A DNA stretch of 64,000 nt, from the NCBI GenBank assembly GCA_007376385.1, contig VMGC01000001.1, forward strand, positions 160,001 through 224,000. Reading direction: 5' to 3'. Shown piece after piece: positions 1-64,000 of this stretch. The translations under genes were made by a program, and so were the position numbers. The first letter of the stretch is position 1; the number at the start of each line of letters is the position of its first letter. Below the pieces are notes generated by a model, which did no database searches, was not told the DNA's origin, and worked only from the letters and a program-made list of their open reading frames with translations. Source of the DNA: Parcubacteria group bacterium Gr01-1014_8 (lineage in GTDB: Bacteria; Patescibacteriota; Minisyncoccia; Phycocordibacterales; UBA2100).

Positions 1-1557
1 TACGCGACGAGCGTTGCTCTCGCATATGCGAAAGAGGCGGGGGTAAAACCGCGCGAGCTTGCAGAAAAACTTGTTGCATCGATGGGATCAGTTGAGGGAA
101 TCTCAAAGATTGATATTGCGGGGCCGGGGTTCATAAATTTTACTCTCGACCCTCGATTCGTATACAAGTCGCTCGAAGCGGGTCTTATGCAGGAAGAGCA
201 ATGGGGGAGCGGACTTTCGCGAAAAGGAAAGAAGATGATGATCGAATACACTGACCCGAACCCGTTCAAGGAATTTCACATTGGCCACCTTGTTCCGAAT
301 ACGCTTGGAGAAAGCATCTCGCGATTGCTAATGTTTTCCGGGGCGGAGGTAAAGCGCGCGAACTATCAGGGCGATGTCGGTATCCATGTCGCAAAGTCCC
401 TTTTCATTCAGTTGGAGAAGGGTATTACAGACCCGACAATCGAGGACCTTGCAAGCGCCTATCCTGAGGGCTCGCGCCGATACGATGAGGACCCTGAAGC
501 GAAAAAAGCCATTGATGAGCTGAACAAAAAGATTTACGACAAGAGCGACGAGAAGATCAATGCGTTGTACGCAAAGGGAAGAGCGCTCTCTCTCGCGCAC
601 TTTGAGGAGTTATACAAAGTTCTTGGAACAACATTCGATTACTATTTTTTCGAAAGCGAGACGGGACCGATCGGCGTGAAGGAAGTGCGGGCGCATCCGG
701 ACGTGTTCGAAGAAAGCGAAGGCGCCGTTGTGTTCAAGGGGGAGAAGTACGGCTTGCATACGCGTGTATTCATCAACAAGCTTGGGCTCCCGACGTACGA
801 AGCAAAAGAACTCGGGCTCGCGCGAATGAAGGCAGAGAAATATCAATTCGATCTTACGCTCACAATAACCGCAAATGAGCAGGCGGAATACTTCAAGGTG
901 GTCATGAAAGCCATGGAACTTTCGCTTCCTGACCTTCGCGGCAAACTCGCGTTCAAGACAAATGGTTTGCTTCGTTTTGCTGACGGAAAAATGTCATCAC
1001 GCCTTGGCAATATCATTACCGGGGAGGAGTTGATAGGCGACCTGAAAGAGAAGGCCATGGAACGCGCATCAAAGAGCAGGGCTACGGACGCGCAAAAACT
1101 GGCTGGTGAAGTTGCGGTTGGTGCCATCAAATATCAAATACTCAAGCAAGGGTTTGGGAAAGATATTATTTTCGACAGAGAACGGGCGCTCTCGCTAGAG
1201 GGCGATTCCGGTCCATACCTTCAGTACGCACATGCCCGAACGAGTGCAATTGTTGAAAAAGCGAGGGGGACGGGCATCGTCGTGAAATTCGATACTGCGA
1301 GCGGTGCGAGCGAACTCGTACGCCGCTTATACCGATTCAACGAGATTGTTATGCGCGCGACAGACGAGCTTGAGCCGCATCTTGTTGCCACCTACCTCAT
1401 CAATCTTGCGGCGGCATTCAATAGCTGGTACGCGAATGAGCAGATACTCGATGGAACACTTGGTGCGTCTCACAAAGTTGCGATAACTGATATCACGAGG
1501 CAGACGCTCAAAAATGGACTTTGGCTCCTCGGTATTCCGGCGCCGGAAAAGATGTGA
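1..1557 (+). CDS. argS: arginine--tRNA ligase (5' end truncated by the window edge)
   Basis: The ORF from 82 extends in frame back to position 1 (translation ...ALAYAKEAGVKPRELAEKL...). Class I HIGH-type motif HIGHLV, ArgRS core and the C-terminal DALR anticodon-binding region are present. Ends in TGA. Confidence 0.9.
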   Translation, partial: YATSVALAYAKEAGVKPRELAEKLVASMGSVEGISKIDIAGPGFINFTLDPRFVYKSLEAGLMQEEQWGSGLSRKGKKMMIEYTDPNPFKEFHIGHLVPNTLGESISRLLMFSGAEVKRANYQGDVGIHVAKSLFIQLEKGITDPTIEDLASAYPEGSRRYDEDPEAKKAIDELNKKIYDKSDEKINALYAKGRALSLAHFEELYKVLGTTFDYYFFESETGPIGVKEVRAHPDVFEESEGAVVFKGEKYGLHTRVFINKLGLPTYEAKELGLARMKAEKYQFDLTLTITANEQAEYFKVVMKAMELSLPDLRGKLAFKTNGLLRFADGKMSSRLGNIITGEELIGDLKEKAMERASKSRATDAQKLAGEVAVGAIKYQILKQGFGKDIIFDRERALSLEGDSGPYLQYAHARTSAIVEKARGTGIVVKFDTASGASELVRRLYRFNEIVMRATDELEPHLVATYLINLAAAFNSWYANEQILDGTLGASHKVAITDITRQTLKNGLWLLGIPAPEKM

Positions 1558-1595
1558 AGCGTTTCAGCGGAGCATATTTCTGTTAGGATGTCGAA

Positions 1596-4500
1596 ATGGC
1601 CGAACAAAACTCACAAGAAAAGAGCGAGACTGCAAAACGAGAAGAGGAGGTGTTGAAGTTTTGGAAAGAGAACACTATCTTCGAGAAATCGCTCAAAAAG
1701 AGAGCTCCGAAAGGCGAGTTTGTTTTTTATGATGGACCTCCGTTTGCGACTGGCTTGCCGCATACGGGTTCGCTCCTTTCATCCATCATCAAAGATGTCG
1801 TGCCGCGCTATAAAACAATGCGGGGATACGTGGTGCAGAGGCGCTGGGGATGGGATTGCCATGGGCTTCCTATCGAGAGCCTTATCGAAAAACGTCTGAA
1901 CTTAAAGACGAAGAAAGACATCCTTGATATCGGCATCGACACATTCAACGAGGCTGCACGGGCGAGTGTGATGGAATTTGAGCACGAGTGGGAAAAGTAT
2001 GTCGACCGTGTCGGCCGATGGGTCGACTTCAAGAATTCCTACAAAACGATGGATAACTCGTACATCGAGAGCGTATGGTGGGCTTTGAAGCAGTTGTATG
2101 AAAAATCGCTGTTGTATGAAGGCAATAAAGTACTCATGTATTGTCCTCACTGCGAGACGCCGCTTGCGAAAGCGGAGATAGCGATGGACCATACGTACAA
2201 AGACATTACAGAAGAGGCGGTCACTGTCCGGTTCAAGATAAAACGTCCGTCGCGCTACGGACTTCCCGAGAATACTCACTTCCTTGCGTGGACGACAACA
2301 CCGTGGACATTGCCGGGCAACGTCGGTCTTGCAGTCGGTCCTGGCATTAGTTATGTTCTTGTGCCGGAATCCGGCGGGATGGCCATCGTTGCCAAGGATC
2401 GCCTCGACATCTTGAAAAAAAGTGCACGTCCGCGGGTAAGCGTCGACATGGGCAGGGAATATAAAGGTTCGGAGCTTGTCGGGATGGAATATGAGCCTTT
2501 GTATGACGTTGTTTCGGTCATCAGACATGGGGGCAATAAACACGTTGTACTCCCTGCGGATTTTGTGTCGACGGAAGAGGGAACGGGCGTCGTGCACACG
2601 GCAGTGATGTACGGAGAAGATGACTTCGCACTGGGGCAAAAAGAAAATCTGCCCAAAGTGCAACTACTCAATCCGAATGGCACATACAACAAAGAAGCGC
2701 CAGCATTTTTACAAGGAAAATATATCAAGGAAGCAGAGAGAGATATTAAACGCGATCTCGAATCGCGCGGACTCCTTTTTGAACGCGAGAATCATACGCA
2801 CTCATATCCGCATTGCTATCGATGCGGGACGCCATTAATTTACAATGCTGTCGCGTCGTGGTTCATCAATATTCAGAAAGTGAAGGACAAAATGCTTTCA
2901 GAGAACGAAAAAGTACAGTGGGTACCGGAACATCTGAAGCACGGGCGCTTCAAGAATATCGTGGAGAATGCGCCAGATTGGACAATTTCGCGCAATCGCT
3001 TTTGGGCGTCGCCGCTTCCTATCTGGAAAGAGAAGAAAGGGAATCGCGTGATGGTTGTCGGTTCACTCGACGAGATAAAGAAAAAGTCGAAGAAAAGCGG
3101 TAATAAATATTTTGTGATGCGGCATGCGTGGTCAACCGGGAATGAGAATGGCACGCTGAGTTCAGACAAGGATGCGGACATCGGTCTGACAGAGAAAGGG
3201 ATCGCGGACGCTCGCGCATCCCTGCGAGCATTCGGAACGAAAGTGGATATCATCTATACGTCGTCCTTTAAACGAACCCGCGAGACTGCAGATATAGCAG
3301 CGGAGGTGCTTGGCGTGCCAAAGGAACATATCAAATCTGATGATAGATTAGGAGAATGCAATTTTGGTCCATACAGCGGGAAGACGCTTGAGGAGTACCA
3401 CGCGGCATTCCCGGAAAAGGCAGAGCGATTCAGTAAAGGCCCTGAAGGTGGGGAGACGTACGTAGAAATTCGTCGACGTATGATGTCGGTTCTGTCCGAA
3501 TTGGAAAAAAGTGAGAAAGGCAAAAATATCCTTATCATCTCGCACGGCACGCCGCTCTGGCTTCTCTGTGCATCTGCGAGAGGGCTCTCTCGCGAAGAGG
3601 CGCTCTCGACTCGCGAGACGGATTATCCGAAACAAAGTGTTATCACCGAACTCTCGTTCGTACCGCTTCCCTATAACGCCGACTATGAATTGGACCTTCA
3701 TCGACCGTATACGGATTCATTGACGCTCCTCGATGAAGAGGGGCGAGAATACGAACGAATTCCGGAGGTCGTGGACTGCTGGGTCGAGTCCGGCTCCATG
3801 CCCTTTGCGGAACAGCACTATCCATTCGAGAATAAATCGGTATTTGAAAAGAGAGCGCCGGGCGATTTTATCGCTGAATATATAGCTCAAACGAGGACGT
3901 GGTTCTACTATATGCACGCGATGGGCGTTCTCCTATTCGGAAGGCTCGCATTCCGAAATGTTGTTTCGACGGGAACCATTCTTGCGGCAGATTCATCTAA
4001 AATGTCGAAGTCGAAGGGAAACTACACGGACCCTTTGGTTGTTATGGACCGCTATGGCGCGGATGCGTTGCGCTTCTATTTGATGGGAAGCGTCGTGATG
4101 CAGGCAGAGGATCTGAATTTTCGCGATGAGGATGTTCGCGATACGCATAATCGCGTTATGGGGCTTTTGTGGAATACATATAAATTCTATGAGCTCTACA
4201 AAAAAGAATACGAAGGAAAAGCTTTTGCGAAAAGAAGCACGAATTTGTTGGACCAATGGGTCATCGCACGGCTTAATGAAACTGTGCGCACAGTTACAAA
4301 TGCGCTTGATGCGTTCAATATGCCGCCTGCAGCACGGGCCATACGAGATTTCGTTGAAGATTATTCCACGTGGTATGTGCGCCGCTCCAGGGAGCGCGTG
4401 AAGGGTTCTGATAAGGCGGATAAACAATTCGCGCTTGCGACGCAAAGAGAAGTACTGCTCGATGTTGCGAAAATGCTCGCGCCCATTGCTCCTTTCATAG

Positions 4501-5093
4501 CCGAGAGCGTGTACAGAGGTGTAGGAGGAGCGCTTGAAAGCGTGCACTTGGAAGAATGGCCGAGTGGGATTTCAAGAGGATTTTTCTCTCGATTATTTGG
4601 CCGCGACAAGAGCAAAGAATCTTTAGCAAACATGGCAGCGGTGAGAGCTGCCGTATCACGTGCACTTGAAGCTAGAGAGAGGGCACGTATGAAAATACGC
4701 CAGCCGCTCTCGGCATTGATCCTTAACGGTGAACGCTTCCCCATCAAGGAAAGCGGGCTCCTTGATATCATCAAAGAAGAAGTGAACGTGAAGCGTGTTG
4801 ACGTTGGGGACATAACGGACGACGTATGGTTGGATACTGCGCTCACTCCTGAATTGAAGCGAGAAGGCCTCATTCGCGAGGTCTCGAGAACGGGACAGGC
4901 GGAGAGGAAGCTTTTGAAGCTGAGTCCGGAAGACAGGCTTTTCAGGGTCATCGTGCGCGGAACAAACGATACGATCCTCGCTGTTAAGGAACACGAATCA
5001 TACTTGCGGGAATCACTGAAAACCGATGTTTTGATGACCGAAGTAGATGAGTCTGGCAAAGAGCCTATGCGCGTTTCCATCGAGAAAAGATGA
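1596..5093 (+). CDS. ileS: isoleucine--tRNA ligase (eukaryote-like type 2) with an inserted histidine-phosphatase domain
   Basis: N-terminal 'EEVLKFWKEN', a HIGH-region variant PHTGS, CP1 editing-domain motif TTTPWTLPGN, 'DWTISRNRFWASPLP', KMSKS (SKMSKSKGN) and a C-terminal anticodon-binding region. The 1165 aa include an extra ~200 aa (see the insertion feature below). Confidence 0.9.
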   Translation: MAEQNSQEKSETAKREEEVLKFWKENTIFEKSLKKRAPKGEFVFYDGPPFATGLPHTGSLLSSIIKDVVPRYKTMRGYVVQRRWGWDCHGLPIESLIEKRLNLKTKKDILDIGIDTFNEAARASVMEFEHEWEKYVDRVGRWVDFKNSYKTMDNSYIESVWWALKQLYEKSLLYEGNKVLMYCPHCETPLAKAEIAMDHTYKDITEEAVTVRFKIKRPSRYGLPENTHFLAWTTTPWTLPGNVGLAVGPGISYVLVPESGGMAIVAKDRLDILKKSARPRVSVDMGREYKGSELVGMEYEPLYDVVSVIRHGGNKHVVLPADFVSTEEGTGVVHTAVMYGEDDFALGQKENLPKVQLLNPNGTYNKEAPAFLQGKYIKEAERDIKRDLESRGLLFERENHTHSYPHCYRCGTPLIYNAVASWFINIQKVKDKMLSENEKVQWVPEHLKHGRFKNIVENAPDWTISRNRFWASPLPIWKEKKGNRVMVVGSLDEIKKKSKKSGNKYFVMRHAWSTGNENGTLSSDKDADIGLTEKGIADARASLRAFGTKVDIIYTSSFKRTRETADIAAEVLGVPKEHIKSDDRLGECNFGPYSGKTLEEYHAAFPEKAERFSKGPEGGETYVEIRRRMMSVLSELEKSEKGKNILIISHGTPLWLLCASARGLSREEALSTRETDYPKQSVITELSFVPLPYNADYELDLHRPYTDSLTLLDEEGREYERIPEVVDCWVESGSMPFAEQHYPFENKSVFEKRAPGDFIAEYIAQTRTWFYYMHAMGVLLFGRLAFRNVVSTGTILAADSSKMSKSKGNYTDPLVVMDRYGADALRFYLMGSVVMQAEDLNFRDEDVRDTHNRVMGLLWNTYKFYELYKKEYEGKAFAKRSTNLLDQWVIARLNETVRTVTNALDAFNMPPAARAIRDFVEDYSTWYVRRSRERVKGSDKADKQFALATQREVLLDVAKMLAPIAPFIAESVYRGVGGALESVHLEEWPSGISRGFFSRLFGRDKSKESLANMAAVRAAVSRALEARERARMKIRQPLSALILNGERFPIKESGLLDIIKEEVNVKRVDVGDITDDVWLDTALTPELKREGLIREVSRTGQAERKLLKLSPEDRLFRVIVRGTNDTILAVKEHESYLRESLKTDVLMTEVDESGKEPMRVSIEKR
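3105..3700 (+). other. Histidine phosphatase (PGAM/SixA-like) domain inserted in the IleRS connective region
   Basis: The translation contains the ordered branch-1 histidine-phosphatase motifs: VMRHAWS (RHG-type catalytic His), LTEKGIADA, IYTSSFKRTRETA, RLGECNFGPYSGKTLEEY, ETYVEIRRRM and ILIISHGTPL (second catalytic His). It is flanked by IleRS sequence (IWKEKKGNRVMVVGSLDEI upstream, LDLHRPYTD...VDCWVESGSMPF downstream). The ORF is continuous and there are no intein-like termini. Confidence 0.7.
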
Positions 5094-5094
5094 C

Positions 5095-5670
5095 ATGTAC
5101 GCAAAGTATCAAACAGAGGCGGTTGTCTTAGGGAGCCGGAATATGAACGAAGCGGACAAGATAGTGGCGCTCTTTACGCGCGACTTTGGTCTCGTGCAGG
5201 CGAAGGCCACGGCTGTGCGTTCGGAGGGTTCGAAGATGCGCTACGCTCTGCAGAATTTCTCTCGCGCGCAAGTCGCGCTTATTAAGGGAGCGAGTGGCTG
5301 GCGAGTGGCTGGCGCTGTATCCATTTCCAATACGCCTGATGCTGGTGGCGAAGCACTCGCGGCACTCGCACGCGTCTCGCAGCTTGTGCTGCGGCTCATC
5401 AAAGGGGAGGAGCGAAACGAATATCTGTTCGCAGCACTCGCGGATGCGCATGCGGCGCTTGTGCAAAAACCCTGCGACGCTTGGGCAACCATTGAATTGA
5501 TGTGCGTTGCCCGCATCCTGTATTCGCTCGGATACTTGTCTTTTGAGGCGTTCGAGACCGCTCTCTTCTCGCACACTGCATACGTAGGGGAGCATTTGAA
5601 GGAAGCTGAAAAACTTAGGGAAAAGCTTTTGGCGTCGGTTAATCGAGCAATGGGGGAGACGCATCTTTAA
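5095..5670 (+). CDS. recO: DNA repair protein RecO (short form)
   Basis: The N-terminal OB-fold signature YxTEAVVL...EADKIVALFTRDFGLVQAKA...SKMRYALQNFS is typical of RecO. I placed the start at the ATG at 5095, just after the ileS stop, rather than the ORF-track start at 5047, which overlaps ileS. Confidence 0.7.
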   Translation: MYAKYQTEAVVLGSRNMNEADKIVALFTRDFGLVQAKATAVRSEGSKMRYALQNFSRAQVALIKGASGWRVAGAVSISNTPDAGGEALAALARVSQLVLRLIKGEERNEYLFAALADAHAALVQKPCDAWATIELMCVARILYSLGYLSFEAFETALFSHTAYVGEHLKEAEKLREKLLASVNRAMGETHL

Positions 5671-5683
5671 TTAAGAATTACGT

Positions 5684-6355
5684 ATGAAATTTGCTACTGT
5701 TGTTTTTGATTTCGACAGTACTCTCGTTGATGTAGAGACGCTTGAGTCAGTGAGTGAGATTGCACTGCAAGGAAGAAAAGATTTCGCTGCCGTGACGGCG
5801 CAGATACGCACCATTACAGAACGCGGCTTGCAGGGAACGATGGCGTTTGATGAATCGCTCGCTCGCCGCATGGCGCTCATTGCCCCGCGCAGAGAGGATG
5901 TTCAGAGAGTCGCGGGCGGGCTTGTCGAGCACATTACGCCGTCAGTGTTGCAGCACAGGGATTTTTTTGCGCACAACGCAGAATGTGTATTCATCGTATC
6001 TGGCGGGTTTGATGAATTGATATTTCCGGTATCAGACACGCTGGGTATTCTTAGGAAGAATGTATTTGCAAATGCCTTTGTGTACGATGAACGCGGTGTT
6101 GCGGTCGGCGTCGACACAACCCGCCCGCTCTCACAGCATCTCGGTAAGGTGAAAGCGTTGAGAGCGGAGAATTTAAAGAGACCGCTTGCGATGGTCGGCG
6201 ATGGTTACACAGATTATGAAGTCAAAGCGCATGGCGAGGCGGATGTCTTTATTGCGTATGTTGAGCATACGCATCGCGACGCAGTCGTGGAACATGCGGA
6301 TAATGTCGCGCTGTCATTCAGCGATGTGCGTCGGTATTTGGAAATGATGTTGTGA
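5684..6355 (+). CDS. HAD-superfamily hydrolase, phosphoserine-phosphatase-like (HAD-IB)
   Basis: Motif I DFDSTL at the N-terminus and a C-terminal GDGYTD (motif IV-like), with a SerB-like layout overall. Confidence 0.75.
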   Translation: MKFATVVFDFDSTLVDVETLESVSEIALQGRKDFAAVTAQIRTITERGLQGTMAFDESLARRMALIAPRREDVQRVAGGLVEHITPSVLQHRDFFAHNAECVFIVSGGFDELIFPVSDTLGILRKNVFANAFVYDERGVAVGVDTTRPLSQHLGKVKALRAENLKRPLAMVGDGYTDYEVKAHGEADVFIAYVEHTHRDAVVEHADNVALSFSDVRRYLEMML

Positions 6356-6365
6356 GCATCTGGAG

Positions 6366-7169
6366 TTAGAGAGACAGTACGTATTGCAGGCGTCGAACGA
6401 GCGCATCATGGATATCGCGAGTGGTGCGAACTTGATTCGTGATCTTGAAATCCACGCCTGTTCGCAAGCGCTCGGAGTAAGAGTTGTGCGTGGCGAGTCG
6501 TTCTGGTGTTGCAACGTAATCGCTCGATGAATGCTGTTTGGCTTCTTGGCCGCAGCGAAGTGCATAGGTATATAGTCGATGTAGCATCTCTGTGCCCTGC
6601 GGGCCGTCGAATTCCCGCAACATTTTTCTCGCTTTGTTCTTGACGAGCTTTTTTTGATCGTCCGTGAGCCACGTGTATCTACTGCCAACTGTATCGGAAG
6701 GAGTGCCCGCGACGTCGATCAAAAATTCAAAATTTCCTGGGATGTCAAAGTTATATATTTGTCCGTCGCTGATGGAATAGTTTTGCAACACGTGAAGGCC
6801 TCTGTCGCCTATGCCAAAGACAACGGCGAGAATAAACATATCTGACTCCGCGACATCTATTTCTGTTGCTGAAGGTTGTCTTTGCCCTCTTTCTGGTGCG
6901 GCCATTGAATAGAAGTTGCCGCGGACTTTGTCATATACTACGGGGCATTGGTTTATGGCTTTCTCGAGAAGCAATGACGTAAAAAATTGTCGTACGGGTT
7001 TGTCGAGCACGAGGTAGAATTTTCTTCCGCTCTCATCTTCAAAAATAGGGTACCCGTAATCTGGTTCATTAGCGATCTTTCGCAGATCCTCACCTTCGAG
7101 AATGGCCCGCGAGTGCGGTATATCATCGGGTGTCGCGTTCGATACTATGTCCTCGTGAGCCATCATCAT
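6366..7169 (-). CDS. hypothetical protein
   Basis: Long minus-strand ORF. I trimmed the start to the MMMAHEDIV methionine cluster (7163-7169), because the ORF-track start at 7433 would overlap the divergent gene at 7231. No recognisable motifs. Confidence 0.45.
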   Translation of the reverse strand: MMMAHEDIVSNATPDDIPHSRAILEGEDLRKIANEPDYGYPIFEDESGRKFYLVLDKPVRQFFTSLLLEKAINQCPVVYDKVRGNFYSMAAPERGQRQPSATEIDVAESDMFILAVVFGIGDRGLHVLQNYSISDGQIYNFDIPGNFEFLIDVAGTPSDTVGSRYTWLTDDQKKLVKNKARKMLREFDGPQGTEMLHRLYTYALRCGQEAKQHSSSDYVATPERLATHNSYSERLRTGVDFKITNQVRTTRDIHDALVRRLQYVLSL

Positions 7170-7230
7170 ACATCGTGGCAGTAAGTATACTGCCGGCGGG
7201 TACGCGGCACTACGTGGTATTATTTTTGGG

Positions 7231-9195
7231 ATGCCGACGAATGGTTCTCCTTCACACGAAGACGAGCGAATTGACCGCTTGCGGCGCGCGATGTACTCGC
7301 GTTCGCTTTCTCCTAACATCAAGGATAAGCCGCGCCGTGAGATGCGCCCCGAGAAAAATCCCGTCGGAGAAGATTGGCAGAGGGCAGAGCCGAAGATACC
7401 AGGCTCGCTCATTGCCCCGCGCGGCATCGGCATGATGCGGCTTGTGATGAAATGGCTTGTCGCGGCTGCGGTAGCATTCTTTGTAGGTGCGCTTGGTTTT
7501 TTTGCATATTATTTCATCCTTGGCGGGGGGAGTTCTCCAGCGTCCCCCGGGAACATCGATATCTCGATCTCGGGCCCGCTGCAAATTGCAAGCGGCGAGC
7601 CGGCCGAATTGCAGGTTGCAATCGTCAATCGAAACCGAACATCATTACAGCTTGCAGACCTCGTCGTAAAATATCCGAATGGAACTCGCTCGCCGACGGA
7701 CCTTCTCACGTCGCTTCCTGATCAACGCATTCCACTCGGGACAATAGAACCCGGAGGGAGGAGACAAGGAACAGTGTCAGCTGTATTTTCCGGTGTTGAA
7801 GGCGAGCACGCGGACATCGCCGTTGAGTTGGAATATCGTCTTGAGAATTCGAGCGCCATCTTTGTTGCGACATCCCAATATCAATTTTTGTTTGCTTCTT
7901 CGCCACTCTCAATTTCTATCGAAGGTAATGATGAGACAGTGTCCGGACAGCCTATTGAGCTCAAGGTGACAATAGCGTCGAACTCTGACACGCCAGTCAA
8001 AGATGTCCTGTTCACGGGGAGCTATCCTTTCGGGTTCACGTTCGGCTCGGGCGAGCCGTCGCCAACGAAGATAGGCGGGGGAAATATGTGGTCGCTCGGA
8101 GATATATTTCCTGGACAAAAACGCACGATCATTTTGCAAGGCACTCTCGCAGGAGAATCCGGAGATGAGCGGGTCTTTCGTTTCAGTGCGGGGACGCGCA
8201 AGTCGAAGACGGACCAGACGATATCTACAACGCTTGCTGACTATGCGCATCATATAACCGTCTCAAAACCATTCCTGGGACTTGCTGTCCTGATCAATAA
8301 AGAAGCGGGTGGGAACACCACTGTCGCTCCTGGAGATTCTGTGACCGTGTCAGTCACGTATCAGAACAATCTTCAAACTGCTATTGCCGACGCGGTCATC
8401 GTCGCGCGTCTTTCGGGCGCTGAGATTGACGGCACGACGGTGCGCTCAACGGACGGATTCTATCGCTCCGCTGATAATGTTGTGCTCTGGGACAAATCAA
8501 CGACGAACGGCAGTTTGGCCACCATCGCGCCCGGGGCGAAGGGGACGGTTAGCTTTTCATTCGTCGTGCCGAAAGATGAAGCGATGCAGGCGCTCCGCAA
8601 CCCTCGGCTCGACATAACTGTGCACGCGGCGGGAAAACGAGTATCGCAAACGGGAGTACCGGAAACTCTGCAGGCGAGCGCGTCGCAAACTCTCCGCTTC
8701 GCAAGCGACTTGCAACTCGCGGCGCAAGGCCTCTATTACACGAATCCTTTCGGGTCGACCGGGCCAATGCCTCCGAAGGCTGGCACGGAGACGACATACG
8801 CGATAGTTTTCAACGTTACCAATACGACAAATAAAGTAGAGAATGCAACTGTACGAGCCACACTGCCGCCGTATGTTCGATGGGTAGGCGTCTACAGTCC
8901 GTCGACGGAAAAGTTGGTGTTCAATCCCAACGATTCGTCCGTGACCTGGCACATAGGCACGATAGAGCCGGGTGCCGGCATCGGCGGCGCTCTGCCGCGT
9001 CAGGCCGCCATCGCGATCGGTTTTACGCCATCCACAAGTCAGATAGGCCAGCAGCCGGCGCTCATACGGAGCATCTCGCTTTCTGGCACGGATGCATCCA
9101 CTCATGTGTCAGTGACGAAAACGACAACTGATATCACGACGAATATAGTCGGCGACCCTGGATTTTCTGCAGCGAACGCGACGGTCGTCAAATAA
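7231..9195 (+). CDS. membrane-anchored extracellular repeat protein (beta-rich, CARDB/DUF11-like repeats; family not certain)
   Basis: 654-aa ORF with an N-terminal TM anchor WLVAAAVAFFVGALGFFAYYFIL, followed by repeated ~100-aa T/S/G-rich beta-type modules. Confidence 0.6.
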   Translation: MPTNGSPSHEDERIDRLRRAMYSRSLSPNIKDKPRREMRPEKNPVGEDWQRAEPKIPGSLIAPRGIGMMRLVMKWLVAAAVAFFVGALGFFAYYFILGGGSSPASPGNIDISISGPLQIASGEPAELQVAIVNRNRTSLQLADLVVKYPNGTRSPTDLLTSLPDQRIPLGTIEPGGRRQGTVSAVFSGVEGEHADIAVELEYRLENSSAIFVATSQYQFLFASSPLSISIEGNDETVSGQPIELKVTIASNSDTPVKDVLFTGSYPFGFTFGSGEPSPTKIGGGNMWSLGDIFPGQKRTIILQGTLAGESGDERVFRFSAGTRKSKTDQTISTTLADYAHHITVSKPFLGLAVLINKEAGGNTTVAPGDSVTVSVTYQNNLQTAIADAVIVARLSGAEIDGTTVRSTDGFYRSADNVVLWDKSTTNGSLATIAPGAKGTVSFSFVVPKDEAMQALRNPRLDITVHAAGKRVSQTGVPETLQASASQTLRFASDLQLAAQGLYYTNPFGSTGPMPPKAGTETTYAIVFNVTNTTNKVENATVRATLPPYVRWVGVYSPSTEKLVFNPNDSSVTWHIGTIEPGAGIGGALPRQAAIAIGFTPSTSQIGQQPALIRSISLSGTDASTHVSVTKTTTDITTNIVGDPGFSAANATVVK

Positions 9196-9245
9196 CGCGG
9201 TTCCATTTTCCCGAGGGAAGCTTTTAAGGTACACTCCAATTTCAT

Positions 9246-10628
9246 ATGACCGAATCACTCATGGAAAAGATAGTCTCGCTCGCTAAACGGCGTGGGTTCG
9301 TCTATCAAGGTTCGGAAATATACGGCGGCCTTGCGGGTACATGGGACTATGGGCCCCTCGGTGTTGCCCTCAAGAAGAATATCGAGAATTTGTGGTGGAA
9401 GAGATTCGTCTTGGATCGCGAGGATATGTATGGCATCGATGCGGCGCTTCTCATGAATCCTAATGTCTGGAAAGCGAGCGGGCATGTGGATGGGTTTGCT
9501 GACCCGCTTGTCGAGGACGTGAAGACACATAGAAGATACAGAGCGGATCACTTGCTTGAGGAAGCGGGGGTTGACCCTAAGGGAATGACTGCGGCACAGA
9601 TGGACCAGACCCTTAAGGAGAAGGGAATAAGGAGTCCGGATGGCAATACGCTCGGCGATGTGAAGCAGTTCAACATGATGTTCAAGACGAGCATCGGGGC
9701 CTCCGGCGATGAGTCATCAATATCGTATCTTCGGCCGGAAACAGCGCAGGGCATGTTCGTCAACTTTAAGAACGTCATGGATACATTCCATCCTAAATTG
9801 CCGTTTGGCATGGCGCAGATAGGGAAAGCCTTCCGCAATGAGATAGCGCCGAGGGATTTCATCTTTCGAGTGCGAGAACTCGAACAGATGGAAATAGAAT
9901 ATTTCGTGAGACCGGAGGACTGGCGGAAACACTTCGACTACTTTTTAAACGAACAAAAGGATTATCTTACGAAGGATCTGGGGCTGCCGGAACAATATAT
10001 TCACTCTGTTGAGGTTCCTGCGGTCGATAGAGCGCATTATTCCAAGCACAGCGTGGACACAGAGTTCGACTTTCCGTTCGGCCAGAAAGAACTCTTGGGA
10101 CTTGCGTACCGCACAGACTTCGACCTTGGGGCGCATGCAAAAGCGTCCGGCGTTGACCTTTCTTACTATGATGAAGAGACGAAGGAGCGGTTCACTCCGC
10201 ATTGCATCGAGCCGACGTTCGGTGTTGGGCGGCTATTCTTGGCTATTCTATCGGGTGCGTATGCTGAAGATGAGAAGAACGGAGAAGTGCGGACATTCCT
10301 TAAATTCTCTTCTAATGTTGCGCCGGTGAAAGCGGCTGTGTTCCCACTCCTTAAGAACAAGCCGGAACTTGTGGCAAAGGCCAGGGAAGTATATGTGGAC
10401 CTTAAAGTGCAGATACCGCAGCTTATGTGGGATGACAACGGTAACATCGGCAAGCGCTATCGCCGGCAAGATGAGATCGGGACTCCGTACTGCATCACCA
10501 TAGACTTCGATACCCTGGGGGAGAGCGGCGATGAGAAAAAAGATACCGTGACCGTACGGGAGAGAGATACTGGCGAACAGACACGATTGCCCATCAGCGA
10601 GCTCGCAAAAAAAGTGAACGGTTCATGA
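9246..10628 (+). CDS. glyQS: glycine--tRNA ligase (alpha2 homodimeric type)
   Basis: MTESLMEKIVSLAKRRGFVYQGSEIYGGLAGTWDYGPLG..., class II motifs and a C-terminal anticodon-binding domain; 460 aa. Confidence 0.9.
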   Translation: MTESLMEKIVSLAKRRGFVYQGSEIYGGLAGTWDYGPLGVALKKNIENLWWKRFVLDREDMYGIDAALLMNPNVWKASGHVDGFADPLVEDVKTHRRYRADHLLEEAGVDPKGMTAAQMDQTLKEKGIRSPDGNTLGDVKQFNMMFKTSIGASGDESSISYLRPETAQGMFVNFKNVMDTFHPKLPFGMAQIGKAFRNEIAPRDFIFRVRELEQMEIEYFVRPEDWRKHFDYFLNEQKDYLTKDLGLPEQYIHSVEVPAVDRAHYSKHSVDTEFDFPFGQKELLGLAYRTDFDLGAHAKASGVDLSYYDEETKERFTPHCIEPTFGVGRLFLAILSGAYAEDEKNGEVRTFLKFSSNVAPVKAAVFPLLKNKPELVAKAREVYVDLKVQIPQLMWDDNGNIGKRYRRQDEIGTPYCITIDFDTLGESGDEKKDTVTVRERDTGEQTRLPISELAKKVNGS

Positions 10629-10770
10629 AAGGTTTCAAACCCCGGGGCAAGCCGCGGGGTTTTGAACCTTTGCTGCCTGCGCCGCTCGGGAATGCAAAAC
10701 TGCGCTTGTGCGTTTTTCTCGCTATCCTCGACAGATAAAAAAAGAGGCCATTGTGCTACCATAAGAACAT

Positions 10771-11832
10771 ATGCCGAATGCGACATTTTCCATCTCTACG
10801 GGCACCATCGTCAAAACGCTTGTTGTTCTTGCGGGTGCGTGGCTTTTATTCCAGCTTCGCGACCTCGTTCTCGTCATACTAACGGCAGTTGTCATAGCAT
10901 CAGCTATCGAGCCGGGCATCCGCACGCTTTCAAGGTATCGCATTCCGCGTCTTCTTGCAGTTATCTTTATCTATCTTTTTCTCATTACGCTCTTCTTAGG
11001 CATATTCTATTTCTTTCTCCCGCTCGTTCTAGAAGATTTTGCAACATTCCTCACAGCGCTTCCGAGTTACTTGGATACATTCAGTAACGTAGGCGCTTTC
11101 GATGAGTACTCGCGCATACTAGGGATTCCGGCCCCTGCAGAGATATCGTCGTCTGCTCTGATGGAACAAGTGCAAAATGGCCTTAATTTGAGCGGTTTTT
11201 TCGGCAATGCACTCGGTGCAGCGTCGAGCATATTCGGCGGCGTGCTCTCCTTTGTTCTCATCATCGTTTTTTCCTTCTACTTTGCGGTGAATGAGACTGG
11301 TATTGCAGATTTCTTGCGCTTCATTGTGCCGAGAAAGTACGAATCATACGTCTTGGATCTTTGGAAACGCTCTCAGCACAAAATAGGACTTTGGATGCAG
11401 GGCCAGCTCATCCTTGGATTTTTCATGGGAGTATTCGTGTGTCTCGGTCTTCTTATCATCGGCGTGAAGCACGCGCTTCTTCTCGCTGTCATTGCGGCGC
11501 TCTTTGAATTGATCCCGGTCTTTGGCCCGACGCTTGCCGCTGTTCCTGCCATTGTGATTGGTTTTGCTGATGGCGGTTTCACGGTCGGTGTGCTGGTCAT
11601 CGCGCTTTACGTCATTCTGCAACAGTTCGAAAATCACTTGCTGTACCCTGGAGTCGTAACAAAGGTTGTCGGTGTGCCGCCGCTTCTCGTTATCCTCGCG
11701 CTCATCATCGGGGCGAAGCTCGCCGGATTCTTAGGAATACTCTTGTCGGTTCCTATGGCAGCTGCACTGCAGGAATTTGTTCGGGATATCGAACAGAGGA
11801 GAAAATTTGCAGTGGACGACGAGGGCGTGTAG
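10771..11832 (+). CDS. AI-2E family transporter (PerM/UPF0118)
   Basis: 353 aa, about 8 TM segments, with the characteristic AI-2E central and C-terminal hydrophobic pattern. Confidence 0.8.
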   Translation: MPNATFSISTGTIVKTLVVLAGAWLLFQLRDLVLVILTAVVIASAIEPGIRTLSRYRIPRLLAVIFIYLFLITLFLGIFYFFLPLVLEDFATFLTALPSYLDTFSNVGAFDEYSRILGIPAPAEISSSALMEQVQNGLNLSGFFGNALGAASSIFGGVLSFVLIIVFSFYFAVNETGIADFLRFIVPRKYESYVLDLWKRSQHKIGLWMQGQLILGFFMGVFVCLGLLIIGVKHALLLAVIAALFELIPVFGPTLAAVPAIVIGFADGGFTVGVLVIALYVILQQFENHLLYPGVVTKVVGVPPLLVILALIIGAKLAGFLGILLSVPMAAALQEFVRDIEQRRKFAVDDEGV

Positions 11833-11841
11833 CCTCACCTC

Positions 11842-13275
11842 ATGGGCAAGTCCTTTTATTTGACAACAACGCTCCCGTACGTGAATGCCGACCCTCACAT
11901 CGGTTTTGCGCTCGAGCTTGTGCATGCGGATATTCTGGCGCGCTATCGTCACTCCTTGGGCGATGATGTGTTCTTTAATACTGGAACAGACGAGCATGGC
12001 TTGAAGATATATCGCAAGGCACAGGAGGAGGGAAAGAAGCCGCAAGCGTATACGGACGAGTACGCAGCAAAGTTCAAGGACTTGAAAGGAAAGCTCGATC
12101 TATTTCCTGGTATCCATTTCATTCGGACGACCGACGCGAACCATAAGAAAGCTGCGCAGGAATTGTGGCGGAGGTGTCTCGCAAAAGGAGATATTTACAA
12201 GAAAAAATATAAAGGCTTGTATTGCGTCGGTGATGAAGCTTTCATCAAGGAAAGCGAATTAGTGAACGGAAGGTGTTCGAATCATCCGACAATGGAAGTC
12301 ATAGAAATAGAGGAAGAGAATTATTTCTTCAGATTGAGTGCGTATCAAGAAAAATTGCTTGTCTACCTTAACCAGGAAGGAGTTATTGTGCCCGAATGGC
12401 GAAGGAAGGAGGCAATTCAGTTCGTCGAACGAGGCCTGGAGGATTTCAGCATCTCCCGCGTAAAAGAGAAGATGCCGTGGGGTGTCGCAGTTCCGGATGA
12501 TGAGAACCAAGTAATGTACGTATGGTTTGATGCTCTGACCAACTACATCTCGACCTTGGGTTGGCCGGAGGATAGAGAGGGCCTCTACAAAAAGTTCTGG
12601 GAGGGTGGCGAGACTGTTCAGCTTGCAGGCAAAGACCAAGTTCGCTTTCAATCCATTATGTGGCAGGCGATGTTGATGTCCGGCGGACTTGCGACGACAA
12701 AAAAGATCGTATATCACGGCTTTATCACGAGCGGAGGACAAAAAATGTCTAAATCCGTCGGGAATGTCATCGACCCCTTGGCAATTGTTGATGAATACGG
12801 CGTGGATGCACTCCGCTATTTTCTCGCGCGGCACGTGCATCCGTTTGAAGATTCAGATTTTACGATGGAGCGGTTCAAGGAGGCTTATAATGCCGATCTT
12901 GCAAATGGGATCGGAAATGCTGCAGCGAGAATTATGACTCTTGCGGAAAAGCATCTCGACAAACCGGTGGAGGTGTCTCCGGCAGAGTTCGCAGATTATT
13001 TCATTGAGAGTATGAATAAATATGAATTCAACGAGACCGTTGCTCACGTAACGGCCTTTGTTGTTGCTCTCGATGAACTCATTACAAGTAAGGAACCATT
13101 CAAACTTGTAAAATCGGACCCAGAAAGTGCCAAAACTGTAATCACTGACGGGGTTCGCATGTTGTGGAGTCTGAATTATCATCTCCAAATATTTATGCCG
13201 GACACTGCGCAGAAGATTCAACAGGCGATAAAAGAGAATAAAAAGCCCGAGAATCTTTTCCCGCGTAAAGAATAA
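11842..13275 (+). CDS. metG: methionine--tRNA ligase
   Basis: HIGH-region variant 'NADPHIGF', KMSKS (QKMSKSVGN) and an anticodon-binding helical domain. Confidence 0.9.
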   Translation: MGKSFYLTTTLPYVNADPHIGFALELVHADILARYRHSLGDDVFFNTGTDEHGLKIYRKAQEEGKKPQAYTDEYAAKFKDLKGKLDLFPGIHFIRTTDANHKKAAQELWRRCLAKGDIYKKKYKGLYCVGDEAFIKESELVNGRCSNHPTMEVIEIEEENYFFRLSAYQEKLLVYLNQEGVIVPEWRRKEAIQFVERGLEDFSISRVKEKMPWGVAVPDDENQVMYVWFDALTNYISTLGWPEDREGLYKKFWEGGETVQLAGKDQVRFQSIMWQAMLMSGGLATTKKIVYHGFITSGGQKMSKSVGNVIDPLAIVDEYGVDALRYFLARHVHPFEDSDFTMERFKEAYNADLANGIGNAAARIMTLAEKHLDKPVEVSPAEFADYFIESMNKYEFNETVAHVTAFVVALDELITSKEPFKLVKSDPESAKTVITDGVRMLWSLNYHLQIFMPDTAQKIQQAIKENKKPENLFPRKE

Positions 13276-13277
13276 AC

Positions 13278-14102
13278 ATGAAATATTTTGACGCTCACAC
13301 GCACGTGAATTTTGTTGCGTTCAATGAGGACCGCGAGGCGACGATTCTGCGCGCGGAAGACGCAGGAGTTGCGATGAATGTTGTGGGGACGCAGCAGGAT
13401 ACGTCGCGCGCGGCAGTCGAGCTTGCGGAAAAGTACGACAACGTCTATGCGACCATCGGGCTTCATCCGGTGCATACGAGCAAGTCGTATCATGATGAAA
13501 AAGAATTGGGGGAGGGAGGAAAGGCGTTCACATCGCGAGGAGAACAATTTGACGCTGCCGTATACGAGCAAATTGCAGCGTCAAAGAAGGTCATCGCGAT
13601 AGGCGAATGCGGGCTCGACTACTATCGCCTTGAAGAAGACTCGAAGAAAAAACAGGAAGAGGCGTTCATTCAGCATATCGAACTTGCGAATACATTACAG
13701 AAGCCTTTGATGCTTCACATTCGGAATGCATATGCGGACGCACTGCGCGTTCTCAAGACTCATGCAAAAGTAAGAGGCGACGTGCACTTCTTTGCAGGCT
13801 CCTGGGATGAGGCGAAACGATTTCTTGACCTTGGTTTTACACTCTCATTCACCGGCGTCGTAACATTCACGCATGATTACGATGAGGTCATCAAAAACAC
13901 GCCGCTCGACATGCTCCTTTCAGAAACCGACGCGCCATACGTCTCCCCAGTGCCGTACAGAGGGAAGCGCAATGAGCCCAGCTTTGTTGTCGAGGTTGTG
14001 CGAAGGATTGCCGACATACGAGGCGAGAGCCACGAAAGCGTCGCAGCTCAGTTACTTCTGAATGCTGAACACGTTTTTGGCCTCAACCTGCGTGCGAAGT
14101 GA
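13278..14102 (+). CDS. tatD: TatD-family metal-dependent hydrolase/DNase
   Basis: N-terminal FDAHTHV, the IGECGLDY motif and the TIM-barrel TatD pattern. The start is 3 nt after the metG stop. Confidence 0.85.
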   Translation: MKYFDAHTHVNFVAFNEDREATILRAEDAGVAMNVVGTQQDTSRAAVELAEKYDNVYATIGLHPVHTSKSYHDEKELGEGGKAFTSRGEQFDAAVYEQIAASKKVIAIGECGLDYYRLEEDSKKKQEEAFIQHIELANTLQKPLMLHIRNAYADALRVLKTHAKVRGDVHFFAGSWDEAKRFLDLGFTLSFTGVVTFTHDYDEVIKNTPLDMLLSETDAPYVSPVPYRGKRNEPSFVVEVVRRIADIRGESHESVAAQLLLNAEHVFGLNLRAK

Positions 14103-14114
14103 TATTATTTCCCT

Positions 14115-14456
14115 ATGACAGTTACGCCGCCGCCAGGGAATAAAAAAGATCCGTATCGAGAAGATCACGGCTTGGATGCGGCAAAGAAGAAGCTTGATGA
14201 GATAACCGGCAGGCCATTTGATGTGATCCAGGTCCTTGCAACGCATAGGGCGAAAGAGGAGCGTGGCAGGGAAAAGGAGAAGGAAATACAACATACACTA
14301 GAGACGACCATCGAAAAGGCACGACGAAAGCGCCAGGAAAAAGAGGCGCGCCAAGCAGAGGAGAATAAGCGTGCGACCATGGAAAGAGAACTTCGGGATA
14401 TTAAGCGCCGGGAGATGAAACTACCAAGGCCAGAAGAAAATAAACCTAAAGAGTGA
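14115..14456 (+). CDS. hypothetical highly charged (K/E/R-rich) coiled-coil protein
   Basis: 113-aa ORF of low complexity. It is kept because of its tight operon spacing after tatD, but could be a spurious ORF. Confidence 0.35.
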   Translation: MTVTPPPGNKKDPYREDHGLDAAKKKLDEITGRPFDVIQVLATHRAKEERGREKEKEIQHTLETTIEKARRKRQEKEARQAEENKRATMERELRDIKRREMKLPRPEENKPKE

Positions 14457-14498
14457 TTTGTTGCGACTGATAGTGAGTCATGCTAGAGTGCGTGCCAC

Positions 14499-15014
14499 AT
14501 GATTGCGGAAGAGAAGAATACTACTGATGATAGGGAGGTCACAACTCGTATTTACGAGATCGGTTATCACGTTGCTGCAAGCGTGAAAGAAGAGGATGTT
14601 GAGAAAGTTGTTTCCTTGATCCGAGAAACCATCGAAAAATCCGGTGGCTCTTTCATTGCGGAAGGCGCTCCGTCGTTGATGAAGCTTGCGTATCCTATGA
14701 CTGTTCGTGAAGGGGAAAAGAAAATTGAACATGACCGCGCCTATTTTGGATGGCTCAAGTTCGAGGCGGCAACCGAAAGTACTGAAGCCCTTGAGAACTC
14801 GCTCAAGTTGAATCCGTCCATCGTTCGTTCCATCGTCTTTAAGACAGTGCGTGAAGATACCCGTGCAAAGATGAAAGCGCCGCAGCTCCGCGAAGTGAAG
14901 CGAACCGACACTATCAAGTCTACACCGAAACGAGCCGTAGCCGAAGAAGCAGGGAAAGCACCAATCTCTGAAGAGAAGTTGGATAAGGCACTTGAAGAGC
15001 TCACGACTGAATAG
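14499..15014 (+). CDS. rpsF: 30S ribosomal protein S6
   Basis: YEIGYHV...SGGSFIAEGAPSLMKLAYPM matches the S6 fold signature, with an acidic/charged C-terminal extension. It sits in the conserved rpsF-ssb-rpsR arrangement. Confidence 0.85.
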   Translation: MIAEEKNTTDDREVTTRIYEIGYHVAASVKEEDVEKVVSLIRETIEKSGGSFIAEGAPSLMKLAYPMTVREGEKKIEHDRAYFGWLKFEAATESTEALENSLKLNPSIVRSIVFKTVREDTRAKMKAPQLREVKRTDTIKSTPKRAVAEEAGKAPISEEKLDKALEELTTE

Positions 15015-15036
15015 CGTAGCGTGGTAGACTGTTCGT

Positions 15037-15483
15037 ATGTACCTAAACAAGGTAATGCTATACGGCAACTTGACGCGCGACCCAGAACTCCGCGCGCTGC
15101 CCTCCGGCATGAATGTCGTGAATTTCAGCGTTGCGACGAATCGTGTGTTTCGCGACCGAGACGGCAAGAAGCAAGAACAAACAGAATTTCACAATGTCGT
15201 TGTGTTTGGGAGGCAAGCGGATACGGTTAATCAATATCTCAAAAAGGGAAGCGCTGTGTTTGTCGAGGGCCGCATGCAGACGAGAAGTTGGGAAGGAAAA
15301 GACGGCGAGAAGAAATATCGTACTGAAGTGGTCGCTGAACGCGTGCAGTTTGGTCCGCGCGCGGGAGGCGGAGGCGGAGGCGCGCGAAAACAGGCGGATG
15401 AGCCGGCCACGGATGAATCTTCAGGGGGCGCAGGCATTGACTACCCGAAAGACGACATCAATCCCGAGGATATTCCTTTTTAA
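15037..15483 (+). CDS. ssb: single-stranded DNA-binding protein
   Basis: OB fold (MYLNKVMLYGNLTRDPELR...FHNVVVFGRQAD...), a Gly-rich linker and an acidic C-terminal tail ending in DIPF. Confidence 0.9.
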   Translation: MYLNKVMLYGNLTRDPELRALPSGMNVVNFSVATNRVFRDRDGKKQEQTEFHNVVVFGRQADTVNQYLKKGSAVFVEGRMQTRSWEGKDGEKKYRTEVVAERVQFGPRAGGGGGGARKQADEPATDESSGGAGIDYPKDDINPEDIPF

Positions 15484-15572
15484 TAGAAAAATAAGGAGCC
15501 AGGCGACTATATTTTTCATTACCCAGTTAAATCCCGCCTACGGCGGGATGACTTGAAATCAAGAGCGAGAAA

Positions 15573-15601
15573 GGGTATATTGCTCCAACTTACGAAAGAA
15601 T
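15573..15601 (+). promoter_or_regulatory. sigma70-like promoter (TTGAAA-N17-TATATT) upstream of rpsR
   Basis: Located in the 207-bp ssb-rpsR gap and preceded by a hairpin (cccgcc-tac-ggcggg). Confidence 0.35.
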
Positions 15602-15690
15602 GAGTCAACAAGTTTCAAGGAGATTCAAGTCGTATTTAACAGGGTGTAAGTTGTTTCTAAGCTCGCCTACGCTCACTAAGAAAAACTAAC

Positions 15691-15891
15691 ATGACCAACA
15701 ATATTTTGACGCAAAATGATATTCAGCACGTCGACTATAAGGACGTGGACCTTTTGAAGCAGTTCATCAACCCGCACGGTCGGGTATTGGGGCGCAAGAG
15801 AACAGGACTTACTGCAAAGCAACAGCGAGCAGTTGAGGCGGCAGTGAAGAGGGCCCGCTTCATGGGGCTTCTCCCGTATATTCAAAAATAG
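15691..15891 (+). CDS. rpsR: 30S ribosomal protein S18
   Basis: ...[39 protein letters not shown] is the S18 signature. Confidence 0.9.
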
Positions 15892-15904
15892 AGAAATCTG
15901 TAAA

Positions 15905-15932
15905 AAACCCTGGCGATACGCCGGGTTTTTTG
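15905..15932. terminator. intrinsic terminator (hairpin plus T6) between the convergent rpsR and efp genes
   Basis: ccctggcg-ata-cgccggg followed by TTTTTT. Confidence 0.55.
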
Positions 15933-15941
15933 CTGTGTACC

Positions 15942-16502
15942 TTATACTCGCTCGACGTATTCTCCCGTTTCCGTATTAATGCGGATTATATCGCCTTGTT
16001 TTACGAACATTGGGACGTTGATAGAGGCACCCGTCTCAAGCTCCACGATCTTCGAGCCGCCCTGGGCCGTATTTCCTCGGACGTCGGGCGGGGCCTCGGT
16101 CACCTTGAGTTCTACCTTGATGGGGAGCTTCACACTGAATATCTTGCCGTCGAAAGACAGTGTCTCTATCTCGGTGTTGTCTTTGAGAAATTTACCGGCT
16201 TCACCCATCATTTCCTCGGGGACGGTAAAGCGCTTAGACTTGTCTTTGATATCATGAAAAAACCACTCGCCATTCCTCTCGTAAATAAATATTGCAGATT
16301 TCTTCTCTATTTCTGCCTCGTTCAATTTATCCGACTGCTGGAACGAATATTCTATGACGTTACCGCGAATAAGGTGGCGGAGTTTCGTTTGGTTCACCGG
16401 ACGGCGCTGCTGCTTCTGCATGATGTTATTCCACGTACAGACGTAGGGCTCGCTTTCGACGAGTACCGCAACTCCCGGCTTCACTTCGTTATATGACAAC
16501 AT
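15942..16502 (-). CDS. efp: elongation factor P
   Basis: MLSYNEVKPGVAVL... and KOW/OB domains (VKQGDIIRINTETGEYVERV at the C-terminus). I chose the start at MLSYNE; the ORF track extends 7 codons further, to 16523. Confidence 0.9.
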   Translation of the reverse strand: MLSYNEVKPGVAVLVESEPYVCTWNNIMQKQQRRPVNQTKLRHLIRGNVIEYSFQQSDKLNEAEIEKKSAIFIYERNGEWFFHDIKDKSKRFTVPEEMMGEAGKFLKDNTEIETLSFDGKIFSVKLPIKVELKVTEAPPDVRGNTAQGGSKIVELETGASINVPMFVKQGDIIRINTETGEYVERV

Positions 16503-16525
16503 AGTCGGGTATTCTATGCGCAATT

Positions 16526-17068
16526 TTGGTTTTGTCCACCCGAATATATACTAGCGAGGTGGAACTCATCAGACCTTCGATAGAATACCGCGCTTCTTTT
16601 TTGGAAGCGGTCAGGGAATATCGCGCCGACGGCAAGCCGATACGATTTGATTTCGACATGGCGGAAAGTGATTTTCCGCGCTTTGTAAAAGAGTTGAATG
16701 AGCATGCGGAAGGTTTGCATATGCCGGAAGACTATGTTCCCGAGACGATATTCTGGCTCGTTGACGGAGGGGAATATATCGGGCAAATAAATATTCGGCA
16801 CTATCTGAACGGCCATTTGCTCACGATCGGCGGACACATCGGGTACGATATTCGCCCGTCTAGGCGAAATCGCGGCTATGGGACGAAACAACTGCAGATG
16901 GTTCTGCCAAAAGCAAAAGAACTTGGCATTGACAGGGTTCTCGTGACATGTGATGTGAGCAATGTCGGCTCGCGGAAGATCATAGAACACGGCGGCGGAT
17001 TCTTAGAGAATCAAGTGCCGAATCCGGATACAGGAGAGGATAAGTTGCGATTTTGGATAAACTTATGA
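16526..17068 (+). CDS. GNAT-family N-acetyltransferase
   Basis: Acetyl-CoA-binding motif RRNRGYGTKQL (Q/RxxGxG/A) in a GNAT fold. It is divergent from efp, with about 24 bp between the two start codons. Confidence 0.75.
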   Translation: MVLSTRIYTSEVELIRPSIEYRASFLEAVREYRADGKPIRFDFDMAESDFPRFVKELNEHAEGLHMPEDYVPETIFWLVDGGEYIGQINIRHYLNGHLLTIGGHIGYDIRPSRRNRGYGTKQLQMVLPKAKELGIDRVLVTCDVSNVGSRKIIEHGGGFLENQVPNPDTGEDKLRFWINL

Positions 17069-17410
17069 TTGTTTTTCTTTCTTTATTTTTCTCTCAATTA
17101 TACCCGCCTCGATACACTGGTTTACCGCTCTGCGCAGGGCAGTGACATGTTGGCTCAAGCTTGGGATACTCTCGAACCTTAATCGTAATCGATTCACAGC
17201 ACGTTCGAGTGTGAATGGCGATTTATGCTCGTCGTGACGTACCGCTTTCGCTTGTTTGCGTACGATGTCCAATACTTTCTTTAGTTCATCTTGAACGTTA
17301 GATTCAGCTGCATGGTGAAAGTTAAGTATGGCAGTCTCTAAAATGTGTTCCGGGTCTTGATTTTCAACTTGTGAGATGGCACGTTCGATTCTTTCAGATT
17401 CGGAACCCAT
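17063..17410 (-). CDS. hypothetical helical protein downstream of recA (possible RecX-like regulator)
   Basis: 115-aa all-helical ORF immediately 3' of recA on the same strand, the usual position of recX. The sequence is too short and divergent to assign confidently. Confidence 0.35.
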   Translation of the reverse strand: MGSESERIERAISQVENQDPEHILETAILNFHHAAESNVQDELKKVLDIVRKQAKAVRHDEHKSPFTLERAVNRLRLRFESIPSLSQHVTALRRAVNQCIEAGIIERKIKKEKQS

Positions 17411-17419
17411 ACACGTACA

Positions 17420-18487
17420 TCATTCGTCTGCTTCGCTCTTGCTCCGCGCGAGAATTGTTGCTCCGTCGAGGTTTTTCCGGATATCTTTCATTATTTGATT
17501 GAGGACAGTCTTGTTCTCACGCAAGAATGTGCGTGCAGCGTCGTAGCCGCGACCCATTTTTGTTTCGCCGTATGAATATGCACCGGTGCCGGCCTTTTCT
17601 ACGACGCCCAATTTCTCGCCGAGCGCGAGCGCCTCTCCTTCTCGTGAGATTCCTTCTCCGTACAACATGTCGAACTCAGTTTGCCTGAATGGCGCCGCAA
17701 CTTTGTTCTTCACTATCTTCACGCGGTGGCGCCCGCCCATCACCTCGTCGCCTTTCTTTATCTGTGCGATGCGGCGGATGTCGATGCGCACCGACGTGTA
17801 AAATTTCAGAGCTTTTCCTCCAGGTGTTGTTTCTGGATTTCCGAACATCACGCCTATCTGCATGCGAATCTGGTTGATGAAGATGATGACCGTTTTAGTT
17901 TTTGAGACGATGGCGGTTAGTTTACGAAGCGCCTGACTCATGAGTCTGGCCTGTTTGCCAACGTGCTGTGCTCCCATGTCGCCCTCTATCTCATCTTTCG
18001 GCGTGAGCGCTGCGACGGAGTCAATGACGATAACGTCTATTTTCCCGCTTCTGACGAGCGATTCCACTATCTCGAGTGCTTGTTCTCCTGTATCTGGCTG
18101 TGAGACTAAAAGGGAAGCGATATCAACGCCGAGTTTTTTTGCGTATTCCGGGTCGAGCGCGTGTTCGGCGTCGATGAACGCACACACGCCTCCCTTCTTC
18201 TGTGCTTCCGCAATTACATGGAGCGAGAGCGTCGTTTTGCCCGAACTTTCGGGGCCGAATACTTCGATGATGCGGCCTCGGGGGAGACCGCCGATGCCAA
18301 GCGCCCAGTCGACTCCGATGGAGCCGGTTGAAATGGCGTTTACGTCCACTTTCGGCTGCGCGCCGAGCATCATGATGGACTCATCGCCGAATTTTGTCTT
18401 AATGTCGGAAATTGCGCGCTCGATGTCCTTGTCGGAACCTGTTCCCGTTTGTTTTGGCGGCGCTTTTTCTTTTTTTCCGAATTTCAT
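17420..18487 (-). CDS. recA: recombinase RecA
   Basis: Walker [10 protein letters not shown], the L1/L2 loops and the canonical RecA core; 355 aa. Confidence 0.95.
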
Positions 18488-18511
18488 AATACAGGGAAGT
18501 ATACCGCTTTC

Positions 18512-18955
18512 TTATTCAGGTGCCACATCCTTGGTGGACGTCCCCGACGATGTTTTATTCTCTGTGTTTGATGATGCGTTGCCGTTTGCGATGTAGATGA
18601 TCTCCAGACTTTTTTGCGTTGTTCTTCCGTATTTGTCTGTTGCATCGAGAACGATGCGATTCTCTCCTTGCATCAAAAGATAGGGCTCTTCAAAAACGCC
18701 ATCTTCGGTCACCGATACTGGAGTGCCGTTGAGTTTGAGTTCAGAAATGTTGGTAGCACGCCCTCGAACAAGCATGAATACTTCGTGTACGACTATTGAG
18801 TCTGACGGCACTGAGATGCGCGGACCAAAGAGCATTGCCTGCGCTTCGTAGTATCCGTAGCCGACGAGAAAAAGAAAAAAAACTACCAGTGTGATCTTTA
18901 CGAATCTGCTGTCGCGATACGGGAGCATAAGGATGTGAGTTATGAAAACAGGCAA
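18512..18955 (-). CDS. hypothetical membrane-anchored protein
   Basis: An N-terminal TM segment followed by a beta-rich soluble domain. Same strand as ftsK and recA and closely spaced with them. Confidence 0.5.
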   Translation of the reverse strand: MPVFITHILMLPYRDSRFVKITLVVFFLFLVGYGYYEAQAMLFGPRISVPSDSIVVHEVFMLVRGRATNISELKLNGTPVSVTEDGVFEEPYLLMQGENRIVLDATDKYGRTTQKSLEIIYIANGNASSNTENKTSSGTSTKDVAPE

Positions 18956-18962
18956 AGAGCGC

Positions 18963-21182
18963 TCATACCTTTTCCTCTTCCGAGTCGCCGTTCTCTGGTT
19001 CCGCCGCGAGTTCGTCTGCGTTTCCTGCGCCTATTACTTCGCGTGGTTTTGCTCCGTCTCCCGGTCCGATGACGCCACGCTCTTCAAGAGTGTCTATCAT
19101 TCTTGCGGCGCGTGCGTAGCCTACGCCTAATTTTCTTTGCAGATATGACGTTGATGCTTTTCCGGCTTCGAGAACAGCTCGTTTTGCCTCCGGGTACAGA
19201 TCGTCCTCGTTTTCATCGGACATCGAGGCGAAAATCGGGTCGGTCCCGCCTCCGTTCGCTTGTTTATCGGTGAAGTTTATCTCACTCGGCATCGTGCCCT
19301 CGTTCGTACGCGCTATATATGCAACAACGCGTTTAACCTCGCTTTCCGACGTAAATGGCGCTTGCAATCGACGGGGCTTCGACATCTCACCGGAAATAAA
19401 GAGCATGTCTCCGGCCCCAAGGAGTTTTTCGGCTCCTCCAGTATCCAGGATAGTCCGGGAATCTATTTGCGAAGAAACCTGCAGTGCAACACGAGCGGGG
19501 ATATTCGCTTTAATGAGCCCGGTGATGACTTTCACGCTTGGCCGCTGTGTCGAGAGGATGAGATGGATGCCGACCGCACGGCTCATCTGTGCGAGCCTGA
19601 CGATGCCAGCTTCAAGCTCGCGTGGATACGAGGACATGATATCTGCCAATTCATCAATGATGACCACAATGTATGGCATTGCTTCAGGCAAAGCACCCTC
19701 CGCCTCTTTTGCTCTGGCCTCTTTAAGCGCAGGTCCGAAAACGTTTTCATGATACGACGCGATGTCGCGCACTTTTTCGGTCTCCAAAATGTTGTATCGC
19801 CGTTCCATTTCTTTTGCGAGCCACTTGATCGCTTCAATCGCCTTTCGTGCGTCGGTTATGACGGGAGTAAGAAGGTGGGGGATTGTGTTATACATTGTCA
19901 GTTCGACTCTTTTTGGGTCAACCATAATGAATCGAAGGCGTTCGGGTCCGCAGCGGTAGAGAAGTGAAATAATGAAATCATGAATTGCTACGGATTTTCC
20001 AGCACCCGTTGCACCCGCGACCAGCATGTGAGGCATGCGGCTCAGGTCTGCAAAGTGAGCTCCACCGGAAATGCTTCGTCCGAGTCCTACGAGAAGCGGT
20101 TTATCGGATTGAGAAAATTGAGGATCTCCGAGAAGTGGAGCAAGTCCGAGCGTCGTACGGGAAATATTCGGCACTTCGATACCAACGAGAGATTTTCCGG
20201 GTATCGGCGCTTCGATGCGGACAGGGGAGGCTGCGAGTGCGAGTTCCAAATTGCTCTGGAGCGCGACTATTTTCGAGAGACGCACGCCCTCGGCAGGTTT
20301 CATCGCGTAGCGTGTCACCGTTGGGCCGATAGAGACCTCGTCCATCTCAACTTGGATGCCGAAATTCTGGAGTGTGCGTTTGATGATGTTCATGTTCGCC
20401 TTCACGTCCCCTACCTCCGGTTTTCCTTTATTTTTTCCGAGGAGCGATAGTGGTGGAGGAATGTATTCGGAATATGTTGCTGCAATAATAGGAAACCCTC
20501 CGGGTGATGTAATCTCTTCTCTTTCCGGTTTCATTAGCTGCGGCTCGCTATCAGGCGCAACCTCTTCTTCTACTTCTTCGGTAGCCTCTTCGTCCATGCC
20601 CTGCATTTCTGCAATTGCTACATCATCCTCTTCGCCGATTCCAGCGTCAGACGGCTCTGACTTGAGTCTCTCGCGCAATCCTTTCACTATAAGACCAAGG
20701 TGGATGTCGAAGGCGACGATAAGTGCTGCGATAATGAATGCAAGCAAAAAGACGATCGTGGCTGCCGTGTCCACGGTCGCAATCAAGGGTTTCGATATGA
20801 GTGAACCAAGGAGTCCGCTCCTTCCTGGGAAGCCTATGTTTATGAGCCCAAGGCTTGCAAGCAAAAAGACGACGACGCTGCCAATTTGCACGACCCCAAA
20901 GCTCTTCTCGAAGGAGCGCAAAATGGCAACCGCTAAGATAAGGAGTGATAGGGGGAAGAGCATATAGCCAATGCCGAGGAGCCATGTCAGAGCCTTGAAA
21001 AGCTGTTCGCCCACAGTGCCCCCGATATCAAATGCTGCGAGGACCAAAAATACGGCCGTTGCAATCAAGAGAACTGCTCCCACGCCCCGCAGTGCCTCAG
21101 AGCTGATAGAGGGCCTATACTCTGTCTCGTCCTTTTCCTTTCGCTCTCTTTTTCCATTCTTTTTTGTTCCATTTCGAGCCAT
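18963..21182 (-). CDS. ftsK: DNA translocase FtsK/SpoIIIE
   Basis: N-terminal TM region, an acidic linker, a motor domain with Walker A GATGAGKS, and a gamma domain (...YLQRKLGVGYARAARMIDTLEERGVIGP). Confidence 0.9.
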   Translation of the reverse strand: MARNGTKKNGKRERKEKDETEYRPSISSEALRGVGAVLLIATAVFLVLAAFDIGGTVGEQLFKALTWLLGIGYMLFPLSLLILAVAILRSFEKSFGVVQIGSVVVFLLASLGLINIGFPGRSGLLGSLISKPLIATVDTAATIVFLLAFIIAALIVAFDIHLGLIVKGLRERLKSEPSDAGIGEEDDVAIAEMQGMDEEATEEVEEEVAPDSEPQLMKPEREEITSPGGFPIIAATYSEYIPPPLSLLGKNKGKPEVGDVKANMNIIKRTLQNFGIQVEMDEVSIGPTVTRYAMKPAEGVRLSKIVALQSNLELALAASPVRIEAPIPGKSLVGIEVPNISRTTLGLAPLLGDPQFSQSDKPLLVGLGRSISGGAHFADLSRMPHMLVAGATGAGKSVAIHDFIISLLYRCGPERLRFIMVDPKRVELTMYNTIPHLLTPVITDARKAIEAIKWLAKEMERRYNILETEKVRDIASYHENVFGPALKEARAKEAEGALPEAMPYIVVIIDELADIMSSYPRELEAGIVRLAQMSRAVGIHLILSTQRPSVKVITGLIKANIPARVALQVSSQIDSRTILDTGGAEKLLGAGDMLFISGEMSKPRRLQAPFTSESEVKRVVAYIARTNEGTMPSEINFTDKQANGGGTDPIFASMSDENEDDLYPEAKRAVLEAGKASTSYLQRKLGVGYARAARMIDTLEERGVIGPGDGAKPREVIGAGNADELAAEPENGDSEEEKV

Positions 21183-21415
21183 ACGACAGCAAATGATACC
21201 ACGCTCCTCGTCAATTTTTCGTTATTTCATACCCCAGAAAGTATGTTTTGCCTGCATGGTAGCGTTTCGTGATGAGACAAAAAGCAGACGCGATAGGCGC
21301 GGGGAATAATGCGATGGTATAAGGGCTTCTTAGAGCGACATTTCCGGGTCGTCATGGACATCGTAGCTTTGCACGTGTTGCAGCACTCATATGTACGTAC
21401 TTCTCTATTGCTTAA

Positions 21416-22285
21416 TTGGATGTCCCTTATGTATACTTCATCTATATGCCGTCGGATCGACAAGATCCTCAAAAGGAATCTTCAAGGACATCATCTCAAT
21501 CAGAATCAATTCCCGTAACGGACATAAGACAAAGGACAGATATATCCATATTTTTAGACCCTGCATTACGGACAAACCCATTTGGCCATAATATATCTGC
21601 GGAGCATATCTATCGGAGGGCGGAGCGAATTGCAGCTGCGGTTCACTTACTCACGGGACACATGCCAAATGCTGAGCCCGTTCGAGATCTTGCCCGAAAA
21701 GAGAGCATTGCACTTCTCAATCATGCGCTCGGGTTACGCAGTGAATTGCGTGCTGCGGGCTCGGAATCATTCAAGCAGACACAAGCATCAATACGGAAAC
21801 TTATTTCTCTCATAAGACTACTCGGGATTTCTGGATACACATCAGCGCAAAATACAGAAACACTTGTGGATGCTCTCGATGAACTTGGGGCGCTTCTGAC
21901 CTCGTCCCAGCGCTCTCAGCTTGCAGAAGATACGTTCCTTACGCGTGATGAACTTACACCAAGGAGAAGTGAACCGGCTCGAGATTCTCAGACAATATCG
22001 TCACGTTCGTCACAACGTAGAGAGGTGCGCATGAAAGTAAGCGGGGTTTCTATAAAGGACAGACTCATAAGGGACACAGGTGTTGATGGCAGAAGCGCTG
22101 GAGCACGAGCCGAACGAATCGTAGACATCTTGCGCTCTGGGGGGATATTGGGAATCAAGGACATAGCGTCAAATTTGCCTGAATATAGCGAAAAAATGAT
22201 ACAGAGGGAACTTGCCGCATTGGTCGAAAGGAATACGGTCAAGAAACTAGGAGCAAAACGATGGAGTAAATATACACTTCTCTAG
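21416..22285 (+). CDS. hypothetical protein with a C-terminal winged-helix-like domain
   Basis: 289-aa ORF with an S/T/R-rich N-terminal half. The C-terminal part (...RAERIVDILRSGGILGIKDIASNLPEYSEKMIQRELAALVERNTVKK...) resembles a wHTH fold. The start is uncertain. Confidence 0.45.
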   Translation: MDVPYVYFIYMPSDRQDPQKESSRTSSQSESIPVTDIRQRTDISIFLDPALRTNPFGHNISAEHIYRRAERIAAAVHLLTGHMPNAEPVRDLARKESIALLNHALGLRSELRAAGSESFKQTQASIRKLISLIRLLGISGYTSAQNTETLVDALDELGALLTSSQRSQLAEDTFLTRDELTPRRSEPARDSQTISSRSSQRREVRMKVSGVSIKDRLIRDTGVDGRSAGARAERIVDILRSGGILGIKDIASNLPEYSEKMIQRELAALVERNTVKKLGAKRWSKYTLL

Positions 22286-22409
22286 GCCAATAAACAGCGG
22301 GCTATACGAGGGGAGCGCCCAAAATAACATGCTTTAGAGCGGGATAATGAGCGCACGTTAAATTAGTGCGACCGGAGGGCCGCTTCTATTTCGGGGAGGG
22401 TTCCCCGGT

Positions 22410-22436
22410 CCTGTGCAGTTGCACAGGGTTCTTTAC
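22410..22436 (+). terminator. hairpin terminator candidate downstream of the 21416-22285 gene
   Basis: cctgtgca-gt-tgcacagg followed by gttcttta. Confidence 0.35.
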
Positions 22437-23047
22437 AGACAAAGCAGATGCTTTTGAAGTAAGAAAGCCGGTTGACTTCGAGGGGGGTCAATTGTATTCT
22501 CAGGCCCGTAGCTAGCGGCCAGGCGCCAATAGGGAATGGTCCGTTTTATCCTCTAGTTATCCACAAAACAGGAAATCACGATTCAACTCGTGCTCTCGTC
22601 CTCATATATAATTGCCAGATGCTTCCTGTGCGTAACAGGTAGGCGTTTCGCAACTGGACGACACCCTGTCTCTGGTTGACTGCTCTTTGACAGAACATAT
22701 AAGGAAAGGAACGGGACACAGGGAATTACCCTATGTTCAGACTAAACTCACATTCATCCGAAAGATGAAAGAAACAACATGCATTGTGCGTCTATGAATA
22801 TAGACCATAAGCGTGCGCATACTGAAATGGCAGAACTTACCCGGATACGGACGAACGAAAGAATTCTGAATTACTTTCTTGGCGCTACCCCCTGATTCTC
22901 TTCTATTAGTAATGAGTCGGGGTTAGCCAATTATTAGTTGTCTGCTTCTGGCAGGCACACACAAATTGCATTCGCGGTTACGTCGAACTTCCGCGCATGC
23001 ATCCAACTCTTCCAATTAGGGAGAGATGGAAAAGGTCAAAATAAACT

Positions 23048-26000
23048 ATGAGTTTAACAACAAAGAATATCGCGACAGTGTTCGTAGGCTTGGGCCTCGT
23101 CCTTGCGCTTTCGTTTGCAGTCGTCACACCGGCGAAAGCAGACATGCTCTCGGATCTTCAGGCACAAGTACAGGCACTGCTCGCACAAATTGCAATGCTT
23201 TCAGGTGGTACAACCACCGGCGGCTCATGCAACACGTTCACGCGTACTCACCAGATGGGTGATTCAGGCGGGGAGGTGATGTGGGTCCAGCAATTCCTTA
23301 ACAGTCATGGTTCCCAGGTATCGGCAACGGGTGCCGGTTCTCCTGGCAATGAATCATCGTACTACGGCGCAAAGACGAAGGCGGCGGTCGCTAAGTGGCA
23401 GGCTGCAAACGGAGTCGCTCCGGCAGCAGGTTACTGGGGTCCGATAACTCGGGCTAAGGCGAACTCGATGTGCGTAAGCACGCCGGGCATACCAGGTGTT
23501 CCGGGCGTCCCAGTGACTGGAAACGGTCTCAAGGTCATGCTCGCATCTGATTCACCGACAAACACAGCGTTGGTCCAGGGACAAGCGATCGCAGAACTTG
23601 CAAAGTTCACGTTCTCGAACCCAACGGGTTCCGAGATCACGGTCACCAACCTCGGCTTCAAGCGTGTTGGCGTGTCGTCTGATTCGACGCTCGCAAACGT
23701 CTACCTCTTCCAGGGGAAGAAGCGCATTACCGATTCCGCTGGAGTCAGTAACACAGCGTTCAACTTCAACGATCCGTCGGGGATCTTCAAGGTACCCGCG
23801 GGTGGCATGGTCACGATCTCTGTCAGCTCGGATATTGCTGCGTCTACGAACGGTCAGCAGGTGGGCGCACAGTTGGTATCGATAGCGTCGTCAGGAGTCC
23901 TCGACTCTTCCGTCGTGCTTCCGATCACCGGCTCGTCGCTCCTCATTTCTTCAGCGACACTCGCGACTGTAGACTTCAACACGACAACGACTCCTGCAGC
24001 GAATACTAACCTGACTCCCCAGAACGATTATCCGCTCTGGCAGAACAACGTCTCGATTGGTACGCGCGCGGTCTGGTTGCAGTCGTTCCAACTTCGTAAC
24101 CTCGGCTCTGTCGGGCTCAACGACATCAGAAACTTCCGTCTCTATGTAGACGGCGTTCAAATCGGTGCGACAATTCCGAACATGTCAGCGGGTGAGGCTT
24201 CCGTTGCATGGGATCTCTCGGCTACCCCGCTCCGTTTGGAAACGGGTACTCGTGTCGTCAAGGTAGTCGCCGACATTGTTGGCGGCTCAAGCCTAACAGC
24301 TCAGCTTTCTCTTCGACGCGCAGCAGACGCTCGTGTCGTCGACACTGAACTTGCTCAGCCTATTCTTGCGACGGCGAATGGAAGTGCATTCTCCGCTCGT
24401 ACGTCAGGTCTGCAGACTATCGGTGCTGCGGCAGTCTCGGTCACGAAGGCGAACACCTCGCAATCGTCGAACGTTGCTGTTGGCGCGTCTAACGTTAAGT
24501 GGGCAACCTTCGAAGTCCGCGCTTCTGGCGAGGACGTGAAGATCGAGTCCCTCGACGTTCAGGCGAATACCTCGCTCGATCGAGGCCTCGACAACGGTAA
24601 AGTGTTCGTCAACGGCGTGCAGGTCGGATCCACCAAGGATCTTACCGACGCGACAGACGTGAACTTTACCTTCGGCTCATCCTTCATCGCGAAGGCGGGC
24701 GCAGTCGAGATCGTCGACATCTATGCTGACGCAAAGTCAACAACGGGTGCGGCATTCTCTGACGCTCATACCGCGGCGATCACGCTCGGCACAGGTTCCT
24801 CGAACGCGTTTGGGCAAGTTTCGCTCAACTCAGTGAACGTTCCTGGCTCCGACGTGACGGCGAACACGGTCACCATCTCGTCTTCAAGCCTCACGGCGAC
24901 GAAGTACTCGGGATATGGTAACCAGACGATGATTGCGGGTACGAACAATGCCCGCCTCGGTTCCTTCACACTCTCATCCGGTTCAACGGAAGGCGTGAAC
25001 GTGAACACCATCGTGGTTGACGTCTCATCCGATGAAGCAGCAACGATCACTGACCTCCGGCTCGTGAATCACGCGACGGGCGCTGCGATCGGCACTGCAA
25101 AAGCGTCACCGTCAACGTCCAACTCGTTCTCGGTGAACGTGAACATCCCGGTTTCGTCGACTCTCACGGTTGACGTCATCGGAAACATCAAGTCTGGCTC
25201 GAACGCAGGTTCGTGGATCGCAGACATTGACACTTCTACTGGTGGAACGGGTCTCTCGACGGGCAACTCCGTCACGATCGGAAGCGACCTCTCGCTCCAG
25301 ACCATCACGGTCGGCTCGGGCTCGATCACGGTCACCAGGGACCCAGGCACGCCAGTTAACTCGAACGTCGTTGCAGGTCTATCCAGCGTACACGTTGGTA
25401 AATTCGACTTCGCAGCGGTAAGCTCTTCGTACACAGTGCAAGAACTCAAGGTCAAGGTTCCGGCTGATGCCGCAACCTCGGTCTCGCAGATCACACTGAA
25501 GTACAAGAACTCTGCAGGTGTTGAACAGACGGTCTCGCAGGCGCTTGCGCTCTCTTCGGGCGCTCTGACGCACGCGACCGCGACGTTCACCGGCCTTACG
25601 TTCTTCGTTCCGGAAAACGATTCAGCTGATATCGATGTCTACGTCGACACGCCGACAATTGCTTCAGGTGGTAAATCTGGCGCAGCTATCTCGGTCTTGC
25701 TCGACGGCGACGAGGGCTTCAAAGCGATCGACTCGTCAGGCGCTTCTGACACGACGCTCGCCGGCTCCTCGACAGACGTCAACTCAGCCGCTTCGACCGG
25801 CTACGGCTCGAAGTACTTGAAGAAGACAGTTCCGACCCTTGCTCGTTTGAGCACTGGCTACACGACAAACACGGTGGCCAACGGTACCGGACTGTTCCGC
25901 TTCACAATGACAGCTGACGCTGCAGGTTCGGTGGACTGGAGAGAGATCTCATTCGAGATCACTACTGCAGGCACCGCGACCGACAGCTACAAGACGTGGA

Positions 26001-26404
26001 CACTCCATGACGTCACAGGCACTGCCGTTCAAGTGAACGACACCGCAGTCGACGTTTCGGGCACCACGATTGCAGTCTGTCCTGGCGTCTCATGCGTAAT
26101 CGGTGAAGCACAGCAGATTGGTGCTGGTTCATCGAAGACGTATGAGCTTCGCTCGGGCGCAGTCACTGGTTGGGGTAGTGCTGGAGACTCAATCAGCATT
26201 AACTTCACTGAGGACTCCAACGATCCTATTACGAACGCAGCCGCATCCAGCCTCCACTCGGGAGATGCCTTTGTCTGGTCTGATCGCTCCGCGAACAGCC
26301 ACACCACGACAACGACTGACTGGACGAACGGTTACCTCGTGAAGGACGTGGACAACGACACTCGCCAGTGTCAGTTCGGAACAGCGACAACCTGTACTCC
26401 GTAA
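23048..26404 (+). CDS. large secreted/surface repeat protein with an N-terminal peptidoglycan-binding (PG_binding_1-like) domain; putative S-layer/adhesin
   Basis: 1118 aa. Signal/anchor MSLTTKNIATVFVGLGLVLALSFAVVTPAKA, then a coiled segment, then a PG-binding motif (VMWVQQFLNSHG...YYGAKTKAAVAKWQAANGVAPAAGYWGPITRAKAN), then six or more repeated ~100-150-aa T/S/V/G-rich beta modules. Gly+Ser+Thr+Val+Ala make up more than 55% of residues. Confidence 0.85.
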   Translation: MSLTTKNIATVFVGLGLVLALSFAVVTPAKADMLSDLQAQVQALLAQIAMLSGGTTTGGSCNTFTRTHQMGDSGGEVMWVQQFLNSHGSQVSATGAGSPGNESSYYGAKTKAAVAKWQAANGVAPAAGYWGPITRAKANSMCVSTPGIPGVPGVPVTGNGLKVMLASDSPTNTALVQGQAIAELAKFTFSNPTGSEITVTNLGFKRVGVSSDSTLANVYLFQGKKRITDSAGVSNTAFNFNDPSGIFKVPAGGMVTISVSSDIAASTNGQQVGAQLVSIASSGVLDSSVVLPITGSSLLISSATLATVDFNTTTTPAANTNLTPQNDYPLWQNNVSIGTRAVWLQSFQLRNLGSVGLNDIRNFRLYVDGVQIGATIPNMSAGEASVAWDLSATPLRLETGTRVVKVVADIVGGSSLTAQLSLRRAADARVVDTELAQPILATANGSAFSARTSGLQTIGAAAVSVTKANTSQSSNVAVGASNVKWATFEVRASGEDVKIESLDVQANTSLDRGLDNGKVFVNGVQVGSTKDLTDATDVNFTFGSSFIAKAGAVEIVDIYADAKSTTGAAFSDAHTAAITLGTGSSNAFGQVSLNSVNVPGSDVTANTVTISSSSLTATKYSGYGNQTMIAGTNNARLGSFTLSSGSTEGVNVNTIVVDVSSDEAATITDLRLVNHATGAAIGTAKASPSTSNSFSVNVNIPVSSTLTVDVIGNIKSGSNAGSWIADIDTSTGGTGLSTGNSVTIGSDLSLQTITVGSGSITVTRDPGTPVNSNVVAGLSSVHVGKFDFAAVSSSYTVQELKVKVPADAATSVSQITLKYKNSAGVEQTVSQALALSSGALTHATATFTGLTFFVPENDSADIDVYVDTPTIASGGKSGAAISVLLDGDEGFKAIDSSGASDTTLAGSSTDVNSAASTGYGSKYLKKTVPTLARLSTGYTTNTVANGTGLFRFTMTADAAGSVDWREISFEITTAGTATDSYKTWTLHDVTGTAVQVNDTAVDVSGTTIAVCPGVSCVIGEAQQIGAGSSKTYELRSGAVTGWGSAGDSISINFTEDSNDPITNAAASSLHSGDAFVWSDRSANSHTTTTTDWTNGYLVKDVDNDTRQCQFGTATTCTP

Positions 26405-26495
26405 TGTCCTAACCCTCGGGCACACCTTTCGGCGCTTCACATGAAGTTGCCGGAAGCACAAGCCTCCAGCTGGGGAATTCGGCCCAGCAAAGCAA

Positions 26496-26530
26496 GCCCT
26501 CGGAGAGAAATCTCCGGGGGTTTTGCTTTT
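26496..26530 (+). terminator. intrinsic terminator after the giant surface-protein gene
   Basis: ccctcggagag-aaat-ctccggggg followed by TTTTGCTTTT. Confidence 0.55.
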
Positions 26531-26572
26531 GAAAACCTGTCAGATGCAGCGCGGTTTTTGGTTGCGCGGAAG

Positions 26573-27289
26573 ATGGTGTATACTTTTCTACCTATGGAAA
26601 ATTCGAATAAAAACGTGCGGATCGGCATTATTGTAACGATTATTGCGATCATCGGACTAGGGCTTTGGTATTACTCGCAAAACCAGAATCCGCTTCCCGT
26701 TCAATCGGGAGACTCAATCGAATCGTGGAATTTCCAAGGTTCTTATAACGACGATGGTCCTAATGAGCAAAAAGCGAGAGATGAAATTGCGCGTCTTGAA
26801 GAAGGGCTCAAAGATGCAGAAACAGAGCCGACGGACTACGCGCTTTATGTATCGCTCGCGAACCAGTACACGCTCCTGGGAGACGGAAAAGCGGCGTACG
26901 AGAATCTCGGGCGAGCGGTAGAGATCGATTCAGAGAAAACAGGTATGGCTTGGCATAATATGGGCGCCTTGATGGAACGCCTCGGCGCATTTGAGACGGC
27001 GCGGGTGGCGTATGGAAAGGCTGTTGCCGCACAGCCCCATCTCGATATCTACCACTTGGCGAATCTCGAATTTCTGATGAAGCACTTCCCGGACGATGTA
27101 GAAGCGATCGAAGATGCGTTTGATGCGAGTGAAAAGCAGTTCAACGCTCCTGCGCCGACGCTGCAGTTAAAAATTCAATGGCTCGAAAGTGTGGGAAGAG
27201 CGGATGAAGCGGAAAACTTGAGGGGCCAGATGAAAGCTGCCCCAGAAACAAGTGGCGAGCCAGAGAGCAATGTGATAACTGTCGAGTAA
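26573..27289 (+). CDS. membrane-anchored TPR-repeat protein
   Basis: I trimmed the start to MVYTFLPMENSNKNVRIGIIVTIIAIIGLGLWYY (TM anchor). TPR-like helical repeats follow (YALYVSLANQYTLLGDGKAAYENLGRAVEID..., AWHNMGALMERLGAFETARVAYGKAV...). Confidence 0.6.
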   Translation: MVYTFLPMENSNKNVRIGIIVTIIAIIGLGLWYYSQNQNPLPVQSGDSIESWNFQGSYNDDGPNEQKARDEIARLEEGLKDAETEPTDYALYVSLANQYTLLGDGKAAYENLGRAVEIDSEKTGMAWHNMGALMERLGAFETARVAYGKAVAAQPHLDIYHLANLEFLMKHFPDDVEAIEDAFDASEKQFNAPAPTLQLKIQWLESVGRADEAENLRGQMKAAPETSGEPESNVITVE

Positions 27290-27290
27290 T

Positions 27291-29510
27291 ATGGGGCGAG
27301 GCGTAGAGCGGATGGTGTCGTGGATGTTGCTACTTCCAGCGGCGCTTCCTCTTATCTACATTAGCGGGCTTTTGTACCCGTACGTTGCGCCGAAGACGCT
27401 CCTACTCCGTTCACTCGCCATCGTCTTAGCCGCGCTTTTCGCTTTTCTTATCCTCTCAAATCGGCCGCTCTATTGGCAGAGGCTGCGGCAGAAAGGCACG
27501 TGGCTTCCCAGCGCACTTCTCGTCGTCGCGTATGTCACGTCGTACTTTGGGATCGATTTCTACCACAGCTTCTGGTCAATCTTTGATCGCGGCGATGGGC
27601 TACTAACCCTTACCGCGCTCGCCCTGTTTTTCTACGGCACGCTTTTGTACGCGGATGCGCCCCTCTTTCGGCGTCTCCACGTTTTTGTCGTGTGGACTGC
27701 ATCGCTCGTCGCCCTGTATGCGCTCCTGCAATGGCTGCAGGCGGCGCTCGGAGTCGATCTGCCCCTCATTTCAGAGCCGCGTGGCAGGTTTGGCTCCACG
27801 TTCGGGAATGCTGCGTACCTCGCGAGCTATCTGGGGCTCACGCTCTTTCTCACGATCGGACTCCTTTGCGAAAACTTTGGGCCGCGTGACGTTACAAGGA
27901 GAAATGCGCTATACATTGGTCTCGCACTCCACATTCTCGCGATACTACTCGCCGCGACGCGCGGCACGTTGCTTGCGCTCGCATTCGTATCTGCCCTCAC
28001 GCTTCTGTATTTCTCGTGGCTGGGCAGCGGGCGGATACGGATCTACTCGCGAGCTGCAATCGCCATCGGACTTGTTGCCGCCGGTTTATTTTTCATGTTC
28101 CGCGCGCAGTTTGCACAGGTGCCAATAGAATTCGTGAGCCGCGTGGCGACGATTTCTTTACGCGATGCGACGGTTGAGAGCCGCCTGTTTATCTGGCGCA
28201 ACATGATCACCGAAAGCCTGCATAGTCCGTTTATGGGATACGGCGCAGAGCATATCGATGTTTTGTTCAATCGCTTCTATGATCCGGTGGCGATTGTCGA
28301 GCAATGGTTCGATCGCTCGCACAACGCGTTCTTTGATTATCTTATCCAGTATGGTTTTGCCGGCCTTCTGCTCTATGTAGGTCTCATCGTGTCGTTTGGC
28401 TACACAGCATATAGGCGATTTGTGCGCGGGGACAAGAACGCGGGTCTCTTAATTCTACTTGCGATTACGTATGCGATTCAAAATGTCTTTGTGTTTGACA
28501 CCGCCTCGACGCTCTGGCTTTTCCTTATATTGTTCGCAGGAATGTTTATTTCTGATCAACGGGCGACGGGGTCTCAGCGCATCCCGAGATTGCCTCGCTA
28601 CACTCCAGCTGCGATCTCGCTGTCTATACTTGTACTTCTCTTTCCTGTTTCAATCCAGCCTCTTCGCGCTAATCTGTATCTCGCGGAAGGATACCTCTAT
28701 CATGTCGTAGATATCGATCGAGCTACCGCCGCGTTAGAGAAGGGGCTCGCGCTCGGCACATATGCTGATCTTGAATATGGGTACCAGGAATATCAAATGT
28801 ATATTGAGCAGCAGCAAACTATGCTTGAGGGGGATAATCGCGTTAAAGCATATCGATTTGCGGTAAACACACTTGGCAATAATGCCGATAGGTATCCGTA
28901 CGACGCGCGTACGCTTACGTATCTTGGGCACGTCTTGAACGACGTGCCGCCCGAGATAGAGGCAAACGAAGATGAGGTGCGCCACGTGCTCGCGCGTGCG
29001 ATAGAGCTGACGCCAAAGAGATTGCAGCCGTGGTACCTCTTAGCGAACGTCGACATAAAGAAAGCGGACGCCATGTCTCCCGGGAAAGCTCGCGATGAAC
29101 TGTACTTGAGGGGGATAGAAACGCTTAAGGAATATGCTGTTGTCGTGCCGAATTCCGCGGAGCCGCGCTTCATCATTGCGACTTTGTATCAGGTAGTGGG
29201 CGATCGCGACGAGGCTAGAAAGTGGGCAGACGAAGGGCTGCCGCTGTATAAGCGGGATCATAATGTTGCAAAACGTGCAGCACGGTACTACGTAACGGCA
29301 GAAGATTGGGGGAATGCACGCTTCTTTTTGCAAGAGCTTACCGAAATTGATTCGAGCGACTATGAAGTCATGTACGATCTTGCCAAAGCCGAATTTCTAA
29401 ACGGCAACGTCGAAGAAGCAGTGCGCATCGTCGAAAGGCTGCGTGTCGATTCCCCCGGCCTTGTCGAAACCGACCCCGCATTTTTGTCCGCTTTAGAGGG
29501 AGGGGAGTGA
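27291..29510 (+). CDS. O-antigen ligase-like (Wzy_C) polytopic membrane protein fused to C-terminal TPR repeats; putative O-oligosaccharyltransferase/O-antigen ligase
   Basis: About 12 TM segments, with the Wzy_C-type periplasmic-loop motif (...RSHNAFFDYLIQYGFAGLLLYVGLIV...). The C-terminal ~300 aa are TPR-like. Confidence 0.75.
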   Translation: MGRGVERMVSWMLLLPAALPLIYISGLLYPYVAPKTLLLRSLAIVLAALFAFLILSNRPLYWQRLRQKGTWLPSALLVVAYVTSYFGIDFYHSFWSIFDRGDGLLTLTALALFFYGTLLYADAPLFRRLHVFVVWTASLVALYALLQWLQAALGVDLPLISEPRGRFGSTFGNAAYLASYLGLTLFLTIGLLCENFGPRDVTRRNALYIGLALHILAILLAATRGTLLALAFVSALTLLYFSWLGSGRIRIYSRAAIAIGLVAAGLFFMFRAQFAQVPIEFVSRVATISLRDATVESRLFIWRNMITESLHSPFMGYGAEHIDVLFNRFYDPVAIVEQWFDRSHNAFFDYLIQYGFAGLLLYVGLIVSFGYTAYRRFVRGDKNAGLLILLAITYAIQNVFVFDTASTLWLFLILFAGMFISDQRATGSQRIPRLPRYTPAAISLSILVLLFPVSIQPLRANLYLAEGYLYHVVDIDRATAALEKGLALGTYADLEYGYQEYQMYIEQQQTMLEGDNRVKAYRFAVNTLGNNADRYPYDARTLTYLGHVLNDVPPEIEANEDEVRHVLARAIELTPKRLQPWYLLANVDIKKADAMSPGKARDELYLRGIETLKEYAVVVPNSAEPRFIIATLYQVVGDRDEARKWADEGLPLYKRDHNVAKRAARYYVTAEDWGNARFFLQELTEIDSSDYEVMYDLAKAEFLNGNVEEAVRIVERLRVDSPGLVETDPAFLSALEGGE

Positions 29511-29672
29511 GTTCATTTCTGGGTGCCTACTGCTACAGGATAGGTCAGACTTATCCCCAACGCGGGGTTGGAATTGAGGGGAGTTTCGAGTGCCGGTGTA
29601 TACTGCAGTTGTCAGGCGTGTGCACTGCACCGTTCTGTTGGGAGTCGATTTAATTTAGCATAATTCCTATCA

Positions 29673-30548
29673 ATGGTATCTGAAGATATGAAGAATCTCA
29701 CATTTATTAAGGATGGTGGGTGGCTTTCGATGACCATTGCGGTTGTTGTTGGCGTGTTTGCGGTTGTAGGGCTTGTTCAAGCAGCGACGACGATCTCAAC
29801 CAATGTAAGCACGGACGGCAACTTATCTGTTACCGGAACTGCGTCAGTGACCGGCCTTACGACGCTCGGTCAGGCCTCTTCAACGAGGTTGTCGGTGACA
29901 GACACGGCATACTTTGGCGGCACAGCAACGACGACCATTACATCCGCAGGTAACGTCAGTGTCGCAGGCACGCTCACGGTTACCGGGGCGGGCACCCACA
30001 CCGGTCTTGCCTCGTTCGTCCAGGCATCCTCGACGCGATTCTCGGTATTCGATACGGCATATTTTGGCGGGTCGGCAACATCGACGTTCTCGTCCACGGG
30101 TGCTCTAACGCTTATTACCGATCTAACACTCCAAAATGGTGAGGTTATCTCAAATAGCACCAATGGGACCGTTTCGATTGGAGGTGCAAGCGACATACTA
30201 AAGATTCTTGGCACCGCAAGTACATCGGCTCTTAAAGTTGGGGACGAGCCGGCAGCTCCTACCATTAACGGTATGGTTATCGGCTACTGTTCGTTCTCGG
30301 ATGTGGCGAGCTTTACGGCTTCCACGACAAAATATTTCGATTGCACAACAACGCCGGCTGGCGCGCTCATTTCTGGAGATCGGGTCTTTGTGCAGGCTAC
30401 GAGTTCCTTTGATTCGCCTTTCATTATTCAGGCTGCGTCAACGACTGGCGTAAGCACGATCAATCTGCGGGTCTTGAATACCGGAATGGACGGTGCAGCG
30501 GACACAACCCTCGGCGGTACCTCGATTAACTTCTGGGCTGTTCGCTAA
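29673..30548 (+). CDS. membrane-anchored/secreted Thr/Ser-rich tandem-repeat protein
   Basis: N-terminal hydrophobic segment WLSMTIAVVVGVFAVVGLVQA. It has an internal duplication (ASVTGLTTLGQASSTRLSVTDTAYFGGTATTTITSAGN / ASFVQASSTRFSVFDTAYFGGSATSTFSSTGA). There is no type IV pilin (G-F/Y-T-L-I-E) signature. Confidence 0.6.
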   Translation: MVSEDMKNLTFIKDGGWLSMTIAVVVGVFAVVGLVQAATTISTNVSTDGNLSVTGTASVTGLTTLGQASSTRLSVTDTAYFGGTATTTITSAGNVSVAGTLTVTGAGTHTGLASFVQASSTRFSVFDTAYFGGSATSTFSSTGALTLITDLTLQNGEVISNSTNGTVSIGGASDILKILGTASTSALKVGDEPAAPTINGMVIGYCSFSDVASFTASTTKYFDCTTTPAGALISGDRVFVQATSSFDSPFIIQAASTTGVSTINLRVLNTGMDGAADTTLGGTSINFWAVR

Positions 30549-30588
30549 AGTAATGTAGCTGGATTATTATCAGCACAGCGAACTGTTC

Positions 30589-31578
30589 ATGAAGAAGATT
30601 CTCAAAGGAATAGCGTTCGCCCTTCTGATACCTGGGCTTGCCGTTGCCGCGTTTAATGATGTCACGCTAACCACTGACGTCGTTCTCTCGAGCAATAGCA
30701 TTTCGCTTTCCGTGTATGGCTCCAGCGCAGTGTTGGAGTCGATTGAAGTTGGTAGTGGGAGTTTTACGGTGACAATGCCCAGCGGTTCATCCATAGAAGT
30801 GCGTTCCACAGATCGTAAGGTCATTGAAGTGAGTAACGCTAGTTACATCACGACCAATGTCTGCAGCACAAGCGAATCACGCGTGAGGCTTGAGAACTCG
30901 GGCACGACCGCCACAATTACGGTGACGCCCTCAAGCAGTACCTGCATAGGTTCTGCGAACACGGCAAGTGGCGGCGGAGGCGGAGGTCCGGCTCCTCAAT
31001 GTGAAGACAGTATCGATAACGACAAGGATGGGCTGATAGACATAAAAGATCCAGGCTGTGAAAATGCAGCTGATACCGATGAGACAAATTCGGCTGCTGC
31101 AACCACAGGTACTGCTACCACCACTGTACCAATTGCGACAAGCGCCGCGACAACTACTCTGACAATAAGCACACAAGCAGCGATTTCGACGCAGACGAAT
31201 CAGACTTCTGCAGCGGTGAGTGCGCTTGTTGCGCAATTGAAGACGCTTATTGCTCAGTTAAAAGCGCTCGGCGGCACTGTTTCTCCGAGCCTTGAGGCGA
31301 CAGTGAGCGCGCTTGAGGGTGGGGCCACGCTCCCCGGCGCGACATTTACGCGTGATCTGAAACTCGGCTCGACCGGGGCAGATGTGAAAGCGCTCCAGGT
31401 GTGGCTGAATGCGAATGGATATATGGTATCAGCATCGGGTCCCGGTTCAGTTGGGAATGAGACAATGATGTTCGGTTCGGCTACACGCGCGGCGCTCATT
31501 AAATTCCAAAAGGCAAAAGGCATTACGCCTGCAGCCGGATATTTTGGACCGAAGACTCGCGCAGCATTAGGGATGTAA
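30589..31578 (+). CDS. secreted protein with a C-terminal peptidoglycan-binding domain and a Cys-flanked Asp-rich putative Ca-binding motif
   Basis: Signal peptide MKKILKGIAFALLIPGLAVAA. Linker GGGGGGPAPQCEDSIDNDKDGLIDIKDPGCEN (DxDxDG-type). C-terminal PG_binding_1-like region (ADVKALQVWLNANGY...FGSATRAALIKFQKAKGITPAAGYFGPKTRAAL). Confidence 0.7.
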   Translation: MKKILKGIAFALLIPGLAVAAFNDVTLTTDVVLSSNSISLSVYGSSAVLESIEVGSGSFTVTMPSGSSIEVRSTDRKVIEVSNASYITTNVCSTSESRVRLENSGTTATITVTPSSSTCIGSANTASGGGGGGPAPQCEDSIDNDKDGLIDIKDPGCENAADTDETNSAAATTGTATTTVPIATSAATTTLTISTQAAISTQTNQTSAAVSALVAQLKTLIAQLKALGGTVSPSLEATVSALEGGATLPGATFTRDLKLGSTGADVKALQVWLNANGYMVSASGPGSVGNETMMFGSATRAALIKFQKAKGITPAAGYFGPKTRAALGM

Positions 31579-31716
31579 ATCGGCCCTTTCGAGACCGCAG
31601 GGCGTTTGCCGATTTCTGGCTCCTCGGCTCGGAGATGCAAAAACTGAGTTTTTCTATCTCGCTCGTTCTACGTCGCCAGTAAGAAAAGTAGAGCGTGTAT
31701 AATGCACAGTTTTGAA

Positions 31717-31743
31717 ACAGCGGCGCCCTTTGGGCGCCGCTGT
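31717..31743. promoter_or_regulatory. perfect 12-bp inverted repeat (acagcggcgccc-ttt-gggcgccgctgt) upstream of the hydrolase gene
   Basis: Read directly from the sequence. It sits between a TTGAAA hexamer (31712-31717) and a TATAAT hexamer (31747-31752), 18 nt before the ATG at 31761. Confidence 0.4.
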
Positions 31744-31760
31744 TCTCATATAATGTCAAG

Positions 31761-34172
31761 GTGAAGCGGATCGAGACATGTATTTCTGCATGTGCCGCGT
31801 TCTTTATTTTCTACGCGACTTGTTTTTCGGTTGCATCAGCATTAGAAAGTCCGAAACAGATCGGTTATTTCTGCGATCCAGATACGCAAAGTATTGTTGA
31901 GGGACAGTATTATCTGCCGCAGCAGAACGTATGCGTCTATCAATCGTCAAGCATTGGCGGGTCCGGAATTTTCCGCGTAGGCGACATGTATCGCGGTACG
32001 CCAGGTAATGCGGAAAGGGTAATAGGACATGGACTCGGATCGGGGACCGAAAGTGCTCAATTAGGAGATCTTACAAATATAAATTTTCTAGGGATTCAGC
32101 AGGGCGAGGATATGTTCGTGGCAATCTATGAAGAACGCCCATGGCTTGGCAGTTACGACATCGAACACTTCCGTCCTTTTTTTGCGACGGGCGGTACGGC
32201 TCCTCATCAGAATTATGGGTTCATCAGATTTAAATACGGTGTAGCACCCCCACCCGAGCCGGACGAACCCGACCCCGTCATCATTATTCCTGGCATTCTA
32301 GGTTCGGAACAGCACAATGGGGAATGGGTGATTGACCCGATATTGCACACGTATGACGACTTGATTGCGACACTGGATGCGAATGGATATACGCCAGGGG
32401 TAGATTTGTTTCCTTTTCCATACAATTGGCGAAAGTCGAATGTGGAGACCGCGATATTGCTGAAGGCGAAGATCGATGAGGTCAAAGGTATTTGCAACTG
32501 CGATAAGGTGGACCTTGTTGCGCATTCAATGGGTGGCCTTGTTGCTAGGCAATACATCCAATCGGATGCGTACGAGCAAGATGTCGACCAATTAATCTTT
32601 CTCGGCACCCCCCACCTCGGCGCTCCGAAAGCGTATTTGATGTGGGAGGGAGGGGAGGTAGGGCCAGATTTCAGTGAGCGTCCCATGGAGTTGATTCTTG
32701 AGCACGAAGCATATGAAAAAAGATATCCCACATTATTTGCATACCTTCGTACTGAACCCATAGAATCTGTTCGAGAACTCTTGCCGATTTATGATTACCT
32801 TCTAGACGGGAGCGAAAAGAGATTGTACCCCGCTGGTTATCCGAAGAATGATTTTCTTGTGTCATTGAATGAAAACGTGGGAAAGTTAGAGACTTCAGGT
32901 GCGCGCATTTATAATTTCGTCGGCGATGTTGGTACACAAAACACTATTACCGAAATTAAAGTTACAAATGAACATCTGCATGCGCCGATGTGGGGACACG
33001 GATATCCGGAGGGATTTTATGAAAATTCTGGAGCTCCAGGTCTTATCAAGGGGCACGGTGATGGGACAGTACCACTTTCAAGTGCGTCTCTCATAACGTC
33101 GAATCTCTCCGCGACTTCTAGTATGCACACCGCATTGCCATCACATACGCAAGGGAAAATATACGAGATTCTTTCGGGAAAGATTGCGCAAACTATTATT
33201 CACGGCATCAATTTTCCAAACGTTCGTCTCGTGCTCATTAAAATTCTTTCCCCAGCCGACCTGCTCGTCATTGCCCCCGATGGCAAAAAAATCGGCAAGG
33301 AGAATGGTCAAGAAGTGAATGAAATACCAAACGCTTTTTACACTGGTTTCAATACGGTCACCGAATACATCGCTATTCTTAATCCGCTTGACGGCGAATA
33401 CAAAGTATTCACCGAAGGGACTGATACAGGCTCGTACACTGTAGAAACGGCATATATAAGCAATGAAAACGTTGTCGACTCATCATTTACGGGGAATACG
33501 ACACTAGGACTCGTAACAGAGCTAAATGTGCCAATTAACAATCAAAATCCACAACCTGATATTCAACCTACAGATAATGAGGCGCCTGCCATAACCATCG
33601 TAGCTCCGGGCGAAGCAGAGTATCTTCGTTCCGAGCAATTACCCATAGAAGTAAGCGCAGTTGATGCAGATTCGGGACTGCACTTTTTGGAAACGAAGCT
33701 CGACGGCATGACTATTCCGAACATTGGCTCAGTTGATTTATTCTTCCACGATCTTGGAAATCACGCGTTGTTTGCATCCTCTACTGACAACGTGAACAAC
33801 GAATCCACAGAATCACGCGCATTCAAGGTCATCGCCAACGCAACAAGCACACGAGACGACATGTCGCGAGCATATTCTTTGGAGTGGGTCACACAGAAAG
33901 TTTACGACGACTTGCTCAAGAAATTTAATGCTTGTTATAAGAAAAAGACCACACTTACAAGCGTTACCAAGACTGTCGTCGTCGCAGGCAAGAATGGTAA
34001 GCCTCCCACAACCAAGAAAGTCAACGAGAAAGTGACGAAAGTGGAAATCTACTTCGACAAAAAAACGGCGCAAGATATGCTGAAGACGTTGGATAAGTAC
34101 CGAGGGAAAGGTCTGAGTGAGGGGGGATATCGGATTATCAAGGAAGATGTTCAGTGGTTGATTAACAACTAA
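31761..34172 (+). CDS. secreted LCAT/PGAP1-like alpha/beta-hydrolase (putative phospholipase/acyltransferase) with C-terminal beta-rich extension domains
   Basis: Signal peptide, then IIIPGILGSE, then FPFPYNWRKS (LCAT-family PYDWR-type motif), then the nucleophile-elbow motif LVAHSMGGLVARQY (GxSxG), then ...GTPHLGAPKA. An extra ~450 aa follow, including a beta-sandwich-like region and a Lys-rich tail. Confidence 0.7.
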   Translation: MKRIETCISACAAFFIFYATCFSVASALESPKQIGYFCDPDTQSIVEGQYYLPQQNVCVYQSSSIGGSGIFRVGDMYRGTPGNAERVIGHGLGSGTESAQLGDLTNINFLGIQQGEDMFVAIYEERPWLGSYDIEHFRPFFATGGTAPHQNYGFIRFKYGVAPPPEPDEPDPVIIIPGILGSEQHNGEWVIDPILHTYDDLIATLDANGYTPGVDLFPFPYNWRKSNVETAILLKAKIDEVKGICNCDKVDLVAHSMGGLVARQYIQSDAYEQDVDQLIFLGTPHLGAPKAYLMWEGGEVGPDFSERPMELILEHEAYEKRYPTLFAYLRTEPIESVRELLPIYDYLLDGSEKRLYPAGYPKNDFLVSLNENVGKLETSGARIYNFVGDVGTQNTITEIKVTNEHLHAPMWGHGYPEGFYENSGAPGLIKGHGDGTVPLSSASLITSNLSATSSMHTALPSHTQGKIYEILSGKIAQTIIHGINFPNVRLVLIKILSPADLLVIAPDGKKIGKENGQEVNEIPNAFYTGFNTVTEYIAILNPLDGEYKVFTEGTDTGSYTVETAYISNENVVDSSFTGNTTLGLVTELNVPINNQNPQPDIQPTDNEAPAITIVAPGEAEYLRSEQLPIEVSAVDADSGLHFLETKLDGMTIPNIGSVDLFFHDLGNHALFASSTDNVNNESTESRAFKVIANATSTRDDMSRAYSLEWVTQKVYDDLLKKFNACYKKKTTLTSVTKTVVVAGKNGKPPTTKKVNEKVTKVEIYFDKKTAQDMLKTLDKYRGKGLSEGGYRIIKEDVQWLINN

Positions 34173-34185
34173 TATTATTTTCCGC

Positions 34186-34629
34186 ATGGGATCAAAAAAC
34201 TTGCTTCACAATTTTATATCTCATTTGGTTTTGTTGGTGATTTCAGTTGGGCTTACTTACTATTTGACACCACGTACGTACGAATCTCTGTATTGCAAAT
34301 ATATAAGCAACTGTGGCGGCGGATGGGTAGATTACGGCCCTGTCTTATGGATGGTAGCTTCGTATACATTTCTCGTTACGTTTCTTTTTATGACTTTCGG
34401 TAGGGCATATCGATATTGGTGGATCGGAATTTGTCTTGCACCGATATTGTTTTTAATTTTATGGATGACAATGCCTCCACTTATTTACATTAGCTCATTC
34501 GATTTTTCAGGCACCGCACTTTTATTGGGTGCTTGGGGTATTTATATACTTGCCGGATTAATTCTCGGCACAATTGCCCACAAGACCCTCCAAAAACTCG
34601 CGCGTGCGTTTATGGCGAGATTGTCGTAG
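34186..34629 (+). CDS. hypothetical integral membrane protein (about 4 TM)
   Basis: Hydrophobicity pattern, with tight spacing within the island. Confidence 0.5.
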   Translation: MGSKNLLHNFISHLVLLVISVGLTYYLTPRTYESLYCKYISNCGGGWVDYGPVLWMVASYTFLVTFLFMTFGRAYRYWWIGICLAPILFLILWMTMPPLIYISSFDFSGTALLLGAWGIYILAGLILGTIAHKTLQKLARAFMARLS

Positions 34630-34661
34630 ACAGAGGCAAGTAGGGCGGTTACCATAGCTAC

Positions 34662-35219
34662 ATGAATAAACAGTGGCTCACGCTTGGCATCGCGCTTGGC
34701 ATGCCCCTCCTCCTTATCGCCGTCGTAGCCGGCTCTATCAAGATATCCGAAATGCGCGTGAGCCCTGCGTATGACGTGCTATATGCAACTGGCTATGGCT
34801 ACGCCGGCAAGTACTACTATGTCCAGGGAACTCATATTTCTTCTGACATTGTCGATGAGAGCGGCCAAATGATAAAAAAAGGGCAGTCGGCTACGAATGA
34901 CTACTCGTATACGAATCAGCAAGAGTCCGTGAATCAAACTCGATTCTATCGCTATGATCCGGTCACGGATTCATCATCGTCCGTAGGAGGCTACGCCGAC
35001 GCGCGAAAGCTGGATATAATCAGTATTGATAAATCGCCAGATGGGTATCGTGTCATAAGGGGTACTGATAGCGGCGATGCGTTCTTCTTTCCCTTTTTCT
35101 ATGACGGCGGCCGTAATACGACCGGCTTCGTTATAGAAGGCGAGAACGGGCGCAAGAATATCAGGCTCACCGGCGATGACTATTACAGGACTGATATAAT
35201 CGGATGGATAGAGAAATAG
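34662..35219 (+). CDS. hypothetical membrane-anchored protein
   Basis: N-terminal TM WLTLGIALGMPLLLIAVVAG followed by a soluble Y/G/D-rich domain. Confidence 0.5.
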   Translation: MNKQWLTLGIALGMPLLLIAVVAGSIKISEMRVSPAYDVLYATGYGYAGKYYYVQGTHISSDIVDESGQMIKKGQSATNDYSYTNQQESVNQTRFYRYDPVTDSSSSVGGYADARKLDIISIDKSPDGYRVIRGTDSGDAFFFPFFYDGGRNTTGFVIEGENGRKNIRLTGDDYYRTDIIGWIEK

Positions 35220-35220
35220 C

Positions 35221-36201
35221 ATGGACAAACAACAGATACTTGACCTCATCAAGACAAAGCTTGCGTCAGGCGAGTTGACGCAGCAGGACTTGAAAAATCT
35301 GTCGAGCGGGACACCAGTTCACTCGCAAGCGGGCGTCGCGGTCATTTCGCGTCCTATTTCTCCTGAAGGAGCACATGTAAATATCTCCAAGATGCTTTAT
35401 TACATTGGCGGCCTCATTGTACTCATTGGGGTCGGCGTCTTTGTGTCACAATTCTGGGACGATTTTGGCTCAGAGATACGCGTTCTGATTTCACTCGGCG
35501 GTGCCGTCATTGCGTACGGTACCGGACTCGTGTTATCGAAAACAGATGAAAAGAGCGAGATTGCATCTGCGTTTCATCTTCTTGGCGGAGTATTGTTTCC
35601 GTTTGGCGCGATTACGCTTCTGTATGAAATGGGGATAGAGGCAGAATGGGGAACGTACGCATTGCTCTTCGGCGCACTGACGTTCCTGTATGTAATGACG
35701 ATGTTGATAGTCACGTATCCGCTCGTCACGTTCTTTGCAATAGCAAATGCGACGGCCGCGCTATTCGCACTGACACAGTTTGTATTTCAAGACAACATAA
35801 TCTTCGATTTCTACTATTACTTTGCAATCGTGATGGGAGCGAGTTATTTATACCTTGGTACGCAATTCATAGGCACACGAAACGAACAGATATGTCGGCT
35901 GCTTCTCCTCATCGGCTCTGCGTGGTTTCTTGGTGGCGCATTCATGCTCTACGACTCGCTTATCGGATGGGCGCTTCTATATCCATTTCTGATCGCGGGC
36001 ACCATGGCGCTCAGTATCTACGTTAAGCGGATGTCAGTGCTTCTCATGTCTACCGTGGCCATTATGTCGTACGTCGCATACATAACTGGTAAATATTTTG
36101 CCGACAGTGTCGGTTGGCCGCTCGCGTTGATTGTGATAGGGTTTCTGTTTATCGCGACGGGTTATTTCAGTTACTATCTGCATCAAAAGTATTTTAAATA
36201 A
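35221..36201 (+). CDS. hypothetical polytopic membrane protein (DUF2157-like architecture)
   Basis: A soluble N-terminal ~50 aa followed by about 8 TM segments. The start overlaps the previous stop (ATAGCATGG). Confidence 0.55.
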   Translation: MDKQQILDLIKTKLASGELTQQDLKNLSSGTPVHSQAGVAVISRPISPEGAHVNISKMLYYIGGLIVLIGVGVFVSQFWDDFGSEIRVLISLGGAVIAYGTGLVLSKTDEKSEIASAFHLLGGVLFPFGAITLLYEMGIEAEWGTYALLFGALTFLYVMTMLIVTYPLVTFFAIANATAALFALTQFVFQDNIIFDFYYYFAIVMGASYLYLGTQFIGTRNEQICRLLLLIGSAWFLGGAFMLYDSLIGWALLYPFLIAGTMALSIYVKRMSVLLMSTVAIMSYVAYITGKYFADSVGWPLALIVIGFLFIATGYFSYYLHQKYFK

Positions 36202-36266
36202 CTTACGCCTTCGTTCATGGCGAAGATTTCGTGATTTTCAAAAGTGCCGCGTGCTAGAATTTGCGG

Positions 36267-36986
36267 ATGAAATTTCTCGTGTTTCAGCATGTGCCACATG
36301 AGCATCCGGGGATGCTGGGGGATGCGGCAAAAACGTGGGGAGTAGACCTAACCGTCATCGAGCTATGGAAACCGTACATCATGCCCGTTGCAGATGAGTT
36401 TGATGCGCTCGTTATCATGGGAGGACCTATGGGAGTGTACGAGGGGAAAGAGCAGTATTCGTCAAAAGACGATGAGCTCGCGTTTATAAAAGAGAATCTT
36501 GGAAAAATGTCGGTGATAGGGTTTTGCCTCGGCGGGCAACTGCTGGCGCATGCGCTGGGGAGCCGTGTGTACCCCAATCTCACCGACGGAAAACGGCAAA
36601 AAGAAGTTGGATATCATACTGTCGAACTTACTGCCGAAGGCGCTGCTGACCCGTTATTCAAAGGTTTTTCGAGTCCAATAAAAGTATTGCAATGGCATGG
36701 TGATGCGTTCGATCTCCCGAAAGATGCGACACTTCTTGCATTCTCGTCCGCCTGTCCGAATCAGGCGTTTCGTTGGGGCACGAACGTATATGGCATGCTT
36801 TTCCACAATGAGTTCACGCCGGAGATGATAAACATGCAGCTTTCGATAGATAAGGAATGGATCCATAAGGATTACGAAATAGACGAGCGGGCGCTTCGGG
36901 ACGAAGCGCGCGCCAATGCGCCCCTTATGCGTGAACAGTGTAATCGACTATTCGGCAATTTTTGCGAGACAGCGGCACGACATTGA
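36267..36986 (+). CDS. class-I glutamine amidotransferase-like protein (GATase1/peptidase C26-like), stand-alone
   Basis: Nucleophile-elbow GFCLGGQLL (GxCxGxQ) and a downstream MLFHNE (HPE-like) motif. I chose the start at MKFLVFQH. Confidence 0.7.
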   Translation: MKFLVFQHVPHEHPGMLGDAAKTWGVDLTVIELWKPYIMPVADEFDALVIMGGPMGVYEGKEQYSSKDDELAFIKENLGKMSVIGFCLGGQLLAHALGSRVYPNLTDGKRQKEVGYHTVELTAEGAADPLFKGFSSPIKVLQWHGDAFDLPKDATLLAFSSACPNQAFRWGTNVYGMLFHNEFTPEMINMQLSIDKEWIHKDYEIDERALRDEARANAPLMREQCNRLFGNFCETAARH

Positions 36987-37199
36987 CAGGTTTTTTCGTG
37001 ATACACTGGTGGCGAGTCGTGCGGTAACTCATATGGAATCTCCATTCGAGTCGTTCTTGCGATTCGTCGTCGGTTTTACGGTTTTTATCTCCGTGAGTTT
37101 CGGGGTGACCTATGCCGTCAATACGTATTCACAGATGCAAGAAGTGGAAAAGCAGACAGCATCGGCATTTCAGGCGATGATTATTCCAGAGATGTAGAT

Positions 37200-37640
37200 T
37201 TACCACCGCTTGTTTCGCACCTGCCACCTTGCAAGCGCGTAACAAAGTCCAATGACACAGGATAAAATAAAAGCGGCCAATGGAATCGCATAGACCGCAT
37301 CTGAAACGAGTAGATAGATGCCTGATACGTACACTGCCCCAGATGCAAGCGCTGCTGGCGCGATGTAGGGTAAGAATGGTCTGAATTCTTCGTTGGGATT
37401 TTTTGTTAACATTGGAAAGAATAACTTTCTCAATGTTGTACTCGGCTTTTCGCCTCGCGGATTGCCAGTCGCTAATCGTGTTGCACTCCATTTTAATTGA
37501 AGAGATTGCGTAAACAATGACCACATTAAATTGGTGAAAAGAACAATACCTATAAGCGTCCACCCCACGACCGTGTTGAGCGTCCACTCTACAGTCTCGA
37601 AATATGATGCTGTTTCCCCAAACGATTGCGACGGATCCAC
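37200..37640 (-). CDS. hypothetical membrane protein (about 3 TM)
   Basis: Hydrophobic segments. It is convergent with the upstream + strand genes. Confidence 0.45.
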   Translation of the reverse strand: MDPSQSFGETASYFETVEWTLNTVVGWTLIGIVLFTNLMWSLFTQSLQLKWSATRLATGNPRGEKPSTTLRKLFFPMLTKNPNEEFRPFLPYIAPAALASGAVYVSGIYLLVSDAVYAIPLAAFILSCVIGLCYALARWQVRNKRW

Positions 37641-37662
37641 CCGAAAATTCTAGCATGTAGGT

Positions 37663-37690
37663 TGACCGCAGAGACAATATGTGTAAAATG
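37663..37690 (+). promoter_or_regulatory. sigma70-like promoter candidate (TTGACC-N16-TAAAAT) preceding a ~300-nt leader upstream of rplJ
   Basis: Hexamer match. The long leader may contain an L10(L12)4 autoregulatory structure. Confidence 0.3.
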
Positions 37691-37995
37691 CGCACAACTG
37701 GGCCAGAGAAAGTGGGTTCTGCAGAAATGCAGAGTAATGTCGAAAGACGCCTATCGAGGTCGAACCACTCCTTAGGGAGGGCCTAGATAAAAATTAGTAG
37801 GCCATTTGGGCATAGCGATATTCTCCGCAGTTAAATACGGCTTCGCCTGCTTTTGCCTTCGGCAAAAGATTTAACGGGGCATAAGATCTTCTAACTCGCT
37901 TCGCTCATATGAGAATACTCATATCACGTCTTCGCTCGGATATCATGAAAGCAAGCTTTCGCGATAATCCTCGCTAGCCGTGATAACAAAATCTA

Positions 37996-38496
37996 ATGAA
38001 TAAAACTAAACAACAGAAAGTAGAGCTGGTAGAAAATATGGCGAAGTCTCTTAAAGAGGCTGCGTCCACTGTTTTCGTCGGCTTTAAGGGGATGAACGTT
38101 GCGGACGAAAGTGCTATGCGACGTTCTCTGAGAGGCGACAGTGTGAAGTACACCGTCTTTAAAAAGACGCTGCTTCGCCGCGCGCTCGAAAGTCTCGGTC
38201 ACGCACCGAGCGAAGTGCCGCTTGAAGGGGAGGTTGCTGTCGCATATGGCGGCGGGGACGATGTCACCGCAGCGGCGAGACTTATCCATGATTTCGGAAA
38301 GAAGTTCAAGGATAGACTCGTCATTCTCGGAGGTATCTTTGAGGGCAAGCTTGCGGGGGAAGCGCTGATGCAGGAGATCGCAACAATTCCGTCGATGCTG
38401 GGCTTGCGGGGCATGTTTGCGCAGGTTCTCAACTCTCCGCACCAACGATTTGCAGTTGTGCTCAGCGCTGTTGCCGAGAAAAAATCGCAGTCTTAA
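37996..38496 (+). CDS. rplJ: 50S ribosomal protein L10
   Basis: MNKTKQQKVELVENMAKSLKEAASTVFVGFKGMNVADESAMRRSLR... is the L10 signature. It is followed by rplL. Confidence 0.9.
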   Translation: MNKTKQQKVELVENMAKSLKEAASTVFVGFKGMNVADESAMRRSLRGDSVKYTVFKKTLLRRALESLGHAPSEVPLEGEVAVAYGGGDDVTAAARLIHDFGKKFKDRLVILGGIFEGKLAGEALMQEIATIPSMLGLRGMFAQVLNSPHQRFAVVLSAVAEKKSQS

Positions 38497-38521
38497 TTAT
38501 CTAATTAATCCTAATTAACGT

Positions 38522-38878
38522 ATGTCAAACGAACAAATTATTGAAGCAGTAGAGAAAATGACAGTGCTCGAACTTAATACGCTTGTGAAGGCGATTGAGG
38601 AGAAGTGGGGAGTATCCGCTGCAGCAGTTGCGGTCGCAGGACCAGCAGCGGCAGCTGGGGAAGAGAAGACGGAATTCACTGTCGAATTGACGGCTGTAGG
38701 GGAACAAAAAGTTGCCGTCATCAAGGTAGTGAAAGAAGCTCTTGCGCTCGGATTGAAGGAAGCGAAAGACTTGGTAGACGCCGCTCCCAAGGTCCTCAAA
38801 GAGAATATGAAAAAGGAGGACGCAGAAGTTCTCAAGAAAAAGCTTGAGGAAGCCGGTGCCAAAGTAGCTCTGAAATAA
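38522..38878 (+). CDS. rplL: 50S ribosomal protein L7/L12
   Basis: [31 protein letters not shown]..., an Ala/Gly hinge, and the C-terminal domain ending [14 protein letters not shown]. Confidence 0.95.
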
Positions 38879-39335
38879 TATTTCAGAGTTTTTCACCGGC
38901 TTGGGAGGGGTGAGAAGCGAATACTTGGAGCTTCACAAGGCCGGAGCCCGACGGGGCGAGGCGGGGTCGCGCAATTCGCCAGCAGGCGAATATGTGTGGC
39001 GGGGAACAGTTGGTCTCCCGTGGGGGAATAAATTGCAGTTGACTGCGATTTATCCGCTGCCGGAGGTAAGCGCCGATGCGAGCTTGCGAGCAGGCGCTAG
39101 GGCGACTTCTTCTGGTGTCGCGTTGAAAACCATGGGTGACCAAGAAAATAACGAGTGCAACGAGTATATTTTCTGAAGTACTCTTGTGGTGTTTTCAAGG
39201 AGGAGTTCTGTGATAAGCAGAGCGACGACGGGTAGTGCTAAGGTAACTCTCAAATAATTTTCTCGTTCTAAACAAAAAGCCCTCGTTGGGGCTTTTTGTT
39301 TAGAGTAGAGGAAAGGCGGCCGAAGCCGCCCTTCG

Positions 39336-39449
39336 TCAGTGCTTTAGAAGATACTCGAGGATCGCAAGAGTGATAATGGGGGAAACCGCGACCAGAGCGG
39401 CAATCGCCCAAAAGAGCGCAAAGATGATCTCATCGCGCTTCCAAGGCAT
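39336..39449 (-). CDS. small hydrophobic single-TM peptide (37 aa: MPWKRDEIIFALFWAIAALVAVSPIITLAILEYLLKH)
   Basis: ATG start with the SD sequence AAGGAG 7 nt upstream. A minus-strand intrinsic terminator lies immediately downstream (gggcggc-ttcg-gccgcc followed by a T-rich tail). Confidence 0.45.
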   Translation of the reverse strand: MPWKRDEIIFALFWAIAALVAVSPIITLAILEYLLKH

Positions 39450-39592
39450 GACACTTCTCCTTTGCCGTAGTTGGCTGCAAATATTGAGCATGTCGGCACT
39501 TGCAGCCAACAACGAGAAGAGGTCTAGGAGAAGTACGTTGGGTGAGCGTATATACGTCAACAAAGAGGAAAGCGGCCGTGAGGCCGCTCCCG

Positions 39593-39679
39593 TCACTTGC
39601 CCTTCCCAAAATAGGTGACAATAAGGGCAACTATTGTGCCGCCCCCGATGCCCATACCGATAATTATTAGGTCACGCAT
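39593..39679 (-). CDS. small hydrophobic single-TM peptide (28 aa: MRDLIIIGMGIGGGTIVALIVTYFGKGK)
   Basis: ATG start with the SD sequence GAGGAG 7 nt upstream. A minus-strand terminator lies immediately downstream (gcggcc-tcac-ggccgc followed by TTTCCTCTTT). Confidence 0.45.
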   Translation of the reverse strand: MRDLIIIGMGIGGGTIVALIVTYFGKGK

Positions 39680-39827
39680 GACGGTGCTCCTCTTCCGAAA
39701 ACCGGACGCGGGAGGCGAGTTTCTCGCTTTCTGCGTCCGGTCAGAAAAGGTCTGGGCGGAACTATGCGCCAGGCGGACTTTTTTTGCAACACTGTATTTT
39801 TGAAGGGTGCTGCTATACAATCTCGCC

Positions 39828-40442
39828 ATGTCTACGGATTTTCTAGCAGCATTTATAAAAAATCCGGCTCAGGCAAAAGTCTTGCGGGTTCTCGTATCGA
39901 ATGAGACTCTGCAATTGACCGTAACGACTATCGCAAAACGAGCTGAGGTAAGTGTCGCTCTTGCCGAGAGAGAATTGCATGTGCTTGCAAGACTGGAAAT
40001 CGTAAAGAAAATTGAACCGCAATTTTCAAAGCATAAAGCAAAACAGGAGCAAGTTGAACATTGGATGTTCAATAAAGAATTTAAATATGCTCTGTCACTT
40101 ACCGCATTCGTGCAAGAGACCTCCCCCGTGGAATTCAAGAACGTCGAGCGTGCGCTTAAAAGTTCAGGACGAATTTCTGCCGTCGTACTCTCAGGTATCT
40201 TCATGGGGGACCCTACGAGGCCTGCAGATCTTCTCATCGCGGGCGACGCCTTGAACGAGAGCCGTCTTGAGAAGGCAGTGAAAACGCTTGAGCCGATGTT
40301 CGGCCGCGAGATACGGTATGCCGCCTTTTCAACACCCGAATTTCGGTATCGACTGACTATTCAGGACCGCCTTTTTAGGGATACTCTGGAATTTCCGCAC
40401 CGTATCCTGATCAGCAAGAACGGAATCTTCAAAAAGGCTTAA
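39828..40442 (+). CDS. hypothetical protein with an N-terminal HTH-like segment
   Basis: I trimmed the start to MSTDFLAAF.... ...TIAKRAEVSVALAERELHVLARLEIVKK... looks HTH-like. The C-terminal domain is unassigned. Confidence 0.45.
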   Translation: MSTDFLAAFIKNPAQAKVLRVLVSNETLQLTVTTIAKRAEVSVALAERELHVLARLEIVKKIEPQFSKHKAKQEQVEHWMFNKEFKYALSLTAFVQETSPVEFKNVERALKSSGRISAVVLSGIFMGDPTRPADLLIAGDALNESRLEKAVKTLEPMFGREIRYAAFSTPEFRYRLTIQDRLFRDTLEFPHRILISKNGIFKKA

Positions 40443-40531
40443 ATTGAGGATTGAATCATATCCACATCGCATATGGGTATTCTGTTCGGTTGCATTGGAT
40501 GTGTTACAATTTGCAGATCAGTTATACCGTT

Positions 40532-40873
40532 ATGTCTCAACAGCGAGAAGATGCAGGTCCTGGTCAATTAACTCAGGCGGAACTTCGTCAGGCTGAAGAC
40601 CTCAAGACCTCTGTATTGAGACAGTTTCATAAATGGGATTCTTCACAAACGAGCTGTGGGCGACTTTTTGATGCAGCAATTCGTGAAGGCGGTAACGACA
40701 TAAAAGCTCTCGTAACTGCGAAAGCCGCTGAACAAGTTGATAAAGTTGTCGATAGTATGTATCAAAAATTCAGTCAGTTAAATCCGGTTGGCGGGGAACT
40801 CATGGAAGATGCCAGAGGTTCAATCAAATCTGCAATATACAAGGCAAAGGGGCTTAGGTCTTCTGCGAGTTAG
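40532..40873 (+). CDS. hypothetical protein
   Basis: About 113-aa ORF (MSQQREDAGPGQLTQAELRQ...). The start is uncertain. Confidence 0.3.
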   Translation: MSQQREDAGPGQLTQAELRQAEDLKTSVLRQFHKWDSSQTSCGRLFDAAIREGGNDIKALVTAKAAEQVDKVVDSMYQKFSQLNPVGGELMEDARGSIKSAIYKAKGLRSSAS

Positions 40874-41189
40874 AAATAGCCTCAAATGAGCAATCGCGTA
40901 GGTGGTAATCAGAAATGTAGACTGAATTTTGCATCCCCAACCTTCCTCTTTCTCACCCCTTGAGGTGGGCTTTTAGAGGGTGTCTCGCAGCGCGACGGCG
41001 CGAGAGTCAGCGCTCCGAGAGTACGCGGAGGCAGCGATCCGAGAAAAGCCCACAGATAAAGGGTTTTTCCACTTTTCCTGTATCCACACGACTATGCTCA
41101 AAACCGAAGGCTGACCGCCTGCGATGCTATCATCTGGGTATAGGGGTCGAAACCTTTAGTAGCCATTATTAGGTATCTTTTTTGTACAT

Positions 41190-41885
41190 ATGATAGTTGA
41201 ACAATCGGCGAATGTGCTCCAAAGCTCATTCAACGACGTCTGGTTCGCTGTCGCGTCTTTCGTGCCAAGCATCCTCGCCGCAATCGTCATTTTTGTCATC
41301 GGCTGGATAATCGGTGTGATTCTCGCGAAGATAATCGAACAAGTCGTCGAGGTATTGCGCGTTGACGAAGCGTTGAAAGCAACGGGTGCAAATGACGCGT
41401 TCAAGAACACGGGCTACCAGCTCCATGTCGGCGTGCTTCTTGGCACGCTCGTGAAGTGGTTCGTCATCATCGTGTTTCTGGTCGCATCGCTCGATGTCCT
41501 CGGACTGTACCAAGTTAACTCGTTCTTGCAGGGAGTTGTCTTGCTGTACCTCCCGAACGTTATCGTCGCGGTACTCTTCTTGATCCTCGCCGCAATCGTG
41601 GCGGAGATCGTGAAGAATGTGGTGAGCGGTTCTGCTCGCGCCGCTGGCGTCACATCGGCAAATCTTGCTGGTGTTGTTGCCAAGTGGGCGATATGGATCT
41701 TCGCGATCATTGCAGCTCTCACGCAACTCGGTGTTGCAAGTGCGCTCATCCAAACTCTGTTTACAGGTTTGGTCATCGCCATCTCTCTCGCGTTCGGACT
41801 CGCGTTCGGGCTCGGTGGGAAAGATGCGGCATCGCGCGCTATCGACCGCGTACGCTCGGAAGTGGCTCATCACAACAAAGACTGA
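41190..41885 (+). CDS. membrane protein with repeated conserved TM helices (MscS N-terminal/TM_helix-like)
   Basis: 231 aa with four hydrophobic helices of similar pattern (...AAIVIFVIGWIIGVILAKIIEQV..., ...IVAVLFLILAAIVAEIVKNVV...). Confidence 0.55.
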   Translation: MIVEQSANVLQSSFNDVWFAVASFVPSILAAIVIFVIGWIIGVILAKIIEQVVEVLRVDEALKATGANDAFKNTGYQLHVGVLLGTLVKWFVIIVFLVASLDVLGLYQVNSFLQGVVLLYLPNVIVAVLFLILAAIVAEIVKNVVSGSARAAGVTSANLAGVVAKWAIWIFAIIAALTQLGVASALIQTLFTGLVIAISLAFGLAFGLGGKDAASRAIDRVRSEVAHHNKD

Positions 41886-42106
41886 TTCGACCCATTTCTC
41901 CTAGAACATTGAGGATTTTAGCCCCGCCAGGCCGCAGCCTGGCGGGGCTCCGTGCTTGTCCACCGGAAATCCACACTTTAAGCGCTCTTTTACCAAAATG
42001 CCCTCTTGACTTCCTCTTTTTCCCGTCTATACTCTCCCTTACGTATATGTGTTCGGAATTTAGCCTTAAAAAGTGGCAGATGTAGCCTAAGCGTTGCTTG
42101 TGCTAC

Positions 42107-42131
42107 TGAAGCCGCTTATGAGCGGCTTTTT
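42107..42131 (+). terminator. intrinsic terminator (aagccgct-tatg-agcggctt followed by TTTTTCG)
   Basis: Hairpin followed by a T-run. It separates the membrane-protein gene from the rRNA locus. Confidence 0.5.
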
Positions 42132-43110
42132 TCGTGCCAAATACGATAGTCCTTTGACAACTGAAGAACGACACAATTCTTGCTCGTAAGAGCAGGAGAA
42201 AAAGAAAGAATAAGAAATTTTCTGAAAAGAAAATTTCTTTTCGCGCCGTCGCTCGCGGATCATGAGAATAAATTCTCGCGATACCGCTCGCTCGGCGCGA
42301 TCAACAACATTGATTCGGCTATTGTCTTTGGCCGGATCAGTGCAGGAAAAAATGTATTTTTGCGCAACCACTTTTCACAACCACAAGGTTGTAGAAAAGT
42401 GCAGTCCTGTAATAGGGAAAGCAAAAATCAAAAACAATCCGCCTTCGCACACGTTGTGTGCTATGGCGGGACAAAGAAAGTCCCGACACGCCAAAAGGTG
42501 TGACGGGCGCAATGCTTGTCCGTCTTGTAGCGGACAAGCAAAGTAATAAACCAATAACGCGGTTCTCAAATTTCCAAACGGGAATTCTGAGAAAGGGCGT
42601 GCGGCGGATGCCTTGACAGAAGAAGGCGATGAAGGACGCAGTTCGGCGGCGATACGCTTCGGGGAGGTGCCAAGCAACCTTCGATCCGGAGATTTCCGAA
42701 TGGGGAAACCCCATAGAGCAACCCTCTATGACTCATGCTCTAAACAGCATAGAGAGCAGACCTTGGGAAGTGAAACATCTCAGTACCAAGAGGAAAAGAG
42801 ACCAATAGGTATTCCCTTAGTAGCGGCGAGCGAAACGGGAAAAGCACAAACTCAGCCACAAAATCGAAGCGCGATTTATTTCGCGAATCGATTTTGGGGA
42901 TGGGGGTTATAAGGCTACAGCGCTAGCAATAGGTAGAGTAAAAAAATGCTTAGTTAGAGGAAGCGCCTGGGAAGGCGCGCAACACAGGGTAATAGCCCCG
43001 TACTCGAAAACGAAGCATCTCTATGGCTGTAGTTCTTGAGTAACTCGAGACATGAATAGCTCGGGTGAATTTGCCGGGACTAACCGGTAATGCTACATAC
43101 TTCTTCTGAT

Positions 43111-43153
<43 letters not shown>

Positions 43154-44660
43154 GGTGAGGGGAGTGAAATAGACCTGAAACCGCATGCCTACAAGGAGTC
43201 GGAGCGGGCACCACAGTGCTCTTGAAATTTTTTGCAGAATTTTTGCAAAAGATCTTTTCGGGTGCAGTGTGGTGTCCGTCACGGCGTGCCTATTGAAGAA
43301 TGAGCCAACGAGTTAATGCATACAGCTGGCTAAGCCCTTTTCGGGTGGAGCCGTAGCGAAAGCGAGTGTGAATAGCGCGACTATAGTTGTATGTATTAGA
43401 CCCGAAGCCAGGTGAGCTACCCATGAGCAGGCTGAAGTTTATAGAAATATAGATGGAGGGCCGAACCCGTAGATTGTGCAACATCTTGGGATGACTTGTG
43501 GGTTGGAGTGAAAAGCTTATCGAACCTGGTAATAGCTGGTTCTCTCCGAAAGAGCTTTCGGGCTCGCGTCATGGATTACATATGGGGGTAGAGCACTGGA
43601 AGAAGCGGATAGGCCGAAAGGCCACTGCCTCTATCAAACTCCGAATACCATATGCGTACCGTGGCAGTTAGACGATGGGGGCGAAGCTCCATTCGTCAAA
43701 AGGGAAACAGCCCAGACCGCCAGTTAAGGTCCCTAAATCTATGCTCAGTGCATTTCCAAGGAGGTGAAATTTCACAGACAGTGAGGATGTTGGCTTAGAA
43801 GCAGCCACCATTCAAAGAAAGCGTAACAGCTCACTCACTCAGAGATTTCGCGCCACAAATGATCGGGGCTTAAGCATAGTACCGAAACTGCGGATTCAGT
43901 ACGTCTTCGGATGTACTGTCTGGTAGGAGAGCGTTCTCTGTGCGATGAAGGTAAAGGGGTGACCCATGCTGGAGCGCAGGGAAGTGAAAATGTTGGCACG
44001 AGTAACCGCAAGGCAGGTGAGATTCCTGCCCGCCGAAAGAACAAGGTTTCCTTCGCAATGGAGATCAACGAAGGGTTAGTCGGTCCTAAGCCAATGGCGA
44101 ATGCCGCAGGCGATGGATTCATGGTTAATATTCCATGACTCGGAATTGGTGCGATGGAGTGACGGAGTGTTGTACCTCAAGCATATTATGGATTTATGTT
44201 CAGGCCGTGAGGATGCTTTTCAGGAAAATCCGGAGAGCACAGTCCAAGCGGAGTGGAAAAGTGGAGGCCTCGGCCGAAACTGATTTGAGGGAGCACGCTT
44301 CCAAGAAAAACTTCTAAGCTTATAACCAATGACGAACCGTACCGCAAACCGACACAGGTGTTCTGGTCGAATAGACTAAGGCGAACGGGTGAGAGATGCT
44401 CAAGGAACTCGGCAAAAAAGTGGCCGTACGTTAGCAATAAGGCCTGCCCAATACAGTGATGTATGGGGCCGCAGATAATTATTCCCAGGCGACTGTTTAC
44501 CAAAAACACAGCTCCCTGCAAACTCGTAAGAGGAAGTATAGGGGGTGATGCCTGACCAATGCCGGAAGGTCAAGTGTGGTCGGTCTCATATAGCAATATA
44601 TGTTGCTGGCACTACATAAGCCCCGGTCAATGTCGGCGATAACTATAATCGTCCTAAGGT

Positions 44661-45360
44661 TTCCCGCTTAAGAAATTGAGCGGGGAAGGACTGGGACGAT
44701 CATAGAATCGAATAAACAGCGAAAGAAAATACCAAAGCTGCCTCTCTGTGCAGTAATGCACAAGTGGTCCTAGAAACATGGCTATATGCTGGAAACCCTA
44801 TGGTATAATTATTCCATAGATGAGTAATCAGCAGGAAAGGCCAGAGATGAAAGGGTGGATCGTCGGTTTTACCGACGGCGAAGGATGCTTTTCAATAAGC
44901 ATGTTTCGCAACAAAACCACCAAGTTTGGTTGGCAAGTATTCCCAGAGTTTGTAATAACTCAGGGAAAGAAAAGTTTGCCAGCACTCGAAACTTTCCAAA
45001 ACTTCTTTAAGTGCGGAAAGATATACGAGAACGCTAGGTACGATAATCATCGTGAATATCTGTATCGATACTGTGTACGATCAATTTCGGATTTGCGGGA
45101 GAAAATAATCCCGTTTTTTCGAAAAAACAAATTGTATACAGCCAAACAAAAAGATTTCGAACTGTTTGCAGATGTCATAGAAAAGGTGTATCGAAAAGAA
45201 CATCTTTTAGAATCGGGATTGCGAGCGATAGCGCGCAAGATCGAACAGATGAATCGCAAGAAGAAATCAACATTTCTGGAATCCTCAGAGACTACACGCC
45301 ATGCCCCTAAATCTAAATAAGATCGGGTGAAGATATAGTCCAAAGGTAATAGGAACCTAG
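44661..45360 (+). mobile_element. group I intron 1 (after the E. coli U1917 equivalent) encoding an intact LAGLIDADG endonuclease
   Basis: The upstream exon ends in T, the intron ends in G (omega-G), and the downstream exon resumes at AGCGAAATTCCT. Conserved R-like (cagagactacacg) and S (gaagatatagtcc) core elements are present. Confidence 0.75.
44820..45320 (+). CDS. LAGLIDADG homing endonuclease (single-motif, 166 aa)
   Basis: Motif IVGFTDGEGCFS with the pattern characteristic of LAGLIDADG homing endonucleases. The 3' end of the ORF overlaps the intron R element. Confidence 0.8.
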   Translation: MSNQQERPEMKGWIVGFTDGEGCFSISMFRNKTTKFGWQVFPEFVITQGKKSLPALETFQNFFKCGKIYENARYDNHREYLYRYCVRSISDLREKIIPFFRKNKLYTAKQKDFELFADVIEKVYRKEHLLESGLRAIARKIEQMNRKKKSTFLESSETTRHAPKSK

Positions 45361-45372
45361 AGCGAAATTCCT

Positions 45373-45681
45373 AGAAGACTGGGACTATCAGTCAAAAACT
45401 ACTGATAGCAAATTCTGCTATATGCTGGAAACTCCGAGTATCCAACAGTACCCTGACGAAATGGAAGGGTAAAAATCTGTTGGTGCGGACAATCAGCAGG
45501 GAAGTCGTAATTGACCCCTCAACGACTACACGCAGAACTCCACGAAGCTCATCAATCCGATGCTGTTTCGGGAGGTGATATAGTCTGAACTGCATGGCGA
45601 CATGCAGAGTTTGGCTCGCGCCAAACCGCTTCAAACAAATTGAAGTCATTATTCTCACTAGAGAATAGTAAGTAACAGAAT
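45373..45681 (+). mobile_element. group I intron 2a (ORF-less; carries a decayed homing-endonuclease N-terminal remnant)
   Basis: Follows the 12-nt exon agcgaaattcct. Contains the R element tcaacgactacacg, the S element gtgatatagtc and a terminal G before the exon TGTCTGGT. Its 5' region is similar to intron 1 (gactgggac..gctatatgctggaaac). The remnant reading frame (aat cag cag gga agt cgt aat tga) parallels the homing-endonuclease 1 N-terminus SNQQERP. Confidence 0.5.
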
Positions 45682-45689
45682 GTGTCTGG

Positions 45690-46149
45690 TAACTGGATTG
45701 CCAGTTAGTACAGCGATGTACTACAAAAGATCCGCCTGTCAGCAATGACGGTAGTAATTCGGCTTATAACGGTGGAATCCTACTCGGAGCACTTTAGACG
45801 AGGTGCGTTGATGAAAGGATAATACCGTGGGAAGTCTTGTGAGTTTCGTGGAGGGCAACCTCCGTGCGAGAGCGCCTCGCCCGGTTGAGGGCGGTCGGTC
45901 GGCATTGGTGCTGACTGTCTGATCTGGAGCCTCTGTCCAGGCTCTCGCATCAATCTTCTCATCATGGTGATGGGAACTTCCACGAAACTCGCAATGACCC
46001 CGTAACGACTTAGCGCGAAAGCGCTGGAAGTGTCTCAAAAACACTTAACACGCCGACTCTGCAATGCGCAGAAGAAGATATAGTCTAATGCCCGAAGTAA
46101 TTCGGGGAGAGTGTCATATTGCGCGAAATATGACGATCAAACTCAAATG
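45690..46149 (+). mobile_element. group I intron 2b (ORF-less; carries a decayed homing-endonuclease remnant homologous to the intron 3 endonuclease)
   Basis: Follows the 8-nt exon tgtctggt. Contains the R-like element cgtaacgacttagc, the S element gaagatatagtc and an omega-G before the exon AAGTTCAGACG. The remnant reading frame is KDNTVGSLVSF..., compared with MDNTVGSLTQL in intron 3; the ATG has been lost. Confidence 0.5.
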
Positions 46150-46699
46150 AAGTTCAGACGCGCACGAATGGTATAACGACTTGGGAACTGTCTCGAGCAT
46201 TTGCCCGGTGAAAATACAAGGGCGGTGAAGATGCCGCCTTCCTGCAGCTAGACGAAAAGACCCCAGAAGCTTTACTGTAATTTGGTATTGAGGATACGAT
46301 TTTTCCGCGTAGCGTAAGTGGGAGGCTTTGAAGCAAGGATCTCGGTTCTTGTGGAGCCGTCAATGCAACACCACTCCTAAAAATTGTATTTTCTAACTTC
46401 CATAGCAAAACTGTGGAAAGACAGTACCTGATGGACAGTTTCGGTGGGGCGCTGTCCTCCTAAAAAGTAACGGAGGAGCCTATTAAGGTCACCTAGGTGC
46501 GAATGGAAACCGTACCGGTAGTGCAATGGCAAAAGGTGGCTTGACTGCGAGTCGTACGTGACAAGCAGGCGCGAAAGCGGAGCATAATGAACCGATGGTT
46601 CGCATTAGATGCGACCAAAGATTAACGGATAAAAGTTACTCTGGGGATAACAGGCTGGTTTCGCCTAAGAGTCCAAATCGACGGCGAAGTTCGGCACCT

Positions 46700-47542
46700 T
46701 AACAAATCGGGGTGCGACGTAAGCAATTACGTAGCTTGGCTCACACATGAGACCAAGAACCAACATGTGTGCAGTTCAAATCGTGGCTTATAACGGTGAA
46801 CTCCATGGTATTATAGAACAATCGTTCTATAGTATATGGACAATACCGTGGGAAGTTTAACTCAATTACAGCGATCAATAATTATCGGTAGTCTCTTAGG
46901 TGATGGCTACTTACGGATCGTACCGCGCAGATACAATGCGTTTCTCGAGATCAATCATTCGTATTCACAAAAAGAATATGTTGATTGGACATTCGAGATG
47001 CTCAAATCGATCTGTAGAAGCGGTCCGAAGATGCGAAACGGAAATGGTGTGCGAATTGCATACCGTTTTACGACTCGTCAAATGCCGGAAATCACCGAAT
47101 TGTTCAAAGTGTTTTATGCCAATGGCAAGAAATAAATTTCGAACAATTTAAGATTAGATCCGATAATGCTTGCTGTATGGTTCATGGATGATGGAAGTAG
47201 GTGTAGCGTTGAGAACGTGTACCTTAATACTCAGCAGTTTAATTTCGATGATCAAGAAAAATGCAGGGCAATGCTCATGCGGCTTGGTATCGAAACAACT
47301 CTCAATAAGGACAAGAAGTATTTGAGAGTGAGGATAAAAACATCCTCAATCCCAAAACTTCATAAAATTATCTCACCGCACATCATTCCATCCATGAAAT
47401 ATAAATTGGGTTATAACCCCGTAGAGACTCGCTTCTTCGGAAGCGGAGTTACTGACTCTGTAATGAGCAGTAGCTAACACGCCACCTCCTTTCAATAGAA
47501 AGGATGATGATATAGTCCGATCCTTCCAGTAATGGAAGAAAA
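46700..47542 (+). mobile_element. group I intron 3 (near the E. coli 2499/2500 equivalent) with a double-motif LAGLIDADG gene
   Basis: The upstream exon ends ...GGCACCT, the intron ends ...cattG, and the downstream exon resumes CGATGTCGGCTCATC. The S element is gatgatatagtcc. Confidence 0.7.
46836..47477 (+). pseudogene. double-motif LAGLIDADG homing endonuclease interrupted by a single in-frame TAA (47133-47135)
   Basis: First motif IIGSLLGDGYL and second motif LAVWFMDDGS are in the same reading frame. The 30 nt between the stop and the next ATG also read in frame (ISNNLRLDPI), consistent with one ancestral ORF of about 213 aa. Confidence 0.7.
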
Positions 47543-47786
47543 AATGACATTGCGATGTCGGCTCATCTTAGCGCGGGGCTGGAGAAGGTCCCAAGCGTAT
47601 GGCTGTTCGCCATTTAAAAAGGTACGTGAGCTGGGTTCAAACCGTCGTGAGACAGGTTGGTCTTAATCTGCTGTAGGCGTTGATTCTTGAGGAGACTCAT
47701 TTTTAGTACGAGAGGACCGAAATGAACTGACCTCTGGTCTGGGGGCTGTAGTACCAACTGCATCGCCCCGTAGCTATGTCGGGATT

Positions 47787-47819
<33 letters not shown>

Positions 47820-48002
47820 GACTCCAAGATTAGGAATCGTTATAGACTCGTGGGAGATGACCACGTTGATAGGCACCAGGTGGAAGCGCAGTAATGCGTT
47901 GAGCCGAGGTGTACTAATTAGTCGACAGAATTCTCGAAAGGAATTTTGGGAGTCGCGATACTGGTTTATTGCGACGAGCGAGGACGAAGCGAAAATTTAT
48001 TG

Positions 48003-48090
48003 GCGACGTAGGGCGAGAGAAGCGAAAATGTACTCATTTTCATTTCCGAGCCGAGGAGCCAAAATAGGGTCGAATACCCTTTATTTTCAT
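48003..48090 (+). repeat. conserved ~88-bp element, copy A (23S-5S spacer)
   Basis: gcgacgtagggcgagagaagcgaaaatgtactcattttcatttccgagccgaggagccaaaatagggtcgaataccctttattttcat. It shares an identical 30-mer (gtactcattttcatttccgagccgaggagc) with copy B at 61884-61970, and about 80% identity overall. Confidence 0.6.
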
Positions 48091-48256
48091 TTCGTCCGAG
48101 CGAAGGCGCAACAAAGGGTTACTACCCTTTATTGCGAAGTAACAAAACGCATTCTTTCTTTCTGTGGTTCGCCGAAGCTCGCACAAGCGAGCGTAGGAGA
48201 CTGCATTGTGTCGTTCTTCGGTTGCCGAAGGCAAAGTTCATTGCAATTGAAGTTTT

Positions 48257-48367
48257 TGTTCTGGTGATTTATCGCTGGGGTCACACCTGTTCTCATTCCG
48301 AACACAGTAGTTAAGCCCAGTTGAGGCGATGGTAGTCGCAAGGCGAGAGTAGCTAGTCGCCAGAACA
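48257..48367 (+). rRNA. rrf: 5S ribosomal RNA
   Basis: ctggtga...tcacacctgttctcattccgaacacagtagttaagcccag...gatggtagt...gagagtag...tcgccag. Helix I pairs (ctggtga / tcgccag) and loop C is conserved. Confidence 0.85.
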
Positions 48368-48385
48368 AAGATTTCAAAGCAACAA

Positions 48386-48412
48386 AAACTCCCACTCCAG
48401 GAGTTTTTTGTT
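48386..48412 (+). terminator. intrinsic terminator after 5S (aaaaactcc-cact-ccaggagtttttt)
   Basis: Hairpin followed by a T-run. Confidence 0.5.
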
Positions 48413-48808
48413 GTGATACAGTATTTTCGTGACCGACCGAATGCAAAATCAACCTCAAATGCCGAAGGACGGGGAAGCGTTGAAAGATGTGCAGTGCGGT
48501 TGCTGCGGGGAGCTTGGTAATGTAACCGCAGCAATAGTGCCGCCTAAAAAACGCTGGAGAAGAGTCTAAGTATAAATTTGAGTGCGATCCGAGCAGTACT
48601 AACGATAAGGGCAAACAGGGTTGCGGCATGTCCGTTACGATTTCAGTCAAATAACTTTCACAGAGAAAAGTACCTTTGGACGCATATGTTGGCGCTGAAA
48701 TGGAACTCGCGTATAAAAAAGACCTAGGCTCGCTGCACCATCCGAAGTAAACATTAGATTCGGCGCGTTATACTTGCATTAGTCTCGCGGTACGCGGGGC
48801 AATCTATC

Positions 48809-51190
48809 ATGCTGAAACAAGATGAGCATTGGTGGTCGCCGGGGGTGCGTAAGCGGATCATGGACGGTCCCGCCGCTGATTCGAAAATTGTGGACAGCGG
48901 CGTAGGGTCCAAAACGCCCGAGGGAAGCGGATCGTGGTCCGAAACTGCGCAGCAAATTCTCGACTCTTTGTTCGCTACTAAAAACAGCAGGAGTTTCGAG
49001 GAATATCTCGAACGAAACTTCCTTACAGAACCTCGTATCTCCGACAAAGTGACATTACAATCACTAGCATATGCCCGCGACAAGCTGGCGGCGTTGGGTA
49101 GCGACCGCCGTAACAGAGAAGACGGCACAGATGCAGAACTTATTCAAAATGCGCATGTCGCACTCGTCCGAGCAATTATAAAGGTGCGTGTCGCGCAGGA
49201 ATCCACACCCAAATCGAATAAAGAACGGGAGCCGTATAAAGACCCGACTATTGTCACAGCAGCAGAAGTCCAACAATCGGCGATAGACACGCAGCGAGAC
49301 TTGCATATTCGCGCCGAACAGACCGAGCATGAAATTCGGGTTCTTCTGGATAAGTTATTTCACGCCAGTATTCTTGGGAAAAAAGAAAGACAATCAGTCG
49401 TAGATGAGATTGAAACCTACGTAAAAGAAGCCAAAGAGAGTATCGATGAGAGGCGCTATGCGTATCTGCAGATGTCGCTCGCTTCAGTTTGGCACTCGCT
49501 TCAGGATATTGAGAGAAAAAAAGAGCCAAGCGCTGAACTACTTGCAGAACTATCGAAACGCGCCTACGACGAACTCTATGGCAAGTTACGGGAGACTGCG
49601 CGCGCGCTTTTTAATGTTGAGCTTGATTCGTACGCACTTTCTGACGAGCGGGATGTTATTTCTGTTTTCACGAATACAAGCCACACATCTCGATTGCATG
49701 AGTTGGGTTTGACAGCGGAAGAAATTGACTCGTTCCGCATCGCGGCGGGGTTTCTCCAAAAACACCAATCAGATTATCGGTTGGTCGGCTCATCGGCATT
49801 TGCCACGAAGCTATTTCTAGGTTCGTTCAATAAAGTTACGTGCAGAAATCATATAGAAAATGTCACCGTTGCGCTTGATAAAGCACTTGTGCGTCGAATG
49901 AGAGATGAGCTCGTTCAATTACTTCCCGAGCTTTGGAATGCGGGGGTATATAAGTACACACCTGAAGTCATCATAGATAAAATGATGGAAAAAGCCGACG
50001 CACAGTATCAAGCGGGATTTCGGAATAGTTATTCAAGATTGCGCCCAAAACTGGAAGAAGCATTCCGCGATGCAGAAGAGAGACTTCGAGCAAGTGGCGT
50101 TGAAGCGACGGCTCGCAAAGTGGAATTTAACGAGGAAGAATGGGCACTCGATGCGATATTGAGCGAGAATCGGGCACGGCTTGAATATCTTGAATTCATC
50201 AATCCATCGAACGGTGCCGCAGAAAAAGCGAAATTCTTTGATGCGTTGAAAAGAGGCGAAGAATATAATCCGCAATTAGAATACGCGGTGAAGGAATCTC
50301 AGGAGCAAGCACTCAAGCTTGCGTCGCATACAATAGAAAGAGCAGGAAGAATGGTGAAAACGGGTCCAAACGTCGATATATTCGTTCGGGAAATAGTAGT
50401 GCAGGAGCGTACACTTGAGTTTATACGAGGCATTGGCGCGGAACACTGGTCGCAGCGTCGTGCCGAACGACTGTTCGGTCGCATCGACAGATTTCTTCTC
50501 GATGACACAGTTGCCGAGCTCAAAGAAATGCCAAGCGGTTTTTTTGAGAACGGAGGAGAGAATCTTTCGAAAGACGAGGTTAGAACGCAGGCAATGAAGG
50601 CTTTGAAAGATGTTGGCGCTTCAGATTGGTCATTCGACTTTCATGCGCAAGAAAATGTGCCATCTGTCGTGCTCGCGAGCAGGAAGCAAGTCTTTTTCCA
50701 GAAACGCGAAGTGTATCCGGAACAATTCGTGAACATTCTCATAGCGCATGAAATTTACGGCCATGTTGCACAAGATAATAATGCTTTGAAGCACGGAGTC
50801 GGACTTCTTCAGAGCGGTCTCGGCAATTACGAGCCACTGATGGAGGGTTTTGCGCTTGATCAGGAACGGAAAGTAAATCCTCTCACGGAACTTCGCATTA
50901 AGTTCTACTACGCTGCAGTCGCGCATGCAGCTAAACACTCCTTGCATGATACGTTCCAGTATCTCAAACGATGGCTTCCCGATGAGGATGCTTATGCACT
51001 GGCGTCACGGGTGAAGCGGGGGATGCGGGACACGAGTAAGCCCGGTACGTGGCTTAAGGACAAGATATATTTGGAGGGACTAACAGAACTGGATCATATG
51101 TCGGCTGAAGATCAGGCGCTTGTGAGGCACGGCAAGTTTGAAGGAGCTCTGACGGCGAACGTTCGTCGGCTCGTTTCCAATCGGCTCTAG
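48809..51190 (+). CDS. DUF1704/QEGLA-family-like protein (putative zincin-type metallopeptidase) with a ~550-aa helical N-terminal extension
   Basis: The C-terminal region has HExxH (ILIAHEIYGHV) followed about 25 aa later by ...PLMEGFALDQE (a QEGLA-like motif). 793 aa. Confidence 0.55.
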   Translation: MLKQDEHWWSPGVRKRIMDGPAADSKIVDSGVGSKTPEGSGSWSETAQQILDSLFATKNSRSFEEYLERNFLTEPRISDKVTLQSLAYARDKLAALGSDRRNREDGTDAELIQNAHVALVRAIIKVRVAQESTPKSNKEREPYKDPTIVTAAEVQQSAIDTQRDLHIRAEQTEHEIRVLLDKLFHASILGKKERQSVVDEIETYVKEAKESIDERRYAYLQMSLASVWHSLQDIERKKEPSAELLAELSKRAYDELYGKLRETARALFNVELDSYALSDERDVISVFTNTSHTSRLHELGLTAEEIDSFRIAAGFLQKHQSDYRLVGSSAFATKLFLGSFNKVTCRNHIENVTVALDKALVRRMRDELVQLLPELWNAGVYKYTPEVIIDKMMEKADAQYQAGFRNSYSRLRPKLEEAFRDAEERLRASGVEATARKVEFNEEEWALDAILSENRARLEYLEFINPSNGAAEKAKFFDALKRGEEYNPQLEYAVKESQEQALKLASHTIERAGRMVKTGPNVDIFVREIVVQERTLEFIRGIGAEHWSQRRAERLFGRIDRFLLDDTVAELKEMPSGFFENGGENLSKDEVRTQAMKALKDVGASDWSFDFHAQENVPSVVLASRKQVFFQKREVYPEQFVNILIAHEIYGHVAQDNNALKHGVGLLQSGLGNYEPLMEGFALDQERKVNPLTELRIKFYYAAVAHAAKHSLHDTFQYLKRWLPDEDAYALASRVKRGMRDTSKPGTWLKDKIYLEGLTELDHMSAEDQALVRHGKFEGALTANVRRLVSNRL

Positions 51191-52272
51191 CCCTTCTTAT
51201 CAGGAGTACGGTCGGGCACGATAGTCACAACTGCCGGTATGAGGCCGCCACTTTGTGAGATGTTGAGCTTTTCACCGGGCAGGTCGCGGCAAGTCCTCGA
51301 CATAAAAAATATGTTGTATTTTCCCGAGTGCTTGTCTTTCATGAGATACATGTCAAGGCCGTACTTGTACGTTACGCCCTTGAAATCAAATGTTGCAATA
51401 TCAATGAATTCTTGCAGTGCATACACTACGCCCCCCGGGTTTTTTTCTTTGTCCGGCACGGGAACTTGTTGGCCGGGAAAATACACATCGTCGCCCGCAA
51501 GGCCAACACTGGCTTTACATACCCAGCCTTCAGGGACGACAAAAGTCTCGCCGGGCACGATGACTTTCTTCTGCCCTTTGGGAAGAATTGGTGATTCGAT
51601 ATCCGTAAGTTGTGATTTGTCGCCTGCACGTACTGTGCCCTGTTTATTGACCACGTCCGCCAAAGCCTCTCGTATTAAATGGTGAGAATCGTTCAATTTC
51701 TGCAACTCGGCATCCAGTGTGAATCGTAGTGCCTTATTCATATCTATGCCGGCATCTACTGCTGTCTTGATGTTCTCAAGATCGGCAGGTACTTGTGTGA
51801 ATTTCCCTCCCCACATGTGATCACTAGCTATACGAGCTTCTGCCTCGCCGACTCTCTGGACTCCTGTGTTCTCATTCGACATTACCCATGTCGGAGTCGT
51901 CATATCTTCCATGTTTTGTCCTATCGTGTCGAACGTTTGCATTTCTCCGTATGCTGCGTGTGCAATTGCGTTGAACATAACGCCGCCGGGGATCTGAGCA
52001 TTTATTTCTATGAGACGCATATCCCCGTTCTTGGTCGGTGCGAGGTCAACCCGCATAAATTCCGGTGTATTGAGCAGCCCTGCTTTCTTTGAAACCGTTT
52101 CGACAACTCGTATCGTTTCATCGACAACTCGTCTGGGAAGTTCAACATACATCGGGGGGAAAGTCGGGAATACTTTCTCGCCAATCCTTACGTAGTTATG
52201 TAACAAATCCGGCATCTCGGGCTGTCTTTCAGGATCTGGGTGTCTGACATCTTTCGGCCGCAATTCACTCAT
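51187..52272 (-). CDS. glutathionylspermidine-synthase-like (GSP_synth/YgiC-YjfC family) ATP-grasp amidoligase
   Basis: N-proximal motif FMRVDLAPTKNGDMRLIEINAQIPGG matches the family motif R-x-D-x-A...G-x-x-K-L-L-E-x-N-A-D-T-P. 361 aa, convergent with the DUF1704 gene with a 4-nt overlap. Confidence 0.5.
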   Translation of the reverse strand: MSELRPKDVRHPDPERQPEMPDLLHNYVRIGEKVFPTFPPMYVELPRRVVDETIRVVETVSKKAGLLNTPEFMRVDLAPTKNGDMRLIEINAQIPGGVMFNAIAHAAYGEMQTFDTIGQNMEDMTTPTWVMSNENTGVQRVGEAEARIASDHMWGGKFTQVPADLENIKTAVDAGIDMNKALRFTLDAELQKLNDSHHLIREALADVVNKQGTVRAGDKSQLTDIESPILPKGQKKVIVPGETFVVPEGWVCKASVGLAGDDVYFPGQQVPVPDKEKNPGGVVYALQEFIDIATFDFKGVTYKYGLDMYLMKDKHSGKYNIFFMSRTCRDLPGEKLNISQSGGLIPAVVTIVPDRTPDKKG

Positions 52273-52442
52273 AGCGGAATAATATCACAGCCCGTTTTGC
52301 GCTTGTCTTGCACAGCTAAATTGCAAATGTTAGCGTGTCCGAATGCATCCAAACGGACTGCAGAACATCATTTCGATTATTACTCCCGAGGAAGCGGGGG
52401 AATTTTCGATTGTGTAGGAAGTAGGTAAACCAAAACAATCAG

Positions 52443-52466
52443 AAGCCCCCGCAAGGGGCTTTTTTG
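52443..52466 (+). terminator. intrinsic terminator hairpin (gcccccgc-aa-ggggc followed by TTTTTT) in an ORF-free region
   Basis: Read directly from the sequence. There is no upstream + strand CDS. Confidence 0.45.
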
Positions 52467-52775
52467 ATGCTTCGGATTCGGCTCTTGCAAATCGAGATTC
52501 GAATCTGGGGTCGTCAGGGCTCCAGCCGGCTTGAGCCGGAAACTCGAATGGTCTGGAGGACCCATGGGAAAGTATCCCAAACCTGATCCTTTTGCTGCGC
52601 CATTTGGCATCAACTGTCGGCATGCCTCCGATTCGGAGCCGAGGAAGCCGAAAGTCCGCCAACGCCGGAGGATGAAAATCCGAAAAGCGAAAAAAAGCAA
52701 AGCATAAGGCAGCGCTCCACCGCCTCCTTTTAAGCTAAGGCTCGTCGCGCGACTCGTTCGTGCGGCGGCCTTTCT

Positions 52776-52813
52776 TTATAAAAACTCAGCCGTAGCGCGA
52801 GGAGCGCTACGGC
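52776..52813 (-). terminator. minus-strand intrinsic terminator (gccgtagcgc-gagga-gcgctacggc, then UGAGUUUUUAU on the minus strand)
   Basis: Perfect 10-bp stem. The U-run lies on the minus strand. Confidence 0.45.
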
Positions 52814-53160
52814 CAAGGACGTCACTCCCAGATGATTTCGACATACTCGTGTGGGCGAGCTGGGTCGACACCTGCGGGACGCAGAACCACCCTCCGTGGG
52901 GTGCGCCGCCTCCGAACGGGTGAGTTCGGGGCAGACCCCGACGCTTTCGCGTCGTCAATCCGGCTCAGCGCCAAGATTTCTTGTTTATCAGTCGTGCAAT
53001 TCCTGGGCATTTGCCACCTCGCTTTCAGCACAGGCCGTGTTCCACCGGAATGGTCATACACGGAGTCTATGCGGAGTATTCTGCACAGGCCCCGGGCCAC
53101 CACAAGGGCACTTCCATTTTTGTAACGCCTTGCGGCTAACAAAAATTGGTCGCACCCATT

Positions 53161-53190
53161 AAAAAAGCCCTCCTAGGTGGAGGGCTTGTC
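53161..53190. terminator. hairpin terminator (gccctcc-tagg-tggagggc), T6 on the minus strand and a weaker T-rich tail on the + strand
   Basis: Read directly from the sequence. Confidence 0.4.
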
Positions 53191-53341
53191 TGTATCTACT
53201 TTATTTTTCTCAACTAGACACAAGCAAAACCTCCACCAGAGTGGGTAAGAAGGAGGCTAAGGAGAAGACCTTTTATATACTTGTCGGACATGGATTTGAT
53301 TGTATTGGACATTTGTATCCTGTCAACGATACAATCTGTTC

Positions 53342-53632
53342 ATGAGCGATAAGTCGTGGAAGCCGGATGCGCAGAAGCTGCCAACTCTTTCGCGAGATAC
53401 AGCCAAGAAAATGATTGACGATTTTCCAACGATCAAGAGTGCGTATTTGGCTGAAACAAGCAAAGAGGGAGGCTTGATACTAGCGACAGAACTCGCGAGG
53501 GGATATTTAGAGGATATTTTAAATCTTCCCGAAAAAGAACGGAACACGTGGGATTCAGAAATAACAGGTCTCGGAAATATTCTGTGGTTTTGGGAGCATC
53601 GACATGATCCGAATCAACGCGAGCCTCGCTGA
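53342..53632 (+). CDS. hypothetical protein
   Basis: ORF trimmed to MSDKSWKPDAQ.... No motifs recognised. Confidence 0.35.
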   Translation: MSDKSWKPDAQKLPTLSRDTAKKMIDDFPTIKSAYLAETSKEGGLILATELARGYLEDILNLPEKERNTWDSEITGLGNILWFWEHRHDPNQREPR

Positions 53633-54494
53633 GCATAGTGGCAGGCAACGGAGCAAACATCAGGACTCGCAACTTATAGAATCCATGACAAACGCATTTT
53701 TCGGACGACCCAGAGAGCCAGACAGAGCGGAACAACCGCTTTCGCATGAAGACATGGTGCGCATTGCCTCGCAGTTGCATCATGATGCAATATTATCCCC
53801 GAAGAGATTTGATGACGCTGCCGATGCACGACTGCGAGTCGTCAAAGCATTTGCGAATCTCGCAATACAAACGAAGGAGTATCTCAACACGTCGTGCGAT
53901 ACCCTGATCATCGACCAAAAGAGCGGCAATTTGCCGGGTCTGTTCTTCAAGCAATTGACGGCAGATATCTACCGCAATACGGGTAAGGTCGCACCTGCTA
54001 TCCACGACATCGTTGCAAGTCTTCGTCTTCCGGATCGCGTCAATGTTCTTGAAACATACTTTCGAGACGCTTTTGAGAATCAATTGATCGGCGACCACAT
54101 TCTCATCGTCACTGAACACGCAATATCTCGAAGTAGTGCGGGTCTCGTAACGTTTGCCGATATGATTAAGCGGATTGGCGCAGAGTTTGGGAAAGAGCCC
54201 GAGATCCGCTTTGCCGCGGTTTCAGTTGGCAGAGAATTCCCGACACGTGCGCAGCGGGCGGACAAGGGGCTTGAAAATTTGTATCAATGGTACGCCGGTG
54301 AACTTGGATACTCCATCGGCTCAATGGCGTTCCACCGGGCAAATGTAAATGATCTTGCGTATATGGAAGGAAGCGCTCGTCCTCGGATAGTACCTTCTTC
54401 GGAAGCGGGTCCGGATGCCGAGGCCGCAAAAGCCGACATGATCATGCTCGCCCGTGAACTCGCTCCGCTTGTCCTTGGTAAAAAATCAACGTAA
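53604..54494 (+). CDS. hypothetical protein (start uncertain)
   Basis: 296-aa ORF. It contains a segment DHILIVTEHAISRSSAGL weakly reminiscent of a phosphoribosyltransferase PRPP loop. Not assigned to a family. Confidence 0.4.
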   Translation: MIRINASLAEHSGRQRSKHQDSQLIESMTNAFFGRPREPDRAEQPLSHEDMVRIASQLHHDAILSPKRFDDAADARLRVVKAFANLAIQTKEYLNTSCDTLIIDQKSGNLPGLFFKQLTADIYRNTGKVAPAIHDIVASLRLPDRVNVLETYFRDAFENQLIGDHILIVTEHAISRSSAGLVTFADMIKRIGAEFGKEPEIRFAAVSVGREFPTRAQRADKGLENLYQWYAGELGYSIGSMAFHRANVNDLAYMEGSARPRIVPSSEAGPDAEAAKADMIMLARELAPLVLGKKST

Positions 54495-54503
54495 GGTAGG
54501 CAA

Positions 54504-55247
54504 ATGGCGGCCAGAATTCTCGTCATACAATTCCGCTTAAGAGATCAGGCGCGCGCGGAGCAGCAGCCCTTAGAGCGCGTGCTCGGAAGCGAAAAATGCT
54601 CACTGGTTTTTAAGAACGCTTTTGTGGAAGGTATCGATTGGAGTCGCCCGGAACGTGAATTGCATGGATTCGATGCGGTCATTTTGTCAGGCTCCGGCGA
54701 CCTTTATTTTGATGGCGGTTATGCCGAGACTCACCACGGTCGGATAATTACCAGCAGGCTCGCGGAAAACGCAAAACCGTTTGCTCAATACCTCATAGAA
54801 AACAATATTCCGACCCTCGGCATCTGTTTTGGCCATCAACTGCTCGGGTATGCGGCAGGTGTGAATGTCGGCCATTCACGAATTGAGAGTAAGACAGGCA
54901 CCTACGGGGTACGGTTGACGGACATAGGAAGAACAGATCCCCTCATGAAAGACATCTCAGACCGTTTTGCAGCTCATTACGGGCATAAAGACGTACTCTT
55001 TGATCTTCCGCCCGGTGCGGTGGTGCTTGCTCATGGGGAAGACAAATGCCGCTATTCAGCTCTTCGATACGCTCCGCGCGTCTACAGCGTGCAATTTCAT
55101 CCAGAACTTTCGCGAAAGGAGATCGAGAACATCATGAGGAAATATCCCGAATATATGCCTGACGATAAGGATTGTGATGAGTTGTTCGAAGATACGGAAG
55201 AAGCCGAGCATATTTTGAAGAATTTCGTTCGTGTAGCGACACGCTAG
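54504..55247 (+). CDS. class-I glutamine amidotransferase-like protein (GATase1/peptidase C26-like), stand-alone
   Basis: GICFGHQLL (GxCxGxQ) and VQFHPE motifs; 247 aa. Confidence 0.7.
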   Translation: MAARILVIQFRLRDQARAEQQPLERVLGSEKCSLVFKNAFVEGIDWSRPERELHGFDAVILSGSGDLYFDGGYAETHHGRIITSRLAENAKPFAQYLIENNIPTLGICFGHQLLGYAAGVNVGHSRIESKTGTYGVRLTDIGRTDPLMKDISDRFAAHYGHKDVLFDLPPGAVVLAHGEDKCRYSALRYAPRVYSVQFHPELSRKEIENIMRKYPEYMPDDKDCDELFEDTEEAEHILKNFVRVATR

Positions 55248-55289
55248 CGGCGCTTTTGGCTGTGGCGTCTCTGCGCTACAATTGCCACC

Positions 55290-56075
55290 ATGACCTGGGC
55301 GTCCCGCCGTCGAACCATCTACGCCTCTGGCGTTACGCTGTTTTTTCTTATCGTACTCGGCGTTCCTCTCGCGATATGGTGGTACCAGCCCGCGAATTGT
55401 ACGGATGGAGAAATGAATGGAGCAGAGACCGATGTCGACCGCGGAGGCAATTGCCCGCTTCTCGATGAACGGACGCTCATCCCGCATGCTATCCAGTGGG
55501 CGAGGGCGTTTCCGGTTCGTGATGGGACGTGGAGCGCAGTTGCGTATGTCGAGAATCCTAACGACCAAGGCGGCGTCGCCGCAGTGCCGTATCGGTTCAA
55601 GCTCTATGACGACCGCAATATCATCGTTGCAGAACGCGAAGGCACGACCTACATTATGCCGGGAGCAGTGACCCCAATTTATGAAGGCGGCATTTCGACA
55701 GGGAACCGTTCTGTGGCCCGCGCATATTTTGAATTTGCGGCGCCGTTGGTGTGGGAGAGGATGTCAGACCGGTCTCGCGCAGTCGATGTCACCGGTAAGG
55801 CGGTTTCTGATGCCGACTCAATGCCGCGCGTGACTGCGTTCGCCGAAAATACCGAAGTATCAGATGCAAAGAATGTTGAATTCGTGTCGGTCATTTTCGA
55901 TCCGGCGGGCAACGCTATCGCGGCTTCCAGCACTGTCCTCCCCCTCCTAAAAGCGGGGGAGAGGGCGAATCTTGTCTTTACCTGGCCTGATCCGTACATT
56001 CGCGCAGTCGGTCGTGTTGATGTCATTCCGTTGCGCGCCCCTGTATTGAATACCGCGAACAATAGCTTCTTCTAG
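55290..56075 (+). CDS. hypothetical membrane-anchored protein
   Basis: N-terminal TM segment VTLFFLIVLGVPLAIWWY followed by a soluble domain. It lies immediately upstream of the SEDS gene. Confidence 0.5.
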   Translation: MTWASRRRTIYASGVTLFFLIVLGVPLAIWWYQPANCTDGEMNGAETDVDRGGNCPLLDERTLIPHAIQWARAFPVRDGTWSAVAYVENPNDQGGVAAVPYRFKLYDDRNIIVAEREGTTYIMPGAVTPIYEGGISTGNRSVARAYFEFAAPLVWERMSDRSRAVDVTGKAVSDADSMPRVTAFAENTEVSDAKNVEFVSVIFDPAGNAIAASSTVLPLLKAGERANLVFTWPDPYIRAVGRVDVIPLRAPVLNTANNSFF

Positions 56076-56077
56076 CC

Positions 56078-57232
56078 ATGATAGAAATGTTGAGAACGGG
56101 AGGTCGAGAGTATTCCCGGTGGTTTTCCCACATTGATTGGTTCCTGTTCGCCTCCGCACTCGCGATATCGCTCCTAGGCCTCATCACGATGAGGCCCTTT
56201 GCCGCAGACCCCGGCGCCTTTTTTGACCGGCAGATGTTCTGGATAGCTATCGCATGCGCGGTATTTTTTATAGCGAGTATTCCTGAATACAGTATGTTGC
56301 GGCGCTCGCGCTTCGTTGTCGTTCTCTATGCGTTCATCGTAACCTTGCTTGCATTCGTGTTCGTATTTGGCGCGGTGGTAAAAGGCGCCCAGCAGCGATT
56401 CGATCTAGGGTTCATCTCGTTCCAGCCCTCTGATCCTGCAAAGTTAGTTCTCATCATCGTCCTTGCAAAATATTTTGCGCGTCGTCATGTTGAGATCGGG
56501 CACATCCGGCATATATTGGTTTCAGGAGTTTACGCTTTTCTTCTCTGCATCATGGTCTTCTTGCAGCCGGACTTTGGCGGAGCCATCATCATTGCGTCAA
56601 TCTGGCTCGGCATGGTGTTGGTCGCCGGCATTTCGTGGCGGCATCTTGCGACACTCATCATTACAGGACTCGTGTGTGCGGGTGCTCTGTGGCAGTACGC
56701 GCTCGAGGATTATCAAAAAGATCGCATCCTCACGTTCATTCATCCCCTCGCAGATATACAGGGGGCTGGCTACAACGCGTACCAAGCGACCATTGCTGTT
56801 GGTTCTGGTGAGTGGATAGGCAAGGGTATCGGACAAGGAAGTCAGTCGAAGCTGCGGTTTCTCCCTGAATATCAGACAGATTTTATTTTCGCAGCGTATG
56901 CAGAGGAGTGGGGATTCGTTGGGGTAGTACTCCTGTTCGGCCTGTACGCGGTCCTTATTTTGCGCACGCTCGCGAGCGCGCTCCATGCGTCGGATAATTT
57001 CACAACGCTTCTTGGAGTCGGCATAGCTATCATGTTCACAACCAACTTTCTCGTTCACGTCGGTATGAACATCGGCCTTCTACCTGTTACGGGAACGACA
57101 ACTCCGTTCATGAGCTACGGCGGCTCGCATTTGCTTACGGAATTCGCTGCTATAGGCATCTTGATGGGACTTAGAAAACACACGCGTCCTGCGGCGCGAG
57201 CGAGAACTCAATCACTCATTGAGGAAGTCTGA
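56078..57232 (+). CDS. SEDS-family peptidoglycan glycosyltransferase (FtsW/RodA)
   Basis: 10-TM protein with the conserved C-terminal ...TGTTTPFMSYGGSHLL... motif. Confidence 0.85.
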   Translation: MIEMLRTGGREYSRWFSHIDWFLFASALAISLLGLITMRPFAADPGAFFDRQMFWIAIACAVFFIASIPEYSMLRRSRFVVVLYAFIVTLLAFVFVFGAVVKGAQQRFDLGFISFQPSDPAKLVLIIVLAKYFARRHVEIGHIRHILVSGVYAFLLCIMVFLQPDFGGAIIIASIWLGMVLVAGISWRHLATLIITGLVCAGALWQYALEDYQKDRILTFIHPLADIQGAGYNAYQATIAVGSGEWIGKGIGQGSQSKLRFLPEYQTDFIFAAYAEEWGFVGVVLLFGLYAVLILRTLASALHASDNFTTLLGVGIAIMFTTNFLVHVGMNIGLLPVTGTTTPFMSYGGSHLLTEFAAIGILMGLRKHTRPAARARTQSLIEEV

Positions 57233-57235
57233 TTT

Positions 57236-58381
57236 CTAACGGCCAGTGCTTGCGTTATAGACAGCAAGCGTATTCCGTATCATTGCCGCGAGTGAGAATT
57301 TTTCTGTAACACGAGTCCTTAGCGCAGAGCCGAGTCGCTCTCTCGCAGCCTGGTTCGCATACAAGAACACAAGCGCATCACACAGAGCGCGCGCATCAGA
57401 CACTGGGGTCAGTATGCCTGTTTGCGACGAGATTATTTCAGCAATGCCGCCTGTATCGCTTGCGATGACAGGCACTCCTGCGCTGCCTGCTTCGAGGATA
57501 GCGTAATTGAGACCTTCAGAGAGAGAAGGGAGAAGGAATACATCGAATGCCTTCAGGGATTCAGATGCATCAGCGACAAAGTCTGTGAGATGTACTCGAT
57601 CAGAAAGATCCATGCTTCGTATTTGTTGTTCTAAGCGTCTCTTTTCAGCGCCGCCGCCGATCATTAAATATCTTGCGTCGGGATGGTCTTTTGAGAATTT
57701 ATGAAACGCCTCGATACCGAAGGAAAGCCCTTTCACCGGATGAAGTTCCGCAATGGTGCCTATCCAAAATTCGTTTTGTTCTTTGGGACAGTGTGCAATG
57801 GTTGCAAGGTGCTGCCGTGCTTCCTCTCGGGATTTGAACAAAATAGAGGGAATGCCATTGTGCACGACAGTTATTTTGCTCTGTAATGATGGTCCTATCT
57901 GCTCCTTGACCCTTTCCGAGACTGCGATCGTTGTATGGGAGAGCATGACCGTTAATTTTGCCAAGAGCCGAATAAAGATTCGGGAGGTCCCTGGGCGAGG
58001 TGCATTGAACTCCCATGCGTGAGCAGTAAAGATGATGTGGGGAACGCCGGCCAATCGTGCCGCGATTGCCCCGATGCCGCCCATCTTAGAACTATTTGTA
58101 TGCAATATCTGAGGGCGTTCCCGCCGGAGCAGGCGGTAAAAATCGAGAAAGGATCTGAGGTCCCCAAAAATACTGACATTTCGGACCAGGGATTCGAGAG
58201 AAATGGTTCGTATTCCGGCATTGTGGAGCTTGTCCATCAGTATCCCGCGTCCGCCAGCAACGACGACTGTCTCGTATGAATCTTTAGGAAGCGATGTCGC
58301 AAGGTCGTATACATATCGCTGCGCCCCGCCATAATTCGACTGCGTTATGGCAAGCATTATTTTTATAGTTTTTCCTTGCAC
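57236..58381 (-). CDS. glycosyltransferase family 4 (GT-B, retaining)
   Basis: N-terminal GG-type motif ...YGGAQRYVYDLA... and a C-terminal EX7E-like region (LLPSLSEGLNYAILEAGSAGVPVIASDTGG). Confidence 0.85.
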   Translation of the reverse strand: MQGKTIKIMLAITQSNYGGAQRYVYDLATSLPKDSYETVVVAGGRGILMDKLHNAGIRTISLESLVRNVSIFGDLRSFLDFYRLLRRERPQILHTNSSKMGGIGAIAARLAGVPHIIFTAHAWEFNAPRPGTSRIFIRLLAKLTVMLSHTTIAVSERVKEQIGPSLQSKITVVHNGIPSILFKSREEARQHLATIAHCPKEQNEFWIGTIAELHPVKGLSFGIEAFHKFSKDHPDARYLMIGGGAEKRRLEQQIRSMDLSDRVHLTDFVADASESLKAFDVFLLPSLSEGLNYAILEAGSAGVPVIASDTGGIAEIISSQTGILTPVSDARALCDALVFLYANQAARERLGSALRTRVTEKFSLAAMIRNTLAVYNASTGR

Positions 58382-58458
58382 ATAGCCATAATAGCTCTCT
58401 TTGGCAATCGAGAGAACTGTGGCTAAAAGTCGCGATTCCTGCTATACATTCCGAATAT

Positions 58459-59826
58459 ATGAGCTCGGTACGTATTCGAGAGCTCCTCATGCTGTTCTTG
58501 GGGGATCTGATTTTTCTTGTTCTCGCATTGTGGGTGACGCTCGCTGTGCGCTATTTTGAGATTCCTTCGCGGCCGCTTCTCGAAAGTCACCTCATCCCAT
58601 TCTCGCTCCTTTTCGTTGTCTGGCTCCTTTTATTTTTTATGGCAGGTCTCTATGACCAACACACGATGATATTCCGCGCGAAATTACCGGAGCGGATCTT
58701 GCGCGCGCAAGTCTTGAACATCATCATAGCTGGCCTCTTTTTCTTTTTTGTCCCTATCTTTGAGATAGCCCCGAAGAGAAATCTTCTTATTTATCTTGTT
58801 GTCTCCCTGGTTCTCATTGTGTACTGGCGTCTCGAGCTTTTCCCGCATTTTTTGTCGAGAAAGCGCGAAGACTCGCTTCTTATCGGTGGAGGGAGCGAGT
58901 TAAAGGAGTTGATGGAGGAAGTGAATAACAACGACCGGTACCCATTCATATTCAAAGAAAGTATTTCTGTCGATCATATGGACGGAGGAGCGCTTTCGAA
59001 CAAGGTTTTTGCGCTCCTGAGGGACGAAAAGATCAGCATGGTGGCAGTCGATCTGAAGCATCGAAAATTGGCCAACATTTTACCGCATTTGTACAAGCCT
59101 CTCTTTTCGAACACTAAATTCGTCGACTTGCGCGACTTGTATGCTGAGATTTTCGAGCGTCTTCCGCTCTCGATGCTTACGGATGCCGAATCCATTCAAC
59201 ACTCTGCCAACGGAACGCCGCACTTTGTGTATGCATCATTCAAGCGGATGATGGATATTTCCGGAGGCCTCATCATGGGTTTTATCGCCATGATTCTCGT
59301 GCCCGCAGTCTGGCTCGCGCAAAGATTCGAAGGCGATGGTCCTCTTTTTATCGCGCAGCAACGTCTCGGAATGAACGGAACAAAGATGACATCGTACAAA
59401 TTCCGAACGATGCGTCTCAATGATCCATCGAGTGCATCGTGGGTGCACGAAGGGGAGAATACAGTTACACGTGTTGGCTCCTTTTTACGGCGCACGAGCT
59501 TGGATGAATTTCCACAATTCATAAATATTCTGAAGGGCGAAATGTCTCTCATTGGACCGCGCAATGATATTGAGGGCTTGGGCAAACGACTTTCGGAAGC
59601 TATCCCTTTTTATGATTTTAGATACATCGTGAAGCCGGGACTCACTGGGTGGGCCCAAATAAACCAGAAGTATGAGCAGGGGAACATTTCCCCGCAATCG
59701 ATCGAAGAGACAAAAGTGCGTCTCGCGTATGATTTCTATTACATAAAAAATCGCTCGATAATGCTTGATATCATCATTGCTCTGAAGACCGTGAAGCGCA
59801 TGGTATTCCGGGTCAGTTCTTGGTAA
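58459..59826 (+). CDS. polyprenyl-phosphate hexose-1-phosphate transferase (bacterial sugar transferase, WbaP/WcaJ-like)
   Basis: N-terminal TM segments and the C-terminal catalytic domain ...DEFPQFINILKGEMSLIGPRN.... Confidence 0.85.
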   Translation: MSSVRIRELLMLFLGDLIFLVLALWVTLAVRYFEIPSRPLLESHLIPFSLLFVVWLLLFFMAGLYDQHTMIFRAKLPERILRAQVLNIIIAGLFFFFVPIFEIAPKRNLLIYLVVSLVLIVYWRLELFPHFLSRKREDSLLIGGGSELKELMEEVNNNDRYPFIFKESISVDHMDGGALSNKVFALLRDEKISMVAVDLKHRKLANILPHLYKPLFSNTKFVDLRDLYAEIFERLPLSMLTDAESIQHSANGTPHFVYASFKRMMDISGGLIMGFIAMILVPAVWLAQRFEGDGPLFIAQQRLGMNGTKMTSYKFRTMRLNDPSSASWVHEGENTVTRVGSFLRRTSLDEFPQFINILKGEMSLIGPRNDIEGLGKRLSEAIPFYDFRYIVKPGLTGWAQINQKYEQGNISPQSIEETKVRLAYDFYYIKNRSIMLDIIIALKTVKRMVFRVSSW

Positions 59827-59835
59827 AGTACGCAA

Positions 59836-60912
59836 ATGAGCCACAAAATCCTCATTACTGGCGCCGCCGGCTATGTCGGTTTTATGCTAGTAGAGCAATT
59901 TTCGAAGCGCTCCGATGTGGAGAAAATAATCGCACTTGATAAAGAGGTAATGCCCGAATCCTTCAAGAAAGACCCGAAAATTCTTTACATTCAGGCGAAT
60001 ACAAGTGATGAGTGGGAGGCAAAAGTCGCACAACAGGCGCCTGACATCATTGTCCATGCCGCATGGCATATCCGCGACATCTACGGCAATAGTTCGAAGC
60101 AGTGGAAGTGGAATATCGCTGGTTCAGACAAGGTATTCGATTTTGCCTTCTCGCAACATTCTGTGCAAAGGCTCGTCTATTTTTCGACGGTTGCATCCTA
60201 TGCGCCGTATCCGGAGAATGAAATATCCCACGTGTTCACGGAAGAATCGCCATTTCGTTCGAGCGATTATCGCTACGCAGAAGAAAAACGCATAAGCGAA
60301 ATGCATTTGGAAGAAAAATATAAGGTTGCTACTGCAAAAAGAAAAGACATTTCTGTGTTTGTCGTTCGTCCTGCAGCCATATCCGGACCGCGCGGACGTT
60401 TTTCAAGGATTCGATTTGGCTTGCAATCGGCGCTCTCGGGTCAGCTTTCAGGTTCTTTCGTGTACAGAATCGTGACGCTTCTTACGTCGTTCGTGCCTGC
60501 GACGCCAAAATGGGCCAGGCAGTTCGTGCACGAAGATGACGTCGTTGATATTGTCGAGCTTCTCGCGTTTGACGCACCGCAATCAGGATATGATGTATTC
60601 AATCTCTGCCCGCCTGGAGAGCCGGTCTTGGCGAAAGACATGGCGCAGGCGGTTGGGAAGCGCATCCTGCCAATGCACCCCCTGCTCATTCGTTTTGCTT
60701 TTTTCCTCATGTGGCATCTTTCCCTTGGAAAGATCCCGACGACGAGGGGCGCATGGAAAGGATACTCGTATCCGATAATTGTTGATGGGAGCAAGATAAC
60801 GAAAAAGTATGGATACACCTATCGTATGGCTTCTAAAGATGCGTTCGTCTACACTGATGGCAGGTATGAGGGTGCCATACCTCGCATGTACTTGAAAAGA
60901 AAAACAGCATGA
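59836..60912 (+). CDS. NAD-dependent epimerase/dehydratase (extended SDR)
   Basis: Rossmann motif ITGAAGYVG and a YxxxK-type catalytic region; 358 aa. Confidence 0.75.
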   Translation: MSHKILITGAAGYVGFMLVEQFSKRSDVEKIIALDKEVMPESFKKDPKILYIQANTSDEWEAKVAQQAPDIIVHAAWHIRDIYGNSSKQWKWNIAGSDKVFDFAFSQHSVQRLVYFSTVASYAPYPENEISHVFTEESPFRSSDYRYAEEKRISEMHLEEKYKVATAKRKDISVFVVRPAAISGPRGRFSRIRFGLQSALSGQLSGSFVYRIVTLLTSFVPATPKWARQFVHEDDVVDIVELLAFDAPQSGYDVFNLCPPGEPVLAKDMAQAVGKRILPMHPLLIRFAFFLMWHLSLGKIPTTRGAWKGYSYPIIVDGSKITKKYGYTYRMASKDAFVYTDGRYEGAIPRMYLKRKTA

Positions 60913-61862
60913 AGATACTTGTTACCGGTGCAGCAGGATTTATTGGTTCTCACTTGGCGGAGCGGTTGGTGAAGGACGGGCATATCGTAATAGCTCTTGA
61001 TTGCTTCACTGATTACTACGATGTGCGCATTAAAGAGATAAATGCAGGAGAAGTCCAAAGTGCAGGAGCGAAATTCTTGAAATTAGACCTCGCGGAGGAC
61101 GATCTCGTTGGTGCGGTCAGCGGCGTGGAGGCGATATTTCACTGTGCGGCACAACCGGGTATCTCTTCGTCAACGCCATTTGAATCGTATGTGCGAAACA
61201 ATATTGTCGCGACAGAGCGTTTGCTTCTCGCCGCGGAAAAAGAGCCGTCACTAAAAGTGTTCATTAACTTTGCGACCTCATCGGTCTATGGTGTGCACGC
61301 AAATGGCAATGAGACGATGGAGCCAAGGCCTGCATCATATTACGGCGTTACCAAGCTTGCTGCAGAACAGCTGGTTCTTGCGAGGGCGAGGAGCCGGGGT
61401 TTTCCGGGAATTTCACTCCGTATCTTTTCTGTGTACGGGGAGCGCGAACGGCCGGAGAAGCTCTATCATAAATTGACGAAGGCGATACTTGAAGACACGC
61501 CATTTCCGCTTTTTGATGGTTCACGAGAACACGTGCGAAGTTTTACGTATGTCGGGGACATCGTTGAAGCGTGCACGCAGGTTCTTGCCGCATACGAAGC
61601 ATGCATCGGGGAGATCTTCAATGTGGGCAACGATACAACACATACTACCGACGAAGGAATCAATTTGATCGAAGGTTTAGTCGGTAAAAAAGCTACATTC
61701 GAGATGCAACCAGCACGACCTGGCGACCAACATGATACTGCCGCGAATATTGCGAAAGCACATGCTGCATTTGGGTTTGCTCCTAAAACTGACCTTCGTG
61801 AAGGATTGAAACGAGAGGTGGACTGGTACAGAGCCAAAATTTATGGCAAGCTTCGTCCTTAG
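60909..61862 (+). CDS. NAD-dependent nucleotide-sugar epimerase/dehydratase (UDP-glucose 4-epimerase/UDP-glucuronate decarboxylase-like)
   Basis: VTGAAGFIGSHL and YGVTKLAAE (the YxxxK motif). The start overlaps the previous stop. Confidence 0.85.
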   Translation: MKILVTGAAGFIGSHLAERLVKDGHIVIALDCFTDYYDVRIKEINAGEVQSAGAKFLKLDLAEDDLVGAVSGVEAIFHCAAQPGISSSTPFESYVRNNIVATERLLLAAEKEPSLKVFINFATSSVYGVHANGNETMEPRPASYYGVTKLAAEQLVLARARSRGFPGISLRIFSVYGERERPEKLYHKLTKAILEDTPFPLFDGSREHVRSFTYVGDIVEACTQVLAAYEACIGEIFNVGNDTTHTTDEGINLIEGLVGKKATFEMQPARPGDQHDTAANIAKAHAAFGFAPKTDLREGLKREVDWYRAKIYGKLRP

Positions 61863-61883
61863 AACCGCCTAAGTCTCTTATTA

Positions 61884-61970
61884 GCGACGTAGAGCGAGTG
61901 AAGTGAAAGTGTACTCATTTTCATTTCCGAGCCGAGGAGCTAACAAGGGTAGAATATCCTTTATTTTCAT
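61884..61970 (+). repeat. conserved ~88-bp element, copy B (immediately upstream of, and in frame with, folD)
   Basis: gcgacgtagagcgagtgaagtgaaagtgtactcattttcatttccgagccgaggagctaacaagggtagaatatcctttattttcat. See copy A at 48003-48090. Confidence 0.6.
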
Positions 61971-62787
61971 GATCGTAGACGGGAAATCGATCGCAGAGAC
62001 ACTCTATTCAAAGCTAGTCGACGAGCGCGCAGCGTTCAGTGGCCCAGTTTCGCTGGGCATTTTAGTAGGTGACAAGAATCCAGTCACCGCATCATACGTG
62101 CGCATAAAAGAGAAGGCGGCGGAACGTTTGAGCGTCACAATGGTGAGAAAAGAACTTCCTGTAGGTGCGACAACTAAGGATGCACTCTTTGCTATTGAAG
62201 AACTTGTCGGATCTGCTGATGGCGTTATCCCGCAATTGCCGATGGTAAGTATCGACGTGGATGCGGTACGCAATGCAATTCCGAAAGAGAAAGATGTTGA
62301 TGTCCTGTCCGATGAGGCGTTCAAAGCATTCGAAAAGGGAGATTGGCCTGCAATACCGCCAGTTCCCGCTGCGCTTACATACATTCTCCAGCAAAAAAAC
62401 GTGACGATAAAAGACGCGAATGTCGTTGTTGTTGGGAAAGGCAGGTTGGTTGGAAAGCCAGCCGAGATCTTGTTTGCTCAATTAGGAGGCCACGTGACAG
62501 CGTTGATGAAAGGCGACGATGTCGCATTATATACGAGGGAGGCTGATATTATTGTCTTAGGGGCAGGTTCCGCAGGGCTTCTGAAACCGAATATGGTTAA
62601 AAAGGGTGTTGCAGTCGTTGATGCTGGCACGAGCGAACTTGGCGGCAAGGTAGTGGGGGATGCTGATCCGAGCGTTGCAGAAGTAGCCGCCGTCTTTACA
62701 CCGGTGCCCGGCGGCGTTGGGCCTGTCGCCATTGCAGAGATATACAAAAATCTTTTTGCACTCAAACGAGCATATGGAAACAAATAA
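61969..62787 (+). CDS. folD: bifunctional methylenetetrahydrofolate dehydrogenase/cyclohydrolase
   Basis: MIVDGKSIAETLYSKLV..., a Rossmann segment, and ...TPVPGGVGPVAIAEIYKNL at the C-terminus. I chose the start at 61969; the ORF track begins at 61903, which would lie inside the repeat element. Confidence 0.85.
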   Translation: MIVDGKSIAETLYSKLVDERAAFSGPVSLGILVGDKNPVTASYVRIKEKAAERLSVTMVRKELPVGATTKDALFAIEELVGSADGVIPQLPMVSIDVDAVRNAIPKEKDVDVLSDEAFKAFEKGDWPAIPPVPAALTYILQQKNVTIKDANVVVVGKGRLVGKPAEILFAQLGGHVTALMKGDDVALYTREADIIVLGAGSAGLLKPNMVKKGVAVVDAGTSELGGKVVGDADPSVAEVAAVFTPVPGGVGPVAIAEIYKNLFALKRAYGNK

Positions 62788-64000
62788 GATACAGCGGGCA
62801 TTACTTTCGGTCTACGACAAAACCGGGCTCGTTCCGTTTGCGGAAGTATTGCACGAAGCCGGAATAGAACTCATCTCCACCGGCGGCACCGCGAAAACGC
62901 TCAAGGAAGCGGGTCTACCCGTCATAGAACTGGGCGTTTATACGGACTATCCGGAGATGTTCGGGGGTCGAGTCAAAACATTGCACCCAAAAATTCACGG
63001 CGGGCTTCTCTATATTCGAGGGAATGCAGAACATGAGAAGATTGCAAAAGAAAACGGCATCGGACCAATTGATCTTGTTGTGGTGAATTTGTATCCATTT
63101 GAGAATATTGCCGCGAAGCAAGACGCAACATCTGAAGAAATCATCGAGAATATAGACATTGGCGGTCCCTCGATGATACGCAGCGGTTCAAAAAATCACG
63201 CATCTGTCACAGTCGTCGTCGATCCTGCAGATTATTCTTCTGTTGCGGAAGAGATACAGAAAAATGGAGAGGTCTCGTTTGAACGTCGCCGCGAACTTGC
63301 CGGAAAAGCATTTTCCCGCACCGCCGCTTATGATTCCGCCATCGCCTCCCACTTTAATAACCGACATCGTATGTCGGTCATTTCGGACACATCCGGCGCA
63401 CTTTCGATACATGCTCTGCTCGTTCAAACGCTTCGCTATGGAGAGAATCCGCACCAAAAAGCGGCTCTCTACGGAAAATTCAACGACTATTACAAACAAC
63501 TGCACGGCAAAGAACTTTCATACAACAATATTCTCGATTTGACTGCAGCCGCAGAACTTATCCACGAATTCAAAACGGACGAACCGACCATCGCGATTCT
63601 TAAGCACAACAACCCGTGCGGAGTCGGGCAGGCATCCTCGCTTCGCGAAGCGTGGGATAAAGCGTTTGCGACGGACAAGCAAGCTCCGTTTGGAGGCATT
63701 ATTGCTTCGAATGTGATTATGGATGGCGACACTGCGTCGGCTATTGCCGAATTATTCAGCGAGGTCGTAGTTGCCCCGGATTTTACACATGATGCACTCA
63801 TCATACTGCAGACAAAAAAGAATTTGCGCCTTATTAAGGTGCTAAAAGATATAACTTCCGGCTCGCCATGGCGAGTACGAAGTGTTGGACCGGATACGTA
63901 TGTCTCGCAGGAAGCAGATTTGCATGAACTAAAGGAGAACGATGTAAAAATTGTGACGAAACGTGCGCCAACGCCGGAAGACATGAAGGCACTTCTTTTT
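62774..64000 (+). CDS. purH: bifunctional AICAR transformylase/IMP cyclohydrolase (3' end truncated by the window edge)
   Basis: Translation from the ATG at 62774 reads [43 protein letters not shown]...[10 protein letters not shown]..., an MGS-like IMP cyclohydrolase domain followed by the AICARFT domain. The ORF is still open at position 64000. Confidence 0.85.
   Translation, partial: [409 protein letters not shown]

Follow-up and report, generated by a model that had tools for sequence, protein, structure and literature searches.

Two adjoining genes in the window (the whole 64,000-nucleotide stretch of DNA that was analyzed) encode a putative ATP-grasp amide ligase and a MATCAP-family metallopeptidase. 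We propose that they make up one functional module, most likely as the writer and the eraser of the same C-terminal amide, a reading to which we assign a probability of roughly 0.55. The two genes are neighbors in almost every genome that carries the ligase, which makes it probable that the enzymes attach a chemical group to the terminus of a peptide or protein and take it off again. Behind this proposal stand the observed linkage of the genes, their co-divergence, the fold class, and the conservation of catalytic motifs, and we infer that both enzymes would work on the same bond.

Conserved linkage of the ligase and peptidase genes

In the window, the two genes lie tail to tail. The forward strand encodes a 793-aa protein (48809-51190), in which an orphan N-terminal extension precedes a C-terminal MATCAP-family metallopeptidase domain. 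The reverse strand encodes a 361-aa putative carboxylate-amine ligase (51187-52272), a circularly permuted ATP-grasp protein of an unclassified family. A palindromic CTAG (51187-51190) contributes to the stop codons of both genes, giving a convergent overlap of 4 nt. Both open reading frames and their 3' overlap are thus present as an earlier note on this DNA had described them, and translation also confirmed the motifs that it quoted, i.e., AHEIYGH, an EGFA block, and RVDLAPTKNGDMRLIEINAQIPGG. The 793-aa product is identical in the NCBI, ENA, and Logan records, and the convergent layout and CTAG overlap recur in an independent Logan assembly (L019). Because this second assembly reproduces the layout, an assembly artifact was ruled out as its source. 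The two genes are convergent in the window and therefore cannot be co-transcribed there, a point against the module.

The earlier note proposed a functional ligase-hydrolase couple and pointed to conservation of the neighborhood as its test. That test came out strongly positive: a MATCAP gene adjoins the ligase in 10 of the 11 readable ligase loci. The paired loci span 23-47% ligase identity, include both gene orders, and range from 23% to 56% GC with at least two genetic codes. Spacing between ligase and MATCAP genes runs from the 4-nt overlap to 193 nt, with a GCS2 gene between them at L009. The convergent arrangement had been thought to weaken the functional link, a worry that is answered because the genes are co-directional, and often nearly abutting, at every other paired locus; only in the window are they convergent. 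Ligases and partner MATCAPs also show correlated pairwise identities (Mantel r = 0.80, p ~1e-4), a co-divergence that would also be expected if both genes merely follow the species tree.

The peptidase domain and its N-terminal extension

The C-terminal domain of the 793-aa protein belongs, as suggested previously, to DUF1704, now the MATCAP family in Pfam: PF08014 matches residues 481-765 with 65.4 bits (E 6e-18; gathering threshold 27), and the ligase-partner genes at other loci also carry PF08014. From the ortholog alignment and the start of the TIGR02421 match, this gluzincin domain occupies residues ~451-793 (50159-51187, forward strand). The human MATCAP structures 7z5g and 7z6s match the window peptidase across the catalytic core (E 2e-9), and its HEIYGH aligns with HEIGTH of the human enzyme. 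What had been read as an HExxH metal motif is actually HExxxH (H647-E-I-Y-G-H652; 50747-50764, forward strand), with a predicted metal-binding and catalytic role. This extended form is typical of MATCAP and is the one that TMCP/MATCAP proteins carry (PMC10499314). The H/E/H of the motif is invariant in eight aligned orthologs, as is E679, the predicted third metal ligand, in the aligned orthologs. E679 lies in the MEGFA block (50840-50854, forward strand), which is the counterpart of QEGLA/EEGLA. Across the partner MATCAPs, the invariant positions are H647, E648, H652, E679, Y700, Y701, R734, K736, K750, Y754, and E756. MATCAP/TMCPs are carboxypeptidases that also take off glutamates added after translation (PMC10499314); by analogy with them, the intact window domain would cleave off a residue or group at the C terminus.

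The window peptidase domain is 30-46% identical to the MATCAP genes that adjoin ligase homologs, and these partner MATCAPs, including the window protein, form a clade of their own, to which the QEGLA proteins of Vibrio and Sinorhizobium do not belong. Identity between this clade and the QEGLA and fused forms is 18-26%. The window protein did not reach the equivalog cut-off of the TIGR02421 "QEGLA motif protein" model (71.2 versus 338.65 bits), and its motif is MEGFA, not QEGLA. A word-indexed homolog search with the 793-aa protein returned no relatives.

The N-terminal extension of the peptidase (48809-50143, forward strand), which is probably helical, is found only in this genome. Its length is ~445 aa rather than the ~550 aa estimated earlier, given that the TIGR02421 match begins at residue 451 and the ortholog alignment at ~445-450. 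It is genuinely coding, since its in-frame codon-usage score (0.20) is like that of the long ORFs of the window (0.23), with the off frames scoring -0.2 to -1.0. The extension is missing from all nine orthologous partners (335-449 aa), has no match in a Pfam search, and does not resemble the N-terminal region of either the long Sinorhizobium MATCAP or the L017 ATP-grasp fusion. A decayed ATP-grasp domain was considered and rejected at BLAST sensitivity, the extension being unlike the N-terminal region of the L017 fusion. The single-sequence AF2 model of the 793-aa protein was unreliable (pLDDT 40.7). As a matter of speculation, the extension may have a targeting or regulatory role.

The ligase belongs to a small, permuted ATP-grasp family

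The ligase had been described as GSP_synth/YgiC-type, and this held for the fold, by structure and profile-profile comparison, but not for the Pfam GSP_synth profile. Its model, moderately confident (pLDDT 73.6, from four sequences), matches in three dimensions the circularly permuted ATP-grasp class that includes GspS, YgiC, trypanothione synthetase, eukaryotic glutathione synthetase (GS), and Cp1B. PF03738 scores 13.1 bits against a threshold of 29.3 (E 0.053) and covers residues 72-115 only; the best GSP_synth score in the ligase family, that of P0015, is also below threshold (19.1 bits). In Pfam, the window ligase reached no family threshold and had no RimK match. By analogy with its structural relatives, the 361-aa protein is a putative carboxylate-amine ligase of the GspS/YgiC/eukaryotic-glutathione-synthetase class.

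The motifs of the ligase occur in permuted order, with R74, D76, E89, and N91 first, followed by K253, Q287-E288, R326, and N337. The segment RVDLAPTKNGDMRLIEINAQIPGG (51982-52053, reverse strand; R-x-D ... E-x-N) comprises the predicted Mg/phosphate-binding strands, N-terminal by permutation, and aligns collinearly with RLDLAWDGTG..KLLENNADTP of YgiC/GspS; the N-terminal segment also aligns weakly with the C-terminal RvD..EvN of VanA/Ddl. The C-terminal half (51247-51516, reverse strand) holds the (near-)invariant columns V-x-K253, a Gly-rich loop, Q287-E288, R326, and N337-x-S-x-x-G342, and its K253 lines up with the lysine in the VVKP of YgiC/GspS. Seven positions are invariant in 12 family members (R74, D76, E89, K253, Q287, R326, and G342), and N91 and N337 are nearly so. 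The predicted ATP and Mg roles of these residues were set by alignment to the invariant positions of YgiC/GspS and by background on GspS.

The ligase family is tiny. An exhaustive HMMER profile search of 1.84 billion cluster representatives gave 14 matches, 12 of them real members, and a word-indexed homolog search gave only two relatives. Searching the PDB sequences with ligase profiles gave nothing significant, scanning metagenomes with the ligase alignment and plasmids by tblastn gave no match, and a genome scan returned only the L001 contig, which was already known. The family has neither a Pfam nor an NCBIfam model and is missed by the current profiles of both libraries; it is now defined.

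Proposed mechanism and alternative explanations

How might the two enzymes work together? By analogy with the GspS class, the ligase would use ATP to convert a terminal carboxylate to an acyl-phosphate, which an amine (an amino acid or polyamine) would attack to form an amide bond. The MATCAP domain, by analogy with MATCAP/TMCP, would take off the C-terminal residue or group. The substrate would be a peptide or protein encoded away from the module, with the ligase writing a C-terminal amide and MATCAP erasing that same amide, in parallel with the synthetase and amidase halves of GspS and with the cycle that TTL and MATCAP run on tubulin. Here, one of the two genes has been flipped with respect to the other, and the peptidase has acquired the ~445-aa orphan extension. 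It is tempting to go further and picture the very rare, hitherto undescribed permuted ligase family as having co-evolved with its own MATCAP subfamily into a minimal two-gene writer/eraser on the C terminus of a housekeeping protein. Such a system would be the prokaryotic equivalent of tubulin tyrosination/detyrosination or glutamylation, with a different ligase scaffold and with the orphan extension of the eraser as a targeting domain, but this more specific version we regard as doubtful.

A less probable explanation, though one to be taken seriously, is that the enzymes work one after the other, rather than against each other, in small-molecule peptide metabolism. In one version, the ligase, joined by GCS2 in certain genomes, would make a peptide-polyamine conjugate or a tripeptide that is gamma-glutamyl or glutathione-like, and the peptidase would trim a precursor or recycle the product; in another, the peptidase would expose a carboxylate that the ligase then extends. 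Every structural relative of the ligase acts on small peptides or acids, and a GCS2 carboxylate-amine ligase lies within the cluster at L009 and L011. The ligase homolog at L011 lacks a MATCAP gene, and its neighbors (GCS2, a GATase, a DdaG-like ligase, and two M20 peptidases) resemble a small-peptide assembly cluster; this locus looks more like small-molecule peptide metabolism than a write/erase cycle. Sequential action would also fit the lack of a substrate protein or precursor peptide conserved near the pair. When we looked for a third gene conserved with the pair, the ligase and MATCAP were the sole genes common to the window and 10 other loci, no conserved small flanking ORFs that might be precursor peptides were found across related loci, and neither search gave a candidate substrate gene beside the pair. 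However, GCS2 is present at only 2 of the 11 loci and absent from the window and its closest relatives, and the only characterized MATCAP enzymes act on protein C termini. A minimal ligase and hydrolase pair most simply fits opposition on one bond, as in GspS, and a writer and eraser is the reading that we prefer.

Two further explanations fare much worse. The earlier note drew two GATase1/C26-like genes into the set as a third component. Both are class-I GATases by PF00117 (36267-36986, E 7e-17; 54504-55247, E 1e-20), but only 54504-55247 passes the Peptidase_C26 threshold. That the ligase, the zincin, and these two GATases make and remove a gamma-glutamyl-type modification is very improbable. 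It would draw on the genuine class-I membership of the GATases, the Peptidase_C26 match of one, and the GATase/C26 gene in the distant L011 cluster. Yet L011, itself without MATCAP, is the only one of the 10 other loci with a GATase near the ligase; none lies beside the pair in the other nine MATCAP-containing loci, and the window GATases have no homolog (E<1e-5) in any related locus, L011 included. The nearer GATase (54504-55247) is 2.2 kb from the pair, past a 1-kb ORF-free region, shows tight coupling to another gene upstream of it (53604-54494), and has generic GuaA-like amidotransferases as its best NCBIfam matches. The neighborhood comparison has largely refuted this three-part reading. 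That the genes adjoin by chance, as unrelated neighbors in this genome, is the least probable explanation, with a chance close to negligible. Convergent orientation and overlapping stops, taken in the window alone, are compatible with it, but the pair recurs at 10 of 11 loci at low sequence identity and over the wide range of GC content and genetic codes given above, and MATCAP is also fused to or adjoins other ATP-grasp ligases.

Relation to known ligase and peptidase systems

The writer/eraser pair proposed here has relatives among several characterized or predicted systems. In E. coli, the glutathionylspermidine synthetase/amidase GspS and its paralogs YgiC/YjfC, which are peptide-spermidine ligases, are only 11-14% identical to the window ligase, which is smaller (361 aa), and the GspS hydrolase is a fused CHAP amidase, whereas the window hydrolase is a separate zincin. 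A passage in PMC12568646, citing Pederick 2023, describes YgiC/YjfC as peptidyl-polyamine synthetases, and the same paper has Cp1B coupling an acid to an L-amino acid (PMC12568646). Cp1B/Cp2B of the fungal E-64 pathway and the eukaryotic glutathione/homoglutathione synthetases serve dedicated small-molecule pathways, have no MATCAP partner, and have no detectable sequence similarity to the window ligase. The TTL/TTLL and MATCAP/TMCP cycle, in which an ATP-grasp enzyme adds C-terminal tail residues and a MATCAP-family metallocarboxypeptidase removes them, would be similar as a functional analogy only: TTL is a classical, non-permuted ATP-grasp whereas the window ligase is permuted, no tubulin-like substrate was identified for the window pair, and the regions with which MATCAP binds microtubules have no relation to the window N-terminal extension.

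Human MATCAP was recognized as a tubulin detyrosinase only in 2022. To our knowledge, no substrate has been established for any bacterial MATCAP/DUF1704 protein, and the literature searched revealed none. The compact two-gene module, in which a MATCAP peptidase is tied obligately to a small ligase, makes the ancestral chemistry of the MATCAP family accessible to study, and the structural relatives of the ligase all extend terminal carboxylates.

Among bacteria, Iyer et al. reportedly predicted, in Mol Biosyst in 2009, that DUF1704/QEGLA proteins and RimK/GshB-type ATP-grasps form peptide ligase/peptidase systems; our literature search on bacterial DUF1704/QEGLA/MATCAP pairing with ATP-grasp found no paper. 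The window pair shares with these systems a MATCAP-family metallopeptidase (HExxxH and xEGxA) genetically coupled to an ATP-grasp amide ligase. It differs in that the ligase is circularly permuted, of the GspS/eukaryotic-GS class, and in that the peptidase has MEGFA instead of QEGLA, falls in a separate clade, and scores 71 versus 339 bits with TIGR02421. A DUF1704 system of the RimK and GNAT type, as first envisaged, does not describe this locus: the ligase lacks a RimK match and sits in the circularly permuted clade, and the genes called on the 13.9-kb Logan contig around the pair include no GNAT. Because other bacterial MATCAPs adjoin or are fused to classical ATP-grasp ligases, the window pair is a variant, with a permuted ligase, of a known ligase-plus-peptidase theme. 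In Sinorhizobium, 10 nt separate a MATCAP gene from the GshB/RimK-type ATP-grasp gene (GSH-S_ATP/RimK) that comes after it, and at L017 and L018 single proteins join ATPgrasp_ST to MATCAP. The coupling of ATP-grasp to MATCAP arose with at least two different ligase architectures, which argues that it is functional.

Conservation of the ligase-MATCAP gene pair

The decisive result of our analysis is conserved linkage: in 10 of 11 loci, the gene for the ATP-grasp ligase is found with a gene for a MATCAP peptidase. The survey took in every ligase family member with enough contig, the window included. The ligase gene precedes the MATCAP gene on the same strand in L001, L002, L004, L010, and L012, and follows it on the same strand in L005, L007, and L008. 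A GCS2 gene lies between MATCAP and ligase in L009, and MATCAP is absent from L011. These loci cover 23-47% ligase identity and 23-56% GC, with at least one TGA-recoded genome (L012). The partner MATCAPs form one clade: they share 26-50% identity with one another, against 18-26% with the MATCAPs of other bacterial loci. Pairwise identities of the ligases correlate with those of the peptidases (Mantel r 0.80, p about 1e-4). An all-against-all ORF comparison revealed no third gene common to the window and the other loci, nor did any small ORF flanking the pair prove to be conserved.

In the window, ORF calling recovered both genes exactly as an earlier note on this DNA had stated them, and translation confirmed all the motifs that it quoted. 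The 793-aa peptidase (48809-51190, plus strand) and the 361-aa ligase (51187-52272, minus strand) are identical in sequence to G01um10148_208 and G01um10148_209 of the 407,897-bp contig, and a palindromic CTAG provides the stop codon of both convergent ORFs. Just upstream is a 23S-5S rRNA unit (23S with intron insertions, 42579-47938; 5S, 48260-48365). The convergent layout is repeated in a Logan assembly made independently from run SRR8863434, which rules out a single-assembly artefact. Among the 11 loci, this orientation occurs in the window only. In L002, the window's closest relative with a clean junction, ∼15 residues of the MATCAP protein precede its conserved domain. The window layout is thus most readily explained by a local inversion, with an N-terminal extension gained as well. 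In L001, the closest long relative, a 10-N scaffold gap (11109-11118) falls where the MATCAP gene starts, making its N terminus and the exact ligase-MATCAP junction uncertain. L003 is another record of the same contig, there labelled Candidatus Gracilibacteria bacterium.

The extension had been put at ∼550 aa, but ∼445 aa precede the conserved domain. None of the orthologues (partners of 335-449 aa) has anything corresponding to these first 445 residues, which also lack a Pfam match and, by sequence comparison, do not resemble the N-terminal regions of other long MATCAPs. Codon usage here is typical of the window's coding sequence in the annotated frame only, indicating that the extension is translated. 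A single-sequence AF2 model of the 793-aa protein gave helical tendency only and was too poor for more.

Peptidase and ligase families

Residues 481-765 of the peptidase score 65 bits with Pfam PF08014 (MATCAP, formerly DUF1704), for which the threshold is 27. The protein also matches human MATCAP structures (E 2e-9), with its HEIYGH aligned to HEIGTH of PDB 7z5g. The metal motif, previously given as HExxH, actually has the form HExxxH, the extended version described for human MATCAP/TMCP (PMC10499314). With only 71 bits against the TIGR02421 "QEGLA" equivalog cut-off of 339 bits, the protein is a divergent relative of that family rather than a member. In an alignment with seven MATCAP genes adjoining ligase homologues, H647, E648, H652, E679 (MEGFA), Y700, Y701, R734, K736, K750, Y754, and E756 are invariant, and the active site looks intact.

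The ligase is harder to place by profile. Pfam gave only sub-threshold hits (GSP_synth at 13 bits, R2K_3, and Dala_Dala_lig_C), all at residues 52-115, and NCBIfam gave no match. An exhaustive search of 1.84 billion cluster representatives returned 14 matches to the ligase profile, of which 12 are real family members, none assigned to a Pfam family. R74, D76, E89, P95, N209, K219, K253, Q287, R326, and G342 are invariant in all 12, and N91 and N337 nearly so. In classical ATP-grasp proteins, the R-x-D/E-x-N strands lie at the C-terminal end. The ligase motif order (R-x-D...E-x-N, V-x-K, Gly-rich loop, QE, R, N-x-S-x-GG) is a circular permutation of this, and its N-terminal segment shows a weak alignment to the C terminus of VanA/Ddl. 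A four-sequence AF2 model (pLDDT 73.6, pTM 0.76) matched only permuted ATP-grasp ligases, which make up all of the best 15 Foldseek matches. Profile-profile alignment with YgiC and GspS runs collinearly through 299 columns (E 9.6e-6, probability 63%), pairing RVDLAPTKNG..LIEINAQIPG with RLDLAWDGTG..KLLENNADTP and VCKA with VVKP. The earlier "GSP_synth/YgiC-type" label is thus right at the fold or superfamily level, while Pfam GSP_synth membership does not hold by score.

Proposed function

All characterised relatives of the ligase (GspS, YgiC/YjfC, and Cp1B) activate a terminal carboxylate, which in GspS is that of the Gly of glutathione. YgiC/YjfC have been described as peptidyl-polyamine synthetases (PMC12568646, citing Pederick 2023), and the substrates of Cp1B are epoxysuccinate and an L-amino acid (PMC12568646). 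By analogy, the evidence best fits a ligase/hydrolase couple working on a C-terminal carboxylate. The ligase would form an acyl-phosphate from the carboxylate and join an amine to it, and the MATCAP carboxypeptidase would take the added group off. One analogue of such a couple is GspS, with its synthetase half and its amidase half; another is TTL/TTLL versus MATCAP on tubulin.

What is the substrate? A small peptide is favoured by the nature of the proteins related to the ligase and by the neighbouring GCS2/M20 genes of L009 and L011, while the sole characterised MATCAPs point to a protein tail; it may be either. No substrate gene is linked to the pair, which would agree with a common metabolite as well as with a housekeeping protein. 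If a protein C terminus proves to be the substrate, the module would be of high rather than moderate interest. In L011 (634-7830), the only locus whose ligase homologue has no MATCAP neighbour, the ligase gene is clustered with genes for GCS2, GATase/Peptidase_C26, a DdaG_C-like AMP-binding ligase, and two M20 peptidases; by its gene content, this cluster looks like one for small-peptide assembly (dapdiamide-like or gamma-glutamyl).

Other bacterial MATCAPs are also coupled to ligases. On a Sinorhizobium americanum plasmid, 10 nt separate the gene for a 725-aa MATCAP protein from a downstream gene for a classical GshB/RimK-type ATP-grasp. In two low-GC, TGA-recoded metagenome contigs, reading TGA as sense gives ORFs of 815 codons (L017, 616-3051) and 833 codons (L018, 2159-4633). 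The first encodes a classical ATPgrasp_ST domain fused to a MATCAP domain, as Pfam confirms, and the second is a close homologue by sequence, with three further ORFs 3' of it, two of them Pfam-confirmed RimK-like ATP-grasp ligases. The fusion is a Rosetta-stone link between the two classes and, with the Sinorhizobium neighbours, makes MATCAP-ATP-grasp coupling a general bacterial theme. This agrees with predictions reportedly made by Iyer et al. in 2009. A Vibrio QEGLA protein is fused instead to an N-formylglutamate amidohydrolase domain. In the window's version of this theme, the ligase belongs to a different, permuted, so far unclassified clade. The theme itself is already known; what is new here is an undescribed permuted ATP-grasp family with its own MATCAP clade.

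GATase genes and non-coding regions

The evidence supports the proposed ligase plus MATCAP couple but not its suggested third component, the GATase genes at 36267-36986 and 54504-55247. Both are genuine class-I amidotransferases by Pfam, but neither has a counterpart adjoining the pair in other loci (all-against-all ORF comparison), and the nearer one, which lies past a 1-kb stretch without ORFs, forms a pair with a different gene. That gene (296 aa, 53604-54494) stops 10 nt ahead of the GATase gene, and its product may be the functional partner of the GATase. A 110-aa ORF (53300-53632; 96 aa in the public record) overlaps its start in another frame, and neither ORF has a Pfam or NCBIfam match.

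Directly upstream of the ligase, the ORF-free region (52273-53340, ∼1 kb), where the public assembly calls no gene, has an unusual abundance of stable hairpins. Across 48300-53700, the scan counted 16 terminator-like sites (6.1 ± 2.4 expected), and the strongest of them are concentrated in this region; a 14-bp stem with a T-run (52817-52785, minus strand) is among the strongest. The fold z is -4.7 for 52280-53160 (minus strand). The region matches no Rfam family and may hold one or more novel structured RNAs. A near-consensus promoter-like site (TTGACA-16-TACAAT, 11/12; 53326..53299, minus strand) is followed by ∼130 nt that close with a strong intrinsic terminator (53187-53165, minus strand). 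This stretch (53155-53330, minus strand; fold z = -2.9) has only weak, below-threshold Rfam matches to Phe/Trp leader models (E 0.013-0.03) and is a candidate small RNA or leader.

At 5.36 kb, against 2.9 kb for the model, the 23S rRNA gene includes a group I intron (45363-45607) and three LAGLIDADG ORFs: a LAGLIDADG_1 ORF (44820-45320) and the two halves of a split LAGLIDADG_2 endonuclease (46836-47135 and 47166-47477). CPR bacteria commonly have rRNA genes rich in introns.
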